Shown: positions 1 to 64,000 of the stretch, in pieces
Layout of the letters: each line of letters opens with the position of its first letter
How positions within the stretch are numbered: the first letter of the stretch is position 1
Assembly: GCA_937900325.1 (NCBI GenBank)
Contig: CALCEX010000118.1
Location: 15,903-79,902 of the forward strand
Source: an uncultured Clostridia bacterium
Lineage (GTDB): Bacteria; Bacillota; Clostridia; Christensenellales; CAG-138
Direction: 5' to 3'
DNA: 64,000 nucleotides
Position numbers and translations under genes: made by a program
Notes under the pieces: model-generated
The model's database searches: none
The model's input: the letters and a program-made list of their open reading frames with translations, nothing else
Told to the model about the DNA's origin: nothing

Positions 1-552
1 GCCGCCCTCGGCGACGCCGTGGAAAAAACCGCGGCGGAGATGGGGATAACCGGCGACAAAGCCGAAGCGCTGCGCAAAATGGCGGCATATCTTGAATACA
101 AGGCTCCGGACATGGCGGTAATGGCGATGATGTGCCTGGGCATGGGAGCGGGGCTTGCAAACACCGTGACGGCAAGGGCGCTTTGCCGGGCGAAGGGCGC
201 GGCGCTCAAGCCCATGGCGGGGTTCTGCCGGTGGCAGCTTTCCCGGGGCTTTACCCATGGCAGCATTGTGATGATAATAGGCGCGATAATAATATCGGCG
301 CTCAGGATAACAAATTCCTCCGCGATAGTTACGGCGGTGGAATGCGCGGTGGCGGGGCCGTATGCCCTTATGGGCGTATGCCTTATGGCGTTCATGGTGA
401 AGATGAAGCTCAGGGGCACGGCGTTCATGATAATATCGGCGGCGGCGCTGGTGCTGCTTTTCCCATACAGCGTTTACGGGCTTTGCATAATGGGCGCGGC
501 GGACAGGCTTTTCCGTATGCGCAGAGGCTACCTGGAGCGAATGCAAAAATAA
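1..552 (+). CDS. DUF2232/YybS-like polytopic membrane protein, 5' end cut by the window edge
   Basis: The frame is open from base 1 and the sequence is multi-TM and hydrophobic. It lies directly upstream of gdpP-rplI-dnaB, the conserved Firmicute yybS-yybT-rplI-dnaC order. Confidence 0.55.
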   Translation, partial: AALGDAVEKTAAEMGITGDKAEALRKMAAYLEYKAPDMAVMAMMCLGMGAGLANTVTARALCRAKGAALKPMAGFCRWQLSRGFTHGSIVMIIGAIIISALRITNSSAIVTAVECAVAGPYALMGVCLMAFMVKMKLRGTAFMIISAAALVLLFPYSVYGLCIMGAADRLFRMRRGYLERMQK

Positions 553-591
553 GCCGGGACAAGGCTCATTTCCTTGAGGGAGGAAGGTATT

Positions 592-2541
592 ATGGATAAA
601 AAACCGCAGCTTGCGTTCATACCTCTTTTCATAGCGGCGGCGGCGGCCTGCGGGCTGCTGACGGTATGCCTGGCCCAGAAGTGGGCGGCCCATGCGCTGT
701 TTGCGGTGTGCGTGGTCTCCTTTTGCGCAGGCATGATAGCGGTGGCCTCCTATAAGAAGGCGGTCAAATACGCCATGAACGACATATTCCGGGAAAACGA
801 CACCACGGCAGGCAACATCATAACCAACATAGCCATACCCTGCGTGCTGTTTGACGGCGACGGAAAGATAGTTTGGAGCAACAACGCCTTCTCGGAGCTG
901 TATCCCGGCGCAAACATACGAAAGCTGATACCCGATATGGATCCGCGCTTTCCGAACAAGGCCCAGTCCGTGGAGTACAACGGCAGCCAGTTCCAGCTCA
1001 TGAGCATGCCGGTGCAGCGCATACGCACGGAAACGCGGCTCACCTTCCAGTACTGGCTGGACAGGACAGAGGCGCTGCATTATTCCCGGCTTTATGAGGA
1101 GCAGATGCCCACGGTCGGGCTTATACAGGTGGATAATTACGACGACCTTATGACCGACAGGCAGTTCCACCGCAACAGCGTGCTCTCGGAGGTGGAACGC
1201 CGGGTGAGCGACTTTGTTACCGCCATGGAGGGCGTATACAGAAGATACGACAACAGCAAGTTCTTCTTCGTATTTGAGGCGAAGCGCATAACCGAGCTTG
1301 AGCAGCAGCGCTTTACCCTTCTCGATGAGGTGCGCGAGATAGATACCGGAACCGGCCAGCCGGTCACTCTTTCCATCTCCATAGGCGTGGCGGACAGGAT
1401 AGCCGCCTCCGACGAGTCGGCCAGAAACGGCATGCAGCTGGTGCTGGGCCGCGGCGGAGATCAGGCGGTGGTAAAGCGGGGCGCGAACTATGCCTTTTAC
1501 GGCGGCAAGCGGCAGGTGACCACAAAGAATTCAAGGGTAAAGGCGCGGCTCTTCGCGGAGGCGCTGCATCAGCTAATGAGCACGGCGGACGCGGTATTCA
1601 TAATGGGGCACAGGCTGCCGGATATGGACTGCGTCGGCGCGGGACTGGGCATAATGCGCTGCGCAAAGAGCATAAGCTGCCCCGCGTACTTCGTGCTGGA
1701 TGAATCCAACGCCAGCATAGACGGGGCGATAGAGGCGATGAAGGAAAACAAGGCGTACAGGGACACCATAAGGACGCCGGAGCAGGCCGCCCAGATGATG
1801 CGCTCCTCCTCGCTGCTGATAATAGTCGATACCCAGCGCAAAAGCTCTGTGCTCAGCGCGGAGCTGCTCGCAAGGGCTTCAAAGACGGTAGTGATAGACC
1901 ACCACAGGCGGGCGGTGGATTCCATACAGAACCCCACCCTCAACTACCTTGAGGCGGGCTCCTCCTCCGCCTGCGAGATGGTGACGGAGGTGATACAGTA
2001 TTTTGACGACGGCCTCAAGCCCACCACCTTCGAGTGCGGGGCGCTGCTTGCGGGCATAACCATGGATACCAAGCATTTCTGCTTCAACACCGGAGCGCGC
2101 ACCTTTGAGGCGGCGAGCTATTTAAGGCGCAACGGCGCGGACAACACCACCGTAAAGATGATGTTCCAGGACGATATGCAGACCTACCGCAACAGGGCGA
2201 AGGTAGTGGAAAACGCCATAATAATGGAGCAGGGGATAGCCATATCCGTATGCCCCGCGGGCATGGAGTCCACCAACCTGATAGCCGCCCAGGCGGCGGA
2301 CGAGCTGGTGAACATAAAGGGCATTCAGGCCTCCTTCGTGCTTGCGGAGCGGGGCCAGGTGATATACATAAGCGGCAGGAGCCTCGGGGATATAAGCGTA
2401 CAGCTTATACTCGAAAAGCTGGGGGGCGGCGGGCATCAGTCCATTGCCGGCGCGCAGCTTAAGGACGTTACCATGGACGAGGCCATAAGCAGGCTTACGG
2501 AAAGTATAAACAGCTATTTAAAGGAGGCACATGAGAAATGA
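592..2541 (+). CDS. gdpP: GdpP-type c-di-AMP phosphodiesterase (membrane-anchored DHH/DHHA1)
   Basis: Two N-terminal TM helices, a DHH region (IMGHRLPDMDCVGA, VVIDHHRR) and a DHHA1 GGGGH motif. ATG 592 follows GGGAGGAAGG; the track start at 574 is an upstream TTG. Confidence 0.9.
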   Translation: MDKKPQLAFIPLFIAAAAACGLLTVCLAQKWAAHALFAVCVVSFCAGMIAVASYKKAVKYAMNDIFRENDTTAGNIITNIAIPCVLFDGDGKIVWSNNAFSELYPGANIRKLIPDMDPRFPNKAQSVEYNGSQFQLMSMPVQRIRTETRLTFQYWLDRTEALHYSRLYEEQMPTVGLIQVDNYDDLMTDRQFHRNSVLSEVERRVSDFVTAMEGVYRRYDNSKFFFVFEAKRITELEQQRFTLLDEVREIDTGTGQPVTLSISIGVADRIAASDESARNGMQLVLGRGGDQAVVKRGANYAFYGGKRQVTTKNSRVKARLFAEALHQLMSTADAVFIMGHRLPDMDCVGAGLGIMRCAKSISCPAYFVLDESNASIDGAIEAMKENKAYRDTIRTPEQAAQMMRSSSLLIIVDTQRKSSVLSAELLARASKTVVIDHHRRAVDSIQNPTLNYLEAGSSSACEMVTEVIQYFDDGLKPTTFECGALLAGITMDTKHFCFNTGARTFEAASYLRRNGADNTTVKMMFQDDMQTYRNRAKVVENAIIMEQGIAISVCPAGMESTNLIAAQAADELVNIKGIQASFVLAERGQVIYISGRSLGDISVQLILEKLGGGGHQSIAGAQLKDVTMDEAISRLTESINSYLKEAHEK

Positions 2542-2996
2542 AGGTTTTACTGACACAGGACGTTAAGGGCAAGGGCAAGGCCGGCGACATCATCAACGCG
2601 AACGACGGCTACGCAAGGAACTTCCTCATCCCCAGGGGACTGGCGGTCGCGGCGGACGCAAACAATATGCACGCCGCGAGCATTAAAAAGCAGGCAGACG
2701 AGCACCGCAGGGAGGTTGCGAGGCAGAACGCAAGGGCCCTTGCGGACGAGATGAAGGGACTCACCGTAAAGGTCTACGCCAAGGCGGGAAGCGGAAAGCT
2801 GTTCGGCTCGATAGGCGCGGCCGAGATAGCCGAGGCGCTAAGGGAGCAATACGGGATCGAAGTGGATAAAAAGCGCATAAAGCTGGAGGAGCCCATAAAG
2901 TCTCTGGGCATAACCGACATAACCGCCCACCTTTACGAGCAGACCGACACCAAATTCAAGGTAGAGGTGCTGCCCCTGGAGACGGGCAAGAATTAA
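2538..2996 (+). CDS. rplI: 50S ribosomal protein L9
   Basis: N-terminus MKVLLTQDVKGKGKAGDIINANDGYARNFLIPRGLA is the canonical L9 signature. It overlaps the gdpP stop (ATGA). Confidence 0.95.
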   Translation: MKVLLTQDVKGKGKAGDIINANDGYARNFLIPRGLAVAADANNMHAASIKKQADEHRREVARQNARALADEMKGLTVKVYAKAGSGKLFGSIGAAEIAEALREQYGIEVDKKRIKLEEPIKSLGITDITAHLYEQTDTKFKVEVLPLETGKN

Positions 2997-3023
2997 AGAC
3001 CCATAAGAGCGAGAGGACAGGAT

Positions 3024-4367
3024 ATGGAAGAACCCCGCGTACCCAACACGCCGCCCCACAGCCTTGAGGCGGAAAAATCCATACTGGGCAGTATGCTGCT
3101 GTCCCATACAGCCGTTGAGCAGGCCATGGAGACGCTTGACGCTTCCGATTTTTACCTTGCGCGGCATCAGGATATATTTCAGGCGGCAAAGGGCTTATAC
3201 GACAGGGGCGAGGCCATAGACAGCGTGACCGTCATAGACGCGCTGGACCGCATGGGCAAGCTTGCCGCCGTGGGCGGGGTGATGTACATCACCGAGCTTT
3301 CGCTGTATGTGCCGAGCGCGGCAAACGCAGCCCACTATATAAAAATAGTTGAGGAGCGCAGCGTGATGCGGCAGCTCATAGAGGCCAGCACAGCCATAGC
3401 CTCGGACGCCTTTTCGGGGGAAAAGAGCCTTGAGCAGATGCTGGACGACGCGGAGCGGGCCATATTCAACATATCCATGAAAAAGACCTCGGACACGCTG
3501 GTGCATATCAGCGAGACGGTGCTGACCTGCTATAACCGGGTGGGAGAGCTTATGAAGCTCAACGGCGCCCTCACCGGGGTCACAACGGGCTTTGCCGATC
3601 TCGACAGGCTGACATCGGGTATGCAGCCGAGCGACCTTGTGATAATCGCCGGCCGCCCCTCCATGGGCAAGACCGCCTTCGCGCTCAACCTCGCCCAGAA
3701 CGCGGCCATAAAGGGAAAGAAAACCGTCTGCATATTCAGCCTCGAGATGAGCCGGGAGCAGCTTGTTCAGCGTATGCTCTGCTCCGATTCCGGCGTAAAT
3801 ATGCAGTCCGTCCGCACCGGCGCCATAACCGATGCGGAGCTGATACGCATAGCGTCCTCCCTTGATCCCCTCTCCAGGGCGAACATATACATAGACGATT
3901 CCGCCGGGTGCAGCGTGGCCGAGATACGCAGCAAGTGCCGCAGGCTGCAATCCCGCGTAGGGCTGGATATGGTGGTCATAGACTATCTGCAGCTCATGCA
4001 GACCTCCGGCAGGTACGATAACCGCGTATTGGAAATATCCGAAACCACGCGCAAGCTGAAGATACTCGCCCGGGAGCTGAACGTCCCCATTCTGCTGCTG
4101 AGCCAGCTTTCCCGAGGCCCGGAGCAGCGCACGGATCACCGGCCCATAATGGCGGATCTTCGCGAATCCGGCGCTATCGAGCAGGATGCGGACGTGATAA
4201 TGCTGCTGTACCGCCCCGCCGTTTACGACGCGGAGGCGGACAACACCACCGAGGTGATAGTCGCAAAGCACCGCAACGGGCCTACCGCTACGGTAAAGCT
4301 GGCCTGGATAGACAGCAGCGCCAAATTCGCGGATCTCGATACCACGGGCCGGGACGAGGGTTTTTAA
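3024..4367 (+). CDS. dnaB: replicative DNA helicase DnaB
   Basis: N-terminal PPHSLEAEKSILGSML, Walker A GRPSMGKTAF, a RecA-like C-terminal domain, and the position after rplI. Confidence 0.95.
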   Translation: MEEPRVPNTPPHSLEAEKSILGSMLLSHTAVEQAMETLDASDFYLARHQDIFQAAKGLYDRGEAIDSVTVIDALDRMGKLAAVGGVMYITELSLYVPSAANAAHYIKIVEERSVMRQLIEASTAIASDAFSGEKSLEQMLDDAERAIFNISMKKTSDTLVHISETVLTCYNRVGELMKLNGALTGVTTGFADLDRLTSGMQPSDLVIIAGRPSMGKTAFALNLAQNAAIKGKKTVCIFSLEMSREQLVQRMLCSDSGVNMQSVRTGAITDAELIRIASSLDPLSRANIYIDDSAGCSVAEIRSKCRRLQSRVGLDMVVIDYLQLMQTSGRYDNRVLEISETTRKLKILARELNVPILLLSQLSRGPEQRTDHRPIMADLRESGAIEQDADVIMLLYRPAVYDAEADNTTEVIVAKHRNGPTATVKLAWIDSSAKFADLDTTGRDEGF

Positions 4368-4372
4368 AAGAT

Positions 4373-4580
4373 ATGAGCCTTCTTCTTTTCTCTTTCTTTT
4401 CGGGAAAAGAAAGAAGAAAAGAAGCAAAAGAGAAAGAAAAGCCGACAGGAAAATATAAAAAGGAACGGAGGGAACCGTTCCTTTATTGTTTTGATTTTTG
4501 TAAGCTTTTCTCTTTCTTTTTGCTGCTTTTTCTGTTCTCCTTTCTCGAAAAGAGAAAGAAAAAGCAGAGGCAGAAGCAAA
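4373..4580. repeat. polypurine/polypyrimidine (GAAA/CTTT-rich) inverted-repeat cluster
   Basis: Three imperfect hairpins: 4379-4424 (about a 20-bp stem), 4424-4443 with 4502-4523, and 4521-4567. They surround the terminator hairpin. The KEKE-type ORFs here are low-complexity artefacts. Confidence 0.8.
4457..4499. terminator. bidirectional intrinsic terminator (dnaB / yhaM)
   Basis: AGGAACGG-agggaa-CCGTTCCT stem (4461-4482), with an A-run upstream and a T-rich run downstream. It lies between convergent genes. Confidence 0.8.
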
Positions 4581-4583
4581 GCC

Positions 4584-5558
4584 TTATTTATGCCCGTGCT
4601 TGTATAGCTGCCGGTTGTCCAGCGCCCACTGGCGCTCGGTGAATTCGCCGTCGCCTACGGCGGCGAGGGCGTCGAACATCTCGAACATACGGGAATCCAG
4701 CACGTCCATCTGGCTGACTATCTCGGCCTCCGGGAACATGGGCGGCTTTGGGCTGCCGTATTCCGGCACGCTGTGGTGGGAGAGGAGTATATGCTGCACC
4801 AGCTCCTTGGTGGAGGGGTCTATCATAAGCTCCGCCGCCGCCCGCTCAACTATCGCCACGCCCATGCTTATATGGCCGAGGAGCTGGCCGGGGGTGCTGT
4901 AACCCGTCGCCAGGCCGAGCCCGCCTACCGTCAGCTCCGGCACCTTGGCTACGTCATGGAGTATTATGCCGGCATAGACCAGCTCGCAGCTAAGCGTTGG
5001 ATAAAGCTTTTTGTATATGCCGCAGACGGCCTCCGCCGCCTTGAGCATGGTATGGGTATGGTAGAGCAGGCCGCCCCGCATGGCGTGATGCAGCTTGAGC
5101 GCCGCGGGATAGCGCAGCAGCTCATCGCGGTTTTCCTTTAGTATGTACTGGGTGAGCATACGCAGATCGTTATCCGTAAAGCTCTCCGTGACCTTTATTA
5201 TCGCATCGTACATTTCCTGAGGGGGAAGCGGCGCGCAGGGCACAAGGCTTGCCATATCCACATCGTCGGAATCCCTCGCGGCGCGTATGCGGTCTATTTT
5301 AAGCTGCTCCGAGTCCTTCCATATGTTTACCGTAGCCCGGATTTTGACTATGCTGTCCGGCTCGTATACGCCGTGCTGCTCTATGCTGTAATCCCAGAGC
5401 TTGGCGGATATTTCGCCGCCGGCATCGGCAAGCACCATATCCAGATAGTCGCTGCCCTTTACGTTGCTCTTTATTGCCACGGATTTGACCACGCAAAAGC
5501 CCTCCACCTGGTTCCCGGCGGGGTTTACTATGTTGTTGAGCAGGTTCATGCGGCCCAT
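4584..5558 (-). CDS. yhaM: 3'-5' exoribonuclease YhaM (OB-fold plus HD domain)
   Basis: N-terminal OB-fold region (FCVVKSVAIKSNVKGSDYLDMVLAD), an HD motif (IILHDVAK, LSHH), and about 320 aa, as for B. subtilis YhaM. Confidence 0.8.
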   Translation of the reverse strand: MGRMNLLNNIVNPAGNQVEGFCVVKSVAIKSNVKGSDYLDMVLADAGGEISAKLWDYSIEQHGVYEPDSIVKIRATVNIWKDSEQLKIDRIRAARDSDDVDMASLVPCAPLPPQEMYDAIIKVTESFTDNDLRMLTQYILKENRDELLRYPAALKLHHAMRGGLLYHTHTMLKAAEAVCGIYKKLYPTLSCELVYAGIILHDVAKVPELTVGGLGLATGYSTPGQLLGHISMGVAIVERAAAELMIDPSTKELVQHILLSHHSVPEYGSPKPPMFPEAEIVSQMDVLDSRMFEMFDALAAVGDGEFTERQWALDNRQLYKHGHK

Positions 5559-5723
5559 GACGCTATCCTCCTTATGTTTATAGGGCTATTATATCATAAT
5601 ACGCGCCCCGCCGGAAATAAAATGCTTTTATGTAGTCTGAAACGCCTTATTCTGATATAATGTACGCAACCTTTTATGATGCCAGAACGTTTAAAATACA
5701 GATGAAGGGCAGGTAAGCGTACA

Positions 5724-6242
5724 TTGACCCCCAAGAGCATTGAAGCCATATACAGGGAAAACTGTAAAATGGTTTACTGGGCGGCGTATTCCGTGCTGAA
5801 GCGGGAAAGCGACGCCATGGATATCGCTCAGAGCGTATTCCTACGGGCGATAAAAAACGCGGATAAGCTGAATAAAATGGAGGACGGGCAGATAAAGGCG
5901 TGGCTGTACCGCGTGGCCGTAAACCTTTGCTATGACGCGGGCCGCAGGCTGAAGCGGGAGATACCCGCCGAGGAGCTGCCCGAGCCGCAAACCGACAGGG
6001 AATACGAGCTGCCCGAGGCCGCCGCCATATCCGGCGAGCAGCGGGAGCGGGTAAGGCGGGCCATCGACGCGCTGCCGGATATATACCGGGAAACGGTGCT
6101 GCTGCATTATTATTCGGGCTTGGACTACAAGACCATAGCGGCAATGCAGGGCAGCGCCGAGGGAACGGTGAAATCCCGGATATTCCGGGCAAAGGAAAGG
6201 CTCTATGAGCTGCTGAAGGAAGAAGGTGAGAAGAATGACTGA
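5724..6242 (+). CDS. ECF-type (sigma-70 family) RNA polymerase sigma factor
   Basis: Region 2 (DAMDIAQSVFLRAI, WLYRVAVNLCYD) and region 4 (LPDIYRETVLLHYYSGLDYKTIA...GTVKSRIFRAKERL). The start is a TTG and is uncertain. Confidence 0.85.
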   Translation: MTPKSIEAIYRENCKMVYWAAYSVLKRESDAMDIAQSVFLRAIKNADKLNKMEDGQIKAWLYRVAVNLCYDAGRRLKREIPAEELPEPQTDREYELPEAAAISGEQRERVRRAIDALPDIYRETVLLHYYSGLDYKTIAAMQGSAEGTVKSRIFRAKERLYELLKEEGEKND

Positions 6243-6903
6243 CAGGCTGGATGAGCTGCTGTTCTCAATAGGCGAGGAAGAAAACGGCAGGGTGGATTTT
6301 GACCAGATGTACGCAGAACTTCTCAAAAAGCAGAGCGAGGAGGAAGCAAAGCGCAGCAAAAGGCGGGCGCGCTTCGTGCGCTATGGCGCTATGGCGGCCT
6401 GCGCGGTGGCGCTCATAGGCATAGGCGCGGCGGCGATAAGTGATAGCATGAAAAAGCCCGAGACGCTTATGATGTCCGCCATGGAAGAGGAAGCCGCGGA
6501 GGAAGCGCCGCAGTCTGTTGAAGCCGCTCCGGCGGATGAAGCCCCTATGGAGGAGGCGGGAACGGCAGCGGAAGGGCCGATGGTGGCAGCGGCGGCCCCC
6601 GATACCGAAGCGGCCGAAGCGCCGAAAGCTGTCCCGGAGGAAAGAACGGCGGATAACGCAAAAAGCCAGGCCACGGCGGCTGCCGCGCAGGAGACCGCAG
6701 AGATAGGCACCTGCGCAGACGCTAAGAGCAGGCTCAAGGCGGCGGGCATAGAGGCGGAGCCCTATGAGGGCGATGACGCGCCGCAGGAAGGCTATGCGCT
6801 GATGATGGGCGGGGGCGAGGCGATATGGAACGCCGGAAGCGGGGTATATAAGGTAACGCTGAATGGCGACATCGCGGCGCGGCTTAAGAAGCTTTGCGAA
6901 TAA
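6235..6903 (+). CDS. putative single-pass anti-sigma factor (Ala/Glu-rich ectodomain)
   Basis: It overlaps the sigma gene stop by 8 nt, with GAAGGTGAG upstream of ATG 6235. A short cytoplasmic N-terminus is followed by one TM helix (YGAMAACAVALIGIGAAAI). The function is inferred from position only. Confidence 0.55.
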   Translation: MTDRLDELLFSIGEEENGRVDFDQMYAELLKKQSEEEAKRSKRRARFVRYGAMAACAVALIGIGAAAISDSMKKPETLMMSAMEEEAAEEAPQSVEAAPADEAPMEEAGTAAEGPMVAAAAPDTEAAEAPKAVPEERTADNAKSQATAAAAQETAEIGTCADAKSRLKAAGIEAEPYEGDDAPQEGYALMMGGGEAIWNAGSGVYKVTLNGDIAARLKKLCE

Positions 6904-6913
6904 AAAACATAAT

Positions 6914-6944
6914 AAAAAAGGGGCGGCGCGCCGCCCCTTTTTTT
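6914..6944. terminator. bidirectional intrinsic terminator
   Basis: Perfect palindrome GGGGCGGCG/CGCCGCCCC flanked by A6 and T7, between convergent genes. Confidence 0.9.
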
Positions 6945-6956
6945 GCTTAGGCCCTG

Positions 6957-7880
6957 TTACAGTATATCTTCCTTCACGCTTTCCGGCGGCGTATCCAGCT
7001 GCCAGGGATCCCTGAGATACCCGCGCAGCAGCTTGAAGGCGGAGGCGTAGTAAAAGCCGTCGCATATGCGCTCGTCGGTGGTGAAGGTATAGGGTATGTA
7101 GTGTACCTCGGCTACCGTGCCGTCCCGCTGCACCTCAAGGCGCTTTTCCTTTGCGCCGAAGCTGCAGAATACCGGCACGTTGCCGAAATCGTAAAGGTGA
7201 TGGAATACCGGAGGTATGCCAAGGCTTCCCATGCTGGTTATGAAAAGGCTGCCGTGGAAGGGGCTGACCTTTATCAGGGAAGCGGGTATCAGCCCGAAGT
7301 AATCCATGAATTTGAGCATGCCCATGACGAGCTTCAGCACGAGCCCGGGTATGTAGTTAAGGACCTTGGCGGTGTCGTCAAAGGAGGAGGTCTCCTCCTT
7401 GGCTGCCTTTATGGTGGAATTGAGCACCTCATATACCTGCGCGGCGGTGGCGTCCTTCGGGAATACCGCCTTTATGACGGTATCCGGGGAGTCGGTGCGC
7501 ATTTCCTTTTTAACGTCCATATTGACCCATATCTCGTTGCGGGCATAGAGCTTCTGGCCGGAAAGGAAGCGGTTGAGCGCGGGGCGCTGCGATACCGTGC
7601 GCACATAGGCCGCAAGCAGAACATGGGTTATGCCGAAGCTGTCCAGCCCCTCAGATCGCTTCTGGCGGATATAGTCCTCCATCGCGGCTACGTCCACGCT
7701 GTAAGCGAGCAGGTTGGACGCGCCGTTCCTTCGGGGCATTATGTGCCACGCCACGCGGTCCATGGGGTTGAAGCCGCGTATCCTTCGGCCCTCGTAGCGG
7801 TCGCCAAAGCGGCGCTTTATGTTGTTCCCACTCAAAAAATATTTACCCCCTGCTGAAGAAGTATAGTGAAGTCCATACAT
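6957..7880 (-). CDS. stand-alone 2-oxoacid dehydrogenase E2-type acyltransferase catalytic-domain protein
   Basis: The C-terminal YTFTTDERICDGFYYASAF aligns with the E2 motif SxxxDHRxxDG, and there is an SMGSLG segment. No lipoyl or subunit-binding domain is present. The start is uncertain; TTG at 7835 has a GGGGG Shine-Dalgarno. Confidence 0.5.
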   Translation of the reverse strand: MYGLHYTSSAGGKYFLSGNNIKRRFGDRYEGRRIRGFNPMDRVAWHIMPRRNGASNLLAYSVDVAAMEDYIRQKRSEGLDSFGITHVLLAAYVRTVSQRPALNRFLSGQKLYARNEIWVNMDVKKEMRTDSPDTVIKAVFPKDATAAQVYEVLNSTIKAAKEETSSFDDTAKVLNYIPGLVLKLVMGMLKFMDYFGLIPASLIKVSPFHGSLFITSMGSLGIPPVFHHLYDFGNVPVFCSFGAKEKRLEVQRDGTVAEVHYIPYTFTTDERICDGFYYASAFKLLRGYLRDPWQLDTPPESVKEDIL

Positions 7881-7980
7881 TATTTATGATAATATTTTAT
7901 TCCCGCAGGGCTGATGTGTCAATGGCGGTGAAGGAATGGATAAATAAATTAAGAAACGCTCAAAAAAAGCAGAATAGTGG

Positions 7981-8010
7981 TTGCAAGCGTGAGCGGCCCG
8001 GGGTTATTAT
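7981..8010 (+). promoter_or_regulatory. putative sigma-A promoter of mgtE
   Basis: TTGCAA (7981-7986), an 18-nt spacer and TATTAT (8005-8010), about 33 nt upstream of the ATG. Confidence 0.4.
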
Positions 8011-8042
8011 TTAATAGTACCCCATAAGGAGCTGAACAACAC

Positions 8043-9395
8043 ATGATGACAGAAGAAGCACAGGCTGTTCTCCGGGATCTTGACGACCATAAATTCGCTA
8101 AGGTAAAGGAAGCTGTCCGCGATATGCATTACGCAGACGTCGCGGAGCTTTTTGAGTCCATAGAGGATCAGGAAACAGCCGTGCTGCTGTTTCGGCTGCT
8201 GCCCAAGGACACCGCGGCAGAGGTGTTCTCATATATGGAGAGCGAGAACCAGGAGCAGCTTTTGACGGTACTTACGGATAAGGAGCTCAGGCACATACTG
8301 GATGAGCTGTATCTGGACGACTATGTGGACCTCATCGAGGAGATGCCCGCCAACGTGGTAAAGAGGGTATTAAAGAACTCCTCGCCGGAGAACCGCAAGC
8401 TCATAAACCAGTATCTGCAATACCCGGAGGATTCCGCCGGAAGCCTGATGACCAACGAGTACGTCTACCTGAAGCAGACGCTTACCGTGAATCAGGCGCT
8501 GGCTGTGATAAGGGCCAACGGCGTAGATAAGGAAACCATAAACAAATGCTACGTGCTGGACGACCAGCACCACCTTGACGGCGTAGTGAGCCTCAGGGAT
8601 CTGATACTTGCGGATCCCCACGCCAGGGTCGGGGACATAATGCGCACCAACGTGATAAGCGTGAACACCAACGACGACCAGGAGGAGGTCGCCAAGATGT
8701 TCTCCAAGTACGATATGCTCTCCATGCCCGTTGTGGACAGGGAAAACAGGCTGGTGGGCATAATCACCATAGACGACGTGGTGGACGTGGTTCAGGACGA
8801 GGCTACCGAGGACTTTGAGAAGATGGCAGGTATAGTGCCGAGCGAGGACACATACCTCAAGACCCCGGTTTTCACCATATTCAAAAGCCGCATAATGTGG
8901 CTGATGGTGCTGATGGTCTCCGCAATGGTATCCGGCGCGCTGATAACCCACTTTGAGGGGGCCATATCCGCGCTGCCGATACTTGTTTCCTTTATCCCGA
9001 TGCTCATGGGCACCGGCGGAAACAGCGGCAGCCAGACCTCTACTACCGTAATACGAAGCATGGCGCTGGATGAGATAGAGCTTTCCGACTTCTTCCGCGT
9101 ATGGTGGAAGGAGGTGCGGGTAGCGCTCCTTTGCGGCTTTGCCCTTGCGGTGGTGAATTATATAAGAATAGTATTGCAGTATCACGACTGCGCGGTGGCG
9201 CTTACCGTAAGCCTGACGCTTATAGTGACTGTGCTGGTGGCGAAATCGCTGGGCTGCATACTGCCTATGCTTGCAAAAAAGCTTAAGCTGGACCCTGCCC
9301 TCATGGCTTCGCCCATGCTTACCACCATAACCGACGCCTGCTCAATACTCGTGTTCTTCATATTCGTAATGGCGATACTGGGCGGAAGGCTGTAA
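8043..9395 (+). CDS. mgtE: magnesium transporter MgtE
   Basis: MgtE N-domain, tandem CBS region, and a C-terminal 5-TM domain with PMLMGTGGNSGSQ. Confidence 0.92.
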   Translation: MMTEEAQAVLRDLDDHKFAKVKEAVRDMHYADVAELFESIEDQETAVLLFRLLPKDTAAEVFSYMESENQEQLLTVLTDKELRHILDELYLDDYVDLIEEMPANVVKRVLKNSSPENRKLINQYLQYPEDSAGSLMTNEYVYLKQTLTVNQALAVIRANGVDKETINKCYVLDDQHHLDGVVSLRDLILADPHARVGDIMRTNVISVNTNDDQEEVAKMFSKYDMLSMPVVDRENRLVGIITIDDVVDVVQDEATEDFEKMAGIVPSEDTYLKTPVFTIFKSRIMWLMVLMVSAMVSGALITHFEGAISALPILVSFIPMLMGTGGNSGSQTSTTVIRSMALDEIELSDFFRVWWKEVRVALLCGFALAVVNYIRIVLQYHDCAVALTVSLTLIVTVLVAKSLGCILPMLAKKLKLDPALMASPMLTTITDACSILVFFIFVMAILGGRL

Positions 9396-9403
9396 AAATA
9401 TCC

Positions 9404-9430
9404 AAAGGAGCGGCTTTTGGCCGCTCCTTT
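9404..9430. terminator. hairpin terminator between the convergent mgtE and regulator genes
   Basis: AAAGGAGCGG-N7-CCGCTCCTTT, a 10-bp stem. The T/A tracts are weak. Confidence 0.6.
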
Positions 9431-9444
9431 GAAAAAGCACCCTT

Positions 9445-9969
9445 TCAGATGCATTCCACTCCATAGAGCCTGAGCGCCAAGCGGCGGACCAGCCGCCTGC
9501 GGTTCCGGCGCACCGTTGCGGGATCGCAGCGCAGGCGCAGCGCCGCGTCGGCGTCCTTTACGTTGTCGAAGTACTTCAGCTCTATGGTCAGATAATAGGG
9601 GTCCTCCCCTATGGAGCGCAGGGCGTGCTGCATTTTGCGGACTTCTCGCTCGTCCGCCGCCAGCCGCGCCCTGAGTTCTGCCATCTGGGCGGAATGTACC
9701 TCCTCCGGCGTAAGGCGCATACCGGGGCGTATGAGGCGCACAAGGGACGCGGAGTGGCGCCTAAGCGCCTCCACGCCGCAGTTTTCCAGCTCCGTAAGCT
9801 CCTCGCGGTTGTCCTCTATGCGCTCGCGTATTATGGGCAGGGCGTACAGCCTGCGCTCCGTGGCCGCCATGGCCGCCTGGGCCGCGTTGCCGTCCCTATG
9901 GCCTCCGCCATAGTATATATCCAGCGCGGGTACGCTCAGCATGTGGTTTTCGGCTTCAGAATGATTCAT
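9445..9969 (-). CDS. phage late-regulator-like protein (RinA/ArpU/DUF1492-type) with a C-terminal sigma-70 region-4-like HTH
   Basis: The C-terminus YYLTIELKYFDNVKDADAALRLRCDPATVRRNRRRLVRRLALRLYG resembles region 4. It is adjacent to terL and the portal gene. AGGAGG lies 7 nt upstream of the ATG. Confidence 0.45.
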   Translation of the reverse strand: MNHSEAENHMLSVPALDIYYGGGHRDGNAAQAAMAATERRLYALPIIRERIEDNREELTELENCGVEALRRHSASLVRLIRPGMRLTPEEVHSAQMAELRARLAADEREVRKMQHALRSIGEDPYYLTIELKYFDNVKDADAALRLRCDPATVRRNRRRLVRRLALRLYGVECI

Positions 9970-9998
9970 CTTCTGATCCTCCTTTGAATAGTAATGGC

Positions 9999-10012
9999 AG
10001 AACGTTTGTTCG
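9999..10012. promoter_or_regulatory. LexA (Cheo/SOS) box candidate
   Basis: AGAACGTTTGTTCG matches the Firmicute CGAAC-N4-GTTCG consensus at 13 of 14 positions. It lies between the putative promoter and the RBS of the 9445-9969 gene. Confidence 0.5.
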
Positions 10013-10030
10013 ATTGTTTGCTGTAACCAG

Positions 10031-10060
10031 ATAATACAACCCCGGGGAGAGCAACGTCAA
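10031..10060 (-). promoter_or_regulatory. putative sigma-A promoter of the regulator gene
   Basis: On the minus strand: TTGACG (10060-10055), 18-nt spacer, TATTAT (10036-10031). Confidence 0.5.
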
Positions 10061-10207
10061 TAATAAAAAACAAACTTATACCGAAAAAGGTACTTTACTA
10101 CGCAAACCTGCACAATTCGCGCCTTAAAAACGCCTTTAAACTGTCGTTGAAAGGCAGGCTCCGCAGGTTTATACTGAATACGGTGAAAAAAAGGCTCCGC
10201 GCCGGAA

Positions 10208-10234
10208 GGACGAACGAAAGGTTCGCCCTTTTTT
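10208..10234 (+). terminator. terminator-like hairpin plus T6, 35 nt upstream of terL
   Basis: GGACGAAC..GTTCGCC imperfect stem followed by TTTTTT. No plus-strand gene lies upstream of it. Confidence 0.35.
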
Positions 10235-10268
10235 GTTGCGTGAAATTTTCAGAAAGGAGGAAAACAGT

Positions 10269-11612
10269 ATGATACTTGAGCTCAAGGGGATACCCAACCC
10301 GAAGCAGGCGGAATTTTTCCGCTCTATTGCGCGGCACACGGCCTACGGAGGGGCCAGGGGCGGCGGCAAGAGCTGGGCCATGCGCAGGAAGCTGGTGCTG
10401 CTGGCGCTGAATTATCCCGGCCTTAACGCCCTCATAATGCGGCGGACGCTGCCGGAGCTGAGGGAAAACCATGTCATACCGCTGCTCAAGGAGCTTAAAG
10501 GGGCCGCAAAATACAACGCGGCGGAGCGAGTATTCAGGTTTCCCAACGGCAGCAGGCTGCGGCTTGGCTATTGCGACAGCGCCGGCGACGTCTATCAGTA
10601 CCAGGGGCAGGAATACGATGTGATAGGCCTTGAGGAGGCGACCCACTTTACCGAGGAGCAGATGCAGTTTCTCACCACCTGCAACAGGACGGTGCGGCGG
10701 GACTTTTCCCCGCGGATGTACTATACCTGCAACCCCGGCGGCGTAGGCCACGGCTGGGTAAAGCGGCTGTTTATAGACAGGGCGTACAGGCGGGGGGAGC
10801 GGGCGGCGGACTATGCCTTCATACCCGCGAGGATATACGACAACCCCGCGCTCGTCACCGCCGACCCGGAATACCTGAGGCAGCTTGAAAACCTGCCGGA
10901 CGAGCTGCGCCGGGCCTACCTGGACGGGGACTGGGACGTGCTGGCGGGGCAGTTCTTCAGGGAATTCTCCCGGGCGAGGCACGTTATCGAGCCCTTTGAG
11001 CTGCCGGGCTGGTGGCGAAGGTTCCGCTCCATAGACTGGGGCTACAACGATCCCTGCGCCGTGCTCTGGCACGCGGTGGACGGGGAGGGCAGGGTGTATA
11101 CCTACCGCGAGCTGTATCTGCGCTATACCCGGGCCGATGAGGTCGCGGAGCGTATAGTGAAGGAATCGGAGGGGGAGGACATAGCCTATACCGTGGCGTC
11201 GCCGGATATGTGGCAGAAGCGCGGCGCGGTGCTCAAGGCCAACGGCGGCTTTGAGGGGGAAAGCATAGCGGAGCTTTTTTCGCTTTCCGGGGTACCCCTT
11301 ACCCCCGCGGACAATTCCCGCGTTGCGGGCTGGCAGCGGGTGCGAAGCTACCTTGCGGACGCGGAGGACGGCGAGCCGCGCCTCAGGATATTCTCCTGCT
11401 GCAAAAGCCTTATACGCACGCTGCCGGGGCTGATATTCGATGAACGGGACCGGGAGGACGCGGCCCAGGGGGAGGATCACGCCCCGGAATCCCTCCGCTA
11501 TGCGCTCATGTCCCGCCCCGCCGCGGCGGCGGAGCCCAGGAGAAGGAGCAGCCCCGCCTACGACCCCTTCAGCGAGGAGAGGGAGGCCGGGCCGGGCTTT
11601 CTTGCAAAGTAA
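10269..11612 (+). CDS. terL: phage terminase large subunit
   Basis: Walker A YGGARGGGKS, Walker B-like VIGLEEATHF, and C-terminal nuclease-domain motifs (SIDWGYNDP, DGEPRLRIF). ATG 10269 is preceded by AAGGAGG. Confidence 0.9.
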   Translation: MILELKGIPNPKQAEFFRSIARHTAYGGARGGGKSWAMRRKLVLLALNYPGLNALIMRRTLPELRENHVIPLLKELKGAAKYNAAERVFRFPNGSRLRLGYCDSAGDVYQYQGQEYDVIGLEEATHFTEEQMQFLTTCNRTVRRDFSPRMYYTCNPGGVGHGWVKRLFIDRAYRRGERAADYAFIPARIYDNPALVTADPEYLRQLENLPDELRRAYLDGDWDVLAGQFFREFSRARHVIEPFELPGWWRRFRSIDWGYNDPCAVLWHAVDGEGRVYTYRELYLRYTRADEVAERIVKESEGEDIAYTVASPDMWQKRGAVLKANGGFEGESIAELFSLSGVPLTPADNSRVAGWQRVRSYLADAEDGEPRLRIFSCCKSLIRTLPGLIFDERDREDAAQGEDHAPESLRYALMSRPAAAAEPRRRSSPAYDPFSEEREAGPGFLAK

Positions 11613-11638
11613 GGAACGAACAAAAAAGGAGATATCAT

Positions 11639-13291
11639 ATGCAGACCATACAGGAAAATATCAACGTTCAGGCCATATACGGCCTGTTTGAGGAATACAG
11701 GAACGCCTACGGCAGGGAGTGGGAGCGCCTGGAGAGGTGCGAGAGGATGTACCGGGGCGATCACTGGCACGACGTGCCGGAGGCGGACCCAAATGAGCCC
11801 CGGCCCGTCACGCCAATAATCCAATCCACCATAGAAAACATCAGGGCGGATCTTATGGATCAGTGCCCGGAGGCCATAATCACCGCGGACAGCCCGGAAT
11901 ACGGCGAGATAGCGGAGCTGCTTACCGGCGCGATAAGGGAAAACCATATCCGCGCCGGATACGCGGGAGAGTACGCCAAGCTCGCCCACGACCTGCTGGT
12001 GGGCGGGTATATGGTACAGGAGGCGGGCTTTGACAAGAGGCTCAACTGCGGCATGGGCGGCGCGTTCATCCGCGAGGTAGACCCCAGGAGCATAATGTTC
12101 GACCCCTTATGCCCCGATATAGGGGACGGCAGGGCGGTGTTCAAGTTCGCCCCCTATCCCCGCGCCTGGTTCCGGCAGCATTATCCCGATAAGGAGCGGG
12201 AAATGGAGGCGGACGGGCTGCTGCTCAAGCCCGTTCGGGACAGCCTGCTCACGGTATCCGACGACGACAGCATAATGCTTATCGAATGCTGGCTCCGGGA
12301 ATACGACCCGGATACCGACAGGTACTCCGTCAGGATGCTCAAGCTTGCCGGCGGCGTGCTGCTGGAGGACAGCGCAATTCAGCGCCCGGAGGGCTATTAT
12401 GCCCATGGGGAATATCCCTTCGTGGTGACCGCACTGTATCCCAGAAGGGGAAGCTGCCTTGGCCTTGGCCTTGTGGATATGTTTGAGAACCAGCAGCTTT
12501 ATTCGGATAAGCTGGATCAGATAGTGCTGAAAAACGCGCTGATGGCAAGCCATAACAAGCTGCTGGTCACCGGCGCCTCGGGCTTTGATATAGACGACCT
12601 GAGGGACTGGTCAAAGGAGGTGCATCGCGGCGAGAACCTCAACGGCGTAACATGGTTCTCTACCGCCCCGCTGCCCGGCTACATACTGGATTATATCCGC
12701 TCCATGCGAAACGGCATAAAGGAGGAATCCGGCGCAAACGACTTCTCGCGGGGAATGGCCGCGGGGGGCGTTACCGCGGCCTCCGCGATAGCCGCGCTGC
12801 AGGAGATGAGCAGCAAGCGGAGCCGCATGGCGGTAAGGGCCATACACGACGCCTTTGAGCAGGCGGTGAGATTGGAGATAGAGGTGGAGAGGGAGTACTG
12901 CATATTCCCGAGAAAGGTACGCCTGAAGAACCGCACGGATACCCTGATCGCCAATAAGCTAATGAAAAAGACCGCCCTCGGCAACGATATACCCCTGGAA
13001 TTTACCGTATCCGTAAAGGTGCAGCGGGAGAACCGCTTCTCCGTCGCCGCCCATAACGAGCTCATGCTCAGTATGCTCAAGTGCGGCATGATAACCGCCG
13101 ACGTGGCCCTCGAAATGATGGTATTTGACGGAAAGGAGCAGGTCCAGGAGCTTATGGCGAAAAAGCTGAAGGAAGCGGAAAGCAAGGCCGAAGGCGAGAG
13201 GCAAAAGGAGGGAGAGCAGGATGATCCCCGGGAGGAAGGCGGCCCGATAGAGAAGGAGCTTGCGGCTAAGAACGGGCAGAGCGCGGCATAA
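11639..13291 (+). CDS. phage portal protein
   Basis: 550 aa, immediately downstream of terL. N-terminus ...YRGDHW...PRPVTPIIQSTIENIRADLMD and an acidic C-terminal tail, both typical of portals. Confidence 0.8.
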   Translation: MQTIQENINVQAIYGLFEEYRNAYGREWERLERCERMYRGDHWHDVPEADPNEPRPVTPIIQSTIENIRADLMDQCPEAIITADSPEYGEIAELLTGAIRENHIRAGYAGEYAKLAHDLLVGGYMVQEAGFDKRLNCGMGGAFIREVDPRSIMFDPLCPDIGDGRAVFKFAPYPRAWFRQHYPDKEREMEADGLLLKPVRDSLLTVSDDDSIMLIECWLREYDPDTDRYSVRMLKLAGGVLLEDSAIQRPEGYYAHGEYPFVVTALYPRRGSCLGLGLVDMFENQQLYSDKLDQIVLKNALMASHNKLLVTGASGFDIDDLRDWSKEVHRGENLNGVTWFSTAPLPGYILDYIRSMRNGIKEESGANDFSRGMAAGGVTAASAIAALQEMSSKRSRMAVRAIHDAFEQAVRLEIEVEREYCIFPRKVRLKNRTDTLIANKLMKKTALGNDIPLEFTVSVKVQRENRFSVAAHNELMLSMLKCGMITADVALEMMVFDGKEQVQELMAKKLKEAESKAEGERQKEGEQDDPREEGGPIEKELAAKNGQSAA

Positions 13292-13339
13292 TAGGAAAAA
13301 ACACAAAGGGAGGATAGGACATTGAAGAAGGGAAAGGAC

Positions 13340-13471
13340 ATGGAGGATATTACCAATACCCTGAGGGGAGAGGGCAGGCGCGGGATACCGTCAGACGTTA
13401 TGGGCAGCTACACCGGCATATATGACGACGAGGAGGATATGCAGCCGGTGCAGGACGCGGACGACCTTTAA
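13340..13471 (+). CDS. 43-aa acidic hypothetical protein (below the ORF-track cutoff)
   Basis: ATG 13340 with GGGAAAGGA upstream. MEDITNTLRGEGRRGIPSDVMGSYTGIYDDEEDMQPVQDADDL, ending just before the terminator. Confidence 0.35.
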   Translation: MEDITNTLRGEGRRGIPSDVMGSYTGIYDDEEDMQPVQDADDL

Positions 13472-13473
13472 AG

Positions 13474-13504
13474 AAAAAAAGAAGCGGCCGAAAGCCGCTT
13501 CTTT
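13474..13504. terminator. bidirectional terminator (strong on the minus strand)
   Basis: AGAAGCGGC-cgaaa-GCCGCTTCT with an A7 run upstream, which reads as T7 on the minus strand. Confidence 0.85.
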
Positions 13505-13513
13505 GGAGCTGCG

Positions 13514-14737
13514 CTACATTATTTCAAAGGAGTTAAGGCAGTATCCATCGCCGAGCTTTATAAACTCTGCCGAGGCTGCTGCTGCTGCGGCGGCGTCCGC
13601 CGCGCCGGGGGCGCCGCTCATGAGCACGCCGGTTACGGTGAGGCCGCCATCGTCAGTCAGCATTGCGTCCTCGCTCTGGAAGCCATAGAAGGGAGTGACC
13701 CGGGTGAGCTTTACGGAGCCATCCCCGGTAAATTCCACGCCGGGGCCGCTTTCCGGCGGCATAGCGGAGGAGAGGGGGAATTTATACGCGGAGCGGTATT
13801 CCTCCTCTGTGACGGTGCGGTGATCCCGGCCCTGAAGCCAGTACTCCCTGCAATAGGCCACGCCCTGGTCTCCTGTGGGTATGGAGCTTAGGCTGGTGAA
13901 GTCGGGGCCGCAGGCCGCCGCCGCGGCGTTGAGCATGGGCAATATACTGGCATACTCATCTGCGGTTATCACATCGCCCACGAAGTCAGGGTAAAGGGCG
14001 CTCTGGCCAAAGCTGAATTCCTGCTCGCCCATGGATTCATCCGCGACCGTTCCCGCGGGAAGGTATACGGTATAGCCCTCGTCCCCAACGGAAAAGCCGT
14101 TGTAAAGATCCAGCCGTTCCGCTATGTCCTCCTGAGTGAGGTCGCTGTAATAGCTGCCGTCGTCGGCTATTATGTTCCATATCTGCTGCGCTACGGTATC
14201 CTCCGGGTAATAGAGGCCGGATACGGAGGCGAGGCTCTGCTCATTGCCGTCGGAGTCCAGCACGATAAGATAGCGGCCGCGCTCCGGCTCGCCGTCCTCA
14301 AGGAAGGATATGGTCTCGGTAAACATTATGTTTGTGTATTCCCCCTGCAAGGGTTCAGCCCTGAATACAGAAAACTCGACCCTGGTATTGGGTATGAAGC
14401 TGCCCTCGCGCTCAGAGAGTGGAAGCTGCTCGGCGGTTATCCTCGTGTTCAGCTCGTCCTCATATTCGGCTACGGCCTCATTCATGGCGGCGTTTTGAAA
14501 CACCGGGAGCCGCAGCTCCAGCATGAACCTTGCCGTATCCTCATCTGAGCCCTCAGGATAGTATACGGTTTTTGTCTCTGATGTATAGCCGTCTTTGGAG
14601 GGGGCGGCGGTCGCCTCCGGCGCGGGGAGGGGCGTGACGGCAGCGTCTGTTACAGGCTGCTCCGCCGGCCTTGCGCAGGCGCAAAGAAGCAGCGCCGCGA
14701 GAAAGGGGGATATTATCGCGAAAAGGGCTTTACGCAT
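13514..14737 (-). CDS. lipoprotein, DUF4163/DUF3298-like
   Basis: MRKALFAIISPFLAALLLCAC signal peptide with lipobox, and GAGGAGA upstream of ATG 14737. The GFSVGDEGYTVYLPAGTVADESMGEQEFSF segment resembles DUF3298. The track start at 14803 is upstream of the RBS. Confidence 0.6.
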   Translation of the reverse strand: MRKALFAIISPFLAALLLCACARPAEQPVTDAAVTPLPAPEATAAPSKDGYTSETKTVYYPEGSDEDTARFMLELRLPVFQNAAMNEAVAEYEDELNTRITAEQLPLSEREGSFIPNTRVEFSVFRAEPLQGEYTNIMFTETISFLEDGEPERGRYLIVLDSDGNEQSLASVSGLYYPEDTVAQQIWNIIADDGSYYSDLTQEDIAERLDLYNGFSVGDEGYTVYLPAGTVADESMGEQEFSFGQSALYPDFVGDVITADEYASILPMLNAAAAACGPDFTSLSSIPTGDQGVAYCREYWLQGRDHRTVTEEEYRSAYKFPLSSAMPPESGPGVEFTGDGSVKLTRVTPFYGFQSEDAMLTDDGGLTVTGVLMSGAPGAADAAAAAAASAEFIKLGDGYCLNSFEIM

Positions 14738-14846
14738 ATGCACGTCTCCTCGGTGATCCTGATTTTCAGCTTCAGGATAACACAAAAGCGGAGCGCGCTT
14801 CAACGCATACCAAAAAAATTAACAAATATCACGGAAAGGAGCCAAT

Positions 14847-15047
14847 ATGGGAGAGGATAAAAAGCAGGACGTCCTGCAGAAGGACAGGAGCGAGGCGCTG
14901 GATTGCCTGAGGGACATATGCGCCAACGGGGGAAAGGACTCGGACCGAATATCCGCCGCCAAGCTGCTGCTGGAATACGGCGAAGGCGAAAGCGACAGCA
15001 CGCTCACCGTCATAATGGAGGGCGCGGCCGGGGAGTATGGAAAATAA
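14847..15047 (+). CDS. 66-aa protein resembling the C-terminal part of a phage small terminase subunit
   Basis: AAGGAG RBS. KDSDRISAAKLLLEYGEGE resembles the conserved xDRxKAxELLxKxxG tail of TerS proteins. This is a weak, motif-level call. Confidence 0.35.
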   Translation: MGEDKKQDVLQKDRSEALDCLRDICANGGKDSDRISAAKLLLEYGEGESDSTLTVIMEGAAGEYGK

Positions 15048-15075
15048 AAAAGGGGGGGTGACCCCCCTTTTTTTA
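15045..15075. terminator. bidirectional intrinsic terminator
   Basis: A6-GGGGGGG-tga-CCCCCC-T8. Confidence 0.85.
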
Positions 15076-15094
15076 TTTGTCCGTATTTTTGGCT

Positions 15095-16720
15095 TCAGCT
15101 CAGGCTGTCGCGGTTCCGTTGCTCCCGGCGCGCCTGCCGCTCCCTGGCGGCCCGGCGGCGGGCTGCCTCCCGGCGCTGCTTCCTTTCGAGGGCGGTCAGC
15201 ACCGCCATGGCGATAACGGATATGACCGTCAGCACCGCAAGCACTATGAGCGCTATGGTGAGGGCCCTGCTTATGGAATTGCCTACGGCTGCCCCGAGGG
15301 TGCTTATGGCGGACTGCTGGGCGTCGTCGGTCTCCTGAACGTTGCGCACGCCCAGCACCTCTGCTTTTATGTGGGCGGTATAGGTGTATGGATTGCCCGC
15401 AGGGTCGTTAAGCTGCACCACGAAGGTGAGATCCCGGGGCTCTCCCACGTATACTGTCTTGGTGGTCTCGAAGTTTCCGGCAGGCACCGTGTCGGTACGG
15501 TATATTTCGGTGAGCTTGGTCTGCTCCGCGCCGTTTTCATCGGTATAGGCGTCCTCCATGGATATGACGAGGTCTGTCATGGTCATGGAGCCGGTATTGT
15601 TAATATCGAAGCGCACGCCTATGGAGCCGGCGGAGTTCAGCGTCTCCGTCACGGCGGCGGTGAACTGTATGCCCAGGAGGTCTGGATCGATGTACTTTCG
15701 CACGACGTAGCTCTTGGTCTTGTCCTCGTATTTGTCGCCCGAGGTGGTGACGCCGGTTATGCTGAAGGTGACATAGCGCTCTTCCTCGGTAACTACGTTA
15801 TAGGTGAGCTGGCGGTTCTCACCTATGGCGAGGGCGAAGGCCTCCGGATTGACGCGGTTGCCCAGATCGTCGGTTATCTTTATGTCGTTTATTTTCTGGT
15901 TGCCGTTGTTGGTAAGGTTCAGGGTAAAGGTAACGCCGGCGGCTGTAGCCTCGCCCTGTATCACCTCTACGGATATTCTGGAATTTACCATGCCAAGGGT
16001 CAATGCCGCGGCTGAGGCGGTGCCCTCTTCGTTGGTGAGCGTATCCTTGTATGTCACTGTGGGCTCTGAGGTCACGGTGCTTTTGCCCATCTTGTATACA
16101 TACTGCACCTCGGAGGAGGCGCCGGCCTCTATGGTCTGCTTTTCCTTGAGCATGGAGTCCTTGCCGCCTATCTCCCTATCCACCAGGGAGGTGAGCGTGA
16201 TGGGCGCGTCGCCGGTATTGGATATCCGGTAGGTGAGGGTTATCTCCTCCCCCGGGGAGGCCTGCTTGGAGCTGGCGGAACGGGTGAGGGTGACGGAAGA
16301 GGCCTTGGCGGCAAGCACCTTTACCGATACGTCCTTGCTGCGCGCCCTGGTCCCCTCGGTATAGTTTACCGTGAAGGAAAGGGAGGTATTGAGCATCTCC
16401 TCAGAGAAATAGCAGCTTGCGGAGAAGGACTTGCTTTCGCCGGGGGCTATGGAGCTGCCCTCGGTGTCAAAGTATATGTCGGGCATGGAGGAAAGTATGG
16501 AAATATCGGTGATCTCCGTGCCGGAGCCGTCCTCCGCCGGCTCGTTGGTGTTTTTCAGGGTAATGGTTATCGTGCCGTCGCCTGCGGATATCATGGTGGC
16601 GGGCAGCACGGAGGCGGAGACCTCCGCCGCATATGCCGGGCTGAATATAATAAGCGGCATAAGGAATAACACCGCCGTAAGCAGCCTTTGAAGTTTCAGA
16701 CAGCGCATTTCAAGCTTCAT
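15095..16720 (-). CDS. surface protein with repeated Ig-like (DUF11/CARDB-like) domains, a C-terminal TM anchor and a basic tail
   Basis: Signal peptide LLTAVLFLMPLIIFSPAYA, and repeated ...ITLTYRISNTGD / VTFTLNLTNNGN / IGVRFDINNTGS modules. The C-terminal TM helix is followed by ERKQRREAARRRAARERQARREQRNR. The start (16720 or 16708) is uncertain. Confidence 0.6.
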   Translation of the reverse strand: MKLEMRCLKLQRLLTAVLFLMPLIIFSPAYAAEVSASVLPATMISAGDGTITITLKNTNEPAEDGSGTEITDISILSSMPDIYFDTEGSSIAPGESKSFSASCYFSEEMLNTSLSFTVNYTEGTRARSKDVSVKVLAAKASSVTLTRSASSKQASPGEEITLTYRISNTGDAPITLTSLVDREIGGKDSMLKEKQTIEAGASSEVQYVYKMGKSTVTSEPTVTYKDTLTNEEGTASAAALTLGMVNSRISVEVIQGEATAAGVTFTLNLTNNGNQKINDIKITDDLGNRVNPEAFALAIGENRQLTYNVVTEEERYVTFSITGVTTSGDKYEDKTKSYVVRKYIDPDLLGIQFTAAVTETLNSAGSIGVRFDINNTGSMTMTDLVISMEDAYTDENGAEQTKLTEIYRTDTVPAGNFETTKTVYVGEPRDLTFVVQLNDPAGNPYTYTAHIKAEVLGVRNVQETDDAQQSAISTLGAAVGNSISRALTIALIVLAVLTVISVIAMAVLTALERKQRREAARRRAARERQARREQRNRDSLS

Positions 16721-16829
16721 ATCCCGTAAACAACTCCCGTGTAAAAATTCATAACAAAAGAGTGGGTATACACACTCACTCTGATTATATAATACGATCC
16801 CCGTATATTCCAGCATTACCGACGAAAAT

Positions 16830-17456
16830 TCATATTTCTTCTTTTTTTATACAGCCCGGGCCGGTAATGACCGGGATGCAGCGGCCGTCCGACCTTTCGG
16901 TCAGCTCCTTCATAAACCTGTCCAGCTCCGCGTCCTCCACCGCGGCGGTGACGACCACATTCTGAGCGAAGGCGACGTTATGAACCTCAGCATTGGCCCG
17001 TATGAAGCCCTCAAGAGCGCCGTAGCGGGAATAATCCATGGGTATATCCACCATGACGCCGGGAAGATACCTTACTACGCCGGCCTTTGCCACGGCGTCC
17101 GCGGCAGACCGGGAATACGCCCTGACCAGCCCTCCTGCGCCCAGCAGTATGCCGCCGAAATAGCGGGTGACTACGCAGAGCACGTCCGTCAGCTCCCGGC
17201 CGGTCAGAACGTCCATTATGGGCTTGCCCGCGGTGCCGCCCGGCTCGCCGTCGTCCGAGAACCTTGCGGCAAGGTTCTCGCCTATGCGGTAGGCGAAGCA
17301 GTTATGGGTGGCGTCCCAGTGCTTTTTTCTTATATCGCCCAGCAGACAAAGCGCTGCCTCCTCGCTTTCCACGGGGAAGCAGCGGCCTATGAACCGCGAG
17401 CGGTTCACGGTATATTCGGCCTCGGAGGCCTGCTTTACGCTCTTATAGGGCTTCAT
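16830..17456 (-). CDS. yigZ: YigZ/IMPACT family protein
   Basis: YTVNRSRFIGRCFPVESEEAA...KKHWDATHNCFAYRIG...DDGEPGGTAGKPI is the UPF0029 signature. Confidence 0.85.
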   Translation of the reverse strand: MKPYKSVKQASEAEYTVNRSRFIGRCFPVESEEAALCLLGDIRKKHWDATHNCFAYRIGENLAARFSDDGEPGGTAGKPIMDVLTGRELTDVLCVVTRYFGGILLGAGGLVRAYSRSAADAVAKAGVVRYLPGVMVDIPMDYSRYGALEGFIRANAEVHNVAFAQNVVVTAAVEDAELDRFMKELTERSDGRCIPVITGPGCIKKEEI

Positions 17457-17465
17457 CGGTCAAGC

Positions 17466-18692
17466 CTACGCCCTGACTACCCGGACAAAGCCCTTTTTGC
17501 CCTTCTTTATGACTACGCCCTCGGAGAGCGCGTCCTCATCTATCGTGGCGTAAACGTCCGTCACCTTTTCATCGGCGACCAGCACCGAGCCCGCCTCAAT
17601 AAGGCGGCGCGCGTCGGACTTGCTCTTGGAAAGCTTGCCCATCACCAGCAGGTCGGTCACCCTGAGGCCGGTGGCTTCCATATCCGCGGGGGTAAGGGCG
17701 ATGGTGGGTATGTTGGAAAGGTCGCCGCCGCCGCCGAAAAGCGCTTCCGCCGCCTGCCTGGCCTTGCCGGCCTCCTCCTCGCCGTGTACCTGGGCGGTAA
17801 GGGTATATGCCAGGACCTTCTTGGCGTTGTTGAGGGCGGCGCCGCCCTCGGCGCAGAGGGCGCGTATTTCATCCATGGGTATGAAGGTGAGCAGGCGCAG
17901 GCACTTTTCCACGTCCGCGTCGTCTATATTGCGCCAGTACTGATAGAAATCGTATACGCTGGTCTTGTTGGGATCGAGCCACAGCGCGCCCTTTTCGGTC
18001 TTGCCCATCTTCTTTCCCTCGCTGGTGGTGAGAAGGGAGGTGGTAAGGCAGTATGCGGGCTTCTGCTCCTTCTTGCGGATGAGCTCGACGCCGCCCAGCA
18101 TATTGCTCCACTGATCGTCGCCGCCCATCTGGAGTATGCAGCCATACTTGCGGTTGAGCTCGAGGAAGTCGTAGCCCTGAAGCAGCATATAGCCCATCTC
18201 AAAGAAGGTGAGGCCCTTTTCCATGCGCTGCTTGTAGCACTCGAAGGTGAGCATGCGGTTTACGGAATACTGGGTGCCTATGTCCCGCATGAAATCGAGG
18301 AAATTGAGACCGCGGAGCCAGTCGGCATTGTTGGCGATTATGGCCTTGCCCTCGGAGAAGTCTATAAGGCGCGCCATCTGCCTCTGGAAGCAGGCGGCGT
18401 TGTGGTCTATCTCCTCAGTTGTCATCATGCGGCGCATATCGCTCTTGCCGGAGGGGTCGCCAATGCAGGCGGTGCCTCCGCCCAGAAGGACTATGGGAAG
18501 ATGGCCCGCCCGCTGCATATGGGCCATCGTCATCAGCGCTACATAATGGCCGATGTGCAAACTGTCGGCGGTGGGATCATAGCCGATATAAAACGCCACA
18601 TTTTCACTGCCCAGCAGCTCGCGGAGCTCTTCGGGGTGGGAACACTGCTTGAGAAAACCGCGTTCAGCCAGTATATCGTATACGTTTGTCAT
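17466..18692 (-). CDS. tyrS: tyrosine--tRNA ligase
   Basis: HIGH-type motif ([10 protein letters not shown]), KMGKT (KMSKS-type), and a C-terminal S4 domain. ATG 18692 is preceded by AAAGGAG; the track ORF extends spuriously upstream. Confidence 0.95.
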
Positions 18693-18735
18693 CGGGACAT
18701 ACTCCTTTTCGCTATATATTATTGCAGATACCGAA

Positions 18736-18764
18736 ATTCTACCATACAACCCCCTTTTATTCAA
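18736..18764 (-). promoter_or_regulatory. sigma-A promoter of tyrS
   Basis: On the minus strand: TTGAAT (18764-18759), 17-nt spacer, TGgTAGAAT (extended -10, 18741-18736). It lies only about 45 nt upstream of the ATG. Confidence 0.7.
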
Positions 18765-18874
18765 GGGAAGGCGGGGCAAAACATAACTTGTTTTGTTGCG
18801 ACAATCTGCGCGCCCCAAAACCGACAGCATGGCGCGCGGCCCGGCGGTTATCATATGCCTGAAGCGACATATCC

Positions 18875-20647
18875 ATGCGGGGAGGTGAAGGGGGCTTGGC
18901 GCGGCCTGCACAGATGATAAAAAAATACGCGGCGGGGGTGGATATAAAAGCTGCGGACATACTATGGAGCCTGCTGTGCGCCCTGCTTTCCTCATGCGGC
19001 ACGGAAAGCTTCGCGCCCTTCGGCCCTGCCGCCATATGCGCGGGAATGCTCGCCGGCATGGGGAGCCGGGCCTTTTTTGGGGCGCTGATAGGCAGCGCCG
19101 CCGCATGCCGCTGGGCGGGCCTTGCCCACAGCCTCGTGTTTGCCGCCCTCTGCCTGATATGGGGCGGGACCATGAAAAAAAGACGCAGAGACAGGCCGGT
19201 GCTGCTTATATCCGCAGGCGTGCTCATAGCGCCCATATTTTACATGGATTCGCTGGACGCCGCCATGACGGGGCTGGGGCAGCTCTCCGCAAGCATTTTC
19301 TTCTCCGCCGTGTTTTACAGGGCGGCGGCGGCGCTGAAGCGCGCCCATCTGGGGCGTGGCATAGGCGAGCGGGATATGACGGCGCTGTTCCTTACGGCGG
19401 GGGCCTGCTGCGCCGCGGCCGCGCCATACTGTATGCGGGGCGTAAGCCTGGGCGGGATATTGGCGGCGTTAATGGCCCTCATGCTCAGCGGCGGCGCCGG
19501 CATATACGCGGTAGCGTGCGCCGCCGTGGCGGGGGCCGGGGCGGCGATAGGCGGGGGGAGCGTGGCCTTCGCGGGGGCGGTGACCATAGGCGCGCTCAGC
19601 GCCTCGGCATTGAGCAAGGGAAAAAAGGCAGGCGTGTGCTGCGGCTTCCTGGGTGTGTGCCTTGTTTGCGCATACTTTGGCGACTGCGAGCTGAACCATG
19701 GCGTCGAAGCGACAATAGCCACCATACTGTATGCCATGATACCAAACAAAAAGCTCAGCCAGTTAGCCGGATTATTCGAAAGGCAGGAGCAGGAGGCGGA
19801 AAGGCGGCTGAAAAGCCTTAAAAGCCGGGTCAAGGAGACGGCGGAGGTATTGAACCGGGTGTCCAGCCTGTTTGAGGCCAGCCCGGAAAGCGAGCTGGAG
19901 CTGTTTACGGGGAGGCAGCTGCGCTGTATGAGCGAGGCGATGGTCAATATGCCGGAGGAAACGGAGCGGCGGTATACGCTGCGCTGCGGAACGGCAGCAA
20001 GGCCGAGGAAGGGCGTGCGGGAGGCGGGGGACAGCATAGCCATACGGGATACCGGCAAGGGGAAGCTTCTGATACTTTCCGACGGCATGGGCAGCGGCCC
20101 GGCAGCCCGCCGTGAAAGCCAGACCGCCGCCGGTCTTGCGGGGGACCTGATGAGCATAGGGGTAAACGAGCTGGACGCGCTGGACTGCGTGAACAGGCTG
20201 CTGATGTACAGGAGCGAATACGATATGTACGCGACCATAGACGCCTTCGCCTTTGACTGCGGGAGCGGCATGGGGCGTTTTTTGAAGCTGGGCGCGCCGC
20301 CAAGCTATATACTGCGCCGGGGGGAGGTGATAGAGCTCAGGGCGGAGACGCTGCCCATAGGCATAATAAAGGGGGCGTCGCCCGCAAGGCAGGAGCTGGA
20401 GCTTTACGAGGGGGACAGGATAATAATGGCCACCGACGGCGTTACGGATGCTCTCGGGGAATCCATGGCGGAGCGTATCGCGGCCCTTTACGAATGTAAA
20501 GATCCCGAAAGGATAGCGCAGACGCTCATATCTCTTTCGTTAGAGGAAGGAAAAATAAACGACGACATGAGCGTCATTGTCGCGCTGGTGCAAAGGGAGA
20601 AAAAGAGCCGGGAAAAAGATACTCGGGACAAGGCCGGTACGCTTTGA
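18875..20647 (+). CDS. spoIIE: SpoIIE-family PP2C phosphatase with a polytopic N-terminal membrane domain (probable stage II sporulation protein E)
   Basis: About 8 N-terminal TM helices and a C-terminal PP2C domain (GDSIAIRD...[17 protein letters not shown]...[10 protein letters not shown]). The start is uncertain; TTG 18896 has GGAGG 10 nt upstream. Confidence 0.75.
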
Positions 20648-20752
20648 GGCAATAAGTGTATTAAAAGTGAATTTTCACGGGAAGCTATTTATTTATCAAT
20701 CGTCAAATGGTATAATTAGCCGCTGACATATGAGAAGGGCAGGTGACTTTTT

Positions 20753-21358
20753 GTGAAAAATCTTTGCGTTTTCGGCGCTTCCTGCTCAAATATAGACAGA
20801 GAATATCTTAACGCAGCCTATACGCTGGGTCAGACCATGGCGCGGCGGGGCATAGGCCTTGTTTTCGGCGGCGGCAGCACCGGCCTTATGGGCGCGGCCG
20901 CCCGGGGCGTGCATGACGGCGGCGGCAGGATGACAGGCGTAATACCGGAAAAGCTGAACAGGCCGGGGGTGGCGTATCCGCTCTGCGACGAGCTTATAGT
21001 AACGCCGGATATGCATACGCGAAAGGCTAAAATGGAGGCGCTGAGCGACGGCTTCATAGCCCTCCCCGGCGGGTACGGCACGCTGGAGGAGCTTATGGAG
21101 GTGCTGACGCTGAATCAGCTGGGCTATCTGTCGGCGCCCGTGGTAATATTGAATACGAGAGGATACTATTCGAACCTCATAGCGCAGCTTGAGGAATGCG
21201 TGAACGAGGGCTTTACGGCGGCTCCGTGTCTGGATATTTTTTCAGTGGCGGAAACGCCTGAGGAAGCGGTCGAGCTTGCATTGAACAGGGAGCGGCCGGA
21301 TATACCGGACAAGCTTGCTGACGCCATTCGCTTTGCGGTCGGAGAAACGGGGCAATAA
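20753..21358 (+). CDS. LOG family (TIGR00730) nucleotide 5'-monophosphate nucleosidase
   Basis: GGGSTGLMG and PGGYGTLEEL motifs. GTG start. Confidence 0.85.
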   Translation: MKNLCVFGASCSNIDREYLNAAYTLGQTMARRGIGLVFGGGSTGLMGAAARGVHDGGGRMTGVIPEKLNRPGVAYPLCDELIVTPDMHTRKAKMEALSDGFIALPGGYGTLEELMEVLTLNQLGYLSAPVVILNTRGYYSNLIAQLEECVNEGFTAAPCLDIFSVAETPEEAVELALNRERPDIPDKLADAIRFAVGETGQ

Positions 21359-21727
21359 ATGAAGCACAATATAATGGTATGCGTCACAGGATCCAGGACC
21401 TGCGATAGGCTTATCTCAAGGGGCCTTGAAAGAAGCGCCGATTCAGATATACACGTGGTTCACTGCGTGGAGACGGGCCGCAACTTTATGGGCACGCCCT
21501 TTGAAGGGGACGCGGTGGAGTATCTCTTTACCGCGGCGCAGCTTGCGGGGGCGGAGCTTATACTCCTCAGGGCGGACAACGTGGACGACGCGCTGGTGGA
21601 ATACGCCGAAAAGAACGGTATAGACGTTATAATCATGGGAGCGAGCCCCATAAATCTGGATCATGAAACGATAGTGACCCGGCTGCAAAGGCGGCTTCCT
21701 AATGTGGAATTTGATATAATAGGATAG
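21359..21727 (+). CDS. universal-stress-protein-like (Usp/KdpD-Usp type) domain protein
   Basis: IMVCVTGSRTCDRLISRG...HVVHCVE...DVIIMGAS pattern. TAAATG junction with the LOG gene. Confidence 0.5.
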   Translation: MKHNIMVCVTGSRTCDRLISRGLERSADSDIHVVHCVETGRNFMGTPFEGDAVEYLFTAAQLAGAELILLRADNVDDALVEYAEKNGIDVIIMGASPINLDHETIVTRLQRRLPNVEFDIIG

Positions 21728-21735
21728 CGATAGCT

Positions 21736-21766
21736 TAAAAATGACCGTAGCTACGGTCATTTTTTA
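21736..21766 (+). terminator. intrinsic terminator
   Basis: TGACCGTAG/CTACGGTCA perfect 9-bp stem followed by T6. Confidence 0.85.
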
Positions 21767-21828
21767 TGATATAATAAAAACCGAAGCGATATGGCAAAAT
21801 AGTTTTGAAGCGCAAAGGAGGCAAAGAT

Positions 21829-23619
21829 ATGGCGGCTGAGCTCAAGGCACGCAAGGATATGGACAAAAGGTATATGTGGGATCTTACCCGGATATACAGA
21901 ACCAATGAGGACTGGGAAGCGGCATTTGCCGAGCTGCAGGCCAGCATACCAGAGGTGAGCAGGTATTCCGGCACCATGGGTACCCCCGCGGGCGCAAAGG
22001 CGGCGCTGGACGGCTTTTACGACATGGTTCACCGCTCCATGCTGATGTATCTTTACGCGGAGCTCAATAAATCGGGCGACAACGGCGACCCGGAGTATCA
22101 GGCCATGAACGAGCGCGCCATGACGCTGCTGGTGCAGCTGAACACCGCCGCGAGCTACATAACCCCCGAGCTTGCCTCGCTGCCCACAGAGACGCTGCAG
22201 TCCTATCTTGACGCCCCGGAGCTGGAGCTGTACCGCCACCAGATAGCGGATATAATCCGGGTGCGCAGGTATGTGCTTTCCCCCGAGCAGGAAAAGATGC
22301 TTTCCATGCTGGCGGACGCGGCCCAGACACCGGACAACAGCTTTACCATGCTGGAGAGCGTGGATATGACCTTCCCCGCCATAAAGGACGAAAACGGCCG
22401 GGAGGCGCAGCTCACCCACGGCAACTTCGGCGTGTACCGCGAGAGCGCTGACCGCCGGGTGCGCAAGGAAGCATTTGAAAAGTATTTCGGCGAATTTAAG
22501 AAGTATATAAACACCTTTGCGGCCATGTACGGCGGCAGCGTGAAGTTCGATAATTACTTTGCCGGCGTAAGGGGGCATGAGAGCGCCCTTGCCGCGGCGC
22601 TTTACGGCGATGATGTGCCTGAGGCGGTGTATGACAGCCTTATAGATGCGGTGCATGAGGCGCTGCCCGCCATGGGCAGGTATATAGCCCTCCGCAAAAA
22701 GACGCTGGGCCTTGAAGAGCTGCATATGTACGACCTCTACAATCCCATGGTAGAGGACGCGGGGATGAAGTTCACCTTTGAGGAGGCGAAGGGCATAGTA
22801 AAGAAGGCGCTTGCGCCCTTGGGCGAGGAATACGGCAGGCTTCTCGATAAGGCCTTTGCCGAGGGCTGGATAGACGTATACGAAAACAAAGGAAAAACCA
22901 CGGGCGCATTCTCCTGCGGCGTTTACGGCGTACACCCCTATGTGCTGCTCAACTTCACCAACGGGCTGGACGATGTGTTCACCCTTGCCCATGAATTGGG
23001 CCACGCGATGCATTCATATAAGTCCGACCATGCCCAGGCCTTTGCCAACCACGATTATTCCATAATGGCGGCGGAGGTGGCCTCCACGGTAAACGAGGTG
23101 CTGCTGCTGAAATATCTCGTATCCGGCGAGACGGACGATAAGCGCAGGGCGTACCTGCTGAACCACTTTATAGAGGGCTTCCGCACCACGCTTTTCCGCC
23201 AGACCCTGTTTGCGGAATTCGAGAAGGAGACCCATGCCATGGCTCAAGCCGGCCAGCCCCTGACTGCCGGCAGCATGAACGCGCTTTACAGGCGGCTCAA
23301 TGAGCTGTATTATGCCGGCGCGGTGGTGGATGAGCTTCAGGATATCGAGTGGGCGCGCATACCGCACTTCTACAACGCATTTTACGTATACCAGTACGCC
23401 ACGGGCTATTCCGCGGCGGTTGCCATAGCCGAAAGGATACTTGAAACCGGCGACGCCTCGGATTACCTCCGCTTCCTGACCACGGGCGGCAGCGACTACC
23501 CCATCAACGAGCTGCGCATAGCGGGCGTCGATCTGGCAAGCCCGAAGGTAGTGAGCAACGCGCTCAGGGAGTTCTCCCGCAGCGTGGACGAGCTGGAAGA
23601 GCTGCTCGGCAGGCTTTGA
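21829..23619 (+). CDS. pepF: oligoendopeptidase F (M3B)
   Basis: HELGHAMH zinc motif and about 600 aa. ATG 21829 follows AAAGGAGG, and TGaTATAAT lies at 21767-21775. Confidence 0.9.
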   Translation: MAAELKARKDMDKRYMWDLTRIYRTNEDWEAAFAELQASIPEVSRYSGTMGTPAGAKAALDGFYDMVHRSMLMYLYAELNKSGDNGDPEYQAMNERAMTLLVQLNTAASYITPELASLPTETLQSYLDAPELELYRHQIADIIRVRRYVLSPEQEKMLSMLADAAQTPDNSFTMLESVDMTFPAIKDENGREAQLTHGNFGVYRESADRRVRKEAFEKYFGEFKKYINTFAAMYGGSVKFDNYFAGVRGHESALAAALYGDDVPEAVYDSLIDAVHEALPAMGRYIALRKKTLGLEELHMYDLYNPMVEDAGMKFTFEEAKGIVKKALAPLGEEYGRLLDKAFAEGWIDVYENKGKTTGAFSCGVYGVHPYVLLNFTNGLDDVFTLAHELGHAMHSYKSDHAQAFANHDYSIMAAEVASTVNEVLLLKYLVSGETDDKRRAYLLNHFIEGFRTTLFRQTLFAEFEKETHAMAQAGQPLTAGSMNALYRRLNELYYAGAVVDELQDIEWARIPHFYNAFYVYQYATGYSAAVAIAERILETGDASDYLRFLTTGGSDYPINELRIAGVDLASPKVVSNALREFSRSVDELEELLGRL

Positions 23620-23661
23620 TAACGCAGAAATTAACGCATAACCATAAAGGAGATATCATAC

Positions 23662-23976
23662 ATGACATACGATGTTGACCTTAACGAAATGAAAGCATAT
23701 ATACTCAATAAGTTCAAGAACGAGGGGGACTTTGATTTTCTCAGGGAGGGCCTTATGGAGGAAATGGTTGACGAGATGATGTCCGTTGACCAGGCGTACC
23801 TTGGCAAGCTTTCGGAGGATGACGATTACGAGGACGACGACGTATATGAGCTGCTCATCGCCGCCCTCCAGAATAAATACCCCGACTACAAAATGTACGC
23901 CATGCGCCTTGCCGAGGACTATCTGGACTTTTCCGAGGAGTACCTCGTCAGCGTGGACGCTATTGAGTGGGAATAA
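23662..23976 (+). CDS. small highly acidic hypothetical protein
   Basis: AAGGAG RBS, 104 aa, rich in D/E (SEDDDYEDDDVYE). No recognisable family. Confidence 0.5.
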   Translation: MTYDVDLNEMKAYILNKFKNEGDFDFLREGLMEEMVDEMMSVDQAYLGKLSEDDDYEDDDVYELLIAALQNKYPDYKMYAMRLAEDYLDFSEEYLVSVDAIEWE

Positions 23977-24000
23977 ACAGAATTCAGCCTTAATAAACAA

Positions 24001-24028
24001 CAGGGCCGGGGCGTATGCCCCGGCCCTG
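24001..24028. terminator. bidirectional terminator
   Basis: CAGGGCCGGGG-N6-CCCCGGCCCTG, an 11-bp stem with T-rich flanks on both strands. Confidence 0.85.
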
Positions 24029-24054
24029 TTTGGTCTTTTAGGTGTTTACGCGGA

Positions 24055-25812
24055 TTAACGGCCGAACTGGCAGTCGTTGTTGCCGGAATCGGTGATCCAC
24101 ATCTCAAGCATGTTGATGGGGTCGTTGAAGTCGGCGATCCAGCCTTCGCGGCAGAAGTCGAAGTTGCCGTTCTTGCGCTCCTGGAGGAATACGTTCCAGT
24201 CGCACTGCTTGATGGTCATTTCGATGCCGACGGCGGCCAGATCCTGCTGCATAGCCTCGGCGATCTTTACGTGGCTGGTGGACTCGTTGGTCAGATACTC
24301 AATGGAGATGGGGGTCTCGGCGGAGAGCATGCCGTCGTCGCCGAACTTGTAGCCGGCAGCCTTCAGCAGAGTACGGGCCTTCTCAACGGTACCCTCGTAG
24401 TCATTGTTGATGGCATAGGGATCAAAGTAGCCCTGCTCTATCAGGTCGGTCTTGAAGATGCCGCCGTTGCCGTCAGCCATGCCGTAGGGGATGAAGGCGT
24501 TTGCGGGCTTCTGGCCGCACTGGGCTATGTTCTCGATGATGTAGTCGCGGTCGATAAGGATGGAGAAGGCCTCGCGCATGCAGGCGGCCTGCTCAGGGGT
24601 CTTATCGGCAAAGAGGGCGCTCTTGCAGTTGAACGCTGCATAGTAGGTGCCCAGAGCATCGATGATGTGGAACTCGGGGTTCTCCTTCAGGGAGGCGATC
24701 TCGTTGGTAGGAACGGTATCGATGAAGTCTACGTCGCCTGCATTGTAGGCGGAGTAGATGGCGGTGTCGTCAGCGGAAAGCATGAACTGGAGCTTGTTGA
24801 CGGTAACCTTGTCGGCGTCGTACCAGTAGGGGTTCTTCTCATAGGTCATGGAGGTGTCGTGGTTCCACTCGGTGCAGACATAAGCGCCGTTGGAAACGAA
24901 ACCGGCATCCTGGCACCAGCCGCCGGGGGAGGTCTGCCAATCCTTATAGGCTTCAACAGCGGACTGCTTTACGGGGTAGAAGGTGGGGAACGCCATAAGG
25001 TCCTCGATGTAGGCGCAGGGCGCGGTCAGGACGAACTCAAAGGTGGTGGCGTCCTTGGCGGTTACGTTCAGCTCATCGGGATAGCCCGCGAAGCCGGCGA
25101 ACATGTAGGCATAGTCGGCGGCGGTAGCGGTGGAGGCGGCGCGCTTCCATGCATACTCAAAGTCGGCAGCGGTCAGGTCGGAGCCGTCGGACCACTTCAG
25201 GCCTTCGCGCAGGGTGACGGTGTAGGTCAGGCCGTCCTCGGATACGGTGTAGCCGGTGGCGCAGGCGGGAACGGTCTTGCCCTCTGCGTTATAGGTGTAG
25301 AGGCCGGAGAAGGAGTTGGCTGCCAGGCAGGCGCCGTCAACGGTGCTGTTGAGGGCGGGATCCAGATAGTCAGGCTCGGAGGCCAGGTTCAGACGCAGGG
25401 TATCGGAGCCGTTGCTCATGGTAGCATACATGAAGAACTTGGTCTGGAAGAGGTTGGCGTAGATGCCGTCCACGTAGCTCTTCTGCATATACAGATCGTT
25501 GTAGTAGTAGAAGGGCAGCACGCAGTAGTTGGACATCAGGATGTCCTCGGCCTTGTGCATGAGCTCGGTACGCTTTGCGTAGTCGGTCTCATTCTTTATC
25601 TGGGTGATAAGGTCGTTGTACTGGCCCCAGTCAGCGGTGGGGTCGATGAAGGCGTCGCTTACAAGAGAAGCAGCGTCGGTAGCTTCCGTAGTGGCGGGAG
25701 CCTCCTCGGTGGTAGTGGGCTCGTTGGGAGTTTCAGCGGCAGGGCTGGAGCATGCAGCAAATACGCCGCAGCACATCACAGCAACGAGAAGCAGTGCGAG
25801 TACTTTTTTCAT
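24055..25812 (-). CDS. oppA: peptide ABC transporter substrate-binding lipoprotein (family 5)
   Basis: MKKVLALLLVAVMCCGVFAAC lipobox, 585 aa, last gene of the opp-type operon. Confidence 0.85.
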   Translation of the reverse strand: MKKVLALLLVAVMCCGVFAACSSPAAETPNEPTTTEEAPATTEATDAASLVSDAFIDPTADWGQYNDLITQIKNETDYAKRTELMHKAEDILMSNYCVLPFYYYNDLYMQKSYVDGIYANLFQTKFFMYATMSNGSDTLRLNLASEPDYLDPALNSTVDGACLAANSFSGLYTYNAEGKTVPACATGYTVSEDGLTYTVTLREGLKWSDGSDLTAADFEYAWKRAASTATAADYAYMFAGFAGYPDELNVTAKDATTFEFVLTAPCAYIEDLMAFPTFYPVKQSAVEAYKDWQTSPGGWCQDAGFVSNGAYVCTEWNHDTSMTYEKNPYWYDADKVTVNKLQFMLSADDTAIYSAYNAGDVDFIDTVPTNEIASLKENPEFHIIDALGTYYAAFNCKSALFADKTPEQAACMREAFSILIDRDYIIENIAQCGQKPANAFIPYGMADGNGGIFKTDLIEQGYFDPYAINNDYEGTVEKARTLLKAAGYKFGDDGMLSAETPISIEYLTNESTSHVKIAEAMQQDLAAVGIEMTIKQCDWNVFLQERKNGNFDFCREGWIADFNDPINMLEMWITDSGNNDCQFGR

Positions 25813-25870
25813 GGTTATTCCTCCATATTTTTTATTTAGTAAATACCCAAAGGGTAAAATACTTTTGAAA

Positions 25871-26845
25871 TTACTGGTTCCAGCAGGCTACCATATGCCC
25901 GTTGCCCCTGTCGGTAAGCTCGGGGCGCTCCATGGCGCACTGCTCCGTAGCATAGCGGCAGCGGGTGCGGAAGGGGCAGCCGGAGGGCATCTTAAGGGGG
26001 CTGGGAACGTCGCCCTCAAGAATTATGCGGTGCTTTTTGCGGGCGATATTGGGGTCGGGTATGGGTACCGCAGAAAGCAGGGACTGGGTGTAGGGGTGCT
26101 TGGGATCGGACATCAGCTCGTTGGCGTCCGCAAGCTCTACTATGTGGCCCAGATACATTACCGCTATGCGGTTGGAAATATGCTGTACTACCAGCAGGTC
26201 GTGGGCGATGAAGAGATACGCTACCCCGAGCTGGCTCTGCAGATCCTCAAACATATTGATGACCTGCGCCTGAATGGATACGTCCAGCGCGGACACCGGC
26301 TCGTCGCAGACGATGAACTTGGGGTCCACGGCGAGGGCGCGGGCTATGCCTATGCGCTGGCGCTGGCCGCCGGAAAATTCGTGGGCATAGCGGGTGGCGT
26401 GCTCGGAGTTGAGCCCCACCAGCTCCATAAGGCTTATTACCTTATCCCGGCGTTCCTTGCGGTTTGCGCAGAGATGGTGCACGTCGAGAGGCTCGCCGAT
26501 TATATCCTCGGCGGTCATGCGGGGATCCAGAGAGGAATAGGGATCCTGGAACACCATCTGCATTTTGGAACGCATCTTCTGGATGTTCTTTTTTGTGATC
26601 TCCTCGCCCTCAAAGAGAACCTTGCCGCCGGTGGGGTCGTAAAGGTGGAGCAGGGAGCGGCCTACGGTGGTCTTGCCGCAGCCGGACTCGCCCACGAGCC
26701 CCAGCGTCTCGCCGGGCTTTATGCTGAAGGACACGTCGTCAACAGCCTTTAGGGTCATGTTCTTGAAGCCGGAGCGCACCCGGAAATACTGTTTCAGATG
26801 TTCAACTTCTACGAGATATTCGCTCATATTATTCAGCCTCCTCAA
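25871..26845 (-). CDS. oppF: oligopeptide ABC transporter ATP-binding protein OppF
   Basis: Walker A GESGCGKTT, LSGGQRQR signature, and the C-terminal oligopeptide ATPase extension. Confidence 0.9.
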   Translation of the reverse strand: MRRLNNMSEYLVEVEHLKQYFRVRSGFKNMTLKAVDDVSFSIKPGETLGLVGESGCGKTTVGRSLLHLYDPTGGKVLFEGEEITKKNIQKMRSKMQMVFQDPYSSLDPRMTAEDIIGEPLDVHHLCANRKERRDKVISLMELVGLNSEHATRYAHEFSGGQRQRIGIARALAVDPKFIVCDEPVSALDVSIQAQVINMFEDLQSQLGVAYLFIAHDLLVVQHISNRIAVMYLGHIVELADANELMSDPKHPYTQSLLSAVPIPDPNIARKKHRIILEGDVPSPLKMPSGCPFRTRCRYATEQCAMERPELTDRGNGHMVACWNQ

Positions 26846-27845
26846 CAGTTCCGATATTGTCGCGGGTGTTTATCCAGCAGGACGCCATGTGGTTCCCGTT
26901 GATTATGCGCTCCTCCGGCACCTGCTCAAGGCATATCTTCATGGCCTTGTCGCAGCGGGCGCAGAAGGGGCAGCCCTTGGGCATATTAAGCATATTTATG
27001 GGAGTGCCGGAGATGGGTACCAGGCGCTCCTTCATGTTGGTGATGTTGGGTATGCTGCGAAGCAATCCCCTGGTGTATTCGTGGCGGGGGTTGTAGAATA
27101 TCTCGTCGGCAGTGCCCCGCTCGCAGAAGCGGCCGCCGTACATGACCACTATCTCATCGCACATTTCGGCTATTACGCCGAGATCGTGGGTGACCATTAT
27201 GATGGCCATGCCAAGCTTTTTCTGGAGGCTCTGCATGAGCTCGAGTATCTGCGCCTGTATGGTAACGTCCAACGCGGTGGTCGGTTCGTCCGCTATGAGT
27301 ATATCCGGCTCGCAGGCCAGCGCCATGGCTATCATAACGCGCTGGCGCATACCGCCTGAAAGCTCGTAGGGATACTGTCTGAGGCGCTTTTCAGGCTCGT
27401 TTATGCCGACGAGCCTGAGCATCTCAAGGGCCTTTGCCATGGCCTCATGCTTGCTGCTCTTGGTGTGCAGCAGCACCGCCTCGGCTATCTGGCTGCCTAT
27501 GGTGAACACGGGGTTCAGGCTGGTCATGGGATCCTGGAAGATTATGGAGCAGCACTTGCCCCGGAAATCCTGCATCCTGGATTCGTTCCAGCGGGATATA
27601 TCCTCGCCCTTATACAGTATCTCGCCGCTGGTTATGCGCCCGTTATCGGCCAGTATCTGCATTATGGAGTAGGCGGTGACGCTCTTGCCGGAGCCGGATT
27701 CGCCCACTATGCCCAGCACCTTGCCGGCGTCCAGGTTGAAGGAAACGCCGTTTACCGCCTGTACCTCGCCGTGGTCGGTGGTGAAGGAGGTATGCAGGTC
27801 TTTTACGCTAAGAAGATGGGTAGTATTTTCGCTCATGTTCGTCAC
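26829..27845 (-). CDS. oppD: oligopeptide ABC transporter ATP-binding protein OppD
   Basis: Walker [18 protein letters not shown], and a C-terminal Cys-containing extension. Confidence 0.9.
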
Positions 27846-28915
27846 CTCTTCAGCTTAGGATCGAAGGCGTCCCTGAGGCCGTCGCCCAGAAGGTTCATGG
27901 AAAGAACTATAAGGCAGATGGTAAGCGCGGGGAACACCAGCTTATAGGGGTAGGACTGAAGGCCGTCCCTGGCGTAGTTTGCGAGGGAGCCCAAGGAGGG
28001 CATCGGGGCGCGGACGCCCATACCTATAAAGGAGAGGTAGCTTTCGGTAAATATTGCCGAGGGTATCTGCAAGGCGGTTGTTATGATTATGACCGATATG
28101 CAGTTGGGCAGAATATGCTGCCGGATTATACGCCCGGAGCCTGCGCCTATGGATTGGGCGGCCAGGATATAGTCGTTCTCCTTTATGGAGAGTATCTGGC
28201 CGCGGATAAGGCGGGCCATGCCTACCCAATAAAGAAGGCCGAACACCAGGAACAGCGATATCATGTTTGCCCCCAGCTTGTTGAGAAGGGAACCTGTGGG
28301 GAAGTGTATCAGCTCATCGAATACCACAGCCAGCAGTATCACCATGAGCATATCGGGCAGGGAGTAGATGATATCCACTATCCGCATCATTATAAGGTCT
28401 ACCTTGCCGCCCAGATAGCCGGATATGCTGCCGTATATGACGCCGATTATCATGACTATTATGCTGGCGAAGAGGCCGACGCAGAGGGATACGCGGGTGC
28501 CGTATATAACGCGGATGAAATAATCGCGGCACTGTTCGTCCGTGCCGAAAATATGGGGGAAGCGCTCTCCGCCCTGGGCGATGTATTCCTGCTCCATCTC
28601 GCTGTATGTGAAGGGGGCCATGTTCTTGGCTCCCTTATCGCGCCTGCCGTTTACGGAAAGTATCTCGGAATACTTATAGGGCACGATCATCGGCGCGACT
28701 ATTATGGTGATTATGATGAGGGTGAGCACTATAAGGCTGGCCACGGCCAGAGGGTTCTTGAAGAGCTTGCGCATACCGTCCCGGAAGAAGGTAGTGCTCT
28801 TGCTCATAACGTCCTGCTGCCGCTTTTCCTCTTCGGTGGCGGGAGCAAACTTTTCAAGGTCTATCTGCATGCTCAGCGGGTTCTTTTTGGGAAGTGAGCC
28901 TTTGTTCTGTTCCAA
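27842..28915 (-). CDS. oppC: oligopeptide ABC transporter permease OppC
   Basis: BPD-transporter permease with the N-terminal OppC extension. It overlaps oppD by 4 nt. Confidence 0.88.
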   Translation of the reverse strand: MEQNKGSLPKKNPLSMQIDLEKFAPATEEEKRQQDVMSKSTTFFRDGMRKLFKNPLAVASLIVLTLIIITIIVAPMIVPYKYSEILSVNGRRDKGAKNMAPFTYSEMEQEYIAQGGERFPHIFGTDEQCRDYFIRVIYGTRVSLCVGLFASIIVMIIGVIYGSISGYLGGKVDLIMMRIVDIIYSLPDMLMVILLAVVFDELIHFPTGSLLNKLGANMISLFLVFGLLYWVGMARLIRGQILSIKENDYILAAQSIGAGSGRIIRQHILPNCISVIIITTALQIPSAIFTESYLSFIGMGVRAPMPSLGSLANYARDGLQSYPYKLVFPALTICLIVLSMNLLGDGLRDAFDPKLKR

Positions 28916-28934
28916 GAGTATCCGCCTCCTTTCT

Positions 28935-29846
28935 TTAGTCGTAATTGATGCGGGGATCGACCAGCTTATACAGCAGGTCGCATATGAGCGTCGCCGCTAC
29001 CATGAGGGTGGCAAGGAAGATCGTGGTGGCCATTATCATGGTGTAGTCGCGGTTGGTTATGGCGCTTACGAATTTACTGCCTATGCCGCCTATGGTGAAT
29101 ATCGTTTCGACTATCATGGAGCCGGTGATTATGTAGGCTATCTGCGGGCCGGCGTAGGTTATTACGGGAATGAGGGAGTTGCGCAGGGCGTGCTTGAAGA
29201 TGACGGTCCATTTATGTACGCCCTTTGCCTTTGCGGTGCGGATATAATCCTGGCTCAGCGCGTCGAGCATGCTCGTCTTGGAAAGGCGGGTGATGTAAGC
29301 CATTGGGTATGCCGAGAGCGCTATTACCGGAAGGACATAGCTGGGGTTATTGGCGCTCCAGACGGGCACCCAGCCCAGCTTTATACAAAATACAAGCAGC
29401 AGCAGCGTCGCCAGCACAAAGCTCGGCACTGCCGTAAACAGCGTAGAAAAGAATACTATGACGCGATCCGGCCATTTATTGCGCATGAGGGCGGCAACGC
29501 TGCCGAATACCGTGCCGCAAATCAGGGCGATGGATATGGCGCGAAGGCCGACCTTGCAGGATATGGGGAAGGATTCGGATATTATGGCGCTTATCTCGCG
29601 GCCGTTCTTGAGGGATACGCCGAAGTCGCCCTTGAGAAGCTCCTTGATATAGATACCGAACTGCACCACAACGGGCTTATCCAGATTGTATCTGGCCTCG
29701 AGCGCAGCGATGGTGGCCGGGTCGAGAGCCTTTTCGCGGTTGAACGGGCCGCCCGGAATGGCGTGCATAAGGAAAAATGTGATTGCGCATATTATGAATA
29801 CGGTGAGGACTGCAAGCAGGAGACGCTTGACAATGTATTTTGTCAC
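28935..29846 (-). CDS. oppB: oligopeptide ABC transporter permease OppB
   Basis: TKYIVKRLLLAVLTVFIICAITFFLMHAIPGGPF. GTG start at 29846 follows GGAGGGAG. The track ORF runs upstream through non-coding C-rich sequence. Confidence 0.88.
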   Translation of the reverse strand: MTKYIVKRLLLAVLTVFIICAITFFLMHAIPGGPFNREKALDPATIAALEARYNLDKPVVVQFGIYIKELLKGDFGVSLKNGREISAIISESFPISCKVGLRAISIALICGTVFGSVAALMRNKWPDRVIVFFSTLFTAVPSFVLATLLLLVFCIKLGWVPVWSANNPSYVLPVIALSAYPMAYITRLSKTSMLDALSQDYIRTAKAKGVHKWTVIFKHALRNSLIPVITYAGPQIAYIITGSMIVETIFTIGGIGSKFVSAITNRDYTMIMATTIFLATLMVAATLICDLLYKLVDPRINYD

Positions 29847-29895
29847 ATTTCTCCCTCCTTTCTGAGTTATTATTTTACCGGCTATGTATTTATTT

Positions 29896-29927
29896 ATTAT
29901 AATATTGACGGCGTGGCTCGTCAATAT
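29896..29927 (-). promoter_or_regulatory. consensus sigma-A promoter of the opp operon overlapped by a 9-bp inverted repeat
   Basis: On the minus strand: TTGACG (29924-29919), 17-nt spacer, TATAAT (29901-29896). ATATTGACG (29902-29910) and CGTCAATAT (29919-29927) form a perfect palindrome with an 8-nt spacer. Confidence 0.75.
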
Positions 29928-30011
29928 GTCATTTGTGCGGCAACGCGATAAAGCCCCGGTCCCGCAAAGGGGGAGGAGCGGGGGAGGGTACGGGGACGGG
30001 GGCGGAGGAAA

Positions 30012-30040
30012 GAAAAAAGTGGCCTTCGGCCACTTTTTCG
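30012..30040 (-). terminator. intrinsic terminator of the ybaK-like gene
   Basis: On the minus strand: GTGGCC-gaag-GGCCAC followed by T6. Confidence 0.8.
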
Positions 30041-30064
30041 ATTTAATATGATACGGTGCGTTTG

Positions 30065-30580
30065 CTATTCGGCTGTCTGCTCGCCGTCGCCTATATCCAG
30101 GAACTTTATCTCGTTGCCGCAGGCGCGGACGAACTTGATGAGGTCGTAACGGTGCAGCGCGACGGTCGCGTCGCTGGTAAGGGGATGGCAGCATACCATC
30201 TCGTCCCGGAGAATATCCTTGTCCACCACCAGAAGGGTCTTGTGCTCCTTGTCGTTCATCAGGGCAAGGGGGGTGACGGCGCCGGAGACTACGCCGAGGT
30301 TTTCCTCGAGCATTTCATCGGTGCAGAAGCTCAGGCGGGATACGCCCAGCTTGCGGCTCACCTCGGAGGTCTTGAATTTCTTATCTGCGCGGATGATTAT
30401 AATGAAGAAATTCGTCTCGGTATGGTCGCAGGCGTAGATGTTCTTGAAGTGCTTTGCGCCGACGTCGGCGCCTATGCCTTCGCAGTCCTCCATGGTCTTG
30501 GCCATGGGGTGCTCATAGTAGTAGTATTTAATGCCGAGCTCATCAAGCTTCTCAAGGGCTGGTTTTGCGGCTTCTCTCAT
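30065..30580 (-). CDS. YbaK/ProX-type aminoacyl-tRNA editing (deacylase) domain protein
   Basis: 171 aa. KHFKNIYACD...FIIIIRADKKF...LGVVSGAVTPLAL pattern, as in prolyl-tRNA-synthetase-associated domain proteins. Confidence 0.65.
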   Translation of the reverse strand: MREAAKPALEKLDELGIKYYYYEHPMAKTMEDCEGIGADVGAKHFKNIYACDHTETNFFIIIIRADKKFKTSEVSRKLGVSRLSFCTDEMLEENLGVVSGAVTPLALMNDKEHKTLLVVDKDILRDEMVCCHPLTSDATVALHRYDLIKFVRACGNEIKFLDIGDGEQTAE

Positions 30581-30630
30581 GATTCAATAGCTCCTCTCCA
30601 TGCAAAAAAGCTTAATATGGTCAAAACGAA

Positions 30631-30724
30631 TATCAGCTTTGACTATTTTACCACAGAGCGGCCGTCTTTGCAATCTGAAGCTGAGCTGTTTTTTGGGCTT
30701 GCGTGCTGCTGTCAACTGATGGTA
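30631..30724 (+). repeat. short (94-bp) degenerate copy of the 31766-32042 element
   Basis: 30695-30724 matches 32013-32042 at 26 of 30 nt. 30683-30698 resembles 31916-31932. The left end TATCAGCTTTGAC is a degenerate inverted copy of the right end. Confidence 0.65.
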
Positions 30725-30759
30725 TCCTTTTTTCATGCGCGAAGGAAGGGGGCTGCTTC

Positions 30760-31635
30760 ATGAAAAAGGGGATGCTTATAACCAACGGCTTCGTAGGCGA
30801 GGAAAGCTTCAAAAGCCTTTTCAGGGCCCTTATGGAGGCGGCAAAAAGGGAGAATATGGAAATAGAGCAGCGGGGCAACGACGGGCTGCTCTTCGACATA
30901 GCCTCGGGAAAGCCGCTTTTCGATATAGGCCGGTATTCCTTCGGCATATTCTGGGATAAGGACATAATGCTGGGGCGGATGCTGGAAAAATGCGGCCTGC
31001 GCCTTTTCAACAGCGCCGGCGCGGTCGCCCTCTGCGACGATAAGGCGCTGACCCATGCGGCGCTCTCGGGCAGGCTGCCCATGCCGAAAACGATCCCCGT
31101 GCCACAGACGTATAAATATGTAGGCTACGGCGAAATGGGCTTTTTGAAAAGGGCGGCGGAATATCTCGGGCTGCCGCTGATAATAAAGGAATGCCGCGGC
31201 TCCTTCGGCAAGCAGGTGTATCTTGCGCAAAGCGAGGAGCAGGCGGCGGAAATAATACGCTCCCATGAGGCCGCGCCCATGATCATGCAGCAGGCGGTGC
31301 GGGAAAGCTTCGGGCGGGACGTGCGCATATACGTCGTAGGCGGCGAGGTGATGGGCGCAATGCAGCGCAGCAACGACCGCGATTTCAGGGCCAACATAGC
31401 CAACGGCGGCAGCGCGGAGGCGTATGCGCCGGGGCGCGGGGAAAAGCGCCTTGCGCTGGAGGCGGTAAGGCTGCTGGGGCTGGACTTCGGCGGCGTGGAT
31501 ATACTGCACTCAAAGGACGGCCCGCTGCTTTGCGAGGTAAACTCAAACGCCCACTTTGCGGGCCTGGAAAAAAGCACCGGAGCGGATATTTCCGGCGCCA
31601 TTATGCGCTATATAAAGAGCGAGCTTGAAAAATAA
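30760..31635 (+). CDS. RimK-family ATP-grasp ligase
   Basis: ATP-grasp fold motifs (PLIIKECRGSFGKQVYL, DVRIYVVGGEV, DFRANIANGGSAE, GGVDIL...EVNSN). ATG 30760 follows GGAAGGGGG. Confidence 0.75.
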   Translation: MKKGMLITNGFVGEESFKSLFRALMEAAKRENMEIEQRGNDGLLFDIASGKPLFDIGRYSFGIFWDKDIMLGRMLEKCGLRLFNSAGAVALCDDKALTHAALSGRLPMPKTIPVPQTYKYVGYGEMGFLKRAAEYLGLPLIIKECRGSFGKQVYLAQSEEQAAEIIRSHEAAPMIMQQAVRESFGRDVRIYVVGGEVMGAMQRSNDRDFRANIANGGSAEAYAPGRGEKRLALEAVRLLGLDFGGVDILHSKDGPLLCEVNSNAHFAGLEKSTGADISGAIMRYIKSELEK

Positions 31636-31727
31636 GCCTTTCCCGCCGCGGAAAGGCGGGGCGGCCGGAGGGGCCGGCCAGGGTCAAAAAAAGTTCCGTT
31701 TCCGTTAAAAAAACGTAAAAACCGGGG

Positions 31728-31756
31728 TTGGCAAGGGGCAATTCGTATTTTATAAT
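31728..31756 (+). promoter_or_regulatory. near-consensus sigma-A promoter firing into the structured element
   Basis: TTGGCA (31728-31733), 17-nt spacer, TATAAT (31751-31756). Confidence 0.7.
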
Positions 31757-31765
31757 TAAAATATA

Positions 31766-32042
31766 TACCATTAGTTGACAAGGACACACAAGGTTTTAGG
31801 AGCCAGACAGCACGGCATAACCGCGTCGTCCTCGTTTGAAATACAACCAGTATTTCTGCACTCGTCCTCCTTGTTCTGCCATACTCTTTGGCTTCTAAAA
31901 CTCAAAGACCCTAAAGAGCTTGTTTTGAGGGCGATCCAAGGCCGAGGAGCGCAGTACTACTGGATGTAATACAAGCGACGAGAACGCAGGAGCGTCCCGA
32001 AACAAGCCTTTAGGGCTTGTGTGCTCTTGTCAACTAATGGTA
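31766..32042 (+). mobile_element. 277-bp TIR-bounded, TA-flanked non-coding element (MITE-like; alternatively a structured leader or small RNA)
   Basis: 27-nt terminal inverted repeats (25 of 27 complementary), each containing TTGACA. The interior is occupied by two long local helices. There is no credible ORF, and related copies exist at 30631-30724. Confidence 0.6.
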
Positions 32043-32103
32043 AAAAACCTCAATAAATCAAGAACGTTCCGCCTGATCGATTTTCATACTTTTCGGAGGA
32101 CAG

Positions 32104-32505
32104 ATGCAGGACAACAGGGAATATCACCGAACAGACATGGCCGCAGAAAAAGCGGAGAATACCGTCCATATTACGGAAGGCCGCGAGGCTATTGTTCACG
32201 ACCTGCCGGAAAGCCACAGGCTGAGCAAGACGCAGCATACCTTCCTGACGGTGCGCAACATCTTCGTGATAATAGCGGGAGGGCTGTTCGTGTTGTCCAT
32301 GCTGCACATAGAGCCCATATATCATTACTGGAACGTACTGAAATTCGTGGCGTATATACTGGGCGCGGGGGCATACGGCGCGGAGGTCGTGGTGCTGACG
32401 GACGGCTGGCGCAAAAACCCCGGCCTGAAGGAGATGCTCATGCCGTATATGTTCGGGGTTCTGTATGTGCTGCTGGGGTTCAACTACCTTCTGGGAAGCC
32501 ACTGA
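32104..32505 (+). CDS. small membrane protein (2-3 TM), unknown function
   Basis: GGAGGA RBS and hydrophobic segments (IFVIIAGGLFVLSML, FVAYILGAGAYGAEVVVL, MFGVLYVLLGFNYLL). Confidence 0.55.
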   Translation: MQDNREYHRTDMAAEKAENTVHITEGREAIVHDLPESHRLSKTQHTFLTVRNIFVIIAGGLFVLSMLHIEPIYHYWNVLKFVAYILGAGAYGAEVVVLTDGWRKNPGLKEMLMPYMFGVLYVLLGFNYLLGSH

Positions 32506-32522
32506 TAAGGCTGCGGAAAAAT

Positions 32523-32555
32523 AAAAAAAGGGACGGCAGGCCGCCGTCCTTTTTG
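32523..32555. terminator. bidirectional terminator
   Basis: A7-GGACGGC-aggcc-GCCGTCC-T5, between convergent genes. Confidence 0.85.
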
Positions 32556-32563
32556 ATTTCAAG

Positions 32564-32770
32564 TTATTTTTGCTTGCTTTCGAGGAACTGATTTATGGAA
32601 TCCACCAGCGCGTCGCAGTCTATGCCGTGAACGGCGCAGGCCTGCTCGAGGGTCTCGCCATGAGCCATTATGCAGCCCAGGCAGTGCATACCGGCCTCCA
32701 TGAGCAGATCGGCTATGGCAACGTCAACGTGCAGTATCTCTTCGATGGTCATATCCTTGTTTACAGACAT
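32564..32770 (-). CDS. DUF1858 (hybrid-cluster-protein-associated redox disulfide) domain protein
   Basis: 68 aa, MTIEEIL...MHCLGCIMAHGETLEQACAVHGID signature. AAAGGAGA RBS, with TGaTATAAT at 32811-32803 on the minus strand. Confidence 0.75.
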   Translation of the reverse strand: MSVNKDMTIEEILHVDVAIADLLMEAGMHCLGCIMAHGETLEQACAVHGIDCDALVDSINQFLESKQK

Positions 32771-32988
32771 ATTCGTTTCTCCTTTGTACGACGATTTACT
32801 ACATTATATCATGGGCGGAGGAAGAACAAAATATGCTTTTTGCGATAAACGAGGCAAAACGGCATGAAGCAAGAGCGCCATTTCCCTTTTTTCCGGAGCC
32901 GGAGCGTCCCATCACATTTTTTTATATACATTCAGGGCGGTTTGGGTGTAGAATATACATAATACTATGCAAGAGGCGTAAGGAGAAT

Positions 32989-34863
32989 ATGCGGGATAGG
33001 ATAAGCGACGCGGACCTTTACCTCTGGGGCGAAGGCACGAATTCATATGCATACCTCACTCTGGGCTGTCATAAGACCGAGCACAGGGGCTATGAAGCAT
33101 ACCGTTTTGCGGTATGGGCGCCAAACGCGGTGTCCGTAAGGGTAGTGGGCAGCTTTAACGGCTGGAACATAGAAGCGGATCCCATGCATCCCATAGGTGA
33201 AACGGGAGTATGGGAGGCCTTCATAGGCATCGCCCATCGGGGCGATACATACAAATATGCGATAGAGACCCGCATGGGTGAAATAATATACAAGGCCGAT
33301 CCATTTGCTTTCTATACCCAGAAGCGGCCCAACACGGCCTCCGTCATATGGGACCTTGAGGACGGCTATCTCTGGGGCGACGGGGATTATATGACGGCCC
33401 GCCGCAACGAGGACAGCCACGTCCTTCCTATGAACATATACGAGGCGCATCTGGGCTCATGGATAGAGGGGCTGGACTTTCCGGCCCTGTCCCGGCGGCT
33501 GGTGGGCTATGTAAAGGAGATGGGCTACACCCATATAGAGCTGCTGCCTGTATCCGAGTATCCGCTGGACGACAGCTGGGGCTATCAGGTCACGGGATAT
33601 TATTCCATAACCTCACGCTACGGCGACCCGTCGCAGTTCAAGGAATTTGTAGATCAGTGCCACCAGGCGGGGCTGGGCGTGATAGTGGACTGGGTACCCA
33701 CCCATTTTTGCAGGGACGAGCAGGGACTGAGGCTTTTCGACGGCACGCCGCTTTATGAGCATCCCGATCCGCGCAGGAGCGAGCAGCCCCAATGGGGGAC
33801 CACCCTCTTTAACTTTGAAAAAAACGAGGTAAGGAGCTTCCTCATATCCAACGCCGTGTTCCTCATGAAGGAATACCATATAGACGGGCTGAGGGCGGAC
33901 GCCGTGAGCTGCATGCTTTACCTGGACTACGGCAAGCAGGACGGGGAGTGGCTGCCCAACCGCTACGGCGGCCGGGAAAACATAGCGGCCATAGATTTCC
34001 TGCGCCAGCTTTCGGATACCGTCCGAAGGGAATGCCCCGGGGCGCTTCTGATAGCGGAGGAAAGCACGGCCTTCCCGGGCATGACCGCGCCCACCTCAAA
34101 GGGCGGCCTGGGCTTCGACTATAAATGGAACATGGGCTGGATGAACGACGTGCTGGACTATATGTCAATGGACAGCTACTTTCGGAGCTACCACCACGAC
34201 GAAGTGACCTTTTCCATGTGCTATGCCTTTTCAGAGCACTATATACTGCCCTTGTCACACGATGAGGTGGTGCACGGCAAAAAGTCCCTCATAGGCCGTA
34301 TGCCGGGAGAATATGCGGACAGGTTCAGCCAGATGAGGCTGCTCCTCATGTACCAGACGGCCCATCCCGGAAAGAAGCTGACCTTTATGGGCACGGAGAT
34401 CGCTCAGTTCATAGAGTGGAACTTCCGCCAATCGCTGGACTGGATGCTGCTGGATTACCCCACCCACGAGGCCATGCAGCGGTTCGTGAGGGAACTGAAC
34501 CACTTCTATACGCATACCCCGGCGCTGTATCAGCTGGACGACAGCTGGGAGGGCTTCGAATGGATATCCGTGGACGACAGGGAGCACAGCGTGCTGGCCT
34601 TCCTGAGAAGGGACGCGGAGGGCCGCAGGCTACTCTGCCTGTTCAACTTCACCCCCGTGGAGCATTATCCCTACCGGGTGCGGCTGCCCTTCATGGCAAC
34701 GCTGGACCAGGCCATATCAAACGTTGACCTGCGCGATATAAAGGGCGTTGAGACGGCGCGGCTCGAGGACGGCTACTATGCGGACATAATGCTTTCGCCA
34801 TACGAGGCGGTGTATTATTACGTAAACGAAGCGCAAACCGAAGCAGACCGGCAAACGCAATAA
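32989..34863 (+). CDS. glgB: 1,4-alpha-glucan branching enzyme
   Basis: GH13 branching-enzyme motifs (DWVPTHF, GLRADAV, IAEEST, LSHDEVVHGK). ATG 32989 follows AAGGAGA. Confidence 0.93.
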   Translation: MRDRISDADLYLWGEGTNSYAYLTLGCHKTEHRGYEAYRFAVWAPNAVSVRVVGSFNGWNIEADPMHPIGETGVWEAFIGIAHRGDTYKYAIETRMGEIIYKADPFAFYTQKRPNTASVIWDLEDGYLWGDGDYMTARRNEDSHVLPMNIYEAHLGSWIEGLDFPALSRRLVGYVKEMGYTHIELLPVSEYPLDDSWGYQVTGYYSITSRYGDPSQFKEFVDQCHQAGLGVIVDWVPTHFCRDEQGLRLFDGTPLYEHPDPRRSEQPQWGTTLFNFEKNEVRSFLISNAVFLMKEYHIDGLRADAVSCMLYLDYGKQDGEWLPNRYGGRENIAAIDFLRQLSDTVRRECPGALLIAEESTAFPGMTAPTSKGGLGFDYKWNMGWMNDVLDYMSMDSYFRSYHHDEVTFSMCYAFSEHYILPLSHDEVVHGKKSLIGRMPGEYADRFSQMRLLLMYQTAHPGKKLTFMGTEIAQFIEWNFRQSLDWMLLDYPTHEAMQRFVRELNHFYTHTPALYQLDDSWEGFEWISVDDREHSVLAFLRRDAEGRRLLCLFNFTPVEHYPYRVRLPFMATLDQAISNVDLRDIKGVETARLEDGYYADIMLSPYEAVYYYVNEAQTEADRQTQ

Positions 34864-34892
34864 TACTTTTCTTTACCCGATAAAAAAACATT

Positions 34893-34918
34893 TCCCGCCC
34901 CCTTTCGCCGGGGCGGGA
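34893..34918 (+). other. 9-bp GC hairpin between glgB and glgC, without a U-tract
   Basis: TCCCGCCCC-N8-GGGGCGGGA. Possibly a processing or stability element or a partial terminator. Confidence 0.3.
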
Positions 34919-34998
34919 CGCCATCATGGATCATATTAAAAAGCAAGCCTTTTCATTTACTTAGCACAATTTCCCATGAATGTACGAGGAGGTTCTAT

Positions 34999-36219
34999 AT
35001 GGTAAGAAAAAAGGTCGTCGCCATGCTTCTGGCAGGCGGGCAGGGAAGCAGGCTGAGCGTGCTGACCAACCGTATGGCCAAGCCCGCCGTGCCGTTCGGA
35101 GGTAAGTACAGGATAATAGACTTCCCCCTATCCAACTGCGTGAATTCCGGCATAGACACGGTGGGCGTGCTGACGCAGTATGAGCCTCTGGAGCTGAACG
35201 CCTACATAGGCACGGGCCAGGCCTGGGACCTTGACCGCAATTCCGGCGGCGTATTCGTGCTGCCGCCCTATCAGTCCAGCAACAGCGGAAGGTGGTATTC
35301 CGGCACGGCCAACGCCATATTCCAGAACATGGCGTTCATAGACAGGTACCATCCCGAGTATGTGCTCATACTCTCGGGCGACCATATATACAAGATGGAT
35401 TACGCCCTGATGCTGGATTACCATATAAGCAAGGGCGCCGACCTTACCGTGGCCGTCCGCACGGTGCCCATGGAGGAGGCTCACCGCTTCGGCATAATGA
35501 ACACGGACGGCGAGGGCCGCATAGTGGAATTCGAGGAAAAGCCAAAGCACCCGAAGAGCAATAAGGCTTCAATGGGCATATACATATTCTCATGGCCGGT
35601 GCTGAAAAAATACCTCATGCTGGACGAGCAGAACAGGGACTCCGAAAACGACTTCGGCAAGAACGTGATACCCGCCATACTGAACGACGGCCTTAAGGCA
35701 TACGCATACAGCTTCGACGCATACTGGAAGGACGTGGGCACGGTGCAGAGCCTGTGGGAGGCCAACATGGATCTCATATCGGACGAGCCGCCCATAGAGC
35801 TCAACGATCCCGATTGGAGGATATACAGCAAATCCCTGTGCATGCCGCCGCACTGCGTGGGAGAAAGGGCTACCATAAAGCGCTCCAGCATAACGGAGGG
35901 CTGCAACATATACGGCACGGTGGTACACAGCGTGATATTCGGCGGCGTGAATATAGAAGAGGGCGCGGAGGTTACGGATTCCGTGGTAATGCCGGGGGCC
36001 GTAATAAGGAGCGGCGCAAAGGTACGCCGGGCCATAATAGGCGAAAACTCCATAGTCGGCGAGGGCTCCTTCGTAGGGGCCGAGAGAAGGCCGGAGGACG
36101 GGGAATACAATACCTCCCTCACGGACGATATAACCCTTATAGCCAGCGATACCGAGATAGAATCGGGCAGGCGGGTCCCCGTGGGCATGATAGTCAACGC
36201 CACAAGGAAGGAGTGCTGA
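34999..36219 (+). CDS. glgC: glucose-1-phosphate adenylyltransferase
   Basis: [41 protein letters not shown], plus a C-terminal left-handed beta-helix. Confidence 0.93.
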
Positions 36220-36223
36220 TCTC

Positions 36224-37351
36224 ATGGGAAACAACGATGTGTTCGGCCTTATATATACCGGCGAGTCCAGTATGCAGCTGCGCGATCTGACCTATTCGAG
36301 GTCCGTCGCCGCGGTGCCCTTTGCGGGCAGATACCGCTGCATAGACTTCATAATGAGCGACCTTGTAAACACGGGCATTTCCAACGTGGGAATAATCGCC
36401 CAGAAGAATTATCACTCGCTGATGGACCATCTCGGCTCCGGCAAGGAATGGGAGCTGCACAGGAAGCGGGACGGGCTCTTCATACTGCCCCCCTTCGTTA
36501 CGAGGGACAATACCGGCATATACCGGGGAACCATAGACGCATTCCATTCCGTGATGGGCTACATACGGCGCAGCTCCCAGAAATACATAATAATCTCCGG
36601 CAGCCACACCGTGTTCAATACCACCTTCAACGAAATGATAGCCCAGCATATACGCACCGGAGCCGACATAACCTTCATGTACAATGAAGTCGGCATACAT
36701 CACCCGGACGACCAGTTCAACGAGCTGCGCTTCAACCTGGCGGAGGACGGCAGGGTAACAGGCATACAGCTCAACCCGAACCAGCCCGCGACCCCCCATT
36801 CCTCCTGCGATGTCGTTATGATGGAAAAGACGACGTTCGAATACCTCATAGAGGACGCATACAGCAGGGGAGATACCGATTTTCTAAGGGACGTGCTGCT
36901 GCGCAAGGTAGACGAGCTGAGGATGTACGGCTGGAGGTACGACGGCTATGTGGGCTGCATAAGCTCGCTGCCCGGCTACTTCAACCACAATATCAACGTA
37001 CTCAGGAGCGAGGTGAGGCGCGACCTGTTTAATCCCGAGCACCCTATATACACCAAGGTAAAGGACGAGGTGCCCGCCCGCTACAAGGGAGACTCCAGGG
37101 CCCGCAACTGCCTTGTTGCAGACGGCTGCGTGATAGAGGGAGAGGTGGAAAACTGCGTGCTGTTCCGCGGCGTGCATATAGGCAGGGGAGCAAAAGTAAA
37201 GAACTGCGTGGTGCTTCAGGCCTGCGATATACAGAAGGACTGCGAATTGTCGTATGTGATACTCGATAAGGGCTGTACCGTTCGCCAGGGGCGCCGCCTT
37301 GCGGGCTACGACAGCTTTCCCATAATAATCAGAAAGGGCAGTACGGTTTAA
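36224..37351 (+). CDS. glgD: glucose-1-phosphate adenylyltransferase subunit GlgD
   Basis: A GlgC paralog lacking the GGxGxR motif (LTYSRSVAAVPFAGRYRCIDFIMSDLVNTG). Its position after glgC is the Firmicute arrangement. Confidence 0.85.
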   Translation: MGNNDVFGLIYTGESSMQLRDLTYSRSVAAVPFAGRYRCIDFIMSDLVNTGISNVGIIAQKNYHSLMDHLGSGKEWELHRKRDGLFILPPFVTRDNTGIYRGTIDAFHSVMGYIRRSSQKYIIISGSHTVFNTTFNEMIAQHIRTGADITFMYNEVGIHHPDDQFNELRFNLAEDGRVTGIQLNPNQPATPHSSCDVVMMEKTTFEYLIEDAYSRGDTDFLRDVLLRKVDELRMYGWRYDGYVGCISSLPGYFNHNINVLRSEVRRDLFNPEHPIYTKVKDEVPARYKGDSRARNCLVADGCVIEGEVENCVLFRGVHIGRGAKVKNCVVLQACDIQKDCELSYVILDKGCTVRQGRRLAGYDSFPIIIRKGSTV

Positions 37352-38878
37352 ATGCCAAAGAAGATCAGCGCCGGCGTCAGGGCCGGGGAAGGTATAGCGG
37401 AAAAAAAGGCGGAAATAAAGGAGGCCGCAAAGCGGCCGCCGCGCAGGGTGCTGTTCCTTGCGTCGGAGTGCGTGCCCTTCGTAAAGACCGGGGGGCTGGC
37501 GGACGTTATAGGCGCGCTGCCAAAGGAGCTCAGAAGGCAGGGAGCGGACGTGAGGGTGATGATACCCCTGTATTCCGCCATAGACCATAGGTACCGGGAG
37601 CAGATGAGGCGCATATGCGAGTTTTATGTGCAGCTCGGCTGGCGCAGCCAGTATTGCGGCATACTTACAATGGAGTATCAGGGTGTGCCGGTGTACTTCA
37701 TAGACAACGAGTATTACTTCGGCAGGGGCTACATATACGGCCAGTGCAACAACGACGAGGGGGAGCGCTTCGCTTTCTTCTCCAAGGCCGCGCTGGAGGC
37801 CATGCCGCATATAGGCTTCTTCCCGGATGTGCTCCATGCCCACGACTGGCAGGCGGCGATGAGCATCGCCCTGCTGCGTATGCAGTACGGCAAAAGCCCG
37901 GATTACCGCCGCATACGCACGGTATATACCATACACAACCTGAAGTATCAGGGGGTATTCGGCTGGCCCTTCATGGATGGGCTGCTCTCAATAGGCGCCG
38001 AGCACTTTACGGGCGAGAGCCTTGAATACTATGGCGACGTGAACTTCACCAAGGGGGCGCTGGTGTATTCCGACATTATAACCACCGTCAGCCCTACCTA
38101 TGCCGGAGAGATACAGTCTCCCGAGTACGGCGAGACGCTGGACGGGGTGCTGCGCTGGCGCAGCCGGGACATATACGGCATAATGAACGGCATAGACGAG
38201 AGCCTTTTTGACCCCGCAACGGATAAGGCCATATATGCGAATTACTCCCTTGACGATATGAGCGGCAAGGCAAGGTGCAAGGAATCGCTGAGGACGGAGT
38301 TCTGGCTCGATAAGGACGCTTCGCCCATAATCGGCATGGTCACGCGCTTTACGGATCAGAAGGGCCTTGATCTGGTAGAATACGCCATATCCGCGCTGAT
38401 GGAAAAGGGAGTGCAGCTTGCCGTGCTCGGCAGCGGCGACGCGCGCTATGAGCACCTGTTTTCCTGGGCAAGCTGGCGTTACGGCGGCAGGATAGCCGCC
38501 CGTTACAGCCACGATACCACCCTGGCCAACCGCATATACGCGGGCGCGGATATGTTCCTCATGCCGTCAAGGTTCGAGCCGTGCGGATTGTCGCAGCTCA
38601 TAGCCCTTCGCTACGGCACGCTGCCCATAGTGAGAGAGACGGGGGGATTAAAGGACAGCATAATCCCATACAATAAGTTCACGGGAGAGGGGCTGGGCTT
38701 CACCTTCCGGCAGTATAACCACATAGATATGCTGGGCGCGGTGGACAGGGCCATAGAGGCCTACCGGCAGCCCAAGGTATGGGAGGGCCTTATGAGGAAC
38801 GCCATGAGCGCCCACTTCACATGGGAAAGGTCCGCAGGAAAATACATGGAGCTTTACGAGAGACTGAGCGAAAGGTAG
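37352..38878 (+). CDS. glgA: glycogen synthase (ADP-glucose type)
   Basis: LFLASECVPFVKTGGLADV motif and a C-terminal GT1 domain. TAAATG junction with glgD. It has an N-terminal extension of about 30 aa relative to typical GlgA. Confidence 0.92.
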   Translation: MPKKISAGVRAGEGIAEKKAEIKEAAKRPPRRVLFLASECVPFVKTGGLADVIGALPKELRRQGADVRVMIPLYSAIDHRYREQMRRICEFYVQLGWRSQYCGILTMEYQGVPVYFIDNEYYFGRGYIYGQCNNDEGERFAFFSKAALEAMPHIGFFPDVLHAHDWQAAMSIALLRMQYGKSPDYRRIRTVYTIHNLKYQGVFGWPFMDGLLSIGAEHFTGESLEYYGDVNFTKGALVYSDIITTVSPTYAGEIQSPEYGETLDGVLRWRSRDIYGIMNGIDESLFDPATDKAIYANYSLDDMSGKARCKESLRTEFWLDKDASPIIGMVTRFTDQKGLDLVEYAISALMEKGVQLAVLGSGDARYEHLFSWASWRYGGRIAARYSHDTTLANRIYAGADMFLMPSRFEPCGLSQLIALRYGTLPIVRETGGLKDSIIPYNKFTGEGLGFTFRQYNHIDMLGAVDRAIEAYRQPKVWEGLMRNAMSAHFTWERSAGKYMELYERLSER

Positions 38879-38910
38879 AAGGAGATAAAAGCCTCAAGGC
38901 CGCTTACTCA

Positions 38911-38933
38911 GGCCCCTTAAAAGGGGCCTTTTT
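38911..38933 (+). terminator. intrinsic terminator after glgA
   Basis: GGCCCC-ttaaaa-GGGGCC-T5. Confidence 0.8.
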
Positions 38934-39048
38934 GTGAGGAAATATTTTGCGGGGCGGCATATGGCGCATACAGGGCAAAAAAATGTGACAATGTTGCGAA
39001 GTGCGGTACTGTCGAAATATTTTATGCTAAAATCCTGATTATAACGTT

Positions 39049-40851
39049 ATGATGAAATTTGACCAGCGATACGAGAAATACAAAACCCCCTTCGGCGCGG
39101 TGGAAACGGGCCGCCCGGTGCGCTTCTTTATGGAGACCGACAGGGAGGACAGCAAAATAACGCTCAGGCTCTGGGTGGACGGAAGGGAAGAGCTGATCTC
39201 CGGAATACGGGAGGAGGGCGGCGTAAGCTTCAGCTATACTCCAAGCCACAGCGGAGTCGTATGGTACTGCTTTCTGATAGACGGCCCGGAGGGCAGGCGG
39301 TATTACAGCGGCACAGAGGGAGAGGGAAGCATATATGAGCGTCAGCCGGATTCCTACCAGCTGACGGTCTACGACCCCTATGAAACGCCGGACTGGTTTA
39401 AAAATACTATCGTTTACCAGATATTCCCGGACAGATTCAGAAGGCCGGGTGAAATACTTGGAACAGAGGAGCATACGCGGCTCTTCGGCGCGCCGAGGCT
39501 CCATCGGAACTGGAGCGACAGCCCGGACTATCTGCCCTTAAACGGGCAAAGGTACTATGTGCCGGAGGATTTTTTCGGCGGCAACCTGTACGGCGTAAAG
39601 GAAAAGCTGCCTTATTTGAAATCATTGGGCGTGGGATGCATATACCTCAACCCGGTATTCCTTTCCTCCACCAACCACCGCTACAACACGGCGGACTACA
39701 TGACGGTGGATCCCATGCTTGGGGGCGACAGGGCGTTAGCCGAGCTTGCATCGGCCGCCAAAGGCTATGGCATACGGCTCATGCTGGACGGCGTGTTTTC
39801 GCATACCGGCAGCGAAAGCGTATACTTCAGGGAAGCTCAGGGCGACCCCGATTCCCCCTACCGGGAATGGTACGACTTTACCGAGTATCCTGACAAATAC
39901 CGCTGCTGGTGGGGCTTTAAGACGCTGCCTGAGGTGAAGGAGCTTACTCCTTCATATATGGAATTCATAGGCGGCGTAATGGAAAAATACGCTAAGATGG
40001 GAATAACCTCATGGAGGCTGGACGTGGCGGACGAGCTGCCGGACGGCTTTATAGAGTTCCTGCGCAAAAAGCTCAAGAGCCTGGATCCCGAGGGAGTACT
40101 CCTGGGCGAGGTGTGGGAGGAGGCAACAAACAAGCAGGGCGCGGACGGCAGGCGTAAATATGTGGACGGGCACGAGCTGGACAGCGTGATGGATTACCCC
40201 TTCCGCAGGCTGCTTATAGATTTCTTCCTGGGAAGGATCGACGGCGAAGGGCTGTCAAGGGGATTGCTCCTTCTTATGGAAAACTACCCGCCGCAGTTTT
40301 ACGATAGCCTTCTCAACCTCATGGGCAGCCACGATGTGGTCAGGGCGATCACCGCGCTTTCGGGCGCGCCGGACAGGGATTCCCTTACGAGAGAGCAGCA
40401 GGCGGAGTATTCCCCGGCGCCTGAGCAGCTTGAGGCCGGCAAAAAGCGCTTTATGGCGGCTGCCGCGGTGCAGCATATGATGCCCGGAGCCCCCTGCCTC
40501 TACTATGGCGATGAGGCGGGGCTGACGGGAATGGCGGACCCCTTCAACCGGGGCGCGTACCCATGGGGCAAGGAGGATGCCGGGCTCATCGCATATTTCC
40601 GGAAGCTGGGAGAGCTGCATAAATACGCCAGAGGCGGCTGCGCCTTCGCGGGGCGCGGCGATGTGTTCGCGCTCTACCGGCCGGAGGCCGTATGCGTGGT
40701 AAACAGAAGCGGCGAGCCGGCGGCGGCCCGCTTTGGGAACGGGGATTTTTGCGGCAATACAGCCGCGGAGCTGGAAAACGGCCATATAGAAAGAGAGCTG
40801 CCCCCATACGGCGCGGCGATACTTATAAAAGGACAAGAGGAGCAGGCATAA
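39049..40851 (+). CDS. GH13 alpha-amylase-family enzyme with an N-terminal Ig-like domain (neopullulanase/cyclomaltodextrinase-like)
   Basis: Conserved regions DGVFSHTG, WRLDVADEL, LLGEVWE and GSHDVVR. Confidence 0.8.
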   Translation: MMKFDQRYEKYKTPFGAVETGRPVRFFMETDREDSKITLRLWVDGREELISGIREEGGVSFSYTPSHSGVVWYCFLIDGPEGRRYYSGTEGEGSIYERQPDSYQLTVYDPYETPDWFKNTIVYQIFPDRFRRPGEILGTEEHTRLFGAPRLHRNWSDSPDYLPLNGQRYYVPEDFFGGNLYGVKEKLPYLKSLGVGCIYLNPVFLSSTNHRYNTADYMTVDPMLGGDRALAELASAAKGYGIRLMLDGVFSHTGSESVYFREAQGDPDSPYREWYDFTEYPDKYRCWWGFKTLPEVKELTPSYMEFIGGVMEKYAKMGITSWRLDVADELPDGFIEFLRKKLKSLDPEGVLLGEVWEEATNKQGADGRRKYVDGHELDSVMDYPFRRLLIDFFLGRIDGEGLSRGLLLLMENYPPQFYDSLLNLMGSHDVVRAITALSGAPDRDSLTREQQAEYSPAPEQLEAGKKRFMAAAAVQHMMPGAPCLYYGDEAGLTGMADPFNRGAYPWGKEDAGLIAYFRKLGELHKYARGGCAFAGRGDVFALYRPEAVCVVNRSGEPAAARFGNGDFCGNTAAELENGHIERELPPYGAAILIKGQEEQA

Positions 40852-40852
40852 T

Positions 40853-41278
40853 ATGTTTAACAGGTGGTTTCAGGGAAGATACGGAGTGGATCAGCTGAGC
40901 AGGACGCTGATAATCGCTAGCCTTGCGGTATCCGTAATATCCTGGTTTTTCGGCAGGGCGCCGGCGGGGGTCTATTACGCGCTGCGCGGCATAACCCTGG
41001 CGCTTATCGCCTTTGCGCTTTTCCGTATGCTGAGCAAAAACTTTTACGCCCGGCAGCAGGAGCTGGCCCGGTATATGAAAATGGAGCGCAGCGTGCGCGG
41101 CTGGTGGCAGACGCTGCGAATCCGCCGGCAGAACTTTGTAAACATACAGAAGGAAAAGAGAAAGTACAAATACCTTACCTGCCCCCAGTGTATGCAGAAG
41201 CTCCGGGTGCCCAAGGGAAAGGGCAGGATAATAGTCACCTGCTCCAAGTGCGGCAACAGGTTTGAGGTAAAGAGCTGA
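40853..41278 (+). CDS. membrane-anchored zinc-ribbon protein, unknown function
   Basis: Two TM segments followed by CPQC...CSKC. AGGAGCAGG RBS. Confidence 0.5.
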   Translation: MFNRWFQGRYGVDQLSRTLIIASLAVSVISWFFGRAPAGVYYALRGITLALIAFALFRMLSKNFYARQQELARYMKMERSVRGWWQTLRIRRQNFVNIQKEKRKYKYLTCPQCMQKLRVPKGKGRIIVTCSKCGNRFEVKS

Positions 41279-41364
41279 ACTCGCCCCTGTAACATTCTGC
41301 CTGAATAGCGCCCCCCTGAAGGCGGCAAACTAAGGCTGACTAAAAAAACAGGAGGTACTTGGGA

Positions 41365-41535
41365 ATGTCAAAGGCAAAGAGCCAGACCATCGGCTGCCGT
41401 GTCACAAGCTGCGCATATAACAGGAGCGGATGCGGCTGCGAGCTGGAGCGCATCGAGGTCGAGCCCATGTGCGGCTGCCATACCGGCAGCGCCGCAGATG
41501 AGAGCCTGTGCGGAAGCTATAAGTGCAGGGACTGA
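41365..41535 (+). CDS. DUF1540 Cys-rich small protein (56 aa, below the ORF-track cutoff)
   Basis: AGGAGG 8 nt upstream. MSKAKSQTIGCRVTSCAYNRSGCGCELERIEVEPMCGCHTGSAADESLCGSYKCRD fits the C-x-V-x2-C-x-Y-N ... I-x-V pattern. Confidence 0.65.
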   Translation: MSKAKSQTIGCRVTSCAYNRSGCGCELERIEVEPMCGCHTGSAADESLCGSYKCRD

Positions 41536-41544
41536 AAGCAGACA

Positions 41545-41576
41545 GAAAAAAGGCGCGATTCCCGCGCCTTTTTTTA
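41545..41576. terminator. bidirectional terminator
   Basis: A6-GGCGCG-attcc-CGCGCC-T7. Confidence 0.85.
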
Positions 41577-41583
41577 ATTGCCG

Positions 41584-42735
41584 CTATTGCTCCTCCCTCT
41601 GGGCAAGGATGCGCTTTTCCTCCAGCCGGTTGTTCACCCATTCCCCCATAAGGGTATAAAGCACCGCCATGATGGGCACGCAGAGTATGGCGCCCATCAG
41701 GCCAAACAGGCGCGCGCCGAGCAGCACCGCTATCATTACCCAAAGGCCGGATATGCCCACCGCGTTTCCGACTACCCTTGGATATATCAGGTTGCCCTCT
41801 ATCTGCTGTATGGCCAGCACAAAAACTATGAACCACAGGGCGCGGGGCGGGTCCACCATGAATATTATGGAGAGGCCTATCGCGCCGGATACCCATGGGC
41901 CGACTATTGGCACCATCTGGGAAGCCCCTACTATAACGCTTATAAGCACCGCGAAGGGGAAGCCGAATATCTGCATGCCCATGAAGCACAGCGAGCCGAG
42001 TATGAAGCACTCTATTAGCATGCCGTATACATAATTATGCAGAGACCTGTTGGTGCGGGCGCATACATCCAGTATCCTTGCGGCATGCTGCTCGTTGAAC
42101 ACGGCCTTTACGAACTTGCGGCACTGGCGTATGAGGTTCTCTTTATTTGAAAGGGCGTATATGCTGATTATCAGCGCGAAGAGCAGATCCACGATCACGC
42201 CCAAGGTGTTTACGGTAAAGAGCAGCAGGCTGGAGGCAAGGCTGCTTACGAAGCCGTCCAGATCCTCCAGTATGTCCTCGGATATTTGGCTGACCTTCGC
42301 GGCTACATCCTCGTTGAGGTTCAACCTTTCCCATGCGTCGGTGCCCCATTTTATGAGGCTCTTGGAGTAGGAATCGTAGTTTTCCGCCAGCGATCTTATG
42401 CTTTCGGCCAGCTTGGGGCCAACTATCACTATCAGCACCGTGATTATGGAGAACACGAACAGCAGCGCCAGCAGCACGCATATTACCCGCTTGAGCTTTG
42501 AGGCGCGCCATTTTGAAAACAGCCTGTTTTCCAGAAAGCACATGGGCATATTGGCTATAAAGCTTATGGCCACGGCTATGAATATGGGGCTGATGGCGTC
42601 GAAAAAGTTGCTGATTGAGCTTTTTACGGCGGTCAGGTTTTCTATTATCTCATATAATATGACGCCGAAGGCCACTATGAAAACGTATCTTCTTGAGGAC
42701 TTCCAAAGGCCCTCCATATCCTGCTTATCCTTCAA
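41584..42735 (-). CDS. AI-2E (PerM/YtvI, UPF0118) family transporter
   Basis: 383 aa, about 8 TM helices, conserved ...QQIEGNLIYPRVVGNAVGISGLWV... segment. Confidence 0.8.
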   Translation of the reverse strand: MKDKQDMEGLWKSSRRYVFIVAFGVILYEIIENLTAVKSSISNFFDAISPIFIAVAISFIANMPMCFLENRLFSKWRASKLKRVICVLLALLFVFSIITVLIVIVGPKLAESIRSLAENYDSYSKSLIKWGTDAWERLNLNEDVAAKVSQISEDILEDLDGFVSSLASSLLLFTVNTLGVIVDLLFALIISIYALSNKENLIRQCRKFVKAVFNEQHAARILDVCARTNRSLHNYVYGMLIECFILGSLCFMGMQIFGFPFAVLISVIVGASQMVPIVGPWVSGAIGLSIIFMVDPPRALWFIVFVLAIQQIEGNLIYPRVVGNAVGISGLWVMIAVLLGARLFGLMGAILCVPIMAVLYTLMGEWVNNRLEEKRILAQREEQ

Positions 42736-43402
42736 GGCTATCCTCCGGAACTGATTTCTTCAGGGCCTCCTGCTTCGCCTCGCGGTCGAATTTTTCTGCA
42801 AGGAGCTTGGCGGAGATGTACGCGGAAATGGCGTCTATCGCCATGCGGTTCCTGCCGCCCCGCATTACGGCAAAGTCGGCCTCCCGAATGTATTTGCTTA
42901 TGTATTCCTCATACATGGGCTTTACTGTGGCCATGTACTGTTCAGCTATGTTTTCTATGGAACGGCCGCGGACCTGTATATCCCGCTTTATGCGCCTTAG
43001 CAGACAAACGTCCTTATCAACATGCATATAGACCTTCAGGCTCATCAGGTCGGTCAGGCGTTTTTCGCGGAACATATGTATGCCCTCGAGTATGAGCACG
43101 TCCATGGGCTGTATCAGCTCGTCGCTGTCCGCCCGCATATGCTTGGCGTAGTCGTAGCCCTTTCTGGTTATGGGGAGACCGCCCTGAAGGCGCTGTATGT
43201 CGGCATAAAGCTGGTCAAAGTCAAATATGTCCGGCTCGTCATAGTTTATATGTACCCGCTCCTCAAATGGCAGGTCGGAATGGTCCCTGTAATAGCAATC
43301 CAGACCGATTATTGCCGAGGTGCAGGTAAGGGAGTCCCTGATCTCCTTTGCGAGGGTGCTCTTGCCGCTGCCGCTGGCGCCGCATATGCCGACGATTATC
43401 AT
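42725..43402 (-). CDS. udk: uridine kinase
   Basis: MIIVGICGASGSGKSTLA P-loop and udk core. It has a C-terminal extension of about 20 aa. Confidence 0.88.
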   Translation of the reverse strand: MIIVGICGASGSGKSTLAKEIRDSLTCTSAIIGLDCYYRDHSDLPFEERVHINYDEPDIFDFDQLYADIQRLQGGLPITRKGYDYAKHMRADSDELIQPMDVLILEGIHMFREKRLTDLMSLKVYMHVDKDVCLLRRIKRDIQVRGRSIENIAEQYMATVKPMYEEYISKYIREADFAVMRGGRNRMAIDAISAYISAKLLAEKFDREAKQEALKKSVPEDSLEG

Positions 43403-43553
43403 GCTGTAAATCCTTCCCCAAATTATGCTTTTCTATTATTATAACCCCAAAAAGGGCAATTTGATAGACGCAAAATCCAAATTTGACCTGAAATGGCTGC
43501 AAACCACGTCCTGCTGCGGGTTTACGATTTGTTTGATTTTGCATTATAATATT

Positions 43554-43564
43554 TGTGCTATAAT
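43554..43564 (+). promoter_or_regulatory. extended -10 (TGTGcTATAAT) promoter of the P60 hydrolase gene
   Basis: TGTGCTATAAT lies 38 nt upstream of ATG 43602. The -35 is weak. Confidence 0.5.
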
Positions 43565-43601
43565 ATCTGAATAACCTTAACTATTCGGGAGACGCGGTCA
43601 A

Positions 43602-45269
43602 ATGAAAAGAAGCCGGGGCTTGTCAAACATAAAAACCATACTGAAAAATGCCTTCAGGAGGCTGAACCTGGGGCTGAGGCGCTTCAGCCGGCGCGGCGGC
43701 ATAGGCGGGGCCATAGGGCGGCTTGCCCTGAGCATAAGGCGGCGGGATAAGCGCGCCATAACGTCGCTGTGCGCATTTCTGGGCTGCCTCGTGCTGCTCA
43801 TAGCGGGCATATCCGTAATATCCAGCAACAGGCCCCAGCAGAGCATGCAGGGAGTAATAACCTCCTCCGCCGGCATAGTAGACCTTACGGGCGACTATGA
43901 GGACGTTCAGGCCGACAGGGAAGCCAGGGAGCTGGCGGCGGGGCCTACCCCAAAGCCGCTGTATTTCCAGCAGGGCTTTGAGGATGAGAACATAGCCGAA
44001 ATACAGCAGAGGCTGATGGACCTCGGCTATATGGACAACGACGAGCCTACCAACTACTACGGCCCGAACACGAAGGAGGCGGTGGAAATATTCCAGCGCC
44101 AGCACGGCGTTACGGTCACCGGCGTGGTGGACAGGGCCACCTATGAGAAGCTGTTCTCGGACGATGCGCTGACATATATGGCGGATATCGGCATAAGCGG
44201 CTCCGACGTGGAGGATATACAATCGAGACTGCGGGAGCTGGATTATCTGGATAAGGTCACGGGCTATTTCGGCGAGGAGACCGAGAAGGCGGTCATAGAG
44301 TTCCAGGAAAACAACCATCTGGACGTGGACGGCAAGGTGGGCTCGCAGACCCGCGAAATGCTATACAGCGAGGACGCGGTGCCAAAGAGCATTAAGTACG
44401 GCGAAAAGAGCGACGACGTGCTCCGCTACCAGAAGCGGCTGAATAAGCTGGGATACCTTTCCAGCACCCCGGACGGTACCTTCGGAAGGGATACCGTGAA
44501 CGCGGTAAAGAGCTTCCAGCGGCAGAACGGCCTTACGGTGGACGGCTACATAGGCCCCTCCACCAGGGAGCTGCTGATGAGCAGGAGCGCCAAGGCCAGC
44601 GTGATATCATTGGGAGAGACCAGCAGCAGCGTAACAAAGATACAGAAGCGGCTGAAGGAGCTCGGCTACCTCAAGAGCAGCGCCACGGGATACTTCGGCA
44701 CCTCGACCGAATCCGCCGTATCCGCCTTCCAGAAGCGCAACAAGCTGAGCTCCGACGGCAAGGTGGGCAAAGGCACAATGTCCGCACTGTTCTCAAGCAA
44801 GGCAAAGAAAGCGCCCAGCAACTATAAGCCCTCATCGGGCAGCTCGTCCGGCAGCTCATCCGGCAGCTCATCCGGCAGCTCGTCCGGCGCGCTCACCGGA
44901 ACCATGGGCAGCGTTGACAGGTTCATCTCCGCGGCCCGGAGCAAGATAGGCAGCCGTTACTCCAGGGGCGGCAAGGGCCCGGATAAGTTCGACTGCTCGG
45001 GCTTTGTATACTGGTGCCTGAGGCAGGCGGGGGTTAATCAGAAGTATCTCACCTCCTCGGGCTGGCGCAGCGTATCGGGCTACACTAAGGTCACATCCCT
45101 TTCCAGCCTGCAAAGAGGCGATATAATCGTATTCCGCGGCCATGTGGGAATAGCAATGGGAGACGGCACCATGATAGACGCCTCCAGCGGCAACGGCAGG
45201 GTAATCCACAGAAGCTGCATGGGCGACTGGTCCAAGCGCAACTTTATCTGCGCCTGGAGGATATTCTAA
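43602..45269 (+). CDS. cell-wall hydrolase: N-terminal TM anchor, about 5 PG_binding_1 repeats, Ser/Gly linker, C-terminal NlpC/P60 domain
   Basis: Repeated ...LGYL...DG.FG..T..AV..FQ..NGL..DG..G..T motifs. The C-terminal FDCSGFVYW...GHVGI carries the catalytic Cys and His. Confidence 0.85.
   Translation: MKRSRGLSNIKTILKNAFRRLNLGLRRFSRRGGIGGAIGRLALSIRRRDKRAITSLCAFLGCLVLLIAGISVISSNRPQQSMQGVITSSAGIVDLTGDYEDVQADREARELAAGPTPKPLYFQQGFEDENIAEIQQRLMDLGYMDNDEPTNYYGPNTKEAVEIFQRQHGVTVTGVVDRATYEKLFSDDALTYMADIGISGSDVEDIQSRLRELDYLDKVTGYFGEETEKAVIEFQENNHLDVDGKVGSQTREMLYSEDAVPKSIKYGEKSDDVLRYQKRLNKLGYLSSTPDGTFGRDTVNAVKSFQRQNGLTVDGYIGPSTRELLMSRSAKASVISLGETSSSVTKIQKRLKELGYLKSSATGYFGTSTESAVSAFQKRNKLSSDGKVGKGTMSALFSSKAKKAPSNYKPSSGSSSGSSSGSSSGSSSGALTGTMGSVDRFISAARSKIGSRYSRGGKGPDKFDCSGFVYWCLRQAGVNQKYLTSSGWRSVSGYTKVTSLSSLQRGDIIVFRGHVGIAMGDGTMIDASSGNGRVIHRSCMGDWSKRNFICAWRIF
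44838..44885 (+). repeat. 4 tandem copies of the 12-bp unit GGCAGCTC(G/A)TCC encoding (GSSS)n
   Basis: Read directly from the sequence. It forms the linker inside the P60 gene. Confidence 0.9.
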
Positions 45270-45288
45270 AGGGCGATCCGGGAGACAA

Positions 45289-45320
45289 TAAAAAAAGCGG
45301 CGTTTTGCCGCTTTTTTTTG
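45289..45320. terminator. bidirectional terminator
   Basis: A7-GCGGC-gtttt-GCCGC-T8. Confidence 0.85.
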
Positions 45321-45333
45321 ATGCTTATATGGT

Positions 45334-47172
45334 TTATTCCACCGTTACCGATTTGGCAAGGTTGCGGGGCTTATCGATATCGCAGCCCTTGAGCAGCGCC
45401 ACATAATAGGCGAAGAGCTGAAGGGGCAGTATCGCAAGCGAAGGCAGGACGAAGGGATCCGCCTTGGGTATCCACATGACCTGATCGGCTGTCTCCTTCA
45501 CGCCGGGCGTACCCTCGGCGGCAAGCGCCAGCACTACCGCGCCGCGGGCCTTTACCTCGCGCATATTGCTTATCATCTTTTCGGTCAGGGGGGCGTAGGT
45601 GCAGAGGGCTACCACCAGCGAGCCGGGCTCTATAAGCGAGATGGTGCCGTGCTTCAGCTCGCCCGCAGGGTACGCCTCGGAGAATATGTAGGATATTTCC
45701 TTTAGCTTGAGGGAGCCTTCCAGCGCCAGGGCGTGGTCTATGTTGCGGCCTATGAAGTATATGTTGCGGCAGCCGAAATAGAGCGACGCAAGATACTTGA
45801 TATGATCCGGCTTTTCAAGAAGGCCGCGCATAAGGGCTGGCAGCCCATCGATCGCGTCCAGGCAGCTTTTAAGCTCGCCGTCGCTCACCATGCTGCGGCA
45901 GCGGCCCATGTGCAGGGCAAGCAGATAGCATACGGAAAGCTGCGCGCTGTAAGCCTTTGTGGTGGCCACGGCTATCTCGGGGCCGGCCCAGGTATATATT
46001 ACGTCCTCGCTCTCGTTGGCGATGGTGCTGCCGACGACGTTCACTATGGACAGCACATGCGCGCCGCGCTTTTTTGCCTCGCGCAGGGCAAAGAGGGTAT
46101 CTATGGTCTCGCCGGACTGGCTTATGACTATGGCTATGGTCTTGCCGGTCACTATGGGGTCGGAATAACGGAACTCCGACGCCAGCTCCACTGTTACGGG
46201 TATCCGGGTGTAATGCTCGATGAAGTGCTTCGCCACCTGGCCCACATAGCTTGCCGAGCCGCAGGCAAGTATGAATATCCTGTCGCAGGCTGCTATGTCG
46301 TCAGGGGATATGTGGGTAAGCCCCAGCTCTATCCTGCCGTCCTTTATACGGGGGCGGACGGTGTTGCGTATCACATCGGGCTGCTCCATTATCTCCTTGA
46401 GCATGAAGTGGGGGTATCCGCCCTTTTCGGCGGCGTCCGCGTCCCATTGGATATGCTCGGTATTTTTGTGCAGCTCCTCGCCGTAGCGGTTGTATATCTT
46501 TACGCTTTCGGCGGTAAGCACGGCCATATCGTATTCGTCAAGGCGTATCACCTCGCGGGTGTGCTTGAGTATTGCGGGTACATCCGAGGCGATGAAGTTT
46601 TCGCCCTTGCCCACGCCTACTATAAGCGGGCTGTCCTTGCGCACGGCATAAAGGGTATCCGGATGACCGGCGAAGATTATGCCCAGGGCGAACGCGCCGG
46701 AGATAAGATTGATGGCCTCGCGAATGGCGGCCTCGGGGCCGTTCTGGCGGTTGCTGCGGTAAAAGTGCTCTACAAGGTCCGCGGCTATCTCGGTATCTGT
46801 TTCGGACACGAAGGAATAGCCCTGCTCGGTAAGAAAATCGCGGAGCTCCATGTAGTTTTCCACTATGCCGTTATGAACCAGAGCCACCTCGCCGTGCTGG
46901 CTGAGATGGGGGTGGGCGTTTACATCGTTGGGCTCCCCGTGGGTGGCCCAGCGGGTATGGCCTATGCCGAGGCAGCCGGGCAGCGACCTGCCGCCGTCCG
47001 TCATTTTTTCCAGCACGCTCAGCCGGCCCTTGGCCTTTACGACGCCAAGCTTATTGCCGTCCGCGACGGCTATGCCTGAGGAGTCATAGCCGCGGTACTC
47101 GAGCTTCCTGAGCGCCTCCAGTATGAGGGGCGCGGCCTGCTTGGAGCCTATATAGCCTACTATTCCACACAT
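45334..47172 (-). CDS. glmS: glutamine--fructose-6-phosphate aminotransferase
   Basis: MCGIVGYIG N-terminal nucleophile, tandem SIS domains, and a C-terminal ...LAKSVTVE. Confidence 0.96.
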   Translation of the reverse strand: MCGIVGYIGSKQAAPLILEALRKLEYRGYDSSGIAVADGNKLGVVKAKGRLSVLEKMTDGGRSLPGCLGIGHTRWATHGEPNDVNAHPHLSQHGEVALVHNGIVENYMELRDFLTEQGYSFVSETDTEIAADLVEHFYRSNRQNGPEAAIREAINLISGAFALGIIFAGHPDTLYAVRKDSPLIVGVGKGENFIASDVPAILKHTREVIRLDEYDMAVLTAESVKIYNRYGEELHKNTEHIQWDADAAEKGGYPHFMLKEIMEQPDVIRNTVRPRIKDGRIELGLTHISPDDIAACDRIFILACGSASYVGQVAKHFIEHYTRIPVTVELASEFRYSDPIVTGKTIAIVISQSGETIDTLFALREAKKRGAHVLSIVNVVGSTIANESEDVIYTWAGPEIAVATTKAYSAQLSVCYLLALHMGRCRSMVSDGELKSCLDAIDGLPALMRGLLEKPDHIKYLASLYFGCRNIYFIGRNIDHALALEGSLKLKEISYIFSEAYPAGELKHGTISLIEPGSLVVALCTYAPLTEKMISNMREVKARGAVVLALAAEGTPGVKETADQVMWIPKADPFVLPSLAILPLQLFAYYVALLKGCDIDKPRNLAKSVTVE

Positions 47173-47198
47173 TGATAAACTGTTTCTCCTTTGATGAA

Positions 47199-48119
47199 TT
47201 AGTCCCAGAGCTTTTCGGAGTATAGGCCCTGCGCCTTGATTTTCGCTATGCTCTCCATGACCGCAGGCTTATCCTCCTTGTATGTCACGCCGAACCATTT
47301 ATCCGGGCTCTCCTCGACCTTCACGCGGACCTTGCCGCGGGATATGAGGGTCTGCACGGCGTTGGGCAGAAGATCCTCGTATTTGGCGGGATCTTTACTT
47401 ATGCCCGCCTCAAAGTTGGCCGTGAATACATCCTCCAGCATGGGAAGTATATCCGGCTTGAAGCCCCAGCAGTTCATGGAGACGGGGGTGCCATCCGGAA
47501 GCTCGGTGAAGGTCCTGCCGTCATCCTCCGTAAAGGCTCCGCCGTGCTCCCGCTTGAATATCTTGCGCCGCTCCACTATATGGGTGAGGAGGCCATCGCT
47601 GTTCACCTCGCATATGCCCCGGGCGACGCTGCCGTTTTCGGTAAGGGTGTTTTCCAGCCTGTAACTTATCATAAGCTGCTCGTCCGAGGGAGTGTCTCCG
47701 GCGAGGAATTCGTAAAGCTGCTTAAAGGCGGTGGGGCCGTAATAGTCGTCGGAGTTTATGACGGCGAAGGGCCTGCCGCCTATCTCGTCCCTTGCGCACA
47801 GCAGGGCGTGGGTGGTGCCGAGGGGCTTTGTGCGGCCCGCAGGAGCCTTAAGCCCCCGGGGCAGCTTATCCATCTCCTGAAACGCGCACTTGACATTGGC
47901 GCGCCGGGATATCCTCGTGCCTATGGCGTCCATGAAGTCCCGCTCCATATCATGCTTGATTATGAATACAAGGTCGTGGAAGCCGGCGCGTATCGCGTCG
48001 TAGATCGAAAAGTCGATTATCAGGTTGCCCTCGGCGTCAATGGGGTCTATCTGCTTGAGTCCGCCGTAGCGGCTGCCCATGCCGGCGGCAAGCAATACGA
48101 GTACAGGCTGCTTTTTCAT
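47199..48119 (-). CDS. sugar-phosphate nucleotidyltransferase-like protein
   Basis: LLAAGMGSRYGGLKQ (GxGxR-type NTP-transferase loop). The start is 48119 (GGAGG upstream) or 48161. Confidence 0.6.
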   Translation of the reverse strand: MKKQPVLVLLAAGMGSRYGGLKQIDPIDAEGNLIIDFSIYDAIRAGFHDLVFIIKHDMERDFMDAIGTRISRRANVKCAFQEMDKLPRGLKAPAGRTKPLGTTHALLCARDEIGGRPFAVINSDDYYGPTAFKQLYEFLAGDTPSDEQLMISYRLENTLTENGSVARGICEVNSDGLLTHIVERRKIFKREHGGAFTEDDGRTFTELPDGTPVSMNCWGFKPDILPMLEDVFTANFEAGISKDPAKYEDLLPNAVQTLISRGKVRVKVEESPDKWFGVTYKEDKPAVMESIAKIKAQGLYSEKLWD

Positions 48120-48157
48120 TTGAATATTGACCTCCGTATGCGTATTTTTTATATGTA

Positions 48158-49915
48158 TCAATGCAGGCGTATCTCCCGCCCGAAGGAGCGGGGCGCCGCG
48201 TATTTTTTGACTATATCGGTCATGGTGCTTTCGCTCATGCCCGGAACGTGCTTCATTGCGGGAAGCAGCCGCTTCATGGAGCTGTCGTCCACGAGACCCA
48301 CCAGCTCCAGCAGCATTTTAGCGGCCCCCTCCGCCGTGGGAGTCTCGTTAAACACCGCCTCTATTGCGTCATTCAGTATGCGAAGCTCGATTATACGGGT
48401 GTCCGGCGTTTCAAGGAAGCTTGTGAACAGCGTGATGCAGGCTTCGCCTTCGCCTGCGGACCATATCCCCCGGGTGGAGACCAGATGATGCTCCTCCTTC
48501 ATCACAAATACGGAATCCGTAAAGCTTCCGTCCATAGCCATATACACCGTATTGCGCTCGCACTGCTCGTAGAAGGTGACTGCGAGGCCGTTTTCCGTAG
48601 AGCTGAAGCGTATTATGTCCGCGCCCCTGCTGTAACAGCCGTGGACGTTTTGCAGCGGCTGCGGGAAAAGCGAGCCGTAGTTGTCGAAAAGGCGGAACTC
48701 CCTGCCGTCAAGGAGGGCGCGAATCTTATTGAAGGCGGCTTTGTCGGTCCCCAGGCCCTTTCTTGAGGAACCGGGGGAAAACACCAGGCCGGCGAGATAC
48801 GCCTTCAGGCTGTCGTAGCCTGCGGGGTAAGGCGCAAGCTCCGTGCCGGAGCAGGCCCAGAAGCAGGAATCAAGAAGCTGCATCAGGGATGTTTTGGCGA
48901 AGAGCTGCGTGCTGCCGGAGTATATTATCGCCGCCGCGTCGTATTGCGGGAACATTACCGCGTACTGACCGAATGCGCCGTTGAACTGATAAGCCCCGCC
49001 GCCGCTTATCCATATCTGGTAGCCGTAGCCGTGCTTCATTTCGCCGTTTGGGGTGGATATCCGGGGCGATGTGGCGGCGCTTATCCATTCTTCGGAGAGA
49101 AGCCTTCGTCCCTCCCATACACCCTTGTTTAAATAGAGCTGGGCTATTTTGGCAAGGTCCTCTATGCAGAGGCTCAGCCCCCAGCCGCCCTTTTCCGTGC
49201 CCTTGGGGCACGTTTCCCAGTGATGGCTGCGAATGTCCAGCGGCTCATACAGCCTTGGAGTGAGAAATTCGGTAAGGCTTACGCCCGTCTTTTTCCTCAG
49301 CACGGCGGAGAGCATATAGGTGTTGAGCGAATTGTATTCAAACTGGGTGCCAGGCTCGAACTTGGGCGCGGATTCCATGAACATCTTTACCCAGTCCTCA
49401 TCCAGGGCGCTGCCAACCTCGTTGAAGCGGACGCCCGTGCTCATGGTGAGAAGATGCCGTATTGTCAGCATTTTCGACCATCTGCTCGCGGGCTTGCCGG
49501 TATAGCCGGGGAATATGTCCTCAAGGCGCTCGTCTATATCCAGAAGGCCCTCGTCCACAGCCATACCCACGGCGGTAGAAACGATGCTTTTGCTGGCAGA
49601 GTAGAGCATATGGGGGATACCGGGCCGGTAGGGGGCGTAATACCCCTCGGCGAACACCCTGCCATGGCGCAGCAGCATTACGGAATGCACGCCGAGCTCG
49701 GCGGAATTATCGGAAAGGCTCCTGAAGAACCGCTCCACCACCGTGCTGGAAAGGCCCGCCTCCTCGGGGGTGCAGCGCGGCAGGGATCTTCCCTCGGACA
49801 AAACGGGAAGGCTGCCCATCTGACGCGAGTAGCCGTAGACGGGTATGCCCTCCATGTCTCTTTTAAGCATTTTGATGAGCAGCTCAAGGCTGCGCATCTG
49901 AATGGTAATGTCCAT
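48158..49915 (-). CDS. serine hydrolase of the beta-lactamase/PBP (class C-like) family with a C-terminal extension
   Basis: SASK (SxxK) motif in YSASKSIVSTAVGMAV. GGAGG RBS before ATG 49915. Confidence 0.7.
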   Translation of the reverse strand: MDITIQMRSLELLIKMLKRDMEGIPVYGYSRQMGSLPVLSEGRSLPRCTPEEAGLSSTVVERFFRSLSDNSAELGVHSVMLLRHGRVFAEGYYAPYRPGIPHMLYSASKSIVSTAVGMAVDEGLLDIDERLEDIFPGYTGKPASRWSKMLTIRHLLTMSTGVRFNEVGSALDEDWVKMFMESAPKFEPGTQFEYNSLNTYMLSAVLRKKTGVSLTEFLTPRLYEPLDIRSHHWETCPKGTEKGGWGLSLCIEDLAKIAQLYLNKGVWEGRRLLSEEWISAATSPRISTPNGEMKHGYGYQIWISGGGAYQFNGAFGQYAVMFPQYDAAAIIYSGSTQLFAKTSLMQLLDSCFWACSGTELAPYPAGYDSLKAYLAGLVFSPGSSRKGLGTDKAAFNKIRALLDGREFRLFDNYGSLFPQPLQNVHGCYSRGADIIRFSSTENGLAVTFYEQCERNTVYMAMDGSFTDSVFVMKEEHHLVSTRGIWSAGEGEACITLFTSFLETPDTRIIELRILNDAIEAVFNETPTAEGAAKMLLELVGLVDDSSMKRLLPAMKHVPGMSESTMTDIVKKYAAPRSFGREIRLH

Positions 49916-49981
49916 TTTTCCTCCGGATATTAAGCCCTGGCAGGCTTATTCCTGAAGTATTTTATGGCGCCGGGCTTTTCA

Positions 49982-50722
49982 TTATACCGCCGGCTCGGGT
50001 TCGGGCTCCCCAGCCTTGGGGATATTGCGTCCGGTGCGGTCGATGTAGAAGGCGGCGAAGGCCGCGCATACATAGGGCTGCAGCCAGAGGTCGCCTATGC
50101 CGCAGGTCAGCAGGCTGAGTATGCTCCAGCCTATGAAGGAAAGATCAAGGCAGAACAGCCGCCACTTGTGGCCGTCCATAAGCTCCTTGCTCATGTTCAC
50201 CGCCTCTCGTATGCCAAGAGAGGGGTTTTCCGCCATGAGATACGGGGCAAGGCGGTAGCGGTAGTAGGCTATTATGCCCGGCACGATCAGCAGCAGCGAC
50301 CACAGCCATATGAACAGCGACATAAAGAGGTTGAGCCCCATGGCCTTTATGAGTATATCGCAGCGGGAGAATATGACGGATACCTCGTCCTGCCTGTTCT
50401 CCGCAACGAGGTCAATGTAATACTTGCTGTGTCCAAGGGAGAGCGCGCCGGCAAGGAGTATGACGGCTATGCTCAGCGCAAGGGATATAAGCGAGCCGAA
50501 TACGCTGTCCGCCGTCTCCACCGCGGCGTAGGTGGCAATGAAATCGCTGTAATTTCCGCTGAAAAGCAGGCCGAGATCCATATGCCCCAGGTCTTTTGCA
50601 AGGTTGTATATGCTGTTCATGCTGCATATAAGGCCGACCAGGAAAGTAACAAGGATAGACCTGCCCCAATGACCCTTAAGCTTATCGCGGGCTATGCGTC
50701 GAAATTCGCTTGCAGTAAACAT
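49982..50722 (-). CDS. DUF975 family membrane protein
   Basis: MFTASEFRRIARDKLKGHWGRSILVTFLVGLI N-terminus and a multi-TM body, both typical of DUF975. Confidence 0.7.
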   Translation of the reverse strand: MFTASEFRRIARDKLKGHWGRSILVTFLVGLICSMNSIYNLAKDLGHMDLGLLFSGNYSDFIATYAAVETADSVFGSLISLALSIAVILLAGALSLGHSKYYIDLVAENRQDEVSVIFSRCDILIKAMGLNLFMSLFIWLWSLLLIVPGIIAYYRYRLAPYLMAENPSLGIREAVNMSKELMDGHKWRLFCLDLSFIGWSILSLLTCGIGDLWLQPYVCAAFAAFYIDRTGRNIPKAGEPEPEPAV

Positions 50723-50779
50723 GACAAGAATACCTCCTGAAATGGATTATTAAAACAGGTAAGATCAAAGGCGACAGCG

Positions 50780-51082
50780 TCAGTCGTCTATTTTGCAGCC
50801 GGAGCAGCCATCGCAGCTCTCCGCGTCGCACTCCATACGCGCCTCGACTATCTTGGAAAGAACCTCCATCTTGTCCTCATCGGCAGGGAGGAATTCCTCG
50901 TATTCGCCGTCTGTGCGGATGCGGAACACGAACAGATCGGATTCCTCGTCGTCGGCCGCCGCTGGGTCTATCATTACGGCGTACTCCTCGTTTTCATAGT
51001 CGAAGTAATCGACTACCTCGAGCTCTATCTCGTTTCCTTCCTCGTCGTTGAATACAACTATATCCCTATCCAGCTCTTCCAT
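50780..51082 (-). CDS. DUF1292 family protein with a Cys-rich tail
   Basis: IVVFNDEEGNEIELEVVDYFDYENEEYAVMID signature. AAAGGAGA RBS. Putative promoter TTGCGG-17-TAAAAT on the minus strand near 51155-51127. Confidence 0.7.
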   Translation of the reverse strand: MEELDRDIVVFNDEEGNEIELEVVDYFDYENEEYAVMIDPAAADDEESDLFVFRIRTDGEYEEFLPADEDKMEVLSKIVEARMECDAESCDGCSGCKIDD

Positions 51083-51204
51083 GTTAAAAATCTCCTTTTA
51101 AAAATCCATATTACTGGTAAGCATATTTTACCTCATGGCGGCCTTTACCGCAAGATAATAGCGGGATAATTGACAACGTGTTTACATTAATAAAAAAGTT
51201 GCGT

Positions 51205-51240
51205 AAAAAAGCCGCCTGTCTGCCCAGGCGGCCCTTTTTT
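51205..51240. terminator. bidirectional terminator
   Basis: A6-GCCGCCTG-N6-CAGGCGGC-CC-T6. On the minus strand it lies 290 nt downstream of the trmO stop. Confidence 0.85.
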
Positions 51241-51527
51241 ATACAAATATGGAGTTTTATCGGAAAGATATGGGGAAAAGCCTTATATAAAACCTAATGC
51301 TCTCTGTGTGCTGCTATCGCCTCCCTTCTCTGCGGCGCCCTATAGGGCTTATCGGAGGTGGGACGCCCGGCATCGGTAAATTTACCGGGCAGGTGTTGCT
51401 GCGTGTTGCTGTCAGTGGGCTGTTCGCCTCCTTTCTTTGAAGTGATTATATGGTATCAGAAAGGTATGGCATAAATTTGGCCCAAAGTTATACTCCTGTG
51501 GCAGTTATATTAACGCTTTTTGTATGT

Positions 51528-52232
51528 TTATTTAAGCTTATCCGCCCCGGCGGGGGCAATGTCGAATACCGTCAGCGTATCGCCCTCCACGCAAAAGCGC
51601 ACGTCAAAGCCGGAAAACTCAAGGCCGTACCGCTCCCCGTCCTGCTGGTATGCGGGCCGCGGGTCCTGCGAAAGAGCGGCAAGCAGCGCATCCCGCTTGA
51701 CAGCGGGAATGGAAATAAGCAGCTCCTCCGGAAAGACCACCCGAAGCCGCTTTTCAAGCTTCTCTCCGGCAAAGCCGTCCTTCGCCTCCGGGTGGCTGTC
51801 GGTAAAGGAAAGATACGGCTTTATATCGTATATGGGGGTGCCGTCCATAAGGTCTGCGCCTTCAACCATGAGCACGCGGCCGAGGCCGGGGCGGCTTTCC
51901 ACGGATACCAGCTTTACGGAGGAGAGGCCTATGGGGTTGGGACGATAGGGGGAGCGCGTGGCAAACACACCCATGCGGGTGTTGCCCCCAAGGCGGGGAG
52001 GCTTTACGGTAGGCCGAAAGCCCTGCCGCTCCACCCTTGAAAAGCCCCATATGAGCCACAGGTGAGAGTAGCCCTCGATGCCCCTGAGGGCGTTGGCGTC
52101 CCGGTATTCAGGCTCGAATATCACGGCGGAAAGCTGGCCGCCGCCCAGGCCGCTCTGGCGCGGCACGCCGAATTTCTGCGTGAAGTCGCTCCTTATGCGG
52201 GCTATGACCTTTAATGTGAAGGTGTCGGCCAT
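51528..52232 (-). CDS. trmO: tRNA (m6t6A37) methyltransferase TrmO (TsaA/YaeB family)
   Basis: IARIRSDFTQKFGVPRQ, YSHLWLIWGF and RSPYRPNPIGLSSVKL motifs. Confidence 0.85.
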   Translation of the reverse strand: MADTFTLKVIARIRSDFTQKFGVPRQSGLGGGQLSAVIFEPEYRDANALRGIEGYSHLWLIWGFSRVERQGFRPTVKPPRLGGNTRMGVFATRSPYRPNPIGLSSVKLVSVESRPGLGRVLMVEGADLMDGTPIYDIKPYLSFTDSHPEAKDGFAGEKLEKRLRVVFPEELLISIPAVKRDALLAALSQDPRPAYQQDGERYGLEFSGFDVRFCVEGDTLTVFDIAPAGADKLK

Positions 52233-52235
52233 GGC

Positions 52236-52649
52236 TTACTTTTCCGCCCCGGGCAGCTCAGAGGTGCAGCAGGGGCAGCGGGTAGCCTTATCGGGTATTA
52301 CGCTGAGGCAGTAGGGGCATTTGCGGGGCTCCTTCTTTTCGCCGGGCTTTTTTACCATATCGTGCAGCTTGTTCATGGACTTGACAAGCAGAAAGAGCAC
52401 GAAGGCTATTATTATAAAGTTCAGCACCGCGGTTATGAAGGCGCCGTAGGCTATGGAGGCCCCGCCCACGCTTACGGCCTTGTCGCTGAAGTTCTGCCCT
52501 GCAAATATGCCTATGACGGGCGAAATTATGTCGTTTACAAGAGAGTCGACTATGCCCTTGAAGGCGCCGCCGATAATGACGCCCACGGCAAGATCCATGA
52601 CGTTGCCGCGCATGGCGAATTCCTTGAATTCAGCAAGAAACTTCTTCAT
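52236..52649 (-). CDS. mscL: large-conductance mechanosensitive channel MscL with a C-terminal CxxC...CxxC extension
   Basis: [38 protein letters not shown] is the canonical MscL N-terminus. The tail is [19 protein letters not shown]. Confidence 0.9.
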
Positions 52650-52693
52650 ATGAAAAAATACCCGTCCCTTCAGGAGAAAATATTACGGGCATT

Positions 52694-52707
52694 ATTATAG
52701 CACAATA
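52694..52707 (-). promoter_or_regulatory. extended -10 promoter of mscL-trmO
   Basis: TATTGTGCTATAATAA on the minus strand (TGTGcTATAAT). Confidence 0.5.
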
Positions 52708-52764
52708 TCGTGCGGAATAGGTGCGGTTATACAAAAAGAACCGCCTGACGGCAGCTCTTTTCGT

Positions 52765-52841
52765 TGGCGCGCCCTGAGGGATTCGAACCCGCGACCTTCT
52801 GGTCCGTAGCCAGACGCTCTATCCAGCTGGGCTAAGGGCGC
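52765..52841 (-). tRNA. tRNA-Arg (anticodon ACG), CCA encoded
   Basis: Cloverleaf by hand: acceptor GCGCCCT/AGGGCGC, anticodon stem TCTGG/CCAGA with loop CTACGGA, T-loop TTCGAAT. Two stem mismatches are noted (12:23 C-A, 50:64 C-U). Confidence 0.85.
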
Positions 52842-52867
52842 ATACGCTTTTTATCGCGTGCTTGATT

Positions 52868-52896
52868 ATTATATCGCGTCGAAACATATTTGTCAA
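52868..52896 (-). promoter_or_regulatory. consensus sigma-A promoter of tRNA-Arg
   Basis: On the minus strand: TTGACA (52896-52891), 17-nt spacer, TATAAT (52873-52868). Confidence 0.8.
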
Positions 52897-52925
52897 CGGC
52901 GATGATAAGTTTTTTAAAAGGCGGG

Positions 52926-52953
52926 TTGATTTTTTTTAAATCTGGTGTATAAT
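52926..52953 (+). promoter_or_regulatory. sigma-A promoter of tRNA-Ala
   Basis: TTGATT (52926-52931), 16-nt spacer ending in TG, TATAAT (52948-52953), 12 nt before the tRNA 5' end. Confidence 0.75.
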
Positions 52954-52964
52954 AGAGACGGTAT

Positions 52965-53040
52965 GGGGCATTAGCACAGTTGGTAGCGCGCAACGTTCGC
53001 AATGTTGAGGTCAGGGGTTCGAATCCCCTATGCTCCACCA
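52965..53040 (+). tRNA. tRNA-Ala (anticodon CGC), CCA encoded
   Basis: Acceptor GGGGCAT/ATGCTCC with the G3-U70 alanine identity pair, anticodon loop TTCGCAA, T-arm AGGGG-TTCGAAT-CCCCT. Confidence 0.9.
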
Positions 53041-53049
53041 AACTTGACA

Positions 53050-53097
53050 GGTCCGAACCTTATCCCGGTAGGGAATGGGTTCGGATCTGTTGTTTAT
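53050..53097 (+). terminator. long hairpin terminator after tRNA-Ala
   Basis: GGTCCGAACC...GGGTTCGGATC (10 bp) with an inner TCCC-ggta-GGGA, followed by TGTTGTTTAT. Confidence 0.7.
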
Positions 53098-53187
53098 ACA
53101 GATTACGTTATATAAACCGGCATAGATAAACACATGTGAGCCAAGTATGGGTATGAAACGATTTTTCATATATAAAGATGCTGCCAT

Positions 53188-53382
53188 GTGCAGTGTGACC
53201 TGCGCACCATGGCTTGGGGCGCGGTCGTAGCTGCGTTCAGCATTCTTGCCGCCATGCTTGATTTGGTCAACAGCGGCGAATTCAGCGCGATGAGCTTCGT
53301 TTCCGGACTGGTCGTTCCCGGGCTGTATGTTTACGGCGCAGTACTCAATTCCAAGGCGGACGCCATACAGAACGCAGAATAA
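53188..53382 (+). CDS. 64-aa two-TM hypothetical membrane protein
   Basis: The ORF has two hydrophobic helices but no convincing RBS. The start is GTG 53188 or ATG 53209. Confidence 0.3.
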   Translation: MQCDLRTMAWGAVVAAFSILAAMLDLVNSGEFSAMSFVSGLVVPGLYVYGAVLNSKADAIQNAE

Positions 53383-53402
53383 CATACAGAACGCAGAATA
53401 AG
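53365..53402 (+). repeat. perfect 2 x 19-bp tandem duplication ATACAGAACGCAGAATAA(C/G)
   Basis: Read directly from the sequence. It duplicates the last codons and stop of the 64-aa ORF. Confidence 0.95.
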
Positions 53403-53416
53403 GTCAGGAGGTTTCA

Positions 53417-54138
53417 ATGGAAAATTTTGATAAGAAATACTGTGACATATGCGGTGAAAAGATAGGCTTCCCCGGCAATAAAAAGCTTGAGGACGGCAAC
53501 CTTTGCAAGAATTGCGCCGCAAAGCTTTCCCCTGGTTTTCCGAGCGCCGCCAAAGCACCGCTTAAGAAATAAAGCAGCAGCTCGACTACCGCGAAAGCAA
53601 CAAATCCGCCGTTGCCGCGTTCCATGTGACCCGCGCACTGGGCGACAACGCAAAGGTTCTGCTTGATGACGGCGTATGCAAATTTATGGTCACGAGCGCG
53701 CGCAGCCTTATGGATGCAAATTCGGACGTTATGGATTTTGCCGACGTTACGGGCTGCCGCATAGACGTGGACGAAAGCCGCACGGAGCTGAAACAGAAGG
53801 ATAAGGACGGCAAGGATGTTAGCTGCGTTCCCGCGCGTTATCGTTCCACATACACGTTTAATGTTATAATCAACGTTAACAATCCATATTTTAATGAAAT
53901 ACGTTTCCGCCTTAACGGAAAAACGGTTGAAATAAACAACGTTATTGTGAATGCATACAATCGTTCAAACATTGACCAGCGCAAGAGCATAGATTACTGC
54001 GAATATGAAAAGCTTGGGCAGGAGATAGCGGATACGCTGACCCATATCCGCACCACCGTGCGCGAAAATATCGCCGCGGCAAACGCTCCCAAGGCCAGCG
54101 TAAAATGTCCTTTCTGCGGCAGCGTCATAGAGGCATAA
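53417..54138 (+). pseudogene. DUF4428-like zinc-ribbon protein gene disrupted by a frameshift and an in-frame TAA
   Basis: AGGAGG RBS. Frame A (53417-53572) encodes MENFDKKYCDICGEKIGFPGNKKLEDGNLCKNCAAKLSP. The family-like continuation WFSERRQSTA-stop-EIKQQLDYRESNKSAVAAFHVTRALGDN... is in the +1 frame from 53533, with TAA at 53563-53565. The C-terminal CPFCG lies at the end of the 53626-54138 ORF. Confidence 0.7.
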
Positions 54139-54199
54139 TATAGCGGAAATTCAAAAAGCCATCGATAAGGCAACAATATTTGTATTTTGGGGAACGGGC

Positions 54200-54493
54200 A
54201 TGACTCAGGTCATGCCCGTTACGCCTTTATCAGCCCGCCCGCAGGAGGCCAGTTCTTCAGCCAGAAGGCCTCTGCGCCGAGGGGACGAAACGGTAGGGTT
54301 GCTGCTCGGCTGGAACGGCAAGGGTGAGGACAAGATAAAGATCACCGCCGAGGGCTCGAATGTGTTCGTACAGGGCAGGGCTTTGAAAAATGCGGGCTCA
54401 TGGGCGGTGCCTGCGCGGATGCACTTAATGGGAGCGGCGATGGTGCTGAGAGTGATGACCGGAAAAATACGCGCAGGCGTTAAGCCAATTTGA
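54200..54493 (+). CDS. 97-aa hypothetical ORF (doubtful)
   Basis: The ATG is buried inside a 12-bp perfect hairpin, with no RBS and no recognisable family. A plus-strand hairpin plus T-rich run at 54513-54540 is the only support. Confidence 0.2.
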   Translation: MTQVMPVTPLSARPQEASSSARRPLRRGDETVGLLLGWNGKGEDKIKITAEGSNVFVQGRALKNAGSWAVPARMHLMGAAMVLRVMTGKIRAGVKPI

Positions 54494-54516
54494 AATTACG
54501 CTATACAGGCGCGCCG

Positions 54517-55035
54517 TCATTCCGACGGCTTTGTTGCTTTATCATATATCTGAGAGGCTTTTTTGATAACAAAATCGAATATGAGGTAATATATCGCCGT
54601 GACAAGAAGATAAACGCCCAACAGAAGGCCCCGGCTGTCCGCAAGCTCGGGCGGGAGCTGCTCGGAGCCGGAAAGCGCGGTCACGGAAAATATCGCCGTG
54701 CCTGTTATGAGTATTATGGCGAAGCGAATGCCGGAGCGCAGGGCGCGGCTTTTGCAGATGGCAATTCTTTCGCGCACCAGCGGATAATAACCGAACAGGG
54801 CAAATATAAGGGCGCTGTCCTTTTTGCCGGGGATAAGCAGCGACGCGGCGGAAACCAGCAGCCATGCCGCCATGCCGTACAGGAGGCCGTCCTTGAGCGG
54901 CACTATCGCGATTAGGGCGAGCAGCGCCAGCAGCAGGGGGAGAGCGCCGGTAAGCGAGCCTATGAGCAGGAGCAGCAGCGCCGCCCCGGCACAGAAAAGC
55001 GCCAGGGCTGGCTTGTTTTGCGATAGCTTACGCAT
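54517..55035 (-). CDS. 172-aa polytopic membrane protein, unknown function, translationally coupled to oppF-like
   Basis: MRKLSQNKPALALFCAGAALLLLLIG..., 4-5 TM helices. TGAtATG junction with the upstream ATPase gene. Confidence 0.55.
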   Translation of the reverse strand: MRKLSQNKPALALFCAGAALLLLLIGSLTGALPLLLALLALIAIVPLKDGLLYGMAAWLLVSAASLLIPGKKDSALIFALFGYYPLVRERIAICKSRALRSGIRFAIILITGTAIFSVTALSGSEQLPPELADSRGLLLGVYLLVTAIYYLIFDFVIKKASQIYDKATKPSE

Positions 55036-55036
55036 A

Positions 55037-56008
55037 TCAGTCGTAAAGGTGGCAGGCGCAGAAGTGGCCGGGAGAGAGCTCGCGCAGCTCGGGAACGGCC
55101 TCGCGGCATACGGGCTTTGCATACTTGCATCTTCCGCGGAATTTGCAGCCCGCAGGGGGATCTACCGGGCTGGGCACATCGCCCTCGAGCACAATGCGGC
55201 GGCGTTCCTTTTCGTAATCCGGGTCGGCGACGGGTATTGCCGAAAACAGCGCCGTTGTGTAGGGATGCCGCGGGTTTTTATACAGCTCCTGGCTTTCCGC
55301 AAGCTCCATTATGCTGCCAAGGTACATCACGCATACCCTGTCGGATATGTTCTTTACCATGGAAAGATCGTGGGCGATGAAAAGATACGTAAGCCCCATA
55401 TCCTTCTGAAGCTCTTCCAGAAGGTTCACAACCTGCGCCTGAATGGATACGTCAAGGGCGGAAATGGGCTCATCGCAGACGATAAAGCGTGGGTTTATGG
55501 CCAGGCTGCGCGCTATTCCTATGCGCTGGCGCTGTCCGCCGGAAAACTCATGGGGGAAGCGGCTGGCGTGCTCCTTGCTCAAGCCCACCTTTTCCAGACA
55601 GTCGTATATTACCCGCTGCCGCTCCTCGCCGGAGCAAAGCTCATGTATGTCTATGCCTTCGCCTATTATATCTCCTACCGTCATTCGGGGATCAAGGGAA
55701 GCGTAGGGATCCTGAAATATCATCTGGGCCGCCCGGGCGTATTCGCGGCGCTCTGCGGCGTTGAACCTGGTTATATCCTTCCCTTCAAACAATATTTTAC
55801 CCGAGGTGGGTTCATAAAGCTTTACAAGGGTGCGGCCTATGGTGGACTTTCCGCATCCGGATTCGCCCACAAGGCCGAATGTCTCGCCCTTATATATGGA
55901 AAAGCTTATATCATCTACCGCCTTGAGGCACTGCCTGCCCGCAACCGGGAAGTACTTTTTCAAATGGGATACTTCGAGTATAACGTCATTGCCTGTAAAG
56001 TTGGACAT
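55037..56008 (-). CDS. oligopeptide-type ABC ATP-binding protein (OppF-like), encoded divergently from its presumptive partner operon
   Basis: Walker A GESGCGKST, FSGGQRQR, and the C-terminal oligopeptide ATPase domain. ATG 56008 follows GGAGG. Confidence 0.88.
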   Translation of the reverse strand: MSNFTGNDVILEVSHLKKYFPVAGRQCLKAVDDISFSIYKGETFGLVGESGCGKSTIGRTLVKLYEPTSGKILFEGKDITRFNAAERREYARAAQMIFQDPYASLDPRMTVGDIIGEGIDIHELCSGEERQRVIYDCLEKVGLSKEHASRFPHEFSGGQRQRIGIARSLAINPRFIVCDEPISALDVSIQAQVVNLLEELQKDMGLTYLFIAHDLSMVKNISDRVCVMYLGSIMELAESQELYKNPRHPYTTALFSAIPVADPDYEKERRRIVLEGDVPSPVDPPAGCKFRGRCKYAKPVCREAVPELRELSPGHFCACHLYD

Positions 56009-56218
56009 ATGAGCCTCCAAACAAAAGAAATGATGAAACAAAAAATCAGATAACAATTTTACCGAACATTTATTGTATCTTATCACGAAAAGGGAAAAAG
56101 GTAAAGAAGAAACAGCGTGCAAAAATAACATGAAAATACATGAAAGGCTTTCATGAAATCAATTACAAAATCGCATCGATAATTTTTGCGCAATATGATA
56201 GCCGCACTCGGACGTATT

Positions 56219-56228
56219 GTGCTATAAT
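56219..56228 (+). promoter_or_regulatory. extended -10 promoter (TGTGcTATAAT) of the second peptide ABC operon
   Basis: TATTGTGCTATAATAA at 56215-56230, about 155 nt upstream of ATG 56384. Confidence 0.5.
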
Positions 56229-56383
56229 AAGAAAATCAAAGACAGAGAATCGCACCAGCATATTTCACAGTAGCCCGCAGCGGCATTTTTATCTGAACAA
56301 AAAAGTATATCTTATAAGACGGATGTCACAACAAGCGAAACCATAACCCAAATAAATATCATAACCGAGAAGGAGAACTATCG

Positions 56384-58039
56384 ATGAAAAAGTTGACGTG
56401 TATCTTTCTGATCCTCGCAATGGTTTTTGCAGCGGCTGCGTGTACCTATCAGCAGCCGGCCGCAGCCCCGGAGGAAGGCGCTTCCGAGGCGGTCGCCCAG
56501 AAGCTGACGATTACCGAGTCTTCCATACCCACCATCGACCCTCAGCAGTTCAATGCGGCTTCCTCTTATGTGGTGCTCAAGGGAATAGGCGAGGGCCTTA
56601 TCCGCACCAGCCTCAACGACATTAACCCCGGCGTTGCGGAGAGCTGGGAGATCGCGGAGGATAACAAGAAGATGACATTCCACCTTCGCGACGGTGCTTG
56701 CTGGAGCGACGGCACACCCCTTACGGCGAACGATTTCGTTTACTCCTTCCGCCGCCTTGCTGATCCCCAAAAGGGCTTCAGCTATAGCTGGGTGCTGTAT
56801 GAAATAAAGAATGCCGCCGGAGTGCTGGACGGCTCGCTGCCCCTTGAGGAGCTGGGCGTTTCCGCGCCGGACGACAGCACCTTCGTTATAGAGTTCGACA
56901 CCCCCGCGCCCTATTACCTCGGATTCCTGGATATGCCCTGCTTCTACCCCGTAAAGCAGGAGCTGATAGAAAAATACGGCGATCAGTATGCCCTTTCCGC
57001 AGATTCCATGCTGACCAACGGCCCCTTCGTGGTATCCGAGTATCTGCCTGATCAGAGCATAACCATGATACCAAACGAGAACTACTGGAACAGAGAGGCG
57101 GTAAAGCTTGATGAATGCCAGCTGATCGTGATGGAGAGCGAGGCTGCCTTCGCAATGCTGGAAACCGGCGAAATGAGCCTCGCCAATATTCCCACCGCAA
57201 TGGCTCCCATGTATATGCAGGATGCATCGCTGCTGCCGGACTACACCGTCACCTCCTACATGAGCGGCGCCGTGGACTGGTACTGCATAAACATAGCGAG
57301 CAAGACAAACCCCATACTTGCCAACAAGGACTTCCGCCTTGCGCTGAACTATGCGCTGGATCGCGAGGAATATGTAAAGGTCGCCACCAACGGCCTGTAC
57401 AGCCCCGCCACTCGCTTCGTGCTTCCCGCAGTGGCCGGCGTTGACGGCAAGACTTACTGCGAAATGTTCCCCATCGACACCTATAAGACCACCGCAGAGC
57501 TCGACAAGGCCAAGGAGCACCTGAATGCCGCCATGACAGCCATGGGCATATCCGATCCTTCCGAGATCACTATAAAGCTCAAGATAAGCGATGACAACGC
57601 CGCGGCTCTCATAGTTGAAAACTGCCAGGATCAGTGGCAGCGCGCCCTCGGCATAAAGGTGGAGATAGAGAAGGTCACATACAAGGCGATGCTTGCAGAC
57701 CGCGTTGCGGGAGATTTCGACCTGATCTACGCCGGCTGGATGCCCGACTATGACGATCCCTATACCTACCTGAGCTACTTTGTATCCACCAACGCACAGA
57801 ACGGCGGAAAGTTCTCCAACGCCCGCTATGACGAGCTGGTAAACACCGCCAACAACTATGCGGACGCAAAGACACGTCTTTCGATGTATGCAGAGGCGGA
57901 GAAGATACTGATGGACGAGGCAGGCATGGTGCCCTTGCAGGTACGCGAGGTGCCCTATGCATACAAGAGCAACCTTAAGAACGTGAATCGCTTCTATCTG
58001 GGCTCCCAGACCGACTGGGCCTTCGGCTACTTTGAATAA
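56384..58039 (+). CDS. peptide ABC transporter substrate-binding lipoprotein (family 5)
   Basis: MKKLTCIFLILAMVFAAAAC lipobox. AAGGAGA RBS. Confidence 0.88.
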   Translation: MKKLTCIFLILAMVFAAAACTYQQPAAAPEEGASEAVAQKLTITESSIPTIDPQQFNAASSYVVLKGIGEGLIRTSLNDINPGVAESWEIAEDNKKMTFHLRDGACWSDGTPLTANDFVYSFRRLADPQKGFSYSWVLYEIKNAAGVLDGSLPLEELGVSAPDDSTFVIEFDTPAPYYLGFLDMPCFYPVKQELIEKYGDQYALSADSMLTNGPFVVSEYLPDQSITMIPNENYWNREAVKLDECQLIVMESEAAFAMLETGEMSLANIPTAMAPMYMQDASLLPDYTVTSYMSGAVDWYCINIASKTNPILANKDFRLALNYALDREEYVKVATNGLYSPATRFVLPAVAGVDGKTYCEMFPIDTYKTTAELDKAKEHLNAAMTAMGISDPSEITIKLKISDDNAAALIVENCQDQWQRALGIKVEIEKVTYKAMLADRVAGDFDLIYAGWMPDYDDPYTYLSYFVSTNAQNGGKFSNARYDELVNTANNYADAKTRLSMYAEAEKILMDEAGMVPLQVREVPYAYKSNLKNVNRFYLGSQTDWAFGYFE

Positions 58040-58068
58040 AGAAAGCGGAAATGAAGCGTCATACCGGG

Positions 58069-58092
58069 GCTGCGCGGCTTTTGCCGCGCGGC
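58069..58092 (+). other. intra-operon GC hairpin after the substrate-binding-protein gene
   Basis: GCTGCGCGGC-tttt-GCCGCGCGGC (10 bp, one G-U pair) with a weak T tract. This is typical of stabiliser or attenuator hairpins that raise the SBP-to-permease ratio. Confidence 0.5.
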
Positions 58093-58138
58093 CTTTACCC
58101 TTGATTTTCCATATTTTTTAAAGGAATCATAATAACCT

Positions 58139-59128
58139 ATGGGAAGATATGTATTAAAGCGCTGCGTGATAGCGGTCGTCACGGTGCTGGTGCTGGTCAC
58201 GATCATATTCGTGCTGGTGCGGCTGCTGCCCGGCGATCCCTTTACCAGCGAAAAGACGAATGAGGCCATCAAGGAAAAGATGATGGCTTATTACGGCCTT
58301 GATAAGCCCCTTATAGAGCAATGGTTCACCTACGTAAAAAATCTGCTCAGGGGGGATCTTGGCGTATCGCTGAAATACCCCGGCAGAACGGTCAATTCCG
58401 TCATCGCCCAGACCTTCCCCTTCTCCGCGAGTCTCGGCGCAAGGTCGCTCATACTGGCGCTCATAGTGGGTTTGTTTTTGGGGACTCTCGCCGCGCAGCA
58501 CGCGGGAAAAGCGCTGGATTATATCTGTGTGCTGATAGCGGTAATAGGCGTATCCATGCCGGATTTTATAATAGGAACACTGCTGCAGCTCGTGTTCGCC
58601 ATCAAGCTCAGGTGGCTGCCCGCAGGTCAGTGGATCAGCTTTAAGTATACGATACTTCCGGTGTTCGCTTTAAGCCTGTACACACTGAGCCTCGTTACCC
58701 GCCTCATGCGCTCCAGCATGATGGAAGTGATAAACCAGGATTACATAATGACCGCAAAGGCAAAGGGCCTCTCCAAGTTTGAGATAATATGGCGGCATGA
58801 GATACGTAACGCCATACTGCCCATAGTGACGACAATGGGCCCGCTGACGGCGGCGGTACTGACCGGCACCTTCGTGCTGGAGAAGATATACGCTGTGCCG
58901 GGCATGGGCAAGTTTTATGTGCAGAGCATAAACGATCTGGACTATACCATGGTGCTGGGTATGACCTCATTCTACGGGGTATTCCTGGTGACGGCAAACC
59001 TGATAGTGGACGTGCTGTACGGCTTCATAGACCCGCGCATAAAGCTGGAAGGCGGCAGCGGAAAGCGGAAAAAAAACAAGCCGGAGATAGGGGTAAAGAT
59101 GGAAGGAGGCGCGGCAGATGGAAAGTAA
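58139..59128 (+). CDS. peptide ABC transporter permease (OppB-like)
   Basis: MGRYVLKRCVIAVVTVLVLVTIIFVLVRLLPGDPF and a BPD-transporter domain. Confidence 0.88.
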   Translation: MGRYVLKRCVIAVVTVLVLVTIIFVLVRLLPGDPFTSEKTNEAIKEKMMAYYGLDKPLIEQWFTYVKNLLRGDLGVSLKYPGRTVNSVIAQTFPFSASLGARSLILALIVGLFLGTLAAQHAGKALDYICVLIAVIGVSMPDFIIGTLLQLVFAIKLRWLPAGQWISFKYTILPVFALSLYTLSLVTRLMRSSMMEVINQDYIMTAKAKGLSKFEIIWRHEIRNAILPIVTTMGPLTAAVLTGTFVLEKIYAVPGMGKFYVQSINDLDYTMVLGMTSFYGVFLVTANLIVDVLYGFIDPRIKLEGGSGKRKKNKPEIGVKMEGGAADGK

Positions 59129-60077
59129 TACCGTCATTTCTTCCGAAAAATACTTCGGCTTTGGCCCGGAGGACATAAAGCGCGCGCCAAGGGACCGGGA
59201 CAAACTGAATAAAGTTGTGCGTCCCAGTCTTACCTACTGGCAGGATGCATGGATAAAGCTGCGCAGGAACCCCATGGCTACCATAGGCCTTGTGATACTG
59301 ATGGTCTATATACTCATGGCCATATTTGTCCCCATGCTTTCAAAATACGACTATGCCACGCAGAATTCCGCCGAGATGAACCTGCCGCCCAGCGCCGGGC
59401 ATCTTTTCGGCACCGATCAGGCGGGCCGGGATCTTTGGGTGCGCAACTGGATGGGCGCACGGGTGTCGCTTTCGATAGGCATACTGGTGGTGCTTGTGAA
59501 TACCGCCATAGGCTGCGTAGTCGGCGGCATTGCGGGCTATTTCGGCGGCAGGACGGATATGGTGATAATGCGCATAATCGATGTGCTGTACGGCATACCC
59601 TCCCTCATAATCGCCATACTGATACGCACCGTCTGGCCCCAGGGCGGAATATTTTCGCTGATAATCGCCATGTGTATGGTGGGCTGGATAGGTTCCGCCC
59701 GCCTTGTACGCGGACAGATACTCCAGCTCAAGAACATGGAGTACGTCATGGCCTCCCGGGTGCTGGGAGCGTCCGATAAGCGCATAATAATCAGGCACAT
59801 GATACCCAATATAAGCGGCCTTATAATCACCAGCATGACTATGGCCATACCGAAGGTCATTTTTGACGAGGCATTCCTTTCTTTCCTGTGCATAGGCGTA
59901 CAGCCTCCCATGTGCTCCTGGGGCACGCTGGCCCAGACCGCCGTGCAGGTATACAGGGTATATCCCTATCAGCTTATAATCCCGGCGTTCTTTATCTGCA
60001 CCACCATGCTTTCAATAAATATGCTGGGCGACGGTATGCGCGACGCCCTCGACCCCAAGACCCGGGGCAAGTATTAA
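59118..60077 (+). CDS. peptide ABC transporter permease (OppC-like)
   Basis: OppC N-terminal extension and an EAA-type permease domain. It overlaps the upstream gene by 11 nt. Confidence 0.88.
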   Translation: MESNTVISSEKYFGFGPEDIKRAPRDRDKLNKVVRPSLTYWQDAWIKLRRNPMATIGLVILMVYILMAIFVPMLSKYDYATQNSAEMNLPPSAGHLFGTDQAGRDLWVRNWMGARVSLSIGILVVLVNTAIGCVVGGIAGYFGGRTDMVIMRIIDVLYGIPSLIIAILIRTVWPQGGIFSLIIAMCMVGWIGSARLVRGQILQLKNMEYVMASRVLGASDKRIIIRHMIPNISGLIITSMTMAIPKVIFDEAFLSFLCIGVQPPMCSWGTLAQTAVQVYRVYPYQLIIPAFFICTTMLSINMLGDGMRDALDPKTRGKY

Positions 60078-60089
60078 GGAGGGGCGGAT

Positions 60090-61127
60090 ATGGAAAAGAA
60101 CGGCATACTTGAAATAAAGGGATTGAAAGTATCCTTCAGCACCTATGGCGGAAGGGTAAAGGCAGTGCGGGATGTGAGCCTGGAAATAGGCGAGGGCGAG
60201 TGCGTGGCCATAGTGGGTGAATCCGGCTGCGGAAAGAGCGTCACGGCAAAGTCGGTAATGGGACTTATACCCAAGAGCTGCGTGGAGGGAGGAGAGATAA
60301 TCTTCCAGGGCAAGGATCTGCTTAAATATACCGAAAAGCAGATGCAGGGCGTTCGCGGCGACGACATAAGCATGATATTTCAGGATCCTATGACAAGCCT
60401 TAACCCTACCATGACGGTAGGAAGGCAGATAGCCGAGGTGCTGGTGAAGCATCAGCGCCTGAGCAAGCAGGACGCACTGAAAAAGGCCGAGGAATACCTG
60501 GGACTGGTGGGCATAGCCAACCCGGAAAAGCGGGTAAAGGAATACCCGAACAGCCTGTCCGGCGGTATGCGGCAGAGGGTAATGATAGCCATAGCCATGT
60601 GCTGCAATCCCAAGCTGCTCATAGCGGATGAACCTACTACCGCTCTGGACGTTACCATACAGGCGCAGATACTCGAGCTTATGAAGGAGCTGCAAAAGAA
60701 GTTCAACACCTCCATAATACTGATAACCCACGACCTTGGCGTGGTAGCGAATATGGCGGAGAGGGTGCTGGTGTTCTACGCCGGCAAGGTGGTGGAAAAC
60801 GGGCCTACCCGGAGCGTATTTTATCAGCCGCGGCATCCGTATACCCGCGGCCTGCTCAAGTCAATGCCCAAACTCAATGCGGAGGGGAAGGAGGAGCTGG
60901 TCAGCATAGAAGGTGCGCCGCCGGATCTGTTTGCGCCGCCTGAGGGCTGCGCGTTTGCAGCAAGGTGCGAATACGCAATGAACATATGCCATAAGCAGCA
61001 GCCGCCCTTTATAGGGGTGGGCGAGAACCACTGCGCCGCCTGCTGGCTCAACATGAGGGAGGTACCCGACGAGCTGCGCCCTGAATGGATGAAGAGCGAG
61101 CACGTCACATTGGACGATATAAAATAA
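60090..61127 (+). CDS. peptide ABC transporter ATP-binding protein (OppD-like)
   Basis: Walker [18 protein letters not shown], and a Cys-containing C-terminal domain. Confidence 0.9.
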   Translation: MEKNGILEIKGLKVSFSTYGGRVKAVRDVSLEIGEGECVAIVGESGCGKSVTAKSVMGLIPKSCVEGGEIIFQGKDLLKYTEKQMQGVRGDDISMIFQDPMTSLNPTMTVGRQIAEVLVKHQRLSKQDALKKAEEYLGLVGIANPEKRVKEYPNSLSGGMRQRVMIAIAMCCNPKLLIADEPTTALDVTIQAQILELMKELQKKFNTSIILITHDLGVVANMAERVLVFYAGKVVENGPTRSVFYQPRHPYTRGLLKSMPKLNAEGKEELVSIEGAPPDLFAPPEGCAFAARCEYAMNICHKQQPPFIGVGENHCAACWLNMREVPDELRPEWMKSEHVTLDDIK

Positions 61128-61138
61128 GCGAGGTAAAA

Positions 61139-62203
61139 ATGTTTAACGCCAATATTCAGAAATTTTTCGATAAGGGTATGGCGGACGCCATATTCCTCAT
61201 GAAGGGGGCGAACGTCCGCTGGGCCAGCGGCTTCAAGGGGGCGGACTCCTATCTGCTGGCTACCCCGGAGAGGGCTTTCCTTATAACCGACCCAAGATAT
61301 ACCGAACAGGCGGGGATAGAATGCCCCGATATAAAGGCCGTCAACTGGAGGGAAAAGGGCGGCGTTATGAAAGCGGCGGCGGAGATCATAAAGGAGCTCA
61401 ATCTCCGGCGGATAGCCTTCGAGGACGACGCGCTGACCTATCAGCTTTATAGCGCCCTCAGCAAAGAGACGGATGCGGAGCTCATACCGGCCGCCGGAGA
61501 AATAGAAATGCTGCGCAGCGTAAAGACGGTGGAGGAGATACAATATCTTCGCGCCGCCTGCGACATAGCCTGCCGGGCGTTTTACAGGATATTGGAGGAT
61601 ATCCGTGTGGGCGTTACCGAAAAGGAGCTTGCGGCCAAGCTGTCCGCCTACATGGTTTTTGAGGGGGCGGATACTCAGCCCTACGGCAATATACTCATTT
61701 CAGGCCCGAATACCAGCCTGCTGCACGGTATACCCTCGGACAGGGCGCTGGGGTACGGCGACTTTGTGCTGATGGATTACGGTTGCCAGTTTAACGGCTA
61801 CATGAGCGACATGACCCGCACCGTGGTGGTGGGCAAAGCCACGGATGAACAGAAGCGCGTCTATGCGCTGGAAAAACAGATGATAGAGGATTCCCTTGCC
61901 GTAATGAAGGCCGGCATTGACACGGGAGAGGTGTACAGGGCTTCCATAAAAGCAATAGAAAATACAGAGTATTTCAAATATCATTATACCGGCGTGGGCC
62001 ACGGCATAGGGCTGTTCGTGCATGAGCATCCCTTTATAAATCCGGCGGGCGGGAACGTATATGCGCCCAACACCGTCACCACCATAGAGCCGGGGCTGTA
62101 CATACCCGGCTGGGGAGGCGTGCGCATAGAGGATCAGGTAATAATCAAAGAGGGCGGCAACGAGAACCTTATTTCGGTGCCGCATGACCTGATCGAGGTG
62201 TAA
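61139..62203 (+). CDS. Xaa-Pro aminopeptidase/dipeptidase (M24B)
   Basis: Creatinase-like N-domain and M24 metal ligands (DYGCQFNGYMSDMTRT, HGIGLFVHE, EPGLY...IED). ATG 61139. Confidence 0.88.
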   Translation: MFNANIQKFFDKGMADAIFLMKGANVRWASGFKGADSYLLATPERAFLITDPRYTEQAGIECPDIKAVNWREKGGVMKAAAEIIKELNLRRIAFEDDALTYQLYSALSKETDAELIPAAGEIEMLRSVKTVEEIQYLRAACDIACRAFYRILEDIRVGVTEKELAAKLSAYMVFEGADTQPYGNILISGPNTSLLHGIPSDRALGYGDFVLMDYGCQFNGYMSDMTRTVVVGKATDEQKRVYALEKQMIEDSLAVMKAGIDTGEVYRASIKAIENTEYFKYHYTGVGHGIGLFVHEHPFINPAGGNVYAPNTVTTIEPGLYIPGWGGVRIEDQVIIKEGGNENLISVPHDLIEV

Positions 62204-62227
62204 TAAAGAAAAACAAAAAACGGCCAA

Positions 62228-62258
62228 CGCCTGAATCACCAGGGATTCAGGCGTTTTT
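62228..62258. terminator. intrinsic terminator (usable on both strands)
   Basis: CGCCTGAATC-accagg-GATTCAGGCG, a 10-bp stem followed by T5. Confidence 0.85.
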
Positions 62259-62313
62259 CTTTTCCAAAGTTCCTGATTTTAAAGCAGATTACCAAATATC
62301 CCTTTATCCCGTA

Positions 62314-62862
62314 TTACCTGCTGCGCCTGTCCCTGTGATTTACTGCCTCCGCACAGGCTGCGCCGATAAGCAGCAACGCCATGAGCCGGAGAACGCCGGC
62401 GTCGCCGGTCTTGGGTGTGACAAGCTGCGGGCATGGCGTCTCGCAGGCGCATTTGCCGCAGAGAACGCATTTTTTGCAGCTGCGGCAGTAAGCGTGCTCA
62501 TGCAGGCAGGGACGCCCCGCGGGCCTTGGGCTATTGGTAGGAGCAGGCCTATACGTAGGCCGGGGAGTGTGGGTCGGGCGCGGCTCCGGGGTGGCTGTGG
62601 GCTCGGGGGAAACGGTGGGCCCGGGCGATGCGGCGGGCTCGGGCGTGCCTGCGGGGAAGGGGGACTCCGCAGGCTCCGGCGAAGCTGAAGGCTCTGAGGA
62701 GGGCTCCGGAGCAGCTGAAGGAGCAGGCTCCGCTGTGGGTACCGGCGAGGCCGGGGGCTCCGGCGCAGGCAAAGACCGCGGGTTAGCGGCAAGAGCCGCG
62801 GAAGGTATCAGGGCAAGCAGCATAAACAGCGCCGCCGCGATCCATATTGTTCTTTTGTTCAT
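62314..62862 (-). CDS. small secreted Pro-rich, Cys-rich protein with a sortase-type C-terminal sorting signal (TPKTG)
   Basis: Signal peptide IWIAAALFMLLALIPSAALA, PEP/SPEP repeats, and 8 Cys in CLHEHAYCRSCKKCVLCGKCACETPC. This is followed by VTPKTGD, a hydrophobic stretch and NHRDRRSR. ATG 62862 follows GGAGAA. Confidence 0.65.
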   Translation of the reverse strand: MNKRTIWIAAALFMLLALIPSAALAANPRSLPAPEPPASPVPTAEPAPSAAPEPSSEPSASPEPAESPFPAGTPEPAASPGPTVSPEPTATPEPRPTHTPRPTYRPAPTNSPRPAGRPCLHEHAYCRSCKKCVLCGKCACETPCPQLVTPKTGDAGVLRLMALLLIGAACAEAVNHRDRRSR

Positions 62863-63012
62863 TCGGTTCTCCTTCCCGGCAAAGCATGAGAATCGCCTTG
62901 CCCATCTTTTACGAAATAAGTGTAACGAATAAATATGCAATAATCCATGGAGTTTTACCGGCATTGCTGGAAAAATATGCAGATAATTGAGGCGCGAAAT
63001 ATGATTTCGTCG

Positions 63013-63041
63013 TTGATTTATGGGCGCCCTTGTGGTAGATT
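63013..63041 (+). promoter_or_regulatory. putative sigma-A promoter of the EamA gene
   Basis: TTGATT (63013-63018), 17-nt spacer ending in TGg, TAGATT (63036-63041). Confidence 0.5.
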
Positions 63042-63073
63042 ATCCGTTATACGAAAAGGAAAGACAGGCAGGT

Positions 63074-63976
63074 ATGACTATAAACGATACGGCAAAGAGA
63101 AAACTGGCAAACATGGCGCTGCTGATAACGGGAATGATATGGGGCAGCGGCTTTGTTGTGATGAAAAATACGCTTTCCAGCCTGTCCACCAACTATATAC
63201 TTGCAGTGCGGTTCACCATAGCGGCTCTGGGCCTCAGCTATACCCTGTTTACGAAAGGCCCGGTCACGCTTGAAAAGATAAGGGCCGGGGCCGATCTGGG
63301 CCTGTATATATACGGCGCCTTTGCTTTGCAGACCTACGGGCTGATGTTTACTACGGCGGGCAAAAACGCGCTCATTACGGCGTTTTACGTCGTGCTGGTG
63401 CCGCTGCTGCTGTGGGTGATAAAAAAGCGCCGGCCGGAGGGAAAGGTATGGGCGGCGGCTGCGATGATGATCGCAGGAATAGCGCTGCTCACCGCCGGCG
63501 GCGGGGGCGTTAATATAGGCGATGCGCTCACGCTCTGCTGCTCGTTGGGGTACGCCATACATATCGTGCTCGTGGACGGATATGCCAGAAAGTATGACCT
63601 GATGCAGCTTACCTGCCTCCAGTTCTGGTTTGGCGCACTGTACGCCTGGGCGGCGGCGCTGCTGTTCGAGCAGCCTCCCGTAAAAATAGGAGGAGATACG
63701 GCGTTTGCGTTGGCATACTGCGGCATAGCCTGCACGCTCATAGGCCTTACGCTGCAAAACGTAGGGGTAAAGTACGCAAGCCCCGAGTATGCGACGCTGT
63801 TTTTGAGCACGGAATCCGCCTTTGGGTGTATATTCGGCGTGATATTCCTGCATGAGGCCATGACGGCGCGCATGATCGCGGGAGGAGCGATGGTGGCCGC
63901 GGCGCTGATGCTGTCGCAGGTGGAATGGAAGGACGTATTTTCAAAAGGAAAGGACAGGGACGCTCGTAATGCCTGA
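63074..63976 (+). CDS. EamA/DMT-family transporter
   Basis: 10-TM pattern with two EamA halves (LLITGMIWGSGFVVMK..., ...FLHEAMTARMIAGGAMV). ATG 63074. Confidence 0.8.
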   Translation: MTINDTAKRKLANMALLITGMIWGSGFVVMKNTLSSLSTNYILAVRFTIAALGLSYTLFTKGPVTLEKIRAGADLGLYIYGAFALQTYGLMFTTAGKNALITAFYVVLVPLLLWVIKKRRPEGKVWAAAAMMIAGIALLTAGGGGVNIGDALTLCCSLGYAIHIVLVDGYARKYDLMQLTCLQFWFGALYAWAAALLFEQPPVKIGGDTAFALAYCGIACTLIGLTLQNVGVKYASPEYATLFLSTESAFGCIFGVIFLHEAMTARMIAGGAMVAAALMLSQVEWKDVFSKGKDRDARNA

Positions 63977-64000
63977 AAAATTCTGCGGCTTCAAGCCGGA

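Follow-up and report, generated by a model that had tools for sequence, protein, structure and literature searches.

The 273-bp segment at positions 31768-32040 of the window, by which we mean the whole 64-kb stretch of DNA analyzed here, is in all likelihood one copy of a non-coding, non-autonomous DNA transposon of the MITE kind that duplicates its TA target. The MITE proper, which lies in plus orientation and reads CCATTAG...CTAATGG, is missing along with one TA from a locus of the same species (L004); together with the TAs of the target-site duplication on its left (31766-31767) and right (32041-32042), the total length is 277 bp. Its left terminal inverted repeat at 31768-31792 on the plus strand (25 nt excluding the TA, with a TTGACA inside) pairs with the right terminal inverted repeat at 32016-32040 on the minus strand. 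The first-pass annotation of this DNA had described inverted arms of 27 nt with 2 non-complementary positions and a TA at both outer ends, and both descriptions held when the sequence was compared with itself: the arm at 31766-31792 (TACCATTAGTTGACAAGGACACACAAG), counted with its TA, is the reverse complement of 32016-32042 at 93% with 2 mismatches, the two arms enclosing 223 bp. Within the window, the arm sequence occurs at only these two sites, and two arm matches were recovered in 0 of 100 dinucleotide-preserving shuffles. The plus strand of the window copy corresponds to the orientation of the family, as set by alignment to other copies. The element as a whole is a long imperfect palindrome, its left half being ~63% identical to its right half when the latter is read as the reverse complement.

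The segment lacks coding capacity. Stops are present in all six frames of the 277 bp, no gene was called inside the element in any of the 7 filled loci, and six-frame protein searches yielded matches only to host genes running into copies, all of which bears out the earlier statement that there is no credible ORF. The inward TTGACA of each arm, which had been singled out before, is better read as a piece of the conserved terminal repeat than as a promoter; in a promoter scan of the element no -10 partner was found for it at a distance of 16-18 nt, nor was an outward promoter detected, the sole extra site being a weak 9/12 minus-strand match across the left junction. Accordingly, the terminal inverted repeats, the target-site duplication, the lack of coding capacity and the presence at multiple unrelated loci that mark a MITE are all found here, as is the size (273 bp plus the TA duplication, in a family ranging from 187 to 334 bp).

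The insertion itself is documented by an empty site. We gathered loci as contigs encoding exactly the 133-aa protein specified by 32104-32505, which gave 8 places, all from one metagenome assembly series. The RimK-like gene and the gene for the 133-aa protein are 468 nt apart in 7 of these 8 places vs. 193 nt in L004, which is shorter by exactly 275 bp and retains a single TA. The empty allele is from sample ERZ26858496, and filled alleles are from ERZ26858467/498. The junction in L004 reads ...TATAATTAAAATATATA|AAAAACCTCAATAAATC... (in a shorter form, ...AAAATATATA|AAAAACC...), while the filled loci and the window read ...AAAATATA-TA-CCATTAG...CTAATGG-TA-AAAAACC.... When L004 was compared with the window by BLAST, its positions 1-2939 matched 28829-31767 and its positions 2938-6402 matched 32041-35505, with identities of 98.9% and 99.9%, respectively. 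Flank identities of this order place L004 in the same species as the window, and the overlap of the two pieces by the 2 nt of the TA delimits the element to 31768-32040, inserted at a duplicated TA. Based on this exact conspecific empty site and on the many TA-flanked copies at unrelated loci described below, the proposal of a non-autonomous transposon with TA duplication, one of two readings offered by the first-pass annotation, is upheld. Among a total of 23 contigs, only L004 carries the empty allele; the remaining contigs group with the filled places (15 were assigned by such grouping, and none grouped with L004), making the filled allele the majority. The orientation of the element is identical in all 7 filled loci. 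One contig, L008, starts exactly at CCATTAG, with five similar contigs, and two viral contigs, L056 and L060, break off within a copy; breaks of this type at the edges of the element are the typical stop of an assembler at a repeat.

The family is spread over many unrelated loci in gut Clostridia (Oscillospiraceae). In the sequences examined, comprising gut metagenome contigs, viral contigs and the isolate Vescimonas fastidiosa, we counted at least 12 distinct insertion sites with the window included, i.e. at least 11 besides the window. Every copy with both ends in the sequence displayed a TA on each side, with otherwise unrelated flanks and no other conserved flank base. The copies lie in both orientations relative to the neighboring genes, and their settings vary: some precede a gene, while others are at 3' ends, between convergent genes or within called ORFs. 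The extra copies mentioned in the earlier annotation exist in other contigs but were not confirmed for the window, where a search for a second full copy gave only a 34-nt solo right-end remnant. This remnant, at 30691-30724 on the plus strand (TTTTGGGCTTGCGTGCTGCTGTCAACTGATGGTA, 29/34 identical, ending in ...GATGGTA), was probably left behind by an earlier insertion of a family member; 36 nt separate it from the called start of the RimK-like gene (30760) downstream, and a variant of it is also present in L004.

The copies divide into two subfamilies that are ~63% identical, with lengths of 187, 222, 277-279 and 332-334 bp. Two 277-bp copies, L051:5472-5748 and L052:4158-4434, are 97.5% and 95.7% identical to the window copy, respectively. 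The second subfamily was recovered in an end scan of a metagenome collection with TACCATTAGTTGACAAG, which gave mostly chance matches but also an element of 277 bp with both ends, ~63% identical to the window copy, in L041, L032 and L028. Alignment of the window copy with this second subfamily gave 149.5 in the plus vs. 78 in the opposite orientation, and the L041 type has the same three-helix architecture. To gather copies, we searched the concatenated six-frame translation of each subfamily against a protein database, with the result that eight called genes (P0001-P0008) were found to run into copies. Copies of the second subfamily comprise L062:3028-3304 (at the same site as L041), L063:3776-4053, L064:3308-3584, L065:526-804, L066:3826-4159 (334 bp), L067:2102-2288 (187 bp), L072:401-732 and L073:384-605, as well as a full 277-bp, TA-flanked copy on pMM35_01 of Vescimonas fastidiosa MM35 (NZ_AP023416.1:189629-189905, equal to L068:6001-6277). 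The length variants arise in two ways: some copies (L066 and L072) have ~57 bp inserted where the right hairpin has its tip, for a total of 332-334 bp, and others (L067 and L073) have lost the left internal hairpin, which leaves 187 or 222 bp. L073 and L066 have common flanks and represent one insertion site with different internal forms. The V. fastidiosa copy, found by BLAST with a second-subfamily copy as query, is situated between convergent S1-domain and gamma-carbonic-anhydrase genes and is unannotated in the record; it is the one full copy in the searched V. fastidiosa replicon, and the 64-kb window likewise holds one. As a whole-element BLAST query, the window copy gave no match in plasmids or phages; with the second-subfamily query, copies were found in both the plasmid and the phage collections.

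As a profile, the family ends can be written TACCATYRNTYGACAAGRRCA. Most copies have CCATCAG or CCATCGA, the end variant TACCATTAGTTGACAAG being a minority, and the genome and metagenome scans made with that variant thus under-sampled the family; in the genome collection, it gave chance single matches only. A perfect 21-nt match to the right arm (TACCATTAGTTGACAAGAGCA) at L023:4419-4439, L026:7019-7039 and L048:576-596 had no second arm and no transposase nearby, and we regard it as either the solo end of a related element or a chance match; the three matches share one locus, flanked in L026 by a LysR-type regulator gene on one side and an nrdD-like gene on the other. A single phage gave further isolated 21-nt matches (L069-L071), which probably have nothing to do with the family. 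Three IMG/VR contigs classed as viral (L056, L060 and L061) carry copies, with the examined sequence of L061 stopping inside one, and two of the second-subfamily copies, L073 among them, are in 'Bacteriophage sp.' scaffolds from human faeces (MT837146.1 and MT836441.1). Gene callers run ORFs through copies, as exemplified by L062:3001-4473, L051:3996-5675 and those of L063-L067 (P0001-P0008); in the case of P0003, a DUF4317 protein, the ORF begins 27 nt ahead of the L062 copy and continues through all 277 bp.

Folding of the 277-nt plus strand yielded a minimum free energy of -120.9 kcal/mol vs. -72 for shuffles (z = -9.3), and the minus strand did as well or better (-129.2 kcal/mol, z = -10.0). 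The predicted fold is Y-shaped, with a terminal stem and two local hairpins of ~110 nt, and reproduces the two long interior helices and the GAAATAC/GTATTTC hairpin that had been described in the first-pass annotation. The left internal hairpin (31793-31901, plus strand), with the GAAATAC/GTATTTC tip at 31838-31856, folds at the same place in the second subfamily, and the right internal hairpin (31909-32015, plus strand) keeps its pairs via double changes between subfamilies. In a 13-sequence alignment, 98% of the cells in the consensus structure are paired, and 18 of 57 pairs are preserved despite changes on both sides; as a control on the same alignment, sliding the structure by 1-3 columns left ~40% paired. 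These double changes mostly separate the two subfamilies and hence amount to few independent events. The terminal-arm variants CCATTAG, CCATCAG, CCATCGAT and CCATCGCT each pair with their own complement, and changes matched in this way between the two arms of the terminal stem would be expected if both ends must fit one transposase. As for the strand, the minus strand is better by 8-20 kcal/mol in the subfamily of the window, vs. the plus strand in 7 of 9 copies of the second subfamily. With no consistent strand bias and with copies in both orientations, the best reading of the conserved Y shape is DNA palindromy and not a strand-specific RNA. The Y fold is nevertheless about constant in length across two subfamilies that are only ~63% identical, and the retention of the internal hairpins between them leaves room for a structural function beyond simple transposon decay. 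That the Y architecture is itself selected, be it as a DNA hairpin or cruciform for an unusual mode of mobilization or as a portable RNA module for host genes (an RNase III target or a 5' stabilizer), strikes us as rather improbable.

Directly upstream of the element, and outside it, lies a sigma-70-like promoter, TTGGCA-17-TATAAT (31728-31756, plus strand), which agrees with the consensus at 11/12 positions and is identical in L004. The first-pass annotation had recognized this near-consensus promoter correctly, but in one of its two readings had taken it for a dedicated promoter of the element; being unchanged in the empty-site strain, it belongs to the host gene. We found no plus-strand terminator-like site between the promoter and 32104, and the sequence has the GGAGGA RBS ahead of the ATG at 32104, as had been claimed on both counts. 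The native 5' leader (32043-32103, plus strand; 61 nt), which contains this RBS at 32095-32100, directly follows the promoter region in L004. The host gene (32104-32505, plus strand) encodes a protein of 133 aa that contains hydrophobic segments and matches no Pfam family. The target TA is positioned 10-11 nt past the -10 hexamer, which by promoter geometry would put it near the expected start of transcription, and co-transcription of the element as part of the 5' leader is to be expected. In filled strains, the host mRNA would then begin with a very stable Y fold of ~275 nt, followed by the 61-nt native leader. If expression is affected, the long stem might be cut by RNase III, as happens in Correia elements, or the 5' end might be stabilized.

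Two CCUCC direct repeats, TCGTCCTCGTT (31826-31836) and TCGTCCTCCTT (31862-31872), are found in loops of the left hairpin, and 31847-31870 and the RBS/start region of the downstream gene (32095-32118) show 71% complementarity. Sequestration of the RBS by these repeats was considered and rejected, as the pairing is unused in the predicted fold and the motif is missing from the second subfamily.

Among the readings to be weighed, one takes the element for a MITE and adds that it has been co-opted at this locus to alter expression of the 133-aa gene by way of RNase III, 5' stem-loop stabilization or CCUCC-RBS pairing. The insertion just past the -10 hexamer with expected co-transcription, the majority status of the filled allele, the complementarity of the CCUCC repeats (31826-31836 and 31862-31872) to the RBS region and the precedents of Correia and ERIC elements (PMC10969869, PMC2649163) are compatible with such a role. 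However, in the predicted fold of the whole leader, the element forms a closed module and the RBS region folds alike with or without it, i.e. as in the empty allele, and the CCUCC motifs do not extend to the second subfamily; we therefore see co-option as unlikely, albeit worth entertaining. A more radical departure is the other reading of the first-pass annotation, a dedicated structured leader RNA (riboswitch-like) or a small RNA gene with its own promoter at 31728-31756. Its appeal lies in the very stable fold (z = -9.3), in helices kept with double changes across the family and in a near-consensus promoter placed directly upstream with no terminator before the gene. Yet L004 has the promoter and the gene unchanged without the element, and the copies elsewhere are found in both orientations, at 3' ends, in convergent gaps and inside called ORFs, so that neither a fixed orientation and position nor a conserved gene association, as befits a cis-regulatory leader, is seen; moreover, the strand that folds better is the minus in the window subfamily and the plus in most of the other. 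An Rfam search, as had been suggested, matched no known RNA family: at gathering score there was nothing relevant in the whole window, and for 31600-32200 at E<=10 there were only two chance-level matches outside the element. With the empty site in L004, the leader RNA reading is already for the most part disproved, and we consider it very improbable.

The same geometry could also be taken for an inverton, a segment that is flipped by a site-specific recombinase and thereby switches the downstream gene. Inverted repeats of 27 bp around 223 bp, located between a promoter and a gene, resemble the known C. difficile switches of cwpV and flgB, and this likeness counts in favor of an inverton. A further precedent is that Correia elements have been reported to invert (PMC10969869). 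Against it, all 7 filled loci have one orientation in the assemblies, without the two orientations at one locus that define an inverton; the polymorphism is one of presence/absence with TA duplication and not of inversion; no recombinase gene is adjacent; and the same element is scattered over unrelated loci. We hold an inverton to be extremely improbable, and return to the MITE reading.

How this MITE is mobilized can be approached from its target. From the TA duplication by itself, we infer that a DDE transposase of the IS630/Tc1-mariner type may mobilize it in trans; such an enzyme would recognize the terminal repeats of ~25 bp and insert the element at TA. Insertion that is specific for TA and duplicates it characterizes the IS630/Tc1-mariner superfamily (PMC2170065, PMC2229807), and both features are found here. 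Scans for an autonomous partner with exact 17-21-mers, using one end variant in the genome and metagenome collections, gave neither an end pair 0.9-2 kb apart nor a transposase with matching ends; no candidate for a partner IS emerged from degenerate end scans or a 46-nt end query, and no transposase domain was among the precomputed Pfam hits of the eight proteins from the six-frame search. A cognate autonomous IS with matching ends is thus the one MITE feature that did not surface in the scans made, as is the case for accepted bacterial MITEs such as Correia, which are without a known transposase (PMC2229807, PMC2649163, PMC10969869). A DDE_Tnp_1 transposase gene is located 2.6 kb from the L063 copy; this IS was examined as a partner and dismissed, as the terminal repeat has no additional match in L063 and the ends are apparently not common to both.

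The lack of an IS630-type partner in the scans, the two large subterminal hairpins and this DDE_Tnp_1 gene 2.6 kb from the L063 copy might instead speak for an enzyme other than an IS630/Tc1-mariner transposase, for example one of the IS5 group or the IS30 type, with 2-bp duplications, or a single-strand transposase of the IS200/IS605 type acting on the internal hairpins. However, TA borders each site on both sides and is the only conserved part of the flanks, which is the signature of IS630/Tc1-mariner. Derivatives of IS200/IS605 have no terminal inverted repeats and no duplication, in contrast to this element, with its 25-nt terminal repeats reaching to the very ends. With respect to the IS near the L063 copy, it appears not to share ends with the element, L063 being without a further terminal-repeat match. 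Such a different enzyme is, in our judgment, decidedly unlikely, and an IS630/Tc1-mariner-type transposase acting in trans is the reading that we retain for the MITE.

With regard to the surroundings, a small DUF1858 gene (32564-32770, minus strand) is convergent with the gene of the 133-aa protein, with a minus-strand terminator-like hairpin at 32531-32549 just after it. A glycogen cluster lies beyond, comprising a branching-enzyme-like gene (32833-34863; CBM_48 and alpha-amylase) and a nucleotidyltransferase gene (34999-36219), and the ORFs at 36224-37351 and 37352-38878 are glgD- and glgA-like by sequence. In a BLAST comparison with plasmids, the only match was one of 68% over glgB-glgC to Subdoligranulum variabile, which would fit a host among Oscillospiraceae-like Clostridia without deciding the matter. 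Two divergent tRNA genes (52768-52841, minus strand; 52965-53037, plus strand) are the sole Rfam matches in the window at gathering score.

The finding is of practical use in several respects. As a natural polymorphism between co-circulating strains of one gut Clostridia species, located between a promoter and its gene, the insertion offers a ready test of the effect of a MITE in a 5' leader. The family goes unannotated even in the RefSeq record of V. fastidiosa and breaks metagenome assemblies at its edges; in addition, chimeric proteins (P0001-P0008) enter the protein databases, which recognition of the family would help to clean up. The copies in gut viral contigs hint at one possible route of spread. 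None of the papers listed in a literature search linked MITEs to gut Oscillospiraceae or related taxa, and this family from gut Clostridia seems to be undescribed, though the kind of element is itself ordinary.

Several known systems invite comparison. Like invertons, the window element has inverted repeats enclosing a few hundred bp of DNA that separate a promoter from a gene, but it differs in that no inversion is seen and in that it is dispersed and TA-duplicating. Correia/NEMIS elements of Neisseria are similarly non-coding, with terminal inverted repeats of ~24-26 bp and TA duplication (PMC2229807 Table 1; PMC2649163; PMC10969869), and likewise show presence/absence differences between strains and often reside just upstream of genes (PMC2229807; PMC2649163; PMC10969869). 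Correia/NEMIS hairpins are co-transcribed and cleaved by RNase III (PMC2229807, PMC2649163, PMC10969869); co-transcription as long hairpins, predicted in the case of the window element, and the lack of a known cognate transposase are common to both. The differences are nonetheless considerable: 1) the sequences are unrelated, and the hosts belong to different phyla; 2) the window element has 273 bp vs. roughly 100-200 bp in Correia/NEMIS; 3) its predicted fold is a three-way junction vs. a single hairpin; 4) no outward promoter was detected, and an IHF site or RNase III cleavage would be conjectural for the window element. RUP of Streptococcus pneumoniae is likewise a Gram-positive MITE that inserts at TA and has stops in every frame (PMC2229807); it measures 107 bp and depends on IS630-Spn1, with terminal repeats that match a known IS630 member, whereas no partner IS was found for the window element. 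The likeness to IS630/Tc1-mariner elements themselves, as represented by ISY100, consists of integration at TA with its duplication and of terminal inverted repeats (PMC2170065); it rests on the TA duplication and not on the sequence of the ends, and the window element differs in having no transposase gene. For transposons of the ISY100 type, the transposase alone suffices for both excision and integration (PMC2170065).
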